The translations under genes and the position numbers were made by a program. Shown here in pieces: positions 1 through 39,981 of a DNA stretch of 39,981 nucleotides. The notes beneath the pieces are model-generated. The model was given only the letters and a program-made list of their open reading frames with translations. It was not told where the DNA came from and did not search any database. The stretch is taken from contig JAYGCN010000121.1 in the NCBI GenBank assembly GCA_046583315.1, positions 1-39,981 on the forward strand, read 5' to 3'. Within the stretch, counting starts at the first letter, position 1. Each line of letters begins with the position of its first letter. The DNA comes from Candidatus Hydrogenedentota bacterium. GTDB taxonomy: Bacteria; Hydrogenedentota; Hydrogenedentia; Hydrogenedentales; GCA-2746185.

Positions 1-670
1 TTTGGGTAAAATTTGGGTAATATTGATGTGAGTGCGAATTCGAGCCGCAGTGCTGGTACAAGTCGGTAATGAGCGCGGCAAATCCTATAAGGTCGTCATT
101 TATGCACAGGGAACACAGTTCGTGGTGCTGGAGGGTCTCCAAGGCGTTCAGATAGTTGGTCGATTCAGAGGACACACTCGCTTCGTCCACAACCGTCTTC
201 GCTGCAATCGTGTCACTCTCATTTTTAGGGCTCAGGGGACGGGCTACCTCCCCACGTGCGCCAAAAAGCATCACTCCGACCAGCTCTTCCTCCCCCACGT
301 CGCCCAGAATGGATCCGGCTGCACGCTGCGCACGCTCGAAGGTGTCGCCGACCGCCATTGAGTAGGAATTGTCCAGCAAGATCATATGGCGTACGGCATC
401 ACCCGAAAATTCCGATGCGACGGGTGCCGCCCAATAGGGGCGCGCAAAGGCCAGAGCCAGCAGTGCCAGCACCATCATGCGCATCAGCATTAACAAAATA
501 TGTTCGATTTTCTTACGTTCGATGACTTCTTTTTTTATGTCGGGGATAAACAGGAGGCTACTGAACTTCATCGGCTCGCGTTCGGGACGCCGTATCTGAT
601 GAATCAAATACGGAGCGACCAGCAGTCCCATGCCGACCATAAAGAGAGGTGCCAGTAGAGAAAGGCCCAT
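1..670 (-). CDS. BatA N-terminal double-TM domain + vWA domain protein (partial, runs off left edge)
   Basis: Not in the ORF track because it has no stop in the window. ATG at 670-668 overlaps the DUF58 stop (TAATG). Manual translation MGLSLLAPLFMVGMGLLVAPYLIHQIRRPEREPMKFSSLLFI...LLMLMRMMVLALLALAFARPY...ILLDNSYSM matches the BatA motif (P.LIH, F.SL.F, LAFARP) followed by a vWA MIDAS DxSxS. Confidence 0.88.
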   Translation of the reverse strand, partial: MGLSLLAPLFMVGMGLLVAPYLIHQIRRPEREPMKFSSLLFIPDIKKEVIERKKIEHILLMLMRMMVLALLALAFARPYWAAPVASEFSGDAVRHMILLDNSYSMAVGDTFERAQRAAGSILGDVGEEELVGVMLFGARGEVARPLSPKNESDTIAAKTVVDEASVSSESTNYLNALETLQHHELCSLCINDDLIGFAALITDLYQHCGSNSHSHQYYPNFTQ

Positions 671-1608
671 TATGCGACACCTCCCGCCGAATTACGTCGC
701 GTCGTGGCGGCCTGCGTCGCGGAGTGATTCCGATAGTTCAGATAAAACCGAAGCGCGCGGTCCAATGGTTCATCCGTCGTAAACTCGGTCAACTCGATCT
801 CCGCCTCGAGACATGCCCGGCGTAGGGCTTCAAAATGTTTCTCCCGATTCTCCAGGTATTGTTGGCGCACGGCATCTGGCACGGTGTACTGCTCATGACC
901 CGATTCCGCGTCGACGAAGGTCACTGTTTCATCAAAGGGAAAGGTCTGTTCTGCGGGGTCACTGATTTGCATCACGATCACGTCCTGCTGACGTGCGCGC
1001 AAGGACTTCAGGTGCAGAATCATTTCCTCTATCGGATGCAATAGATCGGAAATCAGAATCACAACACCGCGCGGCTTTAAGACATCGCCTAGATAATGAA
1101 GTGCCTTGGGCGTGTCGGTGTGTCCTTCCGCGCGAACGTTGTCGAGCTCCACCAGAATACGGCGCACGTGCGCATCGCTGGACATCGGCGGGATATATTG
1201 GAGCAAATCATGGTGATATGCGATCAATCCTGCCGCATCACGCTGCCGTCGCAACAGTACCGCCAACGATGCCGCCAACATCCGTGCATAGTCGAACTTT
1301 ACGAGTGCATGGCTCCCGTAGTCCATTGAACCACTACAGTCCAGCAAGATCGTCGCACGCAACGTGGTCTCTTCTTCGTATTGCTTCACATGCAAGCGAT
1401 CCGTGCGACCAAAAAGACGCCAATCCACCTTGCGCAGGTCGTCGCCTTGTGCGTATGCACGATATTGGGCAAATTCGATCGACGAACCCGAATGCGGACT
1501 ACGATGCAGTCCCGCCATCAGCCCGTCCACCACGGTACGCGCCAAGAGCTGCAGATCGGTGATCGCCGCGAGCTGCTCGGGTCTAATAAATTTTAATTCT
1601 TGTTCCAT
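670..1608 (-). CDS. DUF58 family protein (MoxR partner, vWA-like)
   Basis: Motifs GLHRSPHSGSSIEFAQYRAYAQGDDLRKVDW, VKQYEEET, LDCSGSM and VILISDL; lies directly downstream of moxR. Confidence 0.93.
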   Translation of the reverse strand: MEQELKFIRPEQLAAITDLQLLARTVVDGLMAGLHRSPHSGSSIEFAQYRAYAQGDDLRKVDWRLFGRTDRLHVKQYEEETTLRATILLDCSGSMDYGSHALVKFDYARMLAASLAVLLRRQRDAAGLIAYHHDLLQYIPPMSSDAHVRRILVELDNVRAEGHTDTPKALHYLGDVLKPRGVVILISDLLHPIEEMILHLKSLRARQQDVIVMQISDPAEQTFPFDETVTFVDAESGHEQYTVPDAVRQQYLENREKHFEALRRACLEAEIELTEFTTDEPLDRALRFYLNYRNHSATQAATTRRNSAGGVA

Positions 1609-1626
1609 TTAGTCGTAATCCAATCG

Positions 1627-2688
1627 TTATAAACCGGACTCTTCGGGTCTTACCGATTCCAGTAAACGGCCAATTACGTCTTCGACCGTCACGTGATCCG
1701 CTTCGGCGCGGAAATTGGTCAGGATACGGTGACGCAATACGGGACGCGCAATGGCCTGAATATCGCCTACGGACACATGGAAACGACCCTGTAGAATGGC
1801 GCGGGCTTTGGCACCCAGTACCAGATTTTGCGTCGCACGTGTACCGGCACCCCAGCTCACCCATTGCTTGATGTAGTCGGGCGCACCGGCGAAATCGGGG
1901 CGACTCGCCTGGCTCAATCGAACAGCATAACGCGCAACCGAATCGGAGATCGGCACCATGCGAACCAGTCGCGTAAAGTCGACCATGTCCTCGGCGGAAA
2001 ACGCGCTCTCGGGCTCGGCGTGCGCGTTTGATGTGGTACGAGTAGCCACTTCGAGTTCATCGTCTTCACTGAGATAATCGATCATGATATTAAACATGAA
2101 ACGATCCAACTGCGCCTCTGGAAGCGGGTAGGTGCCTTCCAATTCGATCGGGTTCTGGGTGGCCAACACGTAAAATGGTTTATCGAGCGCGCGCATTTCT
2201 CCGGCAACAGTCACCTGGCGTTCTTCCATCGCTTCCAACAGCGCGGCCTGCGTTTTCGGTGGGGTACGATTGATTTCGTCGGCAAGCAGAATATTCGTGA
2301 ACACGGGGCCTTCGATAAAACGAAGTTCCCTGTGGCCCGTCTGCGATTCATCGATAATTTCCGTTCCGGTAATATCCGACGGCATGAGATCCGGCGTGAA
2401 CTGAACGCGTTTGAATTTCAGATCGAGAATCTGGGCCAATGTGCGAATGAGCAAGGTCTTGGCGAGACCCGGCGCACCGGTGATCAGGCAGTGGTTCCCC
2501 GAAAATAGCACGATCAAAAGCTCTTCGACGACTTGCTGCTGGCCGACAATGACACGCCCGATCTCGTGCTGTAATTTTTCCCTACCGATCTTGAGGCGTT
2601 CCAGGGCTTCTTCTTCGAAAGCCTTGGATGGTTCTGAGGTCGTCTCATTTTCGACTACTGCGTCCGTTGAATCCGTATTTGATTCCAA
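1627..2688 (-). CDS. moxR: MoxR family AAA+ ATPase
   Basis: Walker A GAPGLAKT, RVQFTPDLMPSDITG, Walker B LLADEINRTPPKTQAALLEAM, ATQNPIELEGTYPLPEAQLDRF. TTG start preceded by AAGGA. Confidence 0.95.
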   Translation of the reverse strand: MESNTDSTDAVVENETTSEPSKAFEEEALERLKIGREKLQHEIGRVIVGQQQVVEELLIVLFSGNHCLITGAPGLAKTLLIRTLAQILDLKFKRVQFTPDLMPSDITGTEIIDESQTGHRELRFIEGPVFTNILLADEINRTPPKTQAALLEAMEERQVTVAGEMRALDKPFYVLATQNPIELEGTYPLPEAQLDRFMFNIMIDYLSEDDELEVATRTTSNAHAEPESAFSAEDMVDFTRLVRMVPISDSVARYAVRLSQASRPDFAGAPDYIKQWVSWGAGTRATQNLVLGAKARAILQGRFHVSVGDIQAIARPVLRHRILTNFRAEADHVTVEDVIGRLLESVRPEESGL

Positions 2689-2744
2689 GAGTCTATAAAT
2701 CCTTGTTGGTTAATCGCGCACCGATGCGCGTTACGTTCCAATCA

Positions 2745-3596
2745 TTAATGGGTCATGGCGTACACAACGATATTGATACCCATTGGGTACGCCTTTTTTG
2801 CTGATATCTCCTCAAAATAGCCGCGATGTTCGCCTTCACGTTCCCACCCGTCTCCGAGATCTGTGTTGTGGCAGATCACCATCATCAACCGACCGGTCGG
2901 GTCCTTTATGCCGCGATAATGCACCTCCTGCGAATCGTAGCGCTCACTCGTGTCGCCGCCGGTATTAACCCAATGCCACGGCGTTGGCACCTGAGGTTTT
3001 TCGTCCAGATCAAATACCATGTGGAAAATCGGGTGATCCAACTCAAGGTCGATGATGGGGAAAATTTCGGGATCAAAGACACGACTGATCTGTATCTCCC
3101 AGTTGGTCCACTCATCTTCTCCCCAAAAATCGTCGACCATCATGAAACCGCCACGCAACAGATAGTCCTGTAGACGGGTCACTTCTTCTTCGGTAAAGAT
3201 CAATTCCCCGGGCTCAATTAAATAGACAAAGGGGTAATCGAAAAGCGCATCGTCTGTGATTCGCACGACGACATGTTTGTAGACCCCGTTTCGGTCTTTC
3301 GCAACGTCCAACGTGGTCAGTTCAGACAATCGCCATGAGAAGTGACGATCCGACTCAGGATAATCAATTCCCCAGCGCCCTCCGGCATTGGTCTGGGGAT
3401 GTTCCCACTCAGAGGTATATCGAATGCGGCAGAAGGTGAACTCGTTGCCCGGAAAAATCGTGCGTTCGGAGATCTCCAATGCTTCCCAGGCACTGCGATC
3501 CCAATGCCGTTGCGCGAATACTTTCGATAACCCGGACACAGCCGTAGCGCCGACCGCGAAAACAAGCACCGCTATAATCCATTGTCTCTTAATCAA
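2745..3596 (-). CDS. DUF4159 domain protein with signal peptide
   Basis: Motifs FTFCRIRY, W..DYP.SD, YPFVY..EPG, YLLRGGF..VDDFWG, HNTDLGDGWE, MGINIVVYAMTH; hydrophobic N-terminus; typical neighbour of MoxR. Confidence 0.9.
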   Translation of the reverse strand: MIKRQWIIAVLVFAVGATAVSGLSKVFAQRHWDRSAWEALEISERTIFPGNEFTFCRIRYTSEWEHPQTNAGGRWGIDYPESDRHFSWRLSELTTLDVAKDRNGVYKHVVVRITDDALFDYPFVYLIEPGELIFTEEEVTRLQDYLLRGGFMMVDDFWGEDEWTNWEIQISRVFDPEIFPIIDLELDHPIFHMVFDLDEKPQVPTPWHWVNTGGDTSERYDSQEVHYRGIKDPTGRLMMVICHNTDLGDGWEREGEHRGYFEEISAKKAYPMGINIVVYAMTH

Positions 3597-3605
3597 GATA
3601 CACCA

Positions 3606-6266
3606 CTAATCCGTAGAATTGCTCGCAAGCGGTTCTACCTCCACATCGGAGGTCTCATCGTTTAGTTTCAACAAGAATTCTTGTGCCTTCCAATAATTCG
3701 GCACCGTTTCGAGCAACTCAAGCACTTCGCGTTTTGCGGCATCCAACTCATCCAGTTTCGCCAGCAGCACGGCTTTCTGATAGCGATAAATCACCCAGTT
3801 CGACGCGTCTACCGACAACAGCACATCCAGGCGTTTCAACGCACCTGCATAATCTTCTTTTGCAAGCAGACCGTCCATGTATGCGGACTGAAGACCCGGA
3901 CTATAGGGATCGATCCCGATACCCCAGTCGCCCAATTCTCCCAGACGCTCATCGTCACCGGTCTCCCGGTATAGTTGAACCAGCTCCAGCGTGGCCCCCA
4001 ATTCGCTCGGCGTCCAGGCGACGATACGTTCCAAGACATCGATGAAGCCTTCTTTGTCCTGCTGCTCTTTGTAGATTTCGGCCATCTGCCGAAGCGGCGC
4101 ATGCTCTCCATCATAATCGGGGTACAAGTCGTAGGCCTCCTCCAACGCTTCGAGTGCCCGATCGTAATCCTTTTCTTCGCGGGCCACGCCAGCCTTTTTC
4201 ATGGCGACGGCATGGCGAGAGTTTTCCGATTTCAATGTGGGCGATGAGGGGCCGATCGCATCCACATGCGGGTCGACAATCTCGAACTGTTTTTGCAAGA
4301 AGCCTTTCACGGTACCCGAATCCTCGTCTGGTTCCAGTAAGGTGTACAACGGCTCAAGTCGATCATCAAGATAGAGATGAAACGCTTCGTTCAACTCCTC
4401 CATCGATACGGAGGCTGCCACTATCAGCGCGTCATTCGTGGAAACTTTGTTACCAATGGCATCCAACGAATCAACCAGTGCATCGAAACCGTATTGCTCG
4501 ACATAGAAATTAACGAACTCGCCGGCCATGAAATATCCGAACATGAGATGTCCCGGCGAGGGTGCCTTGGTAAACAGATATTCCAACTCATGGACATCCG
4601 GTTGGCCTTCTTGAGCCAATATCGTCAAGTAATCTTCGTCGAGTCGATTGTGGAAGGCGGTCGAATAGGTGTTTTCCTCGTAAACGGAAATTCCCTCGGA
4701 CAGCCAGCGCGGCATTCGGTTGTTCGTTTTTTGCAAGGTAATCACGTGCACGAATTCATGCCATAGAACCGACCGCCAGTTGGAGGAACCCTTGGGCCGT
4801 ACCGAGGGCGCGTCCATCGTGATCAGCTTGCCAAAACAGATACCCATGTGCCCAACGCTGCCCGGCAATCCTACGGAACGAACCATGAAATCGTCGTGAT
4901 CGTCGAACATCTCAATGAGAACCGGTTTTTCGAGCTCAACTTCATACTTCGCCTCGTACAGTTCAATGGCTTCATCGAGCAAATCCAGCGCGAGATCGCC
5001 CATCACGGGTTGTTCGCTGATTGGGAGCTTCAATGTGAAATCGCCGCGCTGCACCGTCGCGAATCCCTCAAGCGTATCCATCAGTTCCAGCATATTGAAG
5101 GTCGCGACACTGTAGGGATACACCTCGAAAATGCGCTCCAGTTCCCGACGACCCTCCGCTTCCCGACCCAATCGCAGAAGATCCAGACTGTACGCTTCAC
5201 GAGCCTCTACGTTTCCCTCGTCAAAGGTAAGCGCCATCTCTTGGAACGCAAGTCCATCCTTGAAGCGATAATGGCGTGACGCGATGTCGCCCAAGGTCTG
5301 GTAGAGCTCCGAGCATACCGGATTGAATGCCAAGGCACGTTCGACAGTCGATTGCATGGCCTCGTCATCGTATTGCAGATAATGCGCCGCAGCTTTATAT
5401 CCCAGGAAGCGCGTGTCCACCGGATTGATCGCCAGCATTTTGTCAATCAGCGCGAGGGCTTCGTCCGTTTCACCCATATCGAGATGTTTGCGCACCATCA
5501 CGCTGTGGACGCGCGGATTATTTGGATTGAGCGACAGAATATGCTCGATGACCTCTCCCAACCGCGCGTCGCGGGATTTCCAGTAACTATCCATCAACCC
5601 TTCGAGCGCAGGCTGATAGCTCTCGTCTTTCTCGAGTGCTTCGAGGTAATGCTTCTCGGCGACATCATACCCACTGGCGCGGTATGCCAAGTCTCCCGCT
5701 CCGACATGCGCCGCCGCAGACAACATGTGTCGCCGCGCCTCAATGTACGGTGTATAGAGCTGGCTCATGATTGATTTCGGATTTTCACCGGTCAGTTCGA
5801 GCAGGTACCCCGTAGCCGCCAAATTTTCGCTGGCATTCGAATAGAATCGCCGTTGCGATTGAAACAGAGAATTGGCACGCGCCAGCCACGAGGAGTATTC
5901 GTCCATGTTGCCTCGATAGCGATTCATCAGGGCGGCTTCCATCATGTACCAGACTTGCGGACTGGATACGGCTACCGACTGAACGTCGGTGATGGCCTCG
6001 TCGACCCGTCCTACGGCAAAGCGCAATTTCGCGCGACGAAAAATCCATTTGTCATAGCGGCGCGGCTGTTCGTCGACGATTCGCTCAAGAGCGCTCAGGG
6101 CACGCTGATATTCCCCCTGATCCCACAACTCCTCGTAATCTTCATAGAATTCGTCGGCATCGCGGTCATCTGAAACCTGCGAATATGCCGCAATGCAACC
6201 CAATAGAAGAATCGCACAGAGCCCCCAAACACGCATAATCATATTTCCCCACTGAAAAATACGCAA
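3606..6266 (-). CDS. TPR-repeat protein with central peptidase MA-like zinc metalloprotease domain, exported
   Basis: Signal peptide; TPR-like helical repeats on both sides; zinc motif VLWHEFVHV followed by MPRWLSEG; GGAGG SD before the TTG start. Confidence 0.85.
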   Translation of the reverse strand: MRIFQWGNMIMRVWGLCAILLLGCIAAYSQVSDDRDADEFYEDYEELWDQGEYQRALSALERIVDEQPRRYDKWIFRRAKLRFAVGRVDEAITDVQSVAVSSPQVWYMMEAALMNRYRGNMDEYSSWLARANSLFQSQRRFYSNASENLAATGYLLELTGENPKSIMSQLYTPYIEARRHMLSAAAHVGAGDLAYRASGYDVAEKHYLEALEKDESYQPALEGLMDSYWKSRDARLGEVIEHILSLNPNNPRVHSVMVRKHLDMGETDEALALIDKMLAINPVDTRFLGYKAAAHYLQYDDEAMQSTVERALAFNPVCSELYQTLGDIASRHYRFKDGLAFQEMALTFDEGNVEAREAYSLDLLRLGREAEGRRELERIFEVYPYSVATFNMLELMDTLEGFATVQRGDFTLKLPISEQPVMGDLALDLLDEAIELYEAKYEVELEKPVLIEMFDDHDDFMVRSVGLPGSVGHMGICFGKLITMDAPSVRPKGSSNWRSVLWHEFVHVITLQKTNNRMPRWLSEGISVYEENTYSTAFHNRLDEDYLTILAQEGQPDVHELEYLFTKAPSPGHLMFGYFMAGEFVNFYVEQYGFDALVDSLDAIGNKVSTNDALIVAASVSMEELNEAFHLYLDDRLEPLYTLLEPDEDSGTVKGFLQKQFEIVDPHVDAIGPSSPTLKSENSRHAVAMKKAGVAREEKDYDRALEALEEAYDLYPDYDGEHAPLRQMAEIYKEQQDKEGFIDVLERIVAWTPSELGATLELVQLYRETGDDERLGELGDWGIGIDPYSPGLQSAYMDGLLAKEDYAGALKRLDVLLSVDASNWVIYRYQKAVLLAKLDELDAAKREVLELLETVPNYWKAQEFLLKLNDETSDVEVEPLASNSTD

Positions 6267-6548
6267 CTAAACCTCCAACCTTACCGCTGATTGTGAGACG
6301 TGACTACCCTTGGTACATACGCGCGCAGCCTACCAAGGTTTCCACTTCCCTATATTGTCATGTACGCTCCCCTCAGTCAATTTAATCCAACTTATGGAAG
6401 CGTCCATCCTAAATAACTCTGTGCAATGCTTGGAACTCACCGGTTACACTCATTTCGCTATACTTTTCGACAAGTTTGGCCTTGAGTGACTTAGAGATGT
6501 CATAAACGGCTATACTTCCTTGTGTTACAAGCTATTTAAGTACCAATA

Positions 6549-6578
6549 TTGACTTTTTGGGCCAAAAGCTGTGATACT
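6549..6578 (+). promoter_or_regulatory. Putative sigma70 promoter of the acyl-CoA dehydrogenase gene, with a palindrome in the spacer
   Basis: TTGACT (6549-6554), then 18 nt, then GATACT (6573-6578). The spacer contains the palindrome TTTTGG-G-CCAAAA. Confidence 0.45.
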
Positions 6579-6652
6579 TCCTGTAAATCAATATACTTCT
6601 TAACTGTCTAGTAAGATATCGTCTTTATATTGACCAACGTGAGGTTCCAACC

Positions 6653-8461
6653 ATGAGTAATACCCTAGTAAACCGTCGTGACCTGAGTTTCAATCTCTAT
6701 GAGGTACTCGACGCAGAAAAACTCTCCAAGTTCGCTTACTATGAAGACCACTCCAAAGAAACTTTCGACATGGCCATGAACACGGCCTACCAACTTGCAC
6801 AGGATCTCTTTTGGACCAACTATCAGGAAATGGACAAGGAAGAGTGTTATATCGACGATAATGGCCAGGCCGTTGTCCCGAAAGCCATGCAGGAAATCTG
6901 GGATACCCTGGCCGAAGGTGGCTGGTTCGCAGTCTCCAGCGACTATGACTTGGAAGGCCAGCAGTTCCCGAGTGTTGTACATTTGATGTGCAGCATGATG
7001 TTTGACGCGGGCAATACGGCCGCAACCATGTACCTCGGCCTAACCATGGGTGCCGCACACTTGCTTGAAGCGTTTGCCTCCAAAGAACTGGTGGACAAAT
7101 ACGTGCGCCCGATGTTCACCGGAGAATATGGCGGCACGATGTGCCTGACGGAGCCGCAGGCGGGAACGTCGCTCTCCGACATCACGACGTCGGCGACCAA
7201 AGTCGAAGGTGAAGACTATTACATCATTCGCGGTACGAAACGTTTTATCTCTTCGGGCGATCATGATCTTGCCAAAAACATTATTCATCCGGTGCTCGCG
7301 AAGATCGAAGGCGCTCCTTCGGGTGTAAAGGGCATCAGCCTTTTCCTGGTCCCCAAGTACCGCGTGAATGAAGATGGCTCCATTGGAGACAGCAACGATG
7401 TCACTACGGCGAGCCTTGAACATAAACTCGGCATCAAAGGTCAGGCGACCGCAGAATTAATCTTTGGCGATAAAAGTGAATGTCGCGGATTTCTTGTGGG
7501 CAACGAAAACAAAGGCCTGCCTTACATGTTCCAGATGATGAACGGCGCACGTATCCACACGGGCCTGCAATCGGTCGCGATGGCATCGGCCGCGTATTTC
7601 TGCGCGCTGCAATACACCAAGGAGCGCGAACAGGGCCGCAGTGTCACGGAGAAAAGCCCGGACGCGCCGCAGATCCCCATCATTCAGCACGCGGAGATTC
7701 GTCGTATGCTGCTTAAACAGAAGGCCTATATTGAAGGCACGACAGCGTTGCTCACGTATTGCGCACACCTGCAGGACATCATGCGCGGCACGCAGGATAA
7801 GGATGAAGATCGTTTCAATGCGGCGAGCGGCATCCTCGAGCTGCTCACACCGGTCTGCAAAGCCTACAGCTCGGATGTCTCGGTTGAGTCGGTCTCCATT
7901 GCCATGCAGTGCTTTGGTGGTTCCGGCTATATCGAAGAGTTCCCGCTTGCGCAAATCTACCGCGACGTGCGCATCTGTCCTATCTATGAAGGCACGAATC
8001 AGGTGCAGGCGATGGACTTGCTTGGACGTAAAGTCGCCGCGAAAAACGGTATGTACTTCCAGGCATTTATGATGGAAATCGGTAAGACTCTCGCGGAGAC
8101 GGCTGATATTGAAGAGATCAAAGATCTCTCCGAAAAAGTGAACAAGGCCATGGAAACCGTCGTGGATGTGACCATGCATCTTGGCGGTATCGGCATGAGC
8201 GGCGAAGTGGATCGCTACATCAGCCACGCGTCCCCCTACCTGACCGCGTTCAGCCAGTTGGTCGTCGCGTGGCGCTTTCTCATTCAGGCGAACATCGCGA
8301 ACCGTGAAATCAACGCGGGCTCGGATGATGTCTTCTACATCAGCAAACTGGAAACGGCGCGCTATTACATCCGCGCAATCCTGCCGTCTACACACACCAT
8401 CTGCGCGGGTATCAAAGAAGAAGCCGACACCGCCCTAAACTTCCAGGAAGAATGGTTCTAA
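6653..8461 (+). CDS. Acyl-CoA dehydrogenase (long, about 600 aa, FadE5/DmdC-like class)
   Basis: Motifs GTMCLTEPQAGTSL, GTKRFISSGDHD, KGISLFLVPK, EHKLGIKG, MFQMMNGARI, QCFGGSGY, PIYEGTNQVQAMDLLGRK; GAGG SD. Confidence 0.95.
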   Translation: MSNTLVNRRDLSFNLYEVLDAEKLSKFAYYEDHSKETFDMAMNTAYQLAQDLFWTNYQEMDKEECYIDDNGQAVVPKAMQEIWDTLAEGGWFAVSSDYDLEGQQFPSVVHLMCSMMFDAGNTAATMYLGLTMGAAHLLEAFASKELVDKYVRPMFTGEYGGTMCLTEPQAGTSLSDITTSATKVEGEDYYIIRGTKRFISSGDHDLAKNIIHPVLAKIEGAPSGVKGISLFLVPKYRVNEDGSIGDSNDVTTASLEHKLGIKGQATAELIFGDKSECRGFLVGNENKGLPYMFQMMNGARIHTGLQSVAMASAAYFCALQYTKEREQGRSVTEKSPDAPQIPIIQHAEIRRMLLKQKAYIEGTTALLTYCAHLQDIMRGTQDKDEDRFNAASGILELLTPVCKAYSSDVSVESVSIAMQCFGGSGYIEEFPLAQIYRDVRICPIYEGTNQVQAMDLLGRKVAAKNGMYFQAFMMEIGKTLAETADIEEIKDLSEKVNKAMETVVDVTMHLGGIGMSGEVDRYISHASPYLTAFSQLVVAWRFLIQANIANREINAGSDDVFYISKLETARYYIRAILPSTHTICAGIKEEADTALNFQEEWF

Positions 8462-8481
8462 TTACACCGCCCAAATAACTC

Positions 8482-8526
8482 AAACGCGCTGTTGCACATG
8501 AAATGTTCAACAGCGCGTTTTGTTTT
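8482..8526 (+). terminator. Intrinsic terminator after the acyl-CoA dehydrogenase gene
   Basis: Stem AAACGCGCTGTTG...CAACAGCGCGTTT followed by TGTTTT, 20 nt after the stop codon. Confidence 0.75.
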
Positions 8527-8539
8527 CGGGCGAACTGCT

Positions 8540-8598
8540 GTTCTTTCTTCTTGGGAAAGAAGAAAGAACCAAAGAAGAACCGATTGATACTTCGTATC
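8540..8598 (+). repeat. Dispersed two-hairpin repeat, copy A
   Basis: GTTCTTTCTTCTT-GGGA-AAGAAGAAAGAAC, then CAAAGAAGAACC, then GATAC-TTC-GTATC. Same architecture as the copies at 16640-16708 and 23737-23809. Confidence 0.75.
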
Positions 8599-8711
8599 CC
8601 CGGATGGCATTGCACAAATCGACTTGTAGTTTTCGGTTTCTTAAAAGTAAATTGATATCCGTTCCCAATCGCGCCTAAACTACTCTCATTAGAAACCCCA
8701 AGGAGATCCAC

Positions 8712-9326
8712 GTGCGCCTCTACCTCATTCGTCATGGCGAAACGACATACAATGCTATCCAGCGCATGCAGGGCTGGGATGAAATCCCCTTGAACGACAA
8801 TGGTATCGCGCAGGCGTCGCGTCTCGGCCAACGTCTCATCGATTTCCCTATTGATCAGATTTACTCAAGCGATCTGCGCCGTACCGTGATGACCTCTGCG
8901 GTCATCGCGGCGCACACGGGCGTGCCCATCACCTACAAATCGCTGTTCCGCGAGCGCAATCCGGGCGATCTCACGGGTCAGGATTATGAGACCTGCATGG
9001 AGTTCTTCACCGATGAAACTTTCGATCCGCCGAACGGGGAGAGTGTCATGGTGTTCGCTGATCGTGTCCGGGAATCCTTCGATTGGCTTGTGGAGAAAGA
9101 AGGCTATACCGATCGCCATATCGCGGTCGTCACGCATGGCATGGTCTGCACCGGATTTGTGCGCATCTGCCTCGGTTTTGACCCCCTCGAAGACGAAACT
9201 TTTCATTGGCCCAATACCGCGCTCACCATCGCGGATTACAAGGATGGGCAGTGGAGCCATGAGTTGCTGGCTTGTGGTGCTCATCTGGATGGTGATGTGG
9301 CGACGGGGCATGCTACCGGAGCTTGA
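8712..9326 (+). CDS. Histidine phosphatase (phosphoglycerate mutase/CobC-like) family protein
   Basis: Motifs LYLIRHGET..N, QG..EIPLN..G, YSSDL.R, LFRERNPG, PNGES, VVTHG; AGGAG SD before the GTG start. Confidence 0.93.
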   Translation: MRLYLIRHGETTYNAIQRMQGWDEIPLNDNGIAQASRLGQRLIDFPIDQIYSSDLRRTVMTSAVIAAHTGVPITYKSLFRERNPGDLTGQDYETCMEFFTDETFDPPNGESVMVFADRVRESFDWLVEKEGYTDRHIAVVTHGMVCTGFVRICLGFDPLEDETFHWPNTALTIADYKDGQWSHELLACGAHLDGDVATGHATGA

Positions 9327-9396
9327 ACTGCTTAGTACTGACCACAGATGAACCCGGTCGCATCCAGCGAAGCCGTACTTCGTTCGACTTTGTTTT

Positions 9397-9855
9397 CTAC
9401 GCGCCGAACTGCCGCAGGTGGTAATCGCTGTGCACGCCGTGAACGCGTCGCCATTTCATGAGCGAAATGCGCCCCAACATCGGCTCGAGCACGATTCGCT
9501 CGGGATCACTTTCCGAACGTTTCACAAACCGACGCATGGCTTCAATCAATAGGGAGCGCTCGGCTTTGAAGTCGGCGGCGGTGTCATCCAGAAACTGCGG
9601 CGATGCCTTGATTTTTCCTTTCGGCCAATTCGTCCAGAGACGAAACAACAGAATCCACAGAATGGGCATCAGCCAGGCCCGACTCTCGTCTATCGTTTCA
9701 CGCTCTTCGATAGAGATTTCAAAGCCAATACGCAGGTGGGCGAACATCTGTGCCACCGACATCGTACCCCACTGCCGCTGATTGGTCGATGTGATCCCCT
9801 TCACACGGAGTTCAAACTCCGCTAAGGTGGAGGAGTCGAGATTGATTCTTGCCAC
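9397..9855 (-). CDS. DUF1569 (DinB-like fold) protein
   Basis: Motifs QWGTMSVAQMFAHL and W.RVHGVHSDYHLRQFG. Start revised to GTG 9855, which has an AGGGAG SD; the track's 9924 start has no SD. Confidence 0.82.
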   Translation of the reverse strand: MARINLDSSTLAEFELRVKGITSTNQRQWGTMSVAQMFAHLRIGFEISIEERETIDESRAWLMPILWILLFRLWTNWPKGKIKASPQFLDDTAADFKAERSLLIEAMRRFVKRSESDPERIVLEPMLGRISLMKWRRVHGVHSDYHLRQFGA

Positions 9856-10139
9856 AGCGCGCTCCCTTCTCTGGCTACTCTCCAGCGTCAAACTGACCTT
9901 AGCATTATCTACCTTACCATGCAACGATATGCCCTACAGGTGTCCAGTTGCCTATCCGTCCAGCGTTTGTCTACAGCTAATTCAAGCGTTTTAGGGGTCG
10001 ATTCTTTTGGTTATTCTGGTATTGCGTTCGGGTTTAGACAATGCTACACTGAAATTCTGTGTTTGGTTTATGAACGACTGCGGGCCGTCTTTTGGCCCCG
10101 GTTTTAGGTTGTAGTTGAACGTATAAGGAGAACGTGATC

Positions 10140-11630
10140 ATGGCTGTTGTAGAAGGATTGGCGCAAACGACACGGGGCACTGAGTTCCTGTCGGCGACGC
10201 GCAAGATGTTAATTAATGGAGAGTGGGTTGACTCGGCTTCGGGCAAAACCTTTCCGGTGTATAACCCTGCGACGGGTGAAGAATTGGCTCAGGTTGCGGA
10301 GGGTGACAAGGAAGATATTGATCGCGCGGTGAAAGCGGCTCGTGCGGCCTTTGATTCGGGTCCGTGGTCCACGACGACGCCGAATGTGCGTGGCAAACTT
10401 CTCTGGAAACTCTCTCAACTCCTCGAAGAAAACATTGATACCTTTGCCGAACTGGAAACGCTCGACAATGGTAAAGCGTTGACCATTTCGAAAGCGGTGG
10501 ACATCTCGGCGGCGATCGAAAACTTTCAGTACATGGCGGGTTGGGCGACGAAGATTGATGGTCGCGCGATGACGCTTTCGACACCGGGCACGTATGCCTT
10601 CACACGCAAAGAACCTATCGGCGTATGCGGACAGATCATTCCGTGGAATTTCCCGATGCTGATGGCTGCGTGGAAATTGGCTCCGGCATTGGCTGCGGGT
10701 TGTACGGTAATCTTGAAACCTGCGGAACAGACTCCGCTGACTGCGCTGCTGCTCGGCGAACTCATCATGGAAGCCGGATTCCCACCTGGTGTGGTGAACA
10801 TCGTTCCCGGTTACGGCGAAACGGCCGGTGCGGCATTGGCTGAGCACCCGAATGTAGACAAGGTTGCCTTCACGGGTTCAACCGAAGTCGGCAAAATCAT
10901 CCTGAAAGCTTCGGCGGGGAATTTGAAGAAAGTCACGCTTGAACTTGGCGGTAAATCTCCGAACATCGTGTTCGCCGATGCCGACCTTGAGGCGGCGGTC
11001 GGTGGTGCGGCAACAGGAATCTTCTTCAACCAGGGACAGGTGTGTTGCGCGGGTTCACGTCTCTTTATTGAGAAGAAAGTATTCGACAAGGTCGTTGGTC
11101 CCTTAGCCGATGCGGCGAACAACATGAAAATCGCTCCGGGCATGGATCTCTCCTGTGAAATGGGACCGCTCGTGTCCGATGAGCAGCTTGAGCGCGTGAC
11201 CAGCATGGTTGAACAGGGCAAGAAAGACGGGGCCTCTGCGATATGCGGCGGTGATCCCACTGGCGGTCCTGGTTATTTCTATAAACCGACCATTCTCGTG
11301 GATACGAAACCGGATATGAGTGTTGTGCGTGACGAAATTTTCGGGCCGGTGGTGACGGCGATCCCCTTTGATGATCCGAATGAAATCGTGGCCGCCGCAA
11401 ACGATTCGGACTACGGTCTCGCTGCGGGTATCTGGACGAGTGATGTTTCCAAGGCGCACAAAATTGCTGCGGGCCTCAAAGCCGGTACGGTCTGGATCAA
11501 CTGCTACAATCTCTTCGATCCGCACATGCCCTTTGGTGGCTTCAAGCAATCGGGAATCGGTCGCGAAATGGGACCGGAAGCACTGGAGAACTACCTCCAG
11601 ACCAAGTCGGTGTGTATCGCGACTGGCTGA
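10140..11630 (+). CDS. NAD(P)-dependent aldehyde dehydrogenase (ALDH1/2-like, phenylacetaldehyde DH-like)
   Basis: Motifs IIPWNFP, KPAEQTP, FTGSTEVG, LELGGKSP, FFNQGQVCCAGSR (catalytic Cys), EIFGPV, PFGGFKQSGIGRE. AAGGAG SD; start is ATG 10140 or GTG 10134. Confidence 0.96.
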   Translation: MAVVEGLAQTTRGTEFLSATRKMLINGEWVDSASGKTFPVYNPATGEELAQVAEGDKEDIDRAVKAARAAFDSGPWSTTTPNVRGKLLWKLSQLLEENIDTFAELETLDNGKALTISKAVDISAAIENFQYMAGWATKIDGRAMTLSTPGTYAFTRKEPIGVCGQIIPWNFPMLMAAWKLAPALAAGCTVILKPAEQTPLTALLLGELIMEAGFPPGVVNIVPGYGETAGAALAEHPNVDKVAFTGSTEVGKIILKASAGNLKKVTLELGGKSPNIVFADADLEAAVGGAATGIFFNQGQVCCAGSRLFIEKKVFDKVVGPLADAANNMKIAPGMDLSCEMGPLVSDEQLERVTSMVEQGKKDGASAICGGDPTGGPGYFYKPTILVDTKPDMSVVRDEIFGPVVTAIPFDDPNEIVAAANDSDYGLAAGIWTSDVSKAHKIAAGLKAGTVWINCYNLFDPHMPFGGFKQSGIGREMGPEALENYLQTKSVCIATG

Positions 11631-11657
11631 ATCTAGTCCAAACAGAGTGTTATACTT

Positions 11658-11694
11658 ATCGGTGAGTCCAATCGGACTCACCGATTTTTGTTTT
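11658..11694 (+). terminator. Intrinsic terminator after the ALDH gene
   Basis: Perfect 12-bp stem ATCGGTGAGTCC-AATC-GGACTCACCGAT followed by TTTTGTTTT. Confidence 0.88.
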
Positions 11695-11710
11695 GGAGAT
11701 TACAGCATTC

Positions 11711-12031
11711 ATGAGCGAAAACGAAACAGAGAAATCTGAATCGAGCTTGAACGAAGGCGGCTAATTGCATGAATCGAATCTACGTCGACTAAAGATTGCG
11801 TGGAGGTGCTTGTTCCTATTCATGTTGATAGGATTGACTGGTGCCTTGGACTATTTCGTCGGTTCCGCGAAGCTAGTTTTCTTCTTGGTACTACTTCTAA
11901 TTCCGGGCGCCTACATAACAACCGATTTACTCTTTTCAATGGTTTCCGCTCGTTTTACCAAGGTAATGATCGTCGTGACGGAATTCCTGTTGCTTTACTT
12001 TCTTCTTACCAAGGGAGATTGGACAAGTTGA
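11711..12031 (+). pseudogene. Small membrane protein gene (about 3 TM) interrupted by an in-frame TAA
   Basis: GGAG SD, ATG 11711, MSENETEKSESSLNEGG, TAA at 11762-11764, then the same frame continues LHESNLRRLKIAWRCLFLF... to TGA 12031. AT-richer than neighbouring genes. Confidence 0.55.
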
Positions 12032-12060
12032 CCTTCCGGTGTCTACGGAACGAAAACCTG

Positions 12061-13107
12061 ATGCGCTTTCTCGCGATAGTTTTCGTGTTGTTTGCTTCGG
12101 TCATGTCGCATGCTGCGGACTTCGATATTCATTGGGATGGTCGATTCGAAAAACAACTCAGCGCGTATAACCTATTCGCCGATCCGGTTACTCAGATGCC
12201 AAACGAAGGCTTGTTAGGATATGAGATCGTCTCCCCCTTGTTTAGCGATTACGCATTGAAAGATCGGTTCATCTATCTGTCGGACGGCGCGACGATGCGA
12301 TATGATGAGTGGGAGGCCTTTGAGCTGCCGGTGGGGTCGGCGATGGTGACGACCTTCTCCTATCCCAAAGATTTTCGTGAGCCGGACAAAAACATTCGCC
12401 TTATCGAGACGCGTTTGATGATTCACACGGAGATGGGTTGGAAAGGCGCTGCGTATGTTTGGAACGAGGAACAGACGGATGCGACGCTGAAGGTGGCGGG
12501 CAAACAGATTCCGCTGGAGTGGACGCATTATGACGGTACGCGGCGGTCGACGAAGTATCTCGTGCCGAATATGAATGAATGTCGATTTTGCCATCGTGCG
12601 ACGGGCACGGTTGGGCCGCTTGGGGTAAAGGCGCGGCAGTTGAATCGTTTTGTTGAGACGGGGAATGGGCGGGGCAATCAGCTGCAACACTGGAAGGCGA
12701 TTGGGATTCTGGATGGCTTGTCCGAACCAGATGACGTGCCCCGAATGGCGGCTTGGAGCGATGCATCGGGGGAATTGGACGCACGTGCCGCGGCCTATCT
12801 GGACATTAACTGCGCGCATTGTCACAATCCGAAGGGCCACGCCAACTATACGCGATTGGATTTGTCATACACGCAACAGGATTCTTCTTATAAGGGCGTG
12901 TTTCATCGTCCGACATCGGCGGGAAATTCGTCGCGGGGTCTATTCTATGCGATCGTTCCGGGTGATGCTGAGGCATCTTTCCTGTTGCACCGTATTCGAT
13001 CGACTGAACCGCAGACGCGCATGCCGCAGACGGGGCGAACGGTGACGCATGATGAAGGGGTTGAGTTGATTCGGGAGTGGATCGAGTCGTTAGTCGTGGA
13101 TGAGTGA
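12061..13107 (+). CDS. SO2930-family dihaem c-type cytochrome
   Basis: Signal peptide MRFLAIVFVLFASVMSHA (start revised to ATG 12061); motifs PLFSDYALKDRF, IETRL, YVWNEEQTDA; two CxxCH motifs (CRFCH, CAHCH); RMPQTGR. Confidence 0.88.
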   Translation: MRFLAIVFVLFASVMSHAADFDIHWDGRFEKQLSAYNLFADPVTQMPNEGLLGYEIVSPLFSDYALKDRFIYLSDGATMRYDEWEAFELPVGSAMVTTFSYPKDFREPDKNIRLIETRLMIHTEMGWKGAAYVWNEEQTDATLKVAGKQIPLEWTHYDGTRRSTKYLVPNMNECRFCHRATGTVGPLGVKARQLNRFVETGNGRGNQLQHWKAIGILDGLSEPDDVPRMAAWSDASGELDARAAAYLDINCAHCHNPKGHANYTRLDLSYTQQDSSYKGVFHRPTSAGNSSRGLFYAIVPGDAEASFLLHRIRSTEPQTRMPQTGRTVTHDEGVELIREWIESLVVDE

Positions 13108-14139
13108 TTGTATTGCGTCGGGTGAATGGCCGACTTCGATGAGCGGTGCCAGAATGTTCGTTTCCATATCGGGCACGTAATACATGAGCGCGCTAGCATC
13201 GCCGTGCAGGGTGATGGATTGCTCTTCGGCAGGCACGAGTGCGGATTCGCCGGGTTTTAGATAGACCGAGTCGTCCCCCACTTCAATCGTTAGGGTTCCC
13301 GATTTGGCGAGGAAGAGTTGCATGGTTGAGCCGCGATTGGTGTCAGTGTAGGTATCTTTTAGGATGATTTCTTCGGAGGCGAAATAGCGGCAGGCGCACA
13401 AGACGTGCACGGTTGTTTTGTTTTCGGTATAGCTAAGTACATGAGCCGCGCCGTGGTGAATATTAGGATGTTTGGATGCTTTGAGGGATTTTTCGATGTG
13501 AAGTTCGCGCGGATTCCCGTCGGCATCGACGCGTCCCCAGTCGCTGATGCGGTAGGTGAGGTCGCTGTTCTGTTGAATCTCGGCAATCATGCATCCTTCG
13601 CCGATGGCGTGGATGGTCCGGGCGTTGATGAAGAGCGATGCGTTGGGTTCAGCTTTGTACATGTTCAGATGATCCGCTATCGTGTCGTCACGAATGGCCT
13701 GCTGCAATTCGGCTTCGGTGATTGACTCTGATACGCCGCAATACAACTCCCCCTCGGGGGTCTCATCGAGAATATGCCACATCTCCGTTTTCCCGACATC
13801 GGGTTCGCCTAATGCCTCGGCGATTGCGTCGTCGGGATGTACCTGAATCGACAGGCGATCCTGCGCATCGAGAATTTTGAGTAATAACGGAAATCGTCCG
13901 TGAAGCGTGAGACTTGTCCGCGAACCGAGGAACGATTCAGGGTTTTCAGTCGCCAACTCGTGCAGGGTTCTGCCCGCGTGTGCACCGCGATTGACAACCG
14001 AGGTGTGCTGGGCGTGGTCTGATATGAGCCAGGCTTCTCCGATGGCTTCGTCGGGGATTGGTTTGCCGTAGCGGGTCTTGAGATTGCGACCGCCCCACAT
14101 GCGCGGCACGTAGTGTTCTTCGAAGGTCAGAATGGACAT
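13090..14139 (-). CDS. manA: Type I phosphomannose isomerase (cupin)
   Basis: Motifs WGG..L, IGEAW.ISDH, FPLLLKILDA...LSIQVHPDD, GKTEMW, IHAIG, EIQQNSDLTYR..DWGR, RELH. Start revised to ATG 14139. Confidence 0.92.
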   Translation of the reverse strand: MSILTFEEHYVPRMWGGRNLKTRYGKPIPDEAIGEAWLISDHAQHTSVVNRGAHAGRTLHELATENPESFLGSRTSLTLHGRFPLLLKILDAQDRLSIQVHPDDAIAEALGEPDVGKTEMWHILDETPEGELYCGVSESITEAELQQAIRDDTIADHLNMYKAEPNASLFINARTIHAIGEGCMIAEIQQNSDLTYRISDWGRVDADGNPRELHIEKSLKASKHPNIHHGAAHVLSYTENKTTVHVLCACRYFASEEIILKDTYTDTNRGSTMQLFLAKSGTLTIEVGDDSVYLKPGESALVPAEEQSITLHGDASALMYYVPDMETNILAPLIEVGHSPDAIQSLIHD

Positions 14140-14296
14140 GAGGTAATGATAACAGACGGTTGACAAAAACGAATAATCGGGAAAACGCAACTGTTTGGAG
14201 TTAAGACGGATACATAGGGTAAAATAGGTACAGTTAAAGAGTAGCTTGGTGAAAAATGCTTCGGCCATGGGTGGCTGTTTGATAAAGGAGATCGAT

Positions 14297-15016
14297 ATGA
14301 GTTTCGGAAATGAAGGATACCAGCCCCAGGAATATACGACGGCTGATCGTGCGACTGCAACGGACCGGGGTCAGTTTATACTGAAAACATACCTGCATCT
14401 TCTCGGCGCGATCATCGCGTTTATTGGTATCGAGACGGTGCTGCAGATTACCGTCGCCCAGTCCATTATGGAAAGGATGACTGGACGCAATAGCAACATG
14501 AGCCTGCTGGTCGCCTTTGGCCTGTTCATCTTTGCCAGCCACATCGCGAATAAATGGGCGCATTCGGATACCTCATTGACGATCCAATATTTCGGGCTCG
14601 GCCTCTACGTTCTGGTCCAGGCCTTGATTTTTATTCCCATTCTCTTTATGGCCGTGAACCACTCAAGTCCAGACGTGCTTCCTTCCGCAGCCATGTCAAC
14701 GGCCTTCATCTTCTGCGGATTAACGGCAGTCGTGATTATCACACGGAAGAATTTTTCGTTCCTCGCCCCCGTTCTGGGCATCGCAAGCATGATGGCCATC
14801 GCATTCATCGTGTGTAGCCTCATCTTCGGATTCAACATCGGCATCGTGTTTACCGTGCTCATGATCGGACTCGCCGCAGGATACATCCTCTATACCACAT
14901 CCAACATCCTGCATGAGTACGGCACGCATCAATACGTCGCCGCATCCCTCGCACTCTTCGCCGCCGTAGCCCTGCTTTTCATGTATATCCTGCGCCTCTT
15001 CATGTCCCGCGACTAA
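14297..15016 (+). CDS. Bax inhibitor-1/YccA family membrane protein
   Basis: Motifs FILKTYLHL, RKNFSFL, ILYTTSNI, YVAASLALF...LFMYILRL; about 7 TM; AAGGAG SD before ATG 14297. Confidence 0.9.
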   Translation: MSFGNEGYQPQEYTTADRATATDRGQFILKTYLHLLGAIIAFIGIETVLQITVAQSIMERMTGRNSNMSLLVAFGLFIFASHIANKWAHSDTSLTIQYFGLGLYVLVQALIFIPILFMAVNHSSPDVLPSAAMSTAFIFCGLTAVVIITRKNFSFLAPVLGIASMMAIAFIVCSLIFGFNIGIVFTVLMIGLAAGYILYTTSNILHEYGTHQYVAASLALFAAVALLFMYILRLFMSRD

Positions 15017-15043
15017 CTTACTTTCTTCTTGAAAAGAACCGGG
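15017..15043 (+). repeat. Possible deleted remnant of the two-hairpin repeat (copy D)
   Basis: CTTACTTTCTTCTT-G-AAAAGAACCGGG directly after the stop codon resembles the left arm and the tail of copy A. Confidence 0.35.
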
Positions 15044-15089
15044 AAACGCTTTGCATTTCCTGAGTGGGTGTGAATTTGGAAGGAGCGGT

Positions 15090-16633
15090 ATGCGAAGAGC
15101 ACGACTGGGTTTAGGCTTTTTCTTTACACTCTTCGTATGCTTCGCTCTCGGAGCATGTTCGCGTGGGTACGATCCGGGACCGACAACAAAAGTCAGTGTC
15201 GACATCACGTTGACGGGTTTTGACAACGACCTGCCTCTTACGGTGCATGTCTTTCCGGGCAAGGCGACTCAGGGCGCATATGGGCGACCACGGGAACCAA
15301 CAGTTACGGTCGACTGGAGGACTCTCAAACACTTGAGTCGAGCTCCGGACAGCTGACTTTCGAAGTCTTTGAAAGCGAATGGATGACCGTATTTATTAGC
15401 TCGCAGAAGCGGGGCATCTACGTCGCAGAATCACGGAAGTTCGAGTCTGCAAAAACGCCTGTTGAGATTTCGGTCGACAAAAACTCGTTAGTCACCCTGT
15501 CTGGCACGGTCGGCAATCGACGAGGAATGACCCGTGACAAGACGTGGCTCTACTTTGGAAATAGTTATGGGTCGTTTCTCGATGAAGAAGCTGTGGGAAT
15601 CACTGATTCAGATGGGAACTTTGCTCTTCATGTGAACTCGCTCACGGAAACCTTGCTGGTCACGACGGAGGACGGTCGTACGGGCTGGTTGGAAATCGAT
15701 GCCTCGAAGGATGCGGCTTCTATCGAATTCGATCTTCGCCCCAAAGTTGAGAAAGGGAAATTGCTGATTGCTTCTCCGGCGAAGGGGACCGCCTTCGTTC
15801 GAGCCAACTATGGCACCTACAGTCAGTTTGCCAGCCCGTTTGGCGAGACTGGGTTTGAATTGACCGGACTTCCTCAGGGCGAGCCCTATCTGCGTGTGAT
15901 TTGGTCTGATGAGGTTGGACCCTTTGATGACTTCGTCCGGTTCAAATTGGGTATCTTCCCTAAGAAGTATTTGAACCGAAGCGTAACGCGGAAAGTGAAA
16001 CTCGACAAGAGCGACATGGGAACGATAGAGATTCCAATGACTGAAGAGACGCGAAAGTATATTGTTCGACTAGAGGGGCAATTGGACGCTGGTGTATTAG
16101 ATATTGAAGGATACGCGGATACGGGAGAACATTTTAGTACGACTCACGCTTTCAAGCGTCTCAAGTTTAAGATTGAAATTCCTGATTTCGAGCGGTTTCG
16201 AATAGGTGGACGCGTGAGAACGGATTCCGGCGACCAGAGAATATATCGATTTATAGACCGCGCGGCGTTGAGTGAAGAGAAATTGGTACTGAATCTCGCT
16301 CCCAAGGACGACGTAGCCATTTCGACGACTCTTAGGGGATTCCTTGAAATGAATGGAGGTTACGTCAATCTCTATCGAGGTACAATTGAGTCCGACGATG
16401 TCTTCGAGCACCCAGACATTTATTCTATGAGTTTGATGGATACGAAGGCGATGGAGAATATTGTCTCGACTGTCCGTTTCGACCATCTTGAACAGGGAGA
16501 CTATACGCTCGTTGCGCATGCGTTTCTTTCCGAAGGCCCCGGTCCTGTCGCGGAGCATTACGTAGCGAGAAAACCAATCACTATATCCCATGATGTGGCA
16601 GACGTAAGTATGAATCTACACTCATCACGCTAA
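15090..16633 (+). pseudogene. Frameshifted lipoprotein gene (beta-sandwich rich, unknown function), split into 15090-15356 and 15383-16633
   Basis: AGGAG SD, ATG 15090 and lipobox LGAC. The frame of the downstream ORF is open back to 15224, and one extra base near GTCTTTCCGGG (about 15249-15259) joins the two pieces into one ORF of about 514 aa. Confidence 0.68.
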
Positions 16634-16639
16634 CCTTGA

Positions 16640-16708
16640 GGATACACAGTATCCGTCCATTTTTCTTTTGCTTCTTTTCTCTTTTTGGAAAGAGAAAAGA
16701 AGGGCGGT
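16640..16708 (-). repeat. Dispersed two-hairpin repeat, copy B
   Basis: On the minus strand, directly after the yidC stop: ACCGCC, CTTCTTTTCTCTTT-CCAA-AAAGAGAAAAGAAG, CAAAAGAAAAA, then GGATAC-TGT-GTATCC. Confidence 0.78.
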
Positions 16709-18319
16709 TCAGCTTTTCGCGTTTACTCTTCGGGTGACGATTTCTTGTTGGATGTATTGTCCGATGTTGGACATCATCCAGTAGAGGACGAGTCCGGCGG
16801 GGAAGGAGTAGAAGAGGGTGAAGAAGAGTGCGGCGAGCATAATCATGGAGCGCATGTGTGATTTCTTCTGGTCGCCTTCTGCGGAGGTACCGAGGTTGGT
16901 GGTGAGCACCATCGTTACAGCCATCAGCATGGGAAGTATGTTGAAGTATGCGCCGAAGTAGGGGATGGTAAAGCCGAAGGGGAATAGTTGATCGGGAATT
17001 GACAGGTCGTCTATCCAGAGGAATCGGGCGCCTTGCATATCGATTTCCTGCCCGAGGATATTGAAGATGGCGATCAGGATCGGGAGTTGGAGAAGTACGG
17101 GCAGGCATCCGAGCATGGGCGCGAGCGGATTGATGCCGTGTTCTTTGTAAAGTGCCATAGTTTTTTTGTATTGAACCTGCGCGTCCGAGTGTTTCGCTTT
17201 GATCTCGTCGATGAGTGGTTTCAATTTCGCTTGATCAGCCATCATTTGCGCGTTCATTTTGATGGCTTTCTGGGCCATGGGGAATAATAGAATACGCACG
17301 AGCACGGTCAGCACGAGCAGCGTCACCCACCAGGAACCGATGACTCCGTAGATGGCTTTGAGGACATCGCCCAGCACGAGGCACAGCCATCGCAGCCACC
17401 CGGGCAGATTCGAATAGAGAATTGCGTCGTAGCCAGCCACCTCAAGCGCTTCGACCTCTTTTGGTCCTGCGTAGAACTCGAAAGCGAAGGAAACGGATTC
17501 ACCTGGGCCGAGAGAGTCAGGAACTGTTGGCTGTATCAGGAAGGCTGGATAAAATTCATAATCCTCTTCGGCAACTTCCGCTTGTTCGAGCATTGCGACG
17601 GGTACGTAGGCGCGACCGGATAGTGTGCCGCCATTCACATCTCGCAAAAACATTCCGTAATAGCGATTGTGAATTCCGACCCAACGCACGTCCGAATCAT
17701 CGAGTGGAAAATCCGTTTCCCAGGATTCTTCGTTCAAATCGAAGGGTTTGACCCCGTCATCCCCGCCCGCAGCTGCTTCGACATAGGAGTACATGGCATC
17801 GCCGAGCCCGCCGATGGAGCCGGGGATGATGCCGAGTCCAGGGCCTATCGTGATTGCGACATCGGAGAGGCTGATCGCATTCGCATTCCCGCGATTTGAT
17901 AGGTGGACAGTTAGTACGCCGGTGTACCCCTCTGCAGTGGTGACCATTTTCGAAATTTGCAGTCCGGATACGTGCATGGGAGACACGAACCGGCGAGACA
18001 ATGGATCAGTGGTCGCCGCCTCCGATGAATACCGTGCGGAGTTTGCAAAATGAGTCAGATCTCCGTCGATTCCATCCAGTACTAGACGGAAATGGCCTCC
18101 GAGATCCTGATCAGCAAGTTCGTCGTGCATCATGTGCACGGTCTCGCCTCCGGTTCCTGTGCGCGACACATCCCATTGAATTGGAATCGCGCCGTTGGGC
18201 GATAATCGGATTCGCGTGTGGTCGTCGAGAATGGCGATGTCGCCGACCGATTCCTGGGCAACAGTGCATACGCTGATTAGTGTAATCAGAAGAAGGCTGA
18301 TTATGTTGCGACACTTCAT
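16709..18319 (-). CDS. yidC: YidC/Oxa1 family membrane insertase (probable paralogue outside the rnpA-yidD locus)
   Basis: Motifs WVGIHNRYY, FYAGPKE, LTVLVRILLFP (conserved Arg), LYKEHGINPL..GCLPVLLQLPI, FLWIDDLSIPD, NILPMLM, FPAGLVLYW..SN...QQ. ATG 18319 overlaps the upstream stop (TGATG). The N-terminus looks like a cleavable signal peptide. Confidence 0.93.
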   Translation of the reverse strand: MKCRNIISLLLITLISVCTVAQESVGDIAILDDHTRIRLSPNGAIPIQWDVSRTGTGGETVHMMHDELADQDLGGHFRLVLDGIDGDLTHFANSARYSSEAATTDPLSRRFVSPMHVSGLQISKMVTTAEGYTGVLTVHLSNRGNANAISLSDVAITIGPGLGIIPGSIGGLGDAMYSYVEAAAGGDDGVKPFDLNEESWETDFPLDDSDVRWVGIHNRYYGMFLRDVNGGTLSGRAYVPVAMLEQAEVAEEDYEFYPAFLIQPTVPDSLGPGESVSFAFEFYAGPKEVEALEVAGYDAILYSNLPGWLRWLCLVLGDVLKAIYGVIGSWWVTLLVLTVLVRILLFPMAQKAIKMNAQMMADQAKLKPLIDEIKAKHSDAQVQYKKTMALYKEHGINPLAPMLGCLPVLLQLPILIAIFNILGQEIDMQGARFLWIDDLSIPDQLFPFGFTIPYFGAYFNILPMLMAVTMVLTTNLGTSAEGDQKKSHMRSMIMLAALFFTLFYSFPAGLVLYWMMSNIGQYIQQEIVTRRVNAKS

Positions 18320-19338
18320 CAAGGCACTAATCCGCACGCGCGGGTCAGGATAGTTATTGGCAGGAGTCCGATTGGTGAGGTCGTAGCCACGAATACGGGA
18401 GTTGTTCTGGGTTGGTAGCGCGATTTATGAAAACAGAGACCGCGAACGTTCACGAAGGGTGACCAGCCGAGTTTTTCGAAAATGCGGCATAGGGCGTAGA
18501 GGGGTAGTGCTCCTTTTCCATGCTCTTGAGCGGTCTCCCGAAGTTTGTGCATGGGCATGACACCCAGACTCACGAATTCGATCCCTTCCTCGCGAAACTG
18601 GTCCATTGCCTGCAGGAGGACCGCATCGAGCGTGCCTTTCGAAGCATCGGGTACGGCACGCAAGATGGAGGCGGTGTAGCCCACGCATTTGTGATCGCGA
18701 TAAATCGGGTCGAATACAACGAATCCGATTAGTCGGGAGCCTGATGTCGCTGAAAACATTCGTGTGTCGGGTTCGGGAGTTTGATTGAACGGTCGAACCA
18801 GAAAGGAGAGTTCGCGACGAGAGACGTGTTTGGTTTTGATCCAGCGATTGGATACCTGGGCCAACTCGAATCGTTCGGCGGGTGTATCGCGAATTTCGGC
18901 TATCTCTACGCCTGCGGATCGTACGCGATTTCTATAGTGACGGAGATCGCGTTTGTTGCGACCGGAGAGATTGAAGTCCACGAGGTCTATCCAGGCATCG
19001 GTACCTACGGGTGTCATGTGTACACCGATGTTGCGCAACGCTTCTGACGCCGCACCGTCTACTTGGGCAAAAATAACTCCTTTTCGGTCTCGCAAAAAGG
19101 CCTGAATTACATCTTCGTAATCGTTTTCCGCGCAGAGGGGGTTGCCGAGCGCCAGGGTGTGCCCCATGAACTTTCTATACGCGATGCCCCCCACGCCCGC
19201 CACTTCAAAAAAAGACAGGTCGTGTTGCATGACCGAGTAGGCGAGTGAATGACTTCCGTAGGCGCGGAGATAGGCCCGAATTCCGGACTCCGTTGCGGGC
19301 TGAAGTTCGTTTCGCATCTGTAGGGAGTTTTGCGTCAT
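18319..19338 (-). CDS. Stand-alone DUF2156 / MprF C-terminal-type aminoacyl-tRNA-dependent transferase (no membrane domain)
   Basis: Motifs HSLAY, ALGNP (cf. ALGDP), FNLSGRNKRDLRHYRNR, IGFVVFDP, FVSLG..P, VRGLCFHKSRY.P; no long hydrophobic segments. Confidence 0.85.
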   Translation of the reverse strand: MTQNSLQMRNELQPATESGIRAYLRAYGSHSLAYSVMQHDLSFFEVAGVGGIAYRKFMGHTLALGNPLCAENDYEDVIQAFLRDRKGVIFAQVDGAASEALRNIGVHMTPVGTDAWIDLVDFNLSGRNKRDLRHYRNRVRSAGVEIAEIRDTPAERFELAQVSNRWIKTKHVSRRELSFLVRPFNQTPEPDTRMFSATSGSRLIGFVVFDPIYRDHKCVGYTASILRAVPDASKGTLDAVLLQAMDQFREEGIEFVSLGVMPMHKLRETAQEHGKGALPLYALCRIFEKLGWSPFVNVRGLCFHKSRYQPRTTPVFVATTSPIGLLPITILTRACGLVP

Positions 19339-19344
19339 TACTCG

Positions 19345-20391
19345 CTATACCTGATCGTTGCTCAACAGTTTTTCGTCGAAGGCGAAGTCACTGAGTGCCA
19401 AATCTTTCTCGAAATCCAACACTTTGTCGATCAAGCCGTCCACCCACGCTTGCTCCTCGGGTAGCATGTGCGCATTCGTGGCATTCATCCACTCAATCGT
19501 CTTCAAAATGCCGTCGTGCAGACTGGTCTTGGGAGTCCACGCGGGCACGTGCTTGCGAAACAATCCGCTGTCGAAGACCATGGAGTATTGATATATTTCT
19601 TCGAGTAGAATGGAGGTGTCCGGCGGTGAACCCGCGACAATCAGGTTGCTCGGCATCGGGACCAGATTCACTTCTTTGTTGACGCAGGCTCCGATGGTTT
19701 CCAGGTACACGCGCCAATCGATGTGGTCTTCTGGTCCAACGTTGTAGACCTGCCCGACACATTCTGTGATCCCGATGGCATCCGCGAAAGCCTGAGCGAT
19801 GTCGTCAGCATAGATCAGATCGAAGCCGCTGAATCCGTCGCCCGGCACGATGATTGGTTTATCCGTCCGAATGCGTGATACGAGACAGGCGTCGTAGCCC
19901 CAGACGCTCGGCAATGCCTGACCGGGACCGTAGACGTGCGCGGGCCTCAGAATAGTCACCGGGAATCCGTCTTTTTCGAGGGCGGCCATGAACACCCCTT
20001 CGGCTTCACTCTTGCCCTTCCCGTATTGTCCGGTCGCGGCGTGTGCGGTAGATTCATCGGCGGGTATCGAGAGCAGTCGACCGTAGAGGGCCGTGGCGCT
20101 ACAAAATAAGTACTGTTTCACGCCAATCTCGCTGAACACCTTGGCGGCGTTTTCGGCGGTATGGGAATCAAAGGTGAGAAAGTCGACGACAACTTCGGGT
20201 GCGATCTCTTTGGCGGCGATTTCGAAGTTTTCAAAGTCGTTGCGATCGCCGTGCACGACTTCGACTTCCTGTCCGTGGCGCACGGTGGTCTGCCCACGAT
20301 TGAACAGCACGACATCGTGGCCCGCGCGACACAACGCGTCCACCAGCGGTGTACCAATTAGACCCGTTCCCCCTAACACCAACACGCGCAT
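19345..20391 (-). CDS. NAD-dependent epimerase/dehydratase family protein (atypical/extended SDR)
   Basis: Rossmann motif MRVLVLGGTGLIG, FNRG, GDRND, YGKGK (YxxxK), TILRPAHVYGPG, PGDG. Start revised to ATG 20391. Confidence 0.9.
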   Translation of the reverse strand: MRVLVLGGTGLIGTPLVDALCRAGHDVVLFNRGQTTVRHGQEVEVVHGDRNDFENFEIAAKEIAPEVVVDFLTFDSHTAENAAKVFSEIGVKQYLFCSATALYGRLLSIPADESTAHAATGQYGKGKSEAEGVFMAALEKDGFPVTILRPAHVYGPGQALPSVWGYDACLVSRIRTDKPIIVPGDGFSGFDLIYADDIAQAFADAIGITECVGQVYNVGPEDHIDWRVYLETIGACVNKEVNLVPMPSNLIVAGSPPDTSILLEEIYQYSMVFDSGLFRKHVPAWTPKTSLHDGILKTIEWMNATNAHMLPEEQAWVDGLIDKVLDFEKDLALSDFAFDEKLLSNDQV

Positions 20392-20508
20392 AACGATTGA
20401 AATCCTTACAAGAAAAGTAGCTGACAAGAAAGGGGATTATAACACATTGGGTAGATTGAATTTGACTGGCAGATTTCTATGCTAAACGATTGCTCTTCTA
20501 TAAAACCG

Positions 20509-20540
20509 TTGACGCTCGTATCAATCCAGCTTACTATAAT
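20509..20540 (+). promoter_or_regulatory. Putative sigma70 promoter of the Ig-like protein gene
   Basis: TTGACG (20509-20514), then 17 nt, then TACTAT (20532-20537) overlapping TATAAT (20535-20540). Confidence 0.55.
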
Positions 20541-20575
20541 ATCGAAACTACACCATTACCACACAGGAGAAGACC

Positions 20576-20992
20576 ATGAACAGAAAACGTTTCAGCTGTA
20601 TCTTTCTTGTTGTCGCTATCGTTGCGTGCACGGCTTACGCGCAGCAGAATGCACCTACGGTGGCCACGATGCCGCCGGTAGTGGTCAAGACGGTGCCGCA
20701 ATCGGGGGATACGGAAGTCGATCCGAGATTAACCGAAATTCGTGTGACGTTCAGCAAGGACATGACGGACGGAAGCTGGTCGTGGAGCACGATGTCGCAG
20801 GGCACGTTTCCTGAAATAGTTGGCAAGCCGAAGTATCTGGACGACAAACGCACTTGTGTGCTGACGGTCAAACTGGAAGCCGGAAAAACCTACGGCACCT
20901 GGCTAAACTCCGGGAAATTCGGAAACTTCAAAGACGCTTCGAAAAATTCCGCTGTGCCTTATCTGTTGATTTTTGAAACGAAAGCGGAGTAA
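20576..20992 (+). CDS. Secreted single Ig-like (SbsA/Big_5-type) domain protein
   Basis: AGGAG SD; signal peptide ending AYA; motifs PPVVVKTVPQSGDTEVDP, IRVTFSKDM, LEAGKTY, LIFET. Confidence 0.8.
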   Translation: MNRKRFSCIFLVVAIVACTAYAQQNAPTVATMPPVVVKTVPQSGDTEVDPRLTEIRVTFSKDMTDGSWSWSTMSQGTFPEIVGKPKYLDDKRTCVLTVKLEAGKTYGTWLNSGKFGNFKDASKNSAVPYLLIFETKAE

Positions 20993-21015
20993 GCGTATAC
21001 TTCGTAACTACCCAC

Positions 21016-22098
21016 TCAGCGCTTCACAAGTTCGAAGTTTTTCTTGTGGAGTGCTACGCCGTTCACGATAATCGAGACAGCGAGGGCTCCAGGGTAGTAG
21101 GTACGTGTCGAGATGAGTTTGAAGGAGTGGGATTGGGTGATTACTTTTTCGGAGTCGGCTATGTCGGACTCGGATATTTTGAAAACTTTGCGGGAGTGTT
21201 CGCCGTTTTTGCGCAGGAAGTGCATGGCGTATTCGATGCGGATTTTTCCGAGGGCGCCTTTGGGCACGCTGAGCGTGAAGCCGAATTCGAGGCGGTCGCC
21301 GATCACGACTGATTTTTGTACCTTGAAGTTGCTGAGGATTACTTTCTTCGGTGGAGCGTAGCCGAAAAGTTTCATGACGCGCGGCTCGCCTTGTTTAAGC
21401 ATCGTGCGGCAGGCGTGTTTGACGATTCGGTCGGTGTCCGGATGTTCGCCGTGCCAGCGTCTGGCCGTCTTGAGTACTATCTCCGGATTGTCCTTCGAGA
21501 TGTCGTTGAGGTTGTTCGCCACACTTCGGCGCACGTACTCGCTGTCATCCTGCTTGAGCGTTTCGAGGATTGGCAGAATCGGCGTGGGGTCTTTCTTGAA
21601 GTCCGGCAGCGCCATCGCCCAGGGTAATCGCGGACGACACCCCTCCGTGGCCAATCGCCGCACATGACGGTCGTCCGACTCCGCCCACTCCCCCATCTGC
21701 TCCATCATATGGTCACCGTGTCGCACGATAAAGGGTCGCACCGCGAATTCGGAGCTGGAAAACTTCGTGAGATGTTCGAGCGCATCGACGGAGGTCTCAA
21801 AATCCTCCAAGCCGTATAGCTCGACATACTCCGGAAAAGACATCGCCTCGAATCCGCCAAACTTCGGCGCGACGGCTTTGATAATCTCGATTGCCTTACC
21901 AAACTCACCCGGTAAATGGGTACGAAGCGACTCCGTGATACGCCGCATACGGCCTTTTAACTCAAGAGCTTTCCAGCCTTTGGCGAAGACGAAGGCTTGG
22001 AAGCCCCGCGCATCAAATTTTGGATGTGCAGAGGCCAATTCGTCGCCGTAGCCAGCGATAAGCTTTCTCGTATATAGATTTTTTAACGGTTCGGGCAT
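21016..22098 (-). CDS. alkC: DNA alkylation repair protein (AlkC-type HEAT-like-repeat 3-methyladenine glycosylase)
   Basis: Motifs LELKGRM, SSEFAVRPFI, HVRRLATEGCRPRLPWA, YVRRSVANNLNDISKD, and a C-terminal Ig-like segment (RKVFKI, TRTYYPG). Confidence 0.88.
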   Translation of the reverse strand: MPEPLKNLYTRKLIAGYGDELASAHPKFDARGFQAFVFAKGWKALELKGRMRRITESLRTHLPGEFGKAIEIIKAVAPKFGGFEAMSFPEYVELYGLEDFETSVDALEHLTKFSSSEFAVRPFIVRHGDHMMEQMGEWAESDDRHVRRLATEGCRPRLPWAMALPDFKKDPTPILPILETLKQDDSEYVRRSVANNLNDISKDNPEIVLKTARRWHGEHPDTDRIVKHACRTMLKQGEPRVMKLFGYAPPKKVILSNFKVQKSVVIGDRLEFGFTLSVPKGALGKIRIEYAMHFLRKNGEHSRKVFKISESDIADSEKVITQSHSFKLISTRTYYPGALAVSIIVNGVALHKKNFELVKR

Positions 22099-22121
22099 AC
22101 TCTTGTTCGATGATCAAATGG

Positions 22122-22442
22122 CTAATCTTCTGTCGAACTTTTCTCTTGCTTGACGAGATTGATTCCAAGAATTCTAAACGCAAAATATGTTGCTAGCTCA
22201 CCAACTAGGGCTATTACGGCCACAACGACCATTGTCTGAATGTAGGGCCAATCTAAAAAGCAAACCATAATTGCAATGATGAGAAAGACAATTACGACAA
22301 TCAGTAAAATGGCATTCGTGTGTTTTTCCAGTTGAAGCATCTCATCACATTGGGGGCACTTTAGCCTACTTGGAAATGATGTTTTCGCAAAGGTCCAAAA
22401 AGTCATTTTGCATTCGCAACTCGGAGATGTTAAGTCTTTCAC
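22122..22442 (-). CDS. Small zinc-ribbon-like + 2 TM membrane protein (cxxc_20_cxxc-like)
   Basis: GGGAG SD before GTG 22442; SPSC-x19-CPQC followed by two hydrophobic helices; markedly AT-rich. Confidence 0.6.
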   Translation of the reverse strand: MKDLTSPSCECKMTFWTFAKTSFPSRLKCPQCDEMLQLEKHTNAILLIVVIVFLIIAIMVCFLDWPYIQTMVVVAVIALVGELATYFAFRILGINLVKQEKSSTED

Positions 22443-22523
22443 GGTAAACTCCCGGTTGCTATCTCTCACTCGCCTGAATGATTTCAGACGCGCCGTGGGT
22501 GGTTCGATGTGCTGGGCAAATCC

Positions 22524-23678
22524 CTACGAATACGCGGCGATGTCGGTCATGGTTTGGGCTACGATTAGACTGTGAATGTGTTCGGTGCCTTCGTAGGTGA
22601 TGACGGTTTCGAGATCGCACATGCGGCGGCCGACGTGGTATTCGTTGGAGATGCCGTTGGCGCCCATGAGTTCGCGGCAGGTGCGTGCGACTTCGAGGGC
22701 TTTGCGGCAATTGTTCATTTTAGCCATGGATACCATGTGGGGTTTGATGCGTCCGGAGACTTTGAGTTCGCCGAGTCGTTTGGCCATGCATTCCATGGAG
22801 GTGATTTCGGTGGCCATCCAGGCGAACTTGTTCTGGATGAGCTGGTGACTGGCGAGTGGTTTGCCATCGAATTGAGGACGATTCATCAGGTAGTCGAGGC
22901 ATTCTTCGAGGCAGCCACGGGCTGCTCCTATTACACCCCAGGCGATGCCATAACGTGCGTTATTCAAGGTACGAATGGCTGCGCCGAGGGAGGTTGCTTT
23001 GGGCATGAGCGCTGATTTCGGTACTTCGACATCTTTCATGAAGAACATGCCGGTGTCGCTGGTGCGGAAGCTCCATTTTTCTTTGATGGCTTGTTTATCG
23101 AAGCCGGGTGTGTCGGTGGGTACGAGGAAGCCTTTGACCACCCCGTCGAGTTTGGCCCAGACAATCGCGACGTGCGCGCGGGTGCCGCTGGTGATCCAGC
23201 ATTTGGATCCGTTGAGGACGTAGCCATTGTCTGTTTCGACGGCGTTGGTCAACATGCCCTGCGGATTCGAGCCGAAGTCCGGTTCAGTAAGTCCAAAGCA
23301 TCCGACGGCTTCCATGGTGCCCAATTTCGGCAACCATTCGGCTTTCTGTTCTTCGGAGGCGTTATCGCGGATGCACCCGATGACCAATGAGGCCTGTACA
23401 CTGACCACGCTGCGCAGTGCGGAACTCCCTCGTTCCATTTCGCGACTGATGAGGCCGTAAGTGATAGGGTCCAGTTCTCCAACGGCTTGAAGTTCAAGGA
23501 TGCCGAGTTTTCCGATTTTTTCGTAAATGCCCTCGGGCAGGACCTCATCGTTATGGCATTTGCCGATGGTGGGCAGGATTTCTTTGTCAACGAAATTGCG
23601 GCAGGTGGTGATGATGGCATTTTGTTCTTCGGTCCAATCATCGTCCAGTTCAAAAAAATCTTGGGTTACGCGTTCCAT
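22524..23678 (-). CDS. Acyl-CoA dehydrogenase, glutaryl-CoA dehydrogenase-like
   Basis: Motifs YGLISREMERGSSALRS..SVQ, GCFGLTEPDFGSNP, LNGSKCWIT, LNNARYGIAWG, GANGISNEY, ITYEGT. Confidence 0.88.
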   Translation of the reverse strand: MERVTQDFFELDDDWTEEQNAIITTCRNFVDKEILPTIGKCHNDEVLPEGIYEKIGKLGILELQAVGELDPITYGLISREMERGSSALRSVVSVQASLVIGCIRDNASEEQKAEWLPKLGTMEAVGCFGLTEPDFGSNPQGMLTNAVETDNGYVLNGSKCWITSGTRAHVAIVWAKLDGVVKGFLVPTDTPGFDKQAIKEKWSFRTSDTGMFFMKDVEVPKSALMPKATSLGAAIRTLNNARYGIAWGVIGAARGCLEECLDYLMNRPQFDGKPLASHQLIQNKFAWMATEITSMECMAKRLGELKVSGRIKPHMVSMAKMNNCRKALEVARTCRELMGANGISNEYHVGRRMCDLETVITYEGTEHIHSLIVAQTMTDIAAYS

Positions 23679-23736
23679 TGGAAAATCCTCGGCCGTGTTA
23701 GAAGTTTAAGGCCTTAATTATAGCAAAGAAGTTCGT

Positions 23737-23809
23737 CCGATACGAAACACATATCGGGTTTTCTCTTTGCTTCTTTCTCTTTTCACCCGAAAAGAGAAAG
23801 AAGGGCGGT
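23737..23809 (-). repeat. Dispersed two-hairpin repeat, copy C
   Basis: On the minus strand, 10 nt after the stop of the purH-like gene: ACCGCC, CTTCTTTCTCTTTTC-GGGT-GAAAAGAGAAAGAAG, CAAAGAGAAAAC, then CCGATA-N9-TATCGG. Confidence 0.78.
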
Positions 23810-23819
23810 AAAGTTGTTC

Positions 23820-24929
23820 TTAGTGGTGGGAGAAACAGCGTTCCAGTGCGAATACCATGGCTGTGCCTGATTCATTGCACGATTCGAGGGCGTCGTAGTC
23901 GTTCATCGAGCCGCCGGGTTGTACGATGGCCGAAATCCCCTGCGAGGTGGCCGCTTCGACGGCATCGCGGAAGGGGAAAAATCCGTCCGAGGACATGACA
24001 GCGCCTTTCATCGTTTCATTGCCGGTATATTTTTCTTTGGCTTTGAACATGGCCTGCGACACCGCGCCGACGCGGTCCTGTTCACCCGTACCTACCGCGA
24101 GGGTCTGTCCGTTTTTCGCGATAACTACACCGTTGGAGCGCACGTGGATGTTTACGTACCAGGCGAACAGTAAATCGTCGAGTTCCTGGGCGGTAGGTTT
24201 ACGTTCGCAGGTGATGTTGCCTTTTTTCGCGTGTTCGTTTGTGGCTAGTTCGAGATCATCGACGCTTTTTACGCGGGACAAATACGGGACGGCGACCACG
24301 ATCGAACCATCATCGAACATTTTGATCTCGCGCACGTCGGTACCGTCTTCGAGGAACCTTGGAAGCGTGCCGAGATCGGGCAGCTTGACGATGCGAATGG
24401 CTTTATTCTTCTTGTGACGATCATGGTCGTTGAAGGACGCGAGGGCTTCTTCGGTGAATCCGGGAGCGGCGACGCCTTCAACGATGGTGCCCATGATGGC
24501 GTCGGCGGTTTCGAGATCAACTTCACGATTGAAAGCGACGATGGATCCGAAGGCCGCCTGGGCATCGGCATCACGCGCGCGTTCGTAGACCGTTTTCAAT
24601 GACATCTCGCCAGTCTCAACGGCTACGCCGGAAGGATTACAATGTTTCATGACGGCACAGGCGGAACGGGGCATGAATTTCAGGATGCCGACCGCGTGAT
24701 GGATGTCTTCGAGGTTGGTTTGTGATAAGCCACCCTTACCGGACTTGAGAATTTTGTAGGCACCCAATACACAGTCGCCATCCAGAGGACGATAAAATGC
24801 GGCAGGCTGGTGCGGGTTGGTTCCGTAGCGCAGGTCTTCTACCTTTTCGTATTTACGTCCGAGAACTTCGACATTCTCGGGAAAGTCGCCTACGTTTTGT
24901 GTTCGGTACATTGCTTTTAGATCAGCCAT
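23820..24929 (-). CDS. purH: AICAR transformylase domain of PurH, lacking the N-terminal IMP cyclohydrolase domain
   Basis: Motifs LRYGTNPHQPAAFY, VMKHCNPSGVA, AFGSIVAFNREVD, RSNGVV, GEQDRV, SDGFFPFRD, QPGGS, RCFSH; only 369 aa; GGAG SD. Confidence 0.9.
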   Translation of the reverse strand: MADLKAMYRTQNVGDFPENVEVLGRKYEKVEDLRYGTNPHQPAAFYRPLDGDCVLGAYKILKSGKGGLSQTNLEDIHHAVGILKFMPRSACAVMKHCNPSGVAVETGEMSLKTVYERARDADAQAAFGSIVAFNREVDLETADAIMGTIVEGVAAPGFTEEALASFNDHDRHKKNKAIRIVKLPDLGTLPRFLEDGTDVREIKMFDDGSIVVAVPYLSRVKSVDDLELATNEHAKKGNITCERKPTAQELDDLLFAWYVNIHVRSNGVVIAKNGQTLAVGTGEQDRVGAVSQAMFKAKEKYTGNETMKGAVMSSDGFFPFRDAVEAATSQGISAIVQPGGSMNDYDALESCNESGTAMVFALERCFSHH

Positions 24930-25053
24930 GAGTTATCTCCAAAAAATTGAATCGGTCCTGTCGGACGGTAAAGAAAGATCGATGTTTCGTGAGTACAGCC
25001 CCCGAATTCGGGAATTGTGCCAGCAACACGGCAGGATTGTCAATGAAACTGGG

Positions 25054-26874
25054 CTATTTCGACCAGCGTTCGATGAATTGTGCGCGTTCGCCGGGTTTCG
25101 ATTCAGCGATTGGACCGTTGTCGCTGCTGTTGTTGCGTTTCCCTGTCGCCTTGTTGAGTGCCGTCGCGAGCGACAGGGTCACATACTGCGATTCTTCGAC
25201 CTCGAATAATTTGATCAGCTGTTTCGTATCTCTGGAATCGGCGACCTGGCCCAAAGAATATGCCGCGCGCCGACGCACTTCACCGGTGATGGTGTCGTCT
25301 GCAAGAAGGCTCATGAAGGTCGTGGCGGCTTTGTTACGATCACCGTGGAACTCGAGAGCGCCGATCAGATGGAAACGTACGTCGGTGTGAGTATTTCTGT
25401 TTTTTAGCAAATTGATAATTTTCTTCTCCGACTTCGACGGCATGGCCCCTTCGAAGGCACGCGCACTATATTTTGATACGATGGCATCCTTCGCGGTCAG
25501 ATAAGGCAGTAGATCATTCGAAATTTTTCCGTTAGAGATCATGCCGATGGCTTTTGCTGCGGCGTGACGTATCGAGGCATCGTTGTGGTCCAACAAACTG
25601 AGTAAATGTTTTGCGGCGGGCGCATAAATCATCGCGCCAAGGTCGTCTATCGCTGAAACGAGATCGGCGCCTTGTAGGGTCCCCAATGCCGCAAGCCTAG
25701 TCGCAGGGATAGATTCGTCTTGCCAGATAATGAAGTAATCGATTTGTTCAATTGCGTTTGCGCGGCGGTTGAACGCGAAGGTACGCCCGATGATTCGATT
25801 CTTCTTGGCTTGATAGACCGTGTAGGTGGGTTTCGCATTCTCTGCACGGTTATCCGTGAGAGCCGTCCACCAGTCAGGAAAATTCGCGTTGATGTCGCCG
25901 CCGTTTACCACATACCACGTGCCGTCGCGATCGTTGCGTTCGTTGTTTCGCAGGGGATAGTGGCGCTCATAGATGTGCGTGTGACCCGCCGCGTTAAGCG
26001 TTACGTTGTGCTTGTCCATGACATCGCGAAAGTCCTTCGCGAAAATTCCGGGTTCCTTGCGATTAAGATTATTGCCGTAATAGCCTGTGCAATATACGGG
26101 AAAATGCTGCGCAACGACGGTGTATTGACTGTCGATGCCTTCCAGATGTTCATCGAGCCATTGGGCCGAGGTGCTCCAGTCTTTGGGACGTCCCGTGGAT
26201 TCGTAGGAGATTAACATGAAATGCGTGTTGCCCCACGTGAAATAAGCGTAGGGTTCTCCGTCGCCAGGAAGTTCGTGGTATTTGGCGAACCAGTCATCTT
26301 CGATATTGCGGGTTAATGACCCTTCATGATTGCCCCGCGCGGTCACGAACCATTTTTCTTTCGTCAGATCCGAAAATCGCGCGAAGTGTTCCGGCCACTG
26401 CTCATACTGATGCCCATCGCGAACCAAATCGCCCATCGTCAGATAGAGGTCCGCATCCCACTGCTCCGCATGTTTGTCCATGCCCGTTTCTTCCCAACGA
26501 TTGTCCCAACGCCGCGAATCGCCGACGACGATAAAGGTCATCTCCTCTTGATCGGATGCAGGAGCGGTTGTAAACGTCGCTTCCTGGGCGTCATCGCCGG
26601 ATTCGATGGTGTAGGTATATTGCGTACCGGGTGTGAGCCCACCGATGCGTAGACGATGTATTTTGGAGGATTCGGCGTCGGTCGTTTCTCCGGTCGAATC
26701 GGCACCTGCGGGGCCGAAACGAACAGTGCCGACCTCGGTCTCGTTGCTTTCCCAAATAAGTGTCGCGCCATTTTGACCTATGTTTTGAATGTGTGGCGGG
26801 ATGTAAAAACCACTCTGCGCTGAGGCGGATGCCGCCACCAGAAATGCCAATGCCAAATTAGCCGAAAGTCTCAT
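25054..26874 (-). CDS. Exported FN3 + calcineurin-like metallophosphoesterase + HEAT-repeat protein
   Basis: Signal peptide MRLSANLALAFLVAASASA (start revised to ATG 26874); PAP-like FN3 segment (GLTPGTQYTY); metal motifs GDSR, GDLV, GNHE, QHFP, GHTHIYER; C-terminal HEAT repeats (IRHAAAKAIG, VRRRAAYSLG). Confidence 0.85.
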   Translation of the reverse strand: MRLSANLALAFLVAASASAQSGFYIPPHIQNIGQNGATLIWESNETEVGTVRFGPAGADSTGETTDAESSKIHRLRIGGLTPGTQYTYTIESGDDAQEATFTTAPASDQEEMTFIVVGDSRRWDNRWEETGMDKHAEQWDADLYLTMGDLVRDGHQYEQWPEHFARFSDLTKEKWFVTARGNHEGSLTRNIEDDWFAKYHELPGDGEPYAYFTWGNTHFMLISYESTGRPKDWSTSAQWLDEHLEGIDSQYTVVAQHFPVYCTGYYGNNLNRKEPGIFAKDFRDVMDKHNVTLNAAGHTHIYERHYPLRNNERNDRDGTWYVVNGGDINANFPDWWTALTDNRAENAKPTYTVYQAKKNRIIGRTFAFNRRANAIEQIDYFIIWQDESIPATRLAALGTLQGADLVSAIDDLGAMIYAPAAKHLLSLLDHNDASIRHAAAKAIGMISNGKISNDLLPYLTAKDAIVSKYSARAFEGAMPSKSEKKIINLLKNRNTHTDVRFHLIGALEFHGDRNKAATTFMSLLADDTITGEVRRRAAYSLGQVADSRDTKQLIKLFEVEESQYVTLSLATALNKATGKRNNSSDNGPIAESKPGERAQFIERWSK

Positions 26875-27082
26875 GATTATGCGTCCTTTTTCCATGGTGA
26901 GCCGTAACGCTAACGAATTCAGGGGTGAATTGTCCATTTTTGGAAATACAACTGTTTCATTTAGTGAATTTTTAATAGTATATTATATTTACGTATCTAG
27001 CTTGTAATTTTATTAGCTATTGACGTATATTATTAAAATATTTATTCGGGTGATTTTTCTCAAGCATATAAGGATGGTCGTT

Positions 27083-28993
27083 ATGAAAAAGATTAATCTA
27101 AAAATGGGTGCACTTCGCGCGGTCTGCTTTATCGTATTGCTAACCATGGTATCGTGCAGTGGCAGTGGCGGCGGTGGTGGTGGCGAAGCGAGCCCGGAAG
27201 TAACCATCAACCATTTCGAAGCAAATCCTGATTTTATTATAGAAGGAAATTCGAGCATATTGAGTTGGGATGTACGAGGTGTCAATCAGATCACCATTTC
27301 CCCTGGTGTCGGCACGTTTCCTTCTACGGGAAGTATCGCAGTATCCCCTACGACATCGACAAACTTTTCTATTCAAGCGGGTGGCAAATCGAAGCAGGCC
27401 AATGTCGGCGTCGGCAATCTTCCCCGAATCAATACGGCACTCTCGAGCAGGATAATTGAATCAGGAGACTCCGTTTTACTTTCGTGGAGTACGATGCACA
27501 CGAACTATTTATCGATCGATCAAGGGATAGGATCAGTCGTTGTGAATGGCGACATCACGGTATATCCGGATTCGTACACGACGTACACCTTTAGGGCGAC
27601 AAACCAGTATGGAACGACCTTGGCTACCGAATCGCCATTGACCAGAAGCCCTGCCAGTCATTTCGTACCTTTTTATGGAAATCGCGCTACTCTGCGCGCT
27701 GATTACAGGCTACTCGTATCGAGCGAATATTCCTTCTTGTACCGATTGTGGAATGTTGCGGACTGGTCCTTCATCGACGTTGCAATGGAAGCAGGGGAGA
27801 TGAATAATATTGATCTTTGGCCATCCGGATTGGAATGGGACGTATCTATACAGCAAGAAAACGTGACGCAATTCCGCGGTGTCATCATAGACGCACCAAT
27901 AGACATTGCAGTCGTGGGCATCAACAATAACCGACACTCGACTGACTTTTTGAACACCTACCCCATTTCGGACTGGGGAACCCGATATCGAATCGCACAA
28001 TACTACGATCGCAGGCGCGAATTCGTCAGCGTAGGGCACGACGATGCATTTCTACAAATCTCTGCTCAGGAGGACGGGACTCAGGTAACATTGCGGCCAG
28101 CCTATCCGATCCGGCTTGTTGATGTAGAAGAATTGCTCATGCCGGATGCGCCGCTCACCTTTACACTGGATGCATTCGAAACACGTACGTTTACTTCGTC
28201 GCGCCCATACGCTTCCCTCTTTGATCACCGGGGTTTCGTGGGGGCGACTGTTGAGGCAGACCTGCCGGTGGCGGTCTACGCGGGCTCTCCATGCGCATTT
28301 GTACATAAACGATGGTGCGACCATATGGTGGAGCAACTTCCTCCGGTTTCGATGTGGGAATCCCGTTATCTCGTACCCCAACTTCCGCTTTCAAACTGGA
28401 CTACCGAAAATATCGAAACAAATATCACCCGTACCATTTTAATTGGAGACAATCCCGTAACGAATATCGCAATCTCGTTTGAGAAAAACGGTGCGATTGA
28501 AGTACAGGAATTCACCCTCTTCGAAGGGGATAATATGTACTTCGATATGCAAAAAGCCACCGAAATAGTCGCAGATGGTCCGATTTTTATCACTCAATAC
28601 CGCATGGGAGACGGGTGTATTCGTCCGGGCGATCCATTCATGTTGACCGTACAACCAACATCACGATATCGCACACTTTTTCGATTGCGCATTCCGTTCC
28701 TGAGAAATGAGCAGGAGGTGGATACGCGAAGGGCATTTCCCAAGAATACGATCAGCGTCATTGCCGAACAAGGTGACGCGGACATGGGAGCGGTCTTGTT
28801 GAATGGCATTTCGATTCCCGCAGAAAACTTTTCGAGAATCGCTGACTCAGAGTATGCCTACGCCTATATCAGTCTTGAAGCATGGATGATTCCTAGTGGC
28901 TCGACCTATACCGTGGAATCGCTCAACCCGATTGGGGTCTACGCCTTCGGCTTCGATTCATGTGACTCCTATGCGTATTTCGGCGCGATCTGA
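27083..28993 (+). CDS. Lipoprotein with two Ig/PKD-like repeats and an IgGFc-binding-protein N-terminal domain
   Basis: Lipobox MVSC plus a Gly linker; two related ..I..G.S..LSW...I..G.G repeats; IgGFc motifs P.SDWGTRY, AQEDGTQV, ADLPVAVYAG..C, CDHMVEQLPP, GDPFM, GVYAFGF..DSYAY.G. Confidence 0.85.
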   Translation: MKKINLKMGALRAVCFIVLLTMVSCSGSGGGGGGEASPEVTINHFEANPDFIIEGNSSILSWDVRGVNQITISPGVGTFPSTGSIAVSPTTSTNFSIQAGGKSKQANVGVGNLPRINTALSSRIIESGDSVLLSWSTMHTNYLSIDQGIGSVVVNGDITVYPDSYTTYTFRATNQYGTTLATESPLTRSPASHFVPFYGNRATLRADYRLLVSSEYSFLYRLWNVADWSFIDVAMEAGEMNNIDLWPSGLEWDVSIQQENVTQFRGVIIDAPIDIAVVGINNNRHSTDFLNTYPISDWGTRYRIAQYYDRRREFVSVGHDDAFLQISAQEDGTQVTLRPAYPIRLVDVEELLMPDAPLTFTLDAFETRTFTSSRPYASLFDHRGFVGATVEADLPVAVYAGSPCAFVHKRWCDHMVEQLPPVSMWESRYLVPQLPLSNWTTENIETNITRTILIGDNPVTNIAISFEKNGAIEVQEFTLFEGDNMYFDMQKATEIVADGPIFITQYRMGDGCIRPGDPFMLTVQPTSRYRTLFRLRIPFLRNEQEVDTRRAFPKNTISVIAEQGDADMGAVLLNGISIPAENFSRIADSEYAYAYISLEAWMIPSGSTYTVESLNPIGVYAFGFDSCDSYAYFGAI

Positions 28994-29002
28994 TTGCTGG
29001 GC

Positions 29003-30121
29003 TTAGAACAACACGTAGGTCGGGGCAGGGACCTGAGCTGATTTCCCTGTGGGGGCCAGCACTCCCGATTCCGGATCAATATAGAAACTCACCAGCGAAT
29101 TCGACTGCTGATTGGCGACGACCATTATCCTGCCGGAATGATCGATGTTGAAATTGCGCGGGGTTTTGCCTTGGACAGAGGTCGTGCTGATGTGCGTGAG
29201 CGTCCCGTCAGAGGGATTGATGCGGAATGCTGCAATGGAGTCGTGTCCGCGATTGGAGATGTAGACGAATTTTCCATTCGGATGAATGCGGACTTCGGCT
29301 GTCGTATTCGACTCAGTAAATCCGTCGGGCAGAGTGGACTGGACTCCGATGGAACGCAGCGTGCCGTCGGCGTAACGATAACTCCCGATTTCGTTGCTGA
29401 GTTCAAAGGAGGCATAGGCGTACGGCAAGGTCGGATGAAAAATGAGATGACGTGGACCTGCGCCGGGCGGTGTTGCGACATCTTTCGCGGGTTCGGGAGT
29501 TAGTTTTCCGGAGTCCGAGTCGAAGGCGTAGGCTACTAGCTTGTCCTGACCGAGGTCCGGGACAAAGACGAGCGAATTGTCCGGCGATGCAACGATGCTG
29601 TGTGGATGTGGACCTTTCTGGCGCGCCTCATTGACGCTGGAGCCGGAGTGGTCGATTGTATTGACGACGCGAGACGGGTCGTTGCTGTCATCGAGCGCAA
29701 AGGTAGCAATGGAGCCGCCGTAATTGGCCGCGAGCAAGTGTTTACCCGATTGGTCAAGCGACAAATAACACGGCGCGCCACCGCCGGATGCGATACTCGC
29801 GGATTCGCTGAGTGATCCGTCGGCGGTAATTTTGTATGCCTTCACGCCGCCGCCGGGATTGCCGACTTCGCTAACGGCGTAGAGACGGTTACTATTTTGT
29901 GACCATGCAAGGAAGGATGGATTCTTTGTGACTGCGGGCGCACCAACCTCGTTCATCGCGCCGGACCTAGTGTCCAAAGCCCAACGACTAACACCCGTTT
30001 TCATGGGGCCGTCGCCTCTTGGGGTATAGCCTCCGACGTAGAAGATCACTTCATCGGCACAGACGAATCCTGACAGCATCACAATGCCTATCGAGACGGC
30101 TATGCATGCGAATCTAACCAT
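29003..30121 (-). CDS. Lactonase family beta-propeller (Pgl/YbhE 6-phosphogluconolactonase-like) with signal peptide
   Basis: Motifs YVGGYT, NPSFL, GAPCY, AANYGG, RQKGPHPH, DLGQD, GAGPRH, SNRGHDSI, TPRNF. Confidence 0.92.
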   Translation of the reverse strand: MVRFACIAVSIGIVMLSGFVCADEVIFYVGGYTPRGDGPMKTGVSRWALDTRSGAMNEVGAPAVTKNPSFLAWSQNSNRLYAVSEVGNPGGGVKAYKITADGSLSESASIASGGGAPCYLSLDQSGKHLLAANYGGSIATFALDDSNDPSRVVNTIDHSGSSVNEARQKGPHPHSIVASPDNSLVFVPDLGQDKLVAYAFDSDSGKLTPEPAKDVATPPGAGPRHLIFHPTLPYAYASFELSNEIGSYRYADGTLRSIGVQSTLPDGFTESNTTAEVRIHPNGKFVYISNRGHDSIAAFRINPSDGTLTHISTTSVQGKTPRNFNIDHSGRIMVVANQQSNSLVSFYIDPESGVLAPTGKSAQVPAPTYVLF

Positions 30122-31092
30122 TAATCGAGTTTCTTGCGTCGTTCGTGAATTTCTTTCCAGGTGGTCAGAATAATACCCTGGTCCTTGATGAGTTTCTTGA
30201 TGCGTGGGTCCTGCATCGCAAGTCGATCACTGTCACGGTTGGGTCCCGATGCAGAGACGTGGCGAAAGGTATCTTTCGGATCGGTACAGTGAACGATATA
30301 CATCGTGAGGCCAGGTTCCTGATTCGTGACCGCTTTGGTGATGACTTCAATCTTCTTTTCGAAGTCGCGCGTACTGCTAATTTCCGTATAGAGATCATCG
30401 AGAACAGGAAGCCCCGCATCCCAGACTCTGTTCGCCATCCCGACAATCAGTTTCTTTCGCTCATCCGCACTTGGATCCCTACGGTAGCGTTGCATGGCCA
30501 CCGTCATGTGGCCACCCATAATCATCACGGGGATTTGTTCCTTGATGCCGATATCGCAATACGTCGCAAGAAATTCCGGCGTTTCGTACAGCGTTCCCAT
30601 ATGCGTATCCATGTGCGTGATCGGAATTCCCATGCCGCGCGCTTTGGCGATTTGCGCGTTGATTTCAATACCGACTTCTTCAGGAGTGGCATGTTTGGCG
30701 ACTTGCGCCACCGTGTGCCACATATGCCCATCAGGGTCGACGAGTCCGGGTACCACGGTCGGTCCCGCGATGGGTCCCCAGCGGTAATTCCCCCACTCCG
30801 AGGTCAGCGTCAAGTGCAGGCCGTTATCGAAATCGGGATTCTCCTTGAGCCATTTCGCCCAATGCGTCACCCAACCCGTCGGCATCATGGTGCTGGCCGA
30901 TGTAACGATGCCATTTTCGACGGATTGTTGGGTGCCTTCGTTAGAATCGTAGAACATGCCGAGATCGTCGCTATGAAAAATCGCGACGCGCGCGCCTTTC
31001 GGAAATCCCAGTTTCTCGGCGTAGGTTTCCGCGTGAACGGCCGCGCCAAAGGAAATCAATGTTGCAAGGAGAATTGTTATGACCGATTTCAT
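30121..31092 (-). CDS. YdjC/ChbG/HpnK family carbohydrate deacetylase with signal peptide
   Basis: Motifs HSDDLGM, TSASTM, GLHLTLTSEW, EINAQI, THMDTHMG; signal peptide ending AVHA. Confidence 0.9.
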   Translation of the reverse strand: MKSVITILLATLISFGAAVHAETYAEKLGFPKGARVAIFHSDDLGMFYDSNEGTQQSVENGIVTSASTMMPTGWVTHWAKWLKENPDFDNGLHLTLTSEWGNYRWGPIAGPTVVPGLVDPDGHMWHTVAQVAKHATPEEVGIEINAQIAKARGMGIPITHMDTHMGTLYETPEFLATYCDIGIKEQIPVMIMGGHMTVAMQRYRRDPSADERKKLIVGMANRVWDAGLPVLDDLYTEISSTRDFEKKIEVITKAVTNQEPGLTMYIVHCTDPKDTFRHVSASGPNRDSDRLAMQDPRIKKLIKDQGIILTTWKEIHERRKKLD

Positions 31093-32675
31093 GTCGTTGC
31101 CTTCGTAATGCCGCCTTCTTCTTCACGAATGACGCGCTTCAACACCTTACCCGTGGCATTTTTGGGCAATTCATCGCGAATTGAAAGAAACTTGGGCACT
31201 TTGAACGCCGCCATCTGTTCGCGACAATAGGTCTCCAATTCATCGTAGTCCAACGATTCACCCGGGGCGAGCACGCATACCGCCTTCACCGATTCACCCT
31301 GGTAATCGCTTGGTACACCGATGACTGCACAATCGATAATCTTGGGGTGACGCAGAATCACGTTTTCAAGTTCAATCGGGTACACGTTAAATCCGCTCAC
31401 AACAATCATGTCCTTCTTGCGGTCAACAATGTAGAGATAGCCGTCTTCATCGAAACGTCCCATGTCGCCAGTGAAAAACCAGCCGTCCTGGACCGCATTG
31501 GCCGTTTCTTCGGGTAGATTCCAGTACCCCAGGAAAATATTCGGACCCTTCGCTTTGATTTCGCCAACTTCACCTTGATCGACTTCCTTACCGTCGGAAT
31601 CAACGAGTTTGATTTCAACTTCGCGAATCGGAGGACCTACCGAGCCAGGTTTATTGACCGGTCCCGCCATGTTTGTCGAAAGAGTCGGCGCCGTTTCGCT
31701 GAGGCCATAGCCTTCATTGATTTGTACGCCCGTCAGCTCCTTGAATTGTTCCATCGTGACGACAGGCAGAGGTGCCGCGCCAGAGTAAGCCCCGCGCAGT
31801 GACGATGAGTCGTAGTCCTTGCACTCCGGCGTGTTCACAAACGCAAAATACATCGGCGGCGCGCCATAGAAGATCGTAATCTTGTGCTCCTCGAAGGCCT
31901 TGAAAATGCCCACCGCATCGAAGCGACTGAACAACACCATTGTCTGCACACTGAGGAAGGACCGGTTAATGGCAAGGTCGAGTGCGTAGGCGTGGAAGAG
32001 CGGAAGTGTCAGGAGCATCGCGTCTTCTTCGATTGCATCAATGCTGCCCGGCAGGTCCGTCGTGTTCCGCAATACCGCGAGAATGTTGTTGTCCGAAACC
32101 ATCGCGCCTTTTGGTTGACCCGTCGTGCCCGAAGTGTATTGAATAATCGCCACTTCATCGGGATTGCGTTTGATGGTCGGCGGAGTGTCGCCCGCCATCA
32201 ACATCATATCGCTGAGACAATTGGACTCGGGGTTCTTCGGATCATCCAACGCGATAACGAACTCCAGCGAATCCACGTCAAGCGCGTGCATCTTGTCTTC
32301 AAATTCGTTGAGCACGATGACCGCACGTGCGCCGCTGTCCCCGATGATATGCGCCATCTCGGGAGCGGTGTACATCACGTTGGTCGGCACGAGCACTGCA
32401 CCGGCACGCATGATGCCGTGGAAACCGTAAATAAACTCGGGACGGTTATCAATATGCATGGCGACGCGTTCGCCGGGTTTAATTCCCAGCTCGATCAACG
32501 CGTTCGCGACACGATTGCCCGCCTCGTCCATCTGACGATAGGTGATTTCCGTGCCTTCAAAAAATATCGCGACCTTATCGGGACGCAAGGCCATCGCCGG
32601 GACCAACACATCCGCCAACGATTCATTTTCCTGTACCCGCGCCGCCAAACACTCTTCCTGCCAAGGTGAACCCAT
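31089..32675 (-). CDS. Long-chain-fatty-acid--CoA ligase (AMP-binding)
   Basis: Motifs YTSGTTGQPKG, LPLFHAY, EGYGLSET, FTGDMG, DRKKDMI, PKNATGKV; GGAG SD. Confidence 0.94.
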   Translation of the reverse strand: MGSPWQEECLAARVQENESLADVLVPAMALRPDKVAIFFEGTEITYRQMDEAGNRVANALIELGIKPGERVAMHIDNRPEFIYGFHGIMRAGAVLVPTNVMYTAPEMAHIIGDSGARAVIVLNEFEDKMHALDVDSLEFVIALDDPKNPESNCLSDMMLMAGDTPPTIKRNPDEVAIIQYTSGTTGQPKGAMVSDNNILAVLRNTTDLPGSIDAIEEDAMLLTLPLFHAYALDLAINRSFLSVQTMVLFSRFDAVGIFKAFEEHKITIFYGAPPMYFAFVNTPECKDYDSSSLRGAYSGAAPLPVVTMEQFKELTGVQINEGYGLSETAPTLSTNMAGPVNKPGSVGPPIREVEIKLVDSDGKEVDQGEVGEIKAKGPNIFLGYWNLPEETANAVQDGWFFTGDMGRFDEDGYLYIVDRKKDMIVVSGFNVYPIELENVILRHPKIIDCAVIGVPSDYQGESVKAVCVLAPGESLDYDELETYCREQMAAFKVPKFLSIRDELPKNATGKVLKRVIREEEGGITKATT

Positions 32676-32768
32676 GATTATGTACTCCAGTTTTGATTAG
32701 AAATGATGGTGATAATTAAGAGATGAAGTATACCTGTTGATTCAAAGCGAAACAACGAAACTGCGTTC

Positions 32769-32826
32769 ATCCGCAGATTTTCGCAGATTGAAAGGGCGGG
32801 TGCTATCTGTGTTTGTCTGTGGCTAA
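32769..32826. repeat. Degenerate CGCAGAT/CACAGAT-type inverted repeat element
   Basis: ATCCGCAGATTTTCGCAGATT ... ATCTGTGTTTGTCTGTGGCTA. A related half-site, ACCACAGATGAAC, occurs at 9341-9353. Confidence 0.5.
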
Positions 32827-33771
32827 TTACGAATCGAGCAGACCCATAGTGCTGAGAACAGTTTTAACATACTCTCGAGCAGATGTGGCCTCCTCTTTTC
32901 CGCCCAATGCCATAGCCATACGCTCCAATGACTCTTCCGTCACACAACCCCTCGCGCTGTACTCGAGCAACTCTGCTGCGGCGGCTTGGGTGATGCGGAC
33001 GTGGGCGTTGGGGTGTTGTTTGAGAATGGATGTGGGGACGGCTTTGTCGACGGTGTCGTTTCCGTAGGCGGCGAGGATGGCGAATCCTTTGGCGGCTTGC
33101 GGGATGTTGTCTTCGATGAGATGTATGGTTTTCATGAAGATGGAGACGTTGGCGGTGTAGGCGATGCGGGGTACTTCGTCTGCTGAAGCGAATAAGTCAG
33201 GGTGATCGCGTAATTGTTGCAGCGCGTTTTCTTCGCTGAGTTCGACGCTCATGTAGCGGGGATCGCCGTCCAGCGGGATGCCGGGTTCGTGAAAACCCCA
33301 GTGACCGTTCTCCCCCACTCCTTTGAGCTGGATGTCGAGTCCGGATTCGAGCACGTGTTGGGTGTAGTCCTCGCAAATTTGATCGGGGTCAGCGCCGTCA
33401 ACATTGAAGGCATGAATATTCTCGCGCGGACACCACTGGGTCAGCGCGTTGAAAAAATGTTCGTTCAGCAGATAGCGAAAGGTCGCGGGATGGTCTGCGG
33501 GCAAGGGGTAATCGTCGAACTGGAAGAAGTGGGTTCGTGCGAGGGCCTCCTGCAACGGCTTCGACTCTTTCGCCTGCTCCAGATATGCCGAGTAAAATCC
33601 AAAGGCTGATGGTGCCGCCATGATGAGAAATCCGATTGTGTCCTGTTCGGCGGCCAGCGCGATCTGTTTTTCGGAAAGGGATTGGGCTGATGCGGCGCCC
33701 ATCGCTTCGGGCGTGTCGTATAGGTGAATGGGCAGATTGCCCTGCTCGATGGTTTGGATGGCTTGGGTCAC
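32827..33771 (-). CDS. NagB/glucosamine-6-phosphate deaminase-like protein with a divergent active site
   Basis: Motifs FQFDDY, HPATFRYLL, GVGENGHWGFHEPG, VPTSILKQH. Start revised to GTG 33771 (GGAG SD). Confidence 0.8.
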   Translation of the reverse strand: MTQAIQTIEQGNLPIHLYDTPEAMGAASAQSLSEKQIALAAEQDTIGFLIMAAPSAFGFYSAYLEQAKESKPLQEALARTHFFQFDDYPLPADHPATFRYLLNEHFFNALTQWCPRENIHAFNVDGADPDQICEDYTQHVLESGLDIQLKGVGENGHWGFHEPGIPLDGDPRYMSVELSEENALQQLRDHPDLFASADEVPRIAYTANVSIFMKTIHLIEDNIPQAAKGFAILAAYGNDTVDKAVPTSILKQHPNAHVRITQAAAAELLEYSARGCVTEESLERMAMALGGKEEATSAREYVKTVLSTMGLLDS

Positions 33772-33827
33772 GTTTTGGCGCTCCGGCGGGTTACAGATTC
33801 GCCGTCCAAGGATACCTGCTAATCCGT

Positions 33828-34331
33828 CTACTGAACAACCCTGCGCCACACTTCCAGCTTCTGCGTGTAGGTCATTGCGGCATGCGCGGGACTGGTGGAC
33901 GGCAGACGCGTTGTGGGAATGGATGTTTGATCGACGTTGAGATTCGGCAATACGTATCGATGGTACGCGTGTTCGGCTTTGGCGCCGTTGAAGTAGATAT
34001 GGTCTATGGATGGGTGTTCGTCCAGGAAACCCTGAAAGTGATTCGCTTCGATGGAGTCTTCGACGATATCGGCATCGAGACTGCTCTCGCGAATGCAGCA
34101 TTGCATGACATCCCAGAGGGCGATATGATTCTTGGTGAGAACCTGAAGTCGATCAGGATATCTCGTTTCAGCCGGGATATCGAAGAGATCACCGATAATT
34201 CCCCAAAAAGCATTCCGAGGATGGGCGTAGTATTGATTGGCTTCTAGGGAGGCTTTTCCGGGCATGCTGCCGAGGATCAGGATGCGAACATCCGGATCCT
34301 CGACAGGCGGAAAACTGAATATACGGGACAC
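33828..34331 (-). CDS. Hypoxanthine/deoxyinosine DNA glycosylase (UDG superfamily, family 6-like)
   Basis: Motifs ILILGSMPGKASL, QYYAHPRNAFW, IALWDV, SSLDADI, FNG, LPSTSPAHA. Confidence 0.92.
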   Translation of the reverse strand: MSRIFSFPPVEDPDVRILILGSMPGKASLEANQYYAHPRNAFWGIIGDLFDIPAETRYPDRLQVLTKNHIALWDVMQCCIRESSLDADIVEDSIEANHFQGFLDEHPSIDHIYFNGAKAEHAYHRYVLPNLNVDQTSIPTTRLPSTSPAHAAMTYTQKLEVWRRVVQ

Positions 34332-34334
34332 AAT

Positions 34335-34988
34335 TTACTTCTTGGGATAATTCGGATCTTCCATCACTTCGATCATTTGGCGGCTGTGACGAATGGTGTG
34401 GAGCGGGATGTAGATGATCCAGTCGTGTGCACTGATGTCGCCAAAGACGGGGAAGGGATGGGTCTGAATCTGATTCTTAACGCCTTTGTCGCGCGGCAAC
34501 GTTTCGACGTATGCACGAACTTTGCCGCGAATCTTGTAGTACTCTTCGAAAATTTTACCCCGATCCCAGTGTTCGGTCGGACGGATTTCGAAGGGGGCCG
34601 TTGCGCCGCCCCGGCCCATCGGTTGACGATTCGGCATGACTTGGCGAATGAGATCGGTTTTGCCTTTGGTTTTTTCGGCCCAGTCATCGTCCGGGTCGTT
34701 CGCCATGGCCATAAGCGCATTTTCGAAGAGCAACGCTTCGGAACGAATGATGTGTTCAGCACATTCGCCCACCGACCAGCGCGACTCGTTCTGCTTGAAA
34801 GTCCATTGCTCTTCCGAGAGTCCCGAGATAAGTCCTTCGAGCAACTCGAATGATTCATCCAATAACTGAATCAATTCAGCGTGTTCTTCATCGGAAAGCG
34901 TTGGGCTGGGAGCTTCATCGGCGGCAAAAACAGGTAGACTCGAGCCTGCAACGAGTGCGAAGGCCATCAGCGGCTTCAATAATGACAT
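34335..34988 (-). CDS. DinB family protein with signal peptide
   Basis: AGGAGG SD before ATG 34988; signal peptide ending VFA; motifs GLSEEQW.FK, WSVGECAEHI, HPFPVFG, HTIRHSRQM. Confidence 0.87.
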   Translation of the reverse strand: MSLLKPLMAFALVAGSSLPVFAADEAPSPTLSDEEHAELIQLLDESFELLEGLISGLSEEQWTFKQNESRWSVGECAEHIIRSEALLFENALMAMANDPDDDWAEKTKGKTDLIRQVMPNRQPMGRGGATAPFEIRPTEHWDRGKIFEEYYKIRGKVRAYVETLPRDKGVKNQIQTHPFPVFGDISAHDWIIYIPLHTIRHSRQMIEVMEDPNYPKK

Positions 34989-35162
34989 TTGTTTCCTCCT
35001 CGAAAAGTGCACTACATGTTGGATATATAGTGTAATTGAACAAGAAGCGTCCGCGAAAGTTCCGTTCGACTCGAATATACTCGGATTTCGACGAACTACC
35101 AGGAAATTGACGAGATCGTCCAGTACGACTAGAATACTGAGTACTAGACAGGGAGAACCTTC

Positions 35163-35945
35163 ATGAAAACGATGTTGATGCGGTGTGCAATCACGACGAT
35201 GGCCATGTTGGTCGCATTTCCGGCAATGGCCGCGAAATGGGACCATGTGCATATTCTGGTTACAGACACCAAGATGGCTGCTGCGTGGTATGCGGAGCAC
35301 TTCGGTGGACAAGTTACCAAAAGCGGGCCTTTCGATGCGGTGTTGTTCGGCCCGGATCTGGTGAAATTCCGCAAGAATACCCCTGAAACCAAAGGCAGCA
35401 AGGATTCTTCGATTGGCCAGATCGGATTTACTTACTCTGACGTGAAACTCAAGCTCAAGGCGCTGAAATATTCCGGCGTAAAAGTCGTGAGCGAAGTGGA
35501 AACAATTGAATCAACCGACTTCGGCACGCTTCATTATGCCTACGTCGAGGATCCCTGGGGAACGCGAATCGGACTGGTGAACGACGATACGGTCAAGGGC
35601 TTTCATCATGTACATGTATACGCGGCCGAGACCGCGATCGCGTGGTATGCGAAAAATTTCGGTGACGAAATAACGGCGTTCAAGGGCATTCCCTCGTTGC
35701 ACGGTATACGATATGGAGACATGTGGCTGTTGATTGAGCAGGGCGATTCGCCGGAACCCTCCACCGGACACTCCATCGATCATATGGGCTGGAACTTTGA
35801 ACGATTTGACGAAGCGGTCGCGTCGTTTCGTGAACAGAAGACTGAGTTCGCGCTGGAACCGCGTCCAGAAGAGCATCCGACGATGGCGTATATCGTTGGA
35901 CCCGACAGCGCGAAAACGGAAATCGTCCGTAGCGGTGCCCACTGA
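35163..35945 (+). CDS. Two-domain VOC (glyoxalase/bleomycin resistance) family protein with signal peptide
   Basis: Signal peptide ending AMA; motifs WDHVHI..TD...AAAWY..HFG, EDPWGTRI, second repeat FHHVHV, IDHMGW, GPD..KTEIV; GGGAG SD. Confidence 0.87.
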   Translation: MKTMLMRCAITTMAMLVAFPAMAAKWDHVHILVTDTKMAAAWYAEHFGGQVTKSGPFDAVLFGPDLVKFRKNTPETKGSKDSSIGQIGFTYSDVKLKLKALKYSGVKVVSEVETIESTDFGTLHYAYVEDPWGTRIGLVNDDTVKGFHHVHVYAAETAIAWYAKNFGDEITAFKGIPSLHGIRYGDMWLLIEQGDSPEPSTGHSIDHMGWNFERFDEAVASFREQKTEFALEPRPEEHPTMAYIVGPDSAKTEIVRSGAH

Positions 35946-36005
35946 AAACGAGGCCCGAATCGTCGGTTTCACAGCAGAGTCAGCACGTGCAAGTCACGTT
36001 CAACA

Positions 36006-36035
36006 TTGATTTTACTGCCTCTGGTTGGATACAAT
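36006..36035 (+). promoter_or_regulatory. Putative sigma70 promoter for tRNA-Cys/tRNA-Leu
   Basis: TTGATT, then 18 nt, then TACAAT, ending 16 nt before tRNA-Cys. Confidence 0.6.
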
Positions 36036-36051
36036 TAGAGGCCTCATGAGG

Positions 36052-36127
36052 GGCGGCATCGCCAAGTTGGTTAAGGCACTGGTTTGCAAAACCATGATCC
36101 CCGGTTCGAATCCGGGTGCCGCCTCCA
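36052..36127 (+). tRNA. tRNA-Cys (GCA)
   Basis: Acceptor stem GGCGGCA/TGCCGCC, U73, encoded CCA, anticodon loop TT-GCA-AA, T-loop GTTCGAATC. Confidence 0.96.
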
Positions 36128-36149
36128 TTTTATAATTTGCGCTAATTTT

Positions 36150-36236
36150 GGGCGAGTGGTGGAATTGGCAGACACGACGGACTTAAAATCCGTTGAGCGC
36201 AAGCTCTTGAGGGTTCAAGTCCCTCCTCGCCTACCA
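36150..36236 (+). tRNA. tRNA-Leu (TAA)
   Basis: Acceptor stem GGGCGAG/CTCGCCT, anticodon arm ACGGA-CTTAAAA-TCCGT, long variable arm GAGC-GCAA-GCTC, encoded CCA. Confidence 0.96.
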
Positions 36237-36296
36237 TAGATTTCGCGACCTTTGCGGGTCTGGTATGCGGTTTTAGGCAGAAGTTTCTGAGGTGTC

Positions 36297-37205
36297 ATGG
36301 CCAAGATACTGATAGTCGATGACGACGAACAAACTGCCCAGCAGATTGCTTCTGATTTGAAGCAGGCTGGGCATACTTGTGCGACGCTGGATGATGGCGC
36401 GACGGTTCTGAGTGTTGCGCGCAAATCCGACCTGGACCTCCTAATTCTTGATGTGATGCTCCCCTCCACCTCCGGTTTCGAGGTGTGTCGACAGATTCGT
36501 CGGGACGATAAGTTGTATATGCTCCCGATATTACTGGTTTCTTCCATGAGTGATGAGGCGGAGATTCAGCATGGCCTTGAACAGGGTGCCGATGGCTACG
36601 TCACGAAACCTATCGATACGCAGAATTTTATGGTGCGTGTGGAGCGCATGTTGCAAGTCAATCAGAATTCGGATTACATCGATTCGACTACGGGCCTGCC
36701 GGATGCGGAAGGTACGCGCAAGCTGGTTCAGCAGCACATTACACGCAACGATGCCTTTGCATTGGTTTACGTTGAATTGCTTCGACTGAAGGAATTTTCC
36801 GCGCGTGCGGGAATCGATGGCCGGGAAAAAGCGTTGCGGCACCTGACGCGCGCGTTGCATCATTGTGCGGAAAATCTTTTGATCGAAGACTATTTACTGG
36901 GCCATGTGGGCGGCGGGTATTTTATTTGCATGTTGCCGATTGACGGTTCTGAACGGTATTGCGAAAAAGTGCTCAAGAGCTGGCACAACCACATGCTTCG
37001 GTTTTACAAGACACCGAATCTCAAGGTGAATTACGAGGAAGCGCTATCTCGTGATGAGGTTTTGGATTTGACGATGTGCGTGACGTACCGCGAGACGGGC
37101 GATCACATCACGGCCCAACAGTTGTTGGAAACAGTATCCAGAATCCATAAAATTGCGAATATCGATGGACTTCCGGGAATTCACATGGACAGACGTGTTT
37201 TATAG
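36297..37205 (+). CDS. Response regulator receiver + degenerate GGDEF-like domain
   Basis: Receiver motifs ILIVDDD, ILDVMLP, YVTKP; then DSTTGLPD and GHVGGGYF in place of GHIGGDDF; GAGG SD. Confidence 0.85.
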   Translation: MAKILIVDDDEQTAQQIASDLKQAGHTCATLDDGATVLSVARKSDLDLLILDVMLPSTSGFEVCRQIRRDDKLYMLPILLVSSMSDEAEIQHGLEQGADGYVTKPIDTQNFMVRVERMLQVNQNSDYIDSTTGLPDAEGTRKLVQQHITRNDAFALVYVELLRLKEFSARAGIDGREKALRHLTRALHHCAENLLIEDYLLGHVGGGYFICMLPIDGSERYCEKVLKSWHNHMLRFYKTPNLKVNYEEALSRDEVLDLTMCVTYRETGDHITAQQLLETVSRIHKIANIDGLPGIHMDRRVL

Positions 37206-37254
37206 TTATTCGTTATCTCAATCGTGGATATGCTGATCGCAAAGTGTGGAAAAC

Positions 37255-37284
37255 TTGACAAGGTCCAATAAATTCACGTATTCT
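37255..37284 (+). promoter_or_regulatory. Putative sigma70 promoter for tRNA-Phe/tRNA-Thr
   Basis: TTGACA, then 18 nt, then TATTCT, followed by a C-rich discriminator, 9 nt before tRNA-Phe. Confidence 0.65.
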
Positions 37285-37293
37285 CCCCCTCGT

Positions 37294-37369
37294 GCCGGGA
37301 TAGCTCAGTTGGTAGAGCAGCGGATTGAAAATCCGCGTGTCGGCGGTTCAATTCCGCCTCCTGGCACCA
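37294..37369 (+). tRNA. tRNA-Phe (GAA)
   Basis: Acceptor stem GCCGGGA/TCCTGGC, anticodon arm GCGGA-TTGAAAA-TCCGC, encoded CCA. Confidence 0.96.
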
Positions 37370-37376
37370 TTTTAAC

Positions 37377-37452
37377 GCTGGAATAGCTCAGTTGGTAGAG
37401 CGCATCACTCGTAATGATGAGGTCCGGGGTTCAATTCCCCGTTCCAGCCCCA
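37377..37452 (+). tRNA. tRNA-Thr (CGT)
   Basis: Acceptor stem GCTGGAA/TTCCAGC, anticodon arm CATCA-CTCGTAA-TGATG, encoded CCA. Confidence 0.96.
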
Positions 37453-37521
37453 TTGCGCTCGGGCGTGCTTAGTGCCCGCTCGTATTCTGTGAAACCGTCG
37501 TTGGCACAGGGGTCGAATCAT

Positions 37522-38100
37522 ATGGAGCAAAAACAGTCATTCAGCACCTCGGAAGTGGCAAAATACTGCCACGTAACAGCGGATACGATTCGAAAGTGGG
37601 CTGAAGCGGGCCGTATCAACGTTTTTAAAACCCCGGGCGGTCATCGCCGCATCCGCCGTGAAGAGCTGATTCTCTTTCTGCAAGATAATGGGATTCCATT
37701 GCATGACGACCTTAGCAACGATGGCGTCAAGGTGTTGGTGGTTGATGATGACAGGACTGTGCTGGCGGTTATCAGCCGTTTCCTCGAGCATTCAGCGACC
37801 AATTTTGAGGTGAGCACCGCATCGGACGGATTTGAAGCGGGTCATTTGGTTGGCACTTTCGCCCCGCAAGTGGTTTTTCTGGATATTCGGCTTCCTGGTA
37901 CTAATGGAACCGAGGTGTGCCGTCGGATCAAGAGTTCGGCCGGTTCTTCGGATACCCATATTATTGCCATGACGGCGTTTTATGACGAGGATATCGCCAA
38001 GGAAATAACGACTCTGGGCGCGGCAACGTGTTTGAAGAAACCGTTTACTCCGGATGATTTGCGTCGGGCATTGGCACTGGTAGGCGTTGAGACTGCCTAA
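37522..38100 (+). CDS. Excisionase/MerR-like HTH + C-terminal receiver domain regulator
   Basis: HTH FSTSEVAKYCHV...TIRKW...G......TPGGHRRI; receiver motifs VLVVDDD, FLDIRLPG, MTA, KKPF. Start revised to ATG 37522. Confidence 0.9.
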   Translation: MEQKQSFSTSEVAKYCHVTADTIRKWAEAGRINVFKTPGGHRRIRREELILFLQDNGIPLHDDLSNDGVKVLVVDDDRTVLAVISRFLEHSATNFEVSTASDGFEAGHLVGTFAPQVVFLDIRLPGTNGTEVCRRIKSSAGSSDTHIIAMTAFYDEDIAKEITTLGAATCLKKPFTPDDLRRALALVGVETA

Positions 38101-38154
38101 ACTCGAAATTCCATCAATCCAATCAATCGCCTGCGTAATACAAAGGACAGGTAA

Positions 38155-39981
38155 TTGTTGACCGACGGCCGGCATGACAAATCCGCACCCCTTCCGCACA
38201 CGGTGTATCGAGATCGTATTGCGCGTATGCGGGCCACGCTCTCTGACCTTGAAAATCGTGACCGCTTCCTTTCGAATAGCCGTTTCATTGTATTTCTGGT
38301 GATTGTTGGGGTATCCATCGCTGCATGGAGATCACCGGCCGTATCGCTTTGGTGGGCAAGCATCCCTGGAGTGGTTTTCATCGGTCTGCTAACGGTTCAC
38401 GCGCGCGTCGGTCGTGAGATCAATCGCATGCAGGACGGTATTCGCTTTTATGAGGGAGGATTGGCGCGCATTGGCGACACCTGGTCGGGCATGGGAACTC
38501 CTGGAGACGCGTGGGCTCCAGAGGAACACCCTTACGCACGCGACCTGGACCTATTTGGCACGGGTTCGTTATTCGAATTGCTCAATACGACACGCACGCA
38601 GTTCGGGGAAGAGACTCTGTCAAAATGGATGTGTGCGCCGGCATCGATCGATACGATTGAGTCCCGTCGTGAAGCGGTGGCTGAATTGCGTGAGCGTCTC
38701 GACCTTCGCGAAGCACTGGGTGTGGCTGGCGCGGACATTCGTTCGGGCTTGCATCCGATTCGACTTCGTTCCTGGGCCACGTCGCGTCAGGGTCGTCTTT
38801 CGAAGAAGACTATGTGGCTTGCCCGCGGATTAACGGTTTTGTCGTTCTGGGCCATTGCACATCTGTTGAACGGCGGGTTTATGCTGTATTTTCCGCTTTT
38901 GAATCTGTTCATAGCGAATCTCTTTTTCTTACGCTTTGCGGAACGTCACTTTGAAGAACGAATGGCGGGGATTGATAGCGCTGTCCAGGATTTACGCTTG
39001 TTCGTTTTGCTTGCTGAGTGTCTGGAGAAAGAGGAGTTCTCTTCTCCCTTACTCGCCGCGCATCAGAAACGTCTTACGCGGGGTGAGCGGAGTGCCTCAG
39101 AATCGATACGAAATTTGGAACGGATGTTCGTCGCGCTGGAGCAGATTCGCAATCAACTGTTTGCTCCTTTTGCGATACTCTGGCTATGGGTCATACACAT
39201 GATGGACGCGATTGAAGGATGGCGTGAATCCCATGGTGAGTTGATTTTGGAGTGGATGAATGCGCTTGGGGAAATAGAGGCCTTGTGCGCGCTGGCGACG
39301 TATTCGTTTGAGCATCCGGATGATGCCACGGCGACGCTTGTTCGCCAAGACACGCCGCGGGTGGAAGGTATCGATCTCGGGCATCCTTTACTGCCTTCGA
39401 CGCAATGTGTGCGAAACGGTGTGACGCTCAATCGAGAACATTCGTTGATTGTCGTGAGTGGATCGAATATGTCGGGGAAAAGCACGTATTTACGAACCAT
39501 CGGCATCAATATTGTGCTTGCACTGATGGGTGCACCGGTGCGGGCGAAATCGATGGCCCTTACGCCGTGCATGGTGGGCGCGTCGATTCGAGTGGAGGAC
39601 TCCATCCAAGAAGGAATCTCTCATTTTTATGCGGAGATATTGAGGCTTAAACTGATTGAATCGCTGGCGGCAAAGAAGCTACCCGTTGTGTTTCTGATCG
39701 ATGAAATTTTGCACGGTACGAATTCGAATGATCGGCGCGTGGGTACGGAGGGCGTGATGAACCATCTGTTGGCACTCGGAGCCATTGGTCTTATCACGAC
39801 GCATGATCTTGAGTTGACGCGCATGCGGGGATTCGAGCAAGCAAAAATGCGTAATGTGCATTTCGAGGACCGGATGGAAAAGGATGCCCTGGAATTCGAT
39901 TATCGGGTGAGAGACGGGGTCGTGGTCAACAGCAATGCGCTTGCGTTGATGCGCTCGATAGGAATCGATATCCCGGATCCG
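38155..39981 (+). CDS. MutS-related protein (TM segments + MutS domain V ATPase); stop codon lies beyond the window
   Basis: Not in the ORF track because it has no stop in the window. AAAGGA SD, TTG start at 38155 or 38158. Manual translation gives HPYARDLDLFGTGSLFELL, GHPLL, Walker A SGSNMSGKSTYLRT, SHFYAEI, FLIDEILHGTNS, TTHDL, SNALALMR. Confidence 0.92.
   Translation, partial: MLTDGRHDKSAPLPHTVYRDRIARMRATLSDLENRDRFLSNSRFIVFLVIVGVSIAAWRSPAVSLWWASIPGVVFIGLLTVHARVGREINRMQDGIRFYEGGLARIGDTWSGMGTPGDAWAPEEHPYARDLDLFGTGSLFELLNTTRTQFGEETLSKWMCAPASIDTIESRREAVAELRERLDLREALGVAGADIRSGLHPIRLRSWATSRQGRLSKKTMWLARGLTVLSFWAIAHLLNGGFMLYFPLLNLFIANLFFLRFAERHFEERMAGIDSAVQDLRLFVLLAECLEKEEFSSPLLAAHQKRLTRGERSASESIRNLERMFVALEQIRNQLFAPFAILWLWVIHMMDAIEGWRESHGELILEWMNALGEIEALCALATYSFEHPDDATATLVRQDTPRVEGIDLGHPLLPSTQCVRNGVTLNREHSLIVVSGSNMSGKSTYLRTIGINIVLALMGAPVRAKSMALTPCMVGASIRVEDSIQEGISHFYAEILRLKLIESLAAKKLPVVFLIDEILHGTNSNDRRVGTEGVMNHLLALGAIGLITTHDLELTRMRGFEQAKMRNVHFEDRMEKDALEFDYRVRDGVVVNSNALALMRSIGIDIPDP

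Follow-up and report, generated by a model that had tools for sequence, protein, structure and literature searches.

An accessory YidC beside a stand-alone DUF2156 protein in a marine Hydrogenedentota bacterium: a possible lineage-restricted envelope operon

A spare copy of YidC lies within a compact three-gene cluster in the genome of an uncultured marine bacterium of the Hydrogenedentota; we analysed it in a window of 39,981 nucleotides, the whole stretch of DNA under study. The genes follow each other on the minus strand in the order SDR, DUF2156 and yidC (Table 1), with a spacer of 6 nt (19339-19344) between the first two. The co-orientation, this gap and the TGATG overlap, all described in the first-pass annotation, are confirmed from the sequence, and the three domain assignments hold in profile searches, each above its cut-off (PF01370, E 4.3e-29; PF09924, E 3.1e-49; PF02096, E 1.3e-41).

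Table 1. Genes and features of the three-gene locus (positions in the window)
Feature	Position	Strand	Description and basis
SDR	19345..20391	-	ATG at 20391; 348 aa; probably extended/atypical-type, NAD-dependent epimerase/dehydratase family; PF01370
Stand-alone DUF2156 / LPG_synthase_C	18319..19338	-	339 aa, soluble; PF09924
TGATG stop/start overlap, DUF2156/yidC	18317..18321	-	Predicted translational coupling; sequence
Accessory YidC	16709..18319	-	536 aa; PF02096, TIGR03592, structure, trees
Perfect 14-bp hairpin, 6 nt past the yidC stop	16671..16702	-	Fold

The database record of the DUF2156 protein begins at Met8, which would widen the gap to the SDR gene to 27 nt. However, a homologue with 82% identity (P0164) shares the longer N-terminus and has no methionine at that site, and therefore the 6-nt gap is supported. 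An assembly artefact at the gene junction can be ruled out, since DUF2156 and yidC also lie directly adjacent on a diverged contig that comes from another study. Downstream of yidC, region 16640-16712 folds at -21.5 kcal/mol (z -4.54), which none of 200 shuffles equals, and the hairpin in it likely marks the transcript end; no U-tract follows the hairpin, and it is absent from the terminator scan listing. No sigma-70-like promoter was found on the minus strand upstream of SDR, and no RNA holder is listed.

The SDR protein carries the motifs GGTGLIG and YGKGK (YxxxK), and no NCBIfam equivalog scores above its cut-off for it; its best PDB matches are sugar-nucleotide epimerases (E about 5e-13). 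Orthologues are present in 29 of the 134 other genomes of the phylum, with no conserved neighbour outside close kin. The SDR-DUF2156 pair is seen again in a single genome from this family, another genome has a different type of SDR fused to DUF2156, and nine genomes hold both genes on separate contigs or far apart. With DUF2156 adjoining only one of the 29 other SDR loci, we reject the SDR as an obligatory partner. It might conceivably provide or alter a hydroxyl-bearing acceptor.

That the DUF2156 protein lacks a membrane domain is borne out by hydropathy, the maximum mean over 19-residue windows being 1.53 and none reaching 1.6. The protein aligns with the synthase structure 4V36 (E 3.3e-17), and its Atlas model reaches TM 0.86-0.91 against PF09924 clusters; a scan of genome contigs with this protein returned one weak match of 44 residues. 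A basic helix contributes seven K/R within residues 125-141. Motif conservation among 33 homologues shows the FHKSRY motif and an invariant Arg227, which, from the 4V36 alignment and the MprF motif, we take to be the catalytic arginine. In MprF, the Asp of the IDLMR motif binds the amino group; here it is replaced by Ser224, and S, T, N or V occupies this position in 33/33 homologues. The locus defines a soluble DUF2156 subfamily that has FHKSRY and is missing the IDLMR Asp. A search of PMC13534887, PMC8974105, PMC7334510 and PMC11980842 turned up no residue-level catalytic numbering for MprF. The enzyme likely transfers an amino acid from a charged tRNA onto some acceptor, and the specificity of DUF2156 enzymes is reported not to be predictable from sequence (PMC8913301).

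The YidC of the window scores 162.8 bits against TIGR03592 (cut-off 84.3), its match to PF14849 being weak at 17.3 bits against a cut-off of 24. An AlphaFold2 model (pLDDT 92.7) comprises a P1 beta-sandwich, a five-TM core, a cytoplasmic helical hairpin and a short C-tail, and matches E. coli YidC (6AL2) in Foldseek with E 9.5e-25 and TM 0.65. Members of the YidC/Oxa1/Alb3 family are described as carrying a positively charged residue in a hydrophilic groove (PMC8920935), and the corresponding Arg342 is invariant in all 22 aligned rows. The N-terminus has a hydrophobic stretch (residues 3-21) that looks like a cleavable signal and is followed by AQ[E/D] in seven of the eight members of its clade. 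Within this clade the TM core is 69-96% identical compared to 34-79% for the periplasmic domain, and the cytoplasmic hairpin and TM core together are very highly conserved. The core expected of an insertase has remained intact, with strong conservation.

Is this the only yidC of the genome? Diderm bacteria are commonly assumed to possess just one YidC. The housekeeping gene is present at rpmH-rnpA-yidD-jag-mnmE on contig C291, which rules out that possibility and makes the gene of the window a second YidC, outside the canonical neighbourhood as the first-pass annotation had observed. Nor is it a recent duplicate of the native gene, a clade with its own canonical copy being rejected at AU p=3e-130. 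In the tree it stands apart from the canonical YidCs (split 100/99) and groups with YidCs of Pseudomonadales cassettes in a 30-row clade (97/94); it is a member of a widespread accessory YidC group. The four other accessory YidCs of the phylum fall in a different subclade, and the independent lineages are few. Other second PF02096 matches in the phylum turned out not to be accessory: a canonical gene split over two contigs (G007), a foreign-looking canonical block (G012) and a canonical-like copy (G119), while a fragment (G107) and a match below the cut-off (G050) were dropped. A sample of 401 genomes from another phylum gave four YidC matches that all score in the canonical range, three clearly canonical and the fourth not placed by the ORF listing. 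Follow-up searches gave no new accessory YidC loci, and a plasmid search returned only YidCs of low identity. Our literature searches found no description of an accessory YidC group with envelope-modification genes, to which this locus adds an entry.

The YidC of the window is not found at E<=1e-60 in the 134 other genomes of the phylum, and linked relatives are therefore visible only indirectly. Three metagenomic relatives have YidC and DUF2156 on contigs of exactly equal length (P0002/P0164, 7,936 bp; P0003/P0165, 261,944 bp; P0004/P0175, 17,627 bp), where about 0.035 such matches are expected by chance; from this we infer that the link exists in all three. Their YidC/DUF2156 identities are congruent (87/82, 68/60 and 56/51%). 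The linked copies fall within one YidC clade, the point that the proposed tree was meant to test, and all four linked DUF2156 copies within one DUF2156 clade (SH-aLRT 98). The link spans the root of the eight-member YidC clade (P0004 versus P0001-3), and the genes flanking the locus are not conserved in the same-genus genome G001 or the same-family genome G006. A wider survey of the adjacency gave a mixed outcome: the link inferred in the three relatives supports it, but all 15 other phylum genomes with a stand-alone DUF2156 show one YidC only, and none of eight other accessory-YidC genomes has a stand-alone DUF2156. At locus L039, a 52% YidC orthologue that keeps the conserved core (74%) has no adjacent DUF2156. 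It follows an Fe-ADH gene, and the remaining genes of that block occur on contig C88 of the window's genome without yidC. The link is thus not obligatory, and its limitation to one lineage narrows its reach.

What accompanies accessory YidCs elsewhere? In those eight genomes the neighbouring genes encode a TagF-like or sulfatase-fold protein, a methyltransferase, a glycosyltransferase or a microprotein. The four Pseudomonadales loci have a TagF-like gene in 4/4 (three scanned, PF04464), a sulfatase-fold membrane protein in 3/4, a microprotein in 3/4 and DUF2156 in 0/4. A methyltransferase-like gene occurs in all five phylum genomes with an accessory YidC (26/135 genomes overall) and adjoins it in G013 and G076. 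Since 21 of the 26 show no accessory YidC, the methyltransferase-like module also works without one. The window's genome holds a microprotein-methyltransferase pair away from the yidC locus, and at least four sulfatase-fold matches in trans. Its microprotein (C220:51464-51703) has a signal peptide and a single TM in an M13-procoat-like topology, and is the most divergent match (E 7e-4). A TagF-like gene (PF04464) was not found in this 96.7% complete genome.

Our preferred explanation, to which we give somewhat less than an even chance, is an envelope operon confined to one lineage, where YidC is an insertase of the client type and is expressed together with what is likely an aminoacyl-tRNA transferase. 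On this view the SDR-DUF2156 pair is the older element; a single marine lineage of Hydrogenedentota would have added the accessory yidC to it and passed on the genes together from then on, the three products being co-expressed as envelope functions without needing each other. The soluble transferase would probably load an amino acid from charged tRNA onto an acceptor, and YidC would likely insert client proteins of envelope modification whose genes lie elsewhere, the best candidates being the C220 microprotein and the sulfatase-fold polytopic enzymes encoded on C160, C161, C200 and C275. YidC is reported to insert M13 procoat and Pf3 coat independently of Sec (PMC7618853). Against this explanation, the TGATG overlap and a link held down to ~51% identity are tighter than co-regulation requires, and the methyltransferase-like genomes without accessory YidC, the different subclade and few independent lineages of the phylum's other accessory YidCs, the divergent microprotein and the missing TagF-like gene also count against it. 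Alternatively, yidC may have landed behind SDR-DUF2156 by rearrangement and use its promoter without any shared process. The single YidC of the 15 genomes, the dispersal of SDR and DUF2156 in nine genomes, the setting of the L039 orthologue and the apparent kinship of all linked cases fit this. We nevertheless consider it unlikely, as the link inferred at 51/56% identity crosses the root of the YidC clade while the flanks have changed, and the stop and start codons overlap.

Could YidC instead serve the transferase directly? As a membrane scaffold it might dock the soluble enzyme for aminoacylation of a lipid, a lipid-linked glycan or a YidC client, which would suit the overlap, the congruent identities and the conserved cytoplasmic hairpin and TM core. 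This is improbable: the L039 orthologue keeps the same core without the enzyme beside it, and free-standing DUF2156 enzymes such as fungal ErgS are reported to reach lipids unaided (PMC8913301). More doubtful still is a split MprF, with DUF2156 aminoacylating a lipid and the YidC paralogue as its dedicated flippase or scramblase. E. coli YidC is reported to scramble lipids in vitro (10.1101/2023.09.01.555937), and a single clade has kept the link. Moreover, DUF2156 is found fused to DedA/VTT domains (an Atlas cluster of n=271, 87% VTT; also documented in PMC11980842), which means that the transport partner is exchangeable. Yet the genome has three PF03706 (MprF flippase/PplT-type) and three PF09335 (DedA) genes besides the canonical YidC; no flippase is therefore "missing", and the first-pass suggestion that YidC replaces one is not supported. 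Nor is its dedication to the transferase supported by the survey, in which DUF2156 and accessory YidCs occur apart and the latter have other envelope partners. The protein also retains a complete P1 domain and the groove Arg, as an insertase would. We give equally little credence to a YidC-family protein recruited both to dock the transferase and to carry the resulting lipid or lipid-linked product, tagged with an amino acid, to the other side of the membrane. Of the earlier alternative, flippase or inserter of a specific client, it is the client half that fits better. Were the split MprF true, a YidC paralogue would for the first time be seen to specialise in moving lipid instead of protein; the three-gene locus offers a compact test of whether the scrambling side activity of YidC ever has a dedicated use, and of the role of a spare insertase.

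Compared to MprF and other aaPGS (B. licheniformis L-PGS 4V36, P. aeruginosa A-PGS 4V34, R. tropici 7DUW), the DUF2156 protein shares the PF09924 tandem-GNAT domain, a basic helix, an Arg aligned to IDLMR and a C-terminal aromatic-Lys motif. The MprF synthase domain is described with a basic tRNA-binding helix and a catalytic Arg (PMC6103681). It differs in its fused N-terminal flippase domain, in FKEKY/FKSKF instead of FHKSRY, and in the IDLMR Asp, which is replaced in all 33 homologues. Fungal ErgS, as described, is likewise a stand-alone DUF2156 enzyme that lacks a membrane domain yet could act on lipid (PMC8913301), although ours is bacterial. VlmA-type transferases share, by description, the concept of a soluble GNAT-fold aminoacyl-tRNA transferase (PMC6103681), whereas the neighbours here do not form a natural-product biosynthetic cluster. 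With housekeeping YidCs (E. coli 6AL2/3WVF and the C291 copy), the YidC of the window has in common the P1 beta-sandwich, five-TM core, helical hairpin and groove Arg, with about 32% identity across the aligned portion; it differs in its location outside rpmH-rnpA-yidD-jag, its separate clade, its signal-peptide-like N-terminus and its short tail, where the C291 copy has a net charge of +19 in the last 45 residues. Cassette-type YidCs have a Lys in the groove in 6/8 copies, in contrast to the Arg and large P1 domain found here. Finally, the accessory loci L092-L095, L034 and L126 have YidCs from the same, accessory part of the tree as ours. The window's genome likewise encodes a microprotein, a methyltransferase-like protein and sulfatase-fold enzymes; in it, however, these partners are in trans, no TagF-like gene was found, and the cis partner of YidC is DUF2156.

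The SDR, DUF2156 and yidC genes form a real operon-like run, in which the gene placement, the 6-nt gap between SDR and DUF2156 and the TGATG overlap between DUF2156 and yidC were all found as the first-pass annotation had described them. Its three domain assignments also stood up to Pfam, and the DUF2156 protein, said to have no membrane domain, showed no TM-level hydrophobic window by hydropathy. A perfect 14-bp hairpin (z -4.5) lies 3' of the yidC stop, and the GC content of the three genes (0.53-0.56) is in line with that of the genome (0.53). This genome (completeness 96.7%, contamination 5.4%) carries one PF09924 gene and two PF02096 genes; the second is the canonical yidC whose existence had been left to check, located in rpmH-rnpA-yidD-yidC-jag-mnmE as read from ORF translations. 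Because the sequencing runs in which the stretch occurs come from marine or vent metagenomes, and a DUF2156 homologue at 53% identity bears the label Candidatus Hydrogenedentes, the lineage is probably marine Hydrogenedentota. Convergent on yidC lies a 416-aa ORF (15383-16633, plus strand) of lower GC (0.49) and with no Pfam or NCBIfam match, whose start may be further upstream, taking in 15051-15356. An ordinary cluster of MoxR AAA ATPase, DUF58/VWA, DUF4159 and TPR-peptidase MA genes occupies 670-6266 (minus strand).

Genes of the run, with window coordinates in the direction of transcription
Gene	Coordinates	Strand	Pfam
SDR	20391-19345	-	PF01370, over cut-off
DUF2156	19338-18319	-	PF09924, over cut-off
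YidC	18319-16709	-	PF02096, over cut-off

The AlphaFold2 model of the window YidC is confident (pLDDT 92.7), with E. coli YidC as top structural match (E 9.5e-25, TM 0.65), P1 domain included, and the groove Arg is retained. In contrast to the genome's canonical YidC, it has a signal-peptide-like N-terminus and no long basic tail. In our trees (a quick one of 155 TM cores, and a careful one built on 58 cores selected from these by hand, together with genome loci), canonical YidCs split from the accessory set (100/99), and the window YidC falls within the latter in a tight eight-member clade (100/100). Grouping with the genome's own canonical copy was rejected (AU p 3e-130), and at E<=1e-60 the clade is absent from all 134 other genomes of the phylum. 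A literature search covering few subscription papers found neither a description of this accessory group nor a report linking YidC to DUF2156/MprF; PMC5898192 mentions YidC and DUF2156/MprF, each on its own.

In three pairs of YidC and DUF2156 homologues, the longest contigs on record agree exactly in length, at 7,936 (87/82% identity), 17,627 (56/51%) and 261,944 bp (68/60%); by a rough estimate over 15 x 33 rows, chance would yield about 0.035 such matches. Direct adjacency is shown by a 2,385-bp contig of a separate study, ~85% identical and possibly from the organism that also gave the 87/82% pair: the YidC TM part and DUF2156 both lie on it, 971 letters apart, against 989 here. The four linked DUF2156 proteins all belong to one six-row clade (SH-aLRT 98), the linked YidCs reach across the root of theirs, and the linked cases are kin, not independent events. 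Indirect evidence speaks for a link conserved in, and restricted to, one lineage, but not for an obligatory one: DUF2156 matches (E<=1e-30) occur in 16 of 134 other phylum genomes, as one fusion and 15 stand-alone types, and none of these 15 neighbourhoods (four on contigs <10 kb) contains a yidC, each genome having one PF02096 match. Context could be read for a single clade member (locus L039; 52%, essentially P0007), whose yidC comes after an Fe-ADH gene, with no DUF2156 in the upstream 8 kb or the downstream 1.1 kb; no match was seen for P0005, P0006 and P0008, on contigs of 2-6 kb. At C88:5382-6082 of the window's genome, a transposase-like fragment (read from translation) sits at a contig end where L039 carries the accessory yidC behind Fe-ADH, hinting at a rearrangement.

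The window DUF2156 has an FHKSRY motif and keeps a basic helix and an invariant Arg aligning to the IDLMR Arg of L-PGS, in agreement with features given in PMC6103681; the Asp of that motif is missing from it and from all 33 homologues. Its likely donor is aa-tRNA, while amino acid and acceptor are not predictable from sequence in this family, according to PMC8913301. In genomes of family f5 (L027:538-1530, L025:7338-8552, L077:7408-8622), a calcineurin-like metallophosphoesterase directly upstream, with a GT9 heptosyltransferase-like gene nearby, is a second conserved partner for the stand-alone subfamily. SDR orthologues occur in 29 of 134 other phylum genomes and adjoin DUF2156 only in G006; in G001, which is of the same genus as the window's genome, the sequence breaks off inside the SDR. 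Genome G101 fuses DUF2156 to an NAD_binding_4-type SDR of a different kind, without significant similarity to ours, which lends weak support to a reductase-transferase theme. This fusion (C72, L082:3914-6229), whose SDR part is thioester-reductase-like, neighbours a P450-like ORF (labelled from translation) and ABC-type export genes, possibly a small-molecule or lipid pathway.

Two PF02096 matches occur in 10 of 135 phylum genomes, and five of these carry an accessory YidC: the window's genome (G000), G013, G043, G073 and G076. In each of the other five, the second match was judged to be split, duplicate, foreign, fragmentary or weak and was not counted. One contig (G012:C82, L033) bears a second canonical yidC-mnmE-dnaA block, distant in the tree from the phylum's own YidC, and is probably a contaminant of that assembly. 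A methyltransferase-like gene is found in 26 of 135 genomes, including all five with an accessory YidC; it adjoins yidC in G013 and G076, and in G043 and G073 yidC lies beside GT2, methyltransferase and YfhO-like genes. At E<1e-3, a microprotein accompanies the methyltransferase-like gene in 18 of its 26 loci, mostly without accessory YidC (L101-L125 and L096), the G013 copy having belonged to the training set. The microprotein consists of a signal peptide and single TM with a YLD-x-x-[TS]-GS motif, and the adjoining gene encodes ~470 aa. G000 encodes this pair at C220:51464-53154 (L096) and at least four sulfatase-fold matches, three confirmed by Pfam; a TagF-like gene was not found there. 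Accessory YidCs also match in 4/401 genomes of one gammaproteobacterial-type order, two belonging to one family, with a TagF-like gene nearby in 4/4 loci (three scanned, PF04464), a sulfatase-fold membrane protein in 3/4, a small YIDPGSGS-motif protein in 3/4 and DUF2156 in 0/4. One cassette (L094, G568:C2:339000-347000) combines accessory yidC with two sulfatase-fold proteins, a TagF-like gene, a nucleotidyltransferase and a glutamine-amidotransferase-like ORF, and resembles phosphoramidate pathways. Of the eight remaining genomes with an accessory YidC, seven lack PF09924; the eighth has it in an 863-aa frame, on a different contig from yidC.

What, then, might the window YidC do? The first-pass annotation had suggested that it may replace the flippase domain of MprF or insert a specific client. 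The flippase idea is reasonable, given that E. coli YidC acts as a lipid scramblase in vitro (10.1101/2023.09.01.555937) and that MprF synthase domains are also found fused to DedA (PMC11980842; Atlas). However, the genome already has three genes for PF03706, the MprF-flippase-type domain, which is widespread and stand-alone according to 10.1101/2022.03.11.483950, and three DedA/VTT genes; free-standing members of the DUF2156 family, ErgS among them, aminoacylate lipids without a membrane domain (PMC8913301); and the YidC sequence carries no mark of adaptation to lipid transport. We consider the flippase improbable, a scaffold role scarcely less so, and hitchhiking unlikely, if a more serious contender.

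Our leading, still tentative, reading is that the window YidC would act as an insertase for envelope-modification clients encoded in trans and would be expressed together with the SDR-DUF2156 pair. Against it, an accessory YidC is not seen in 21 of the 26 genomes that have the methyltransferase-like gene, and the four further accessory YidCs of the phylum belong to a different subclade. As to possible clients, the microprotein's layout is like that of M13 procoat, which has a signal plus one TM. M13 procoat is a YidC-only substrate, as stated in PMC7618853.
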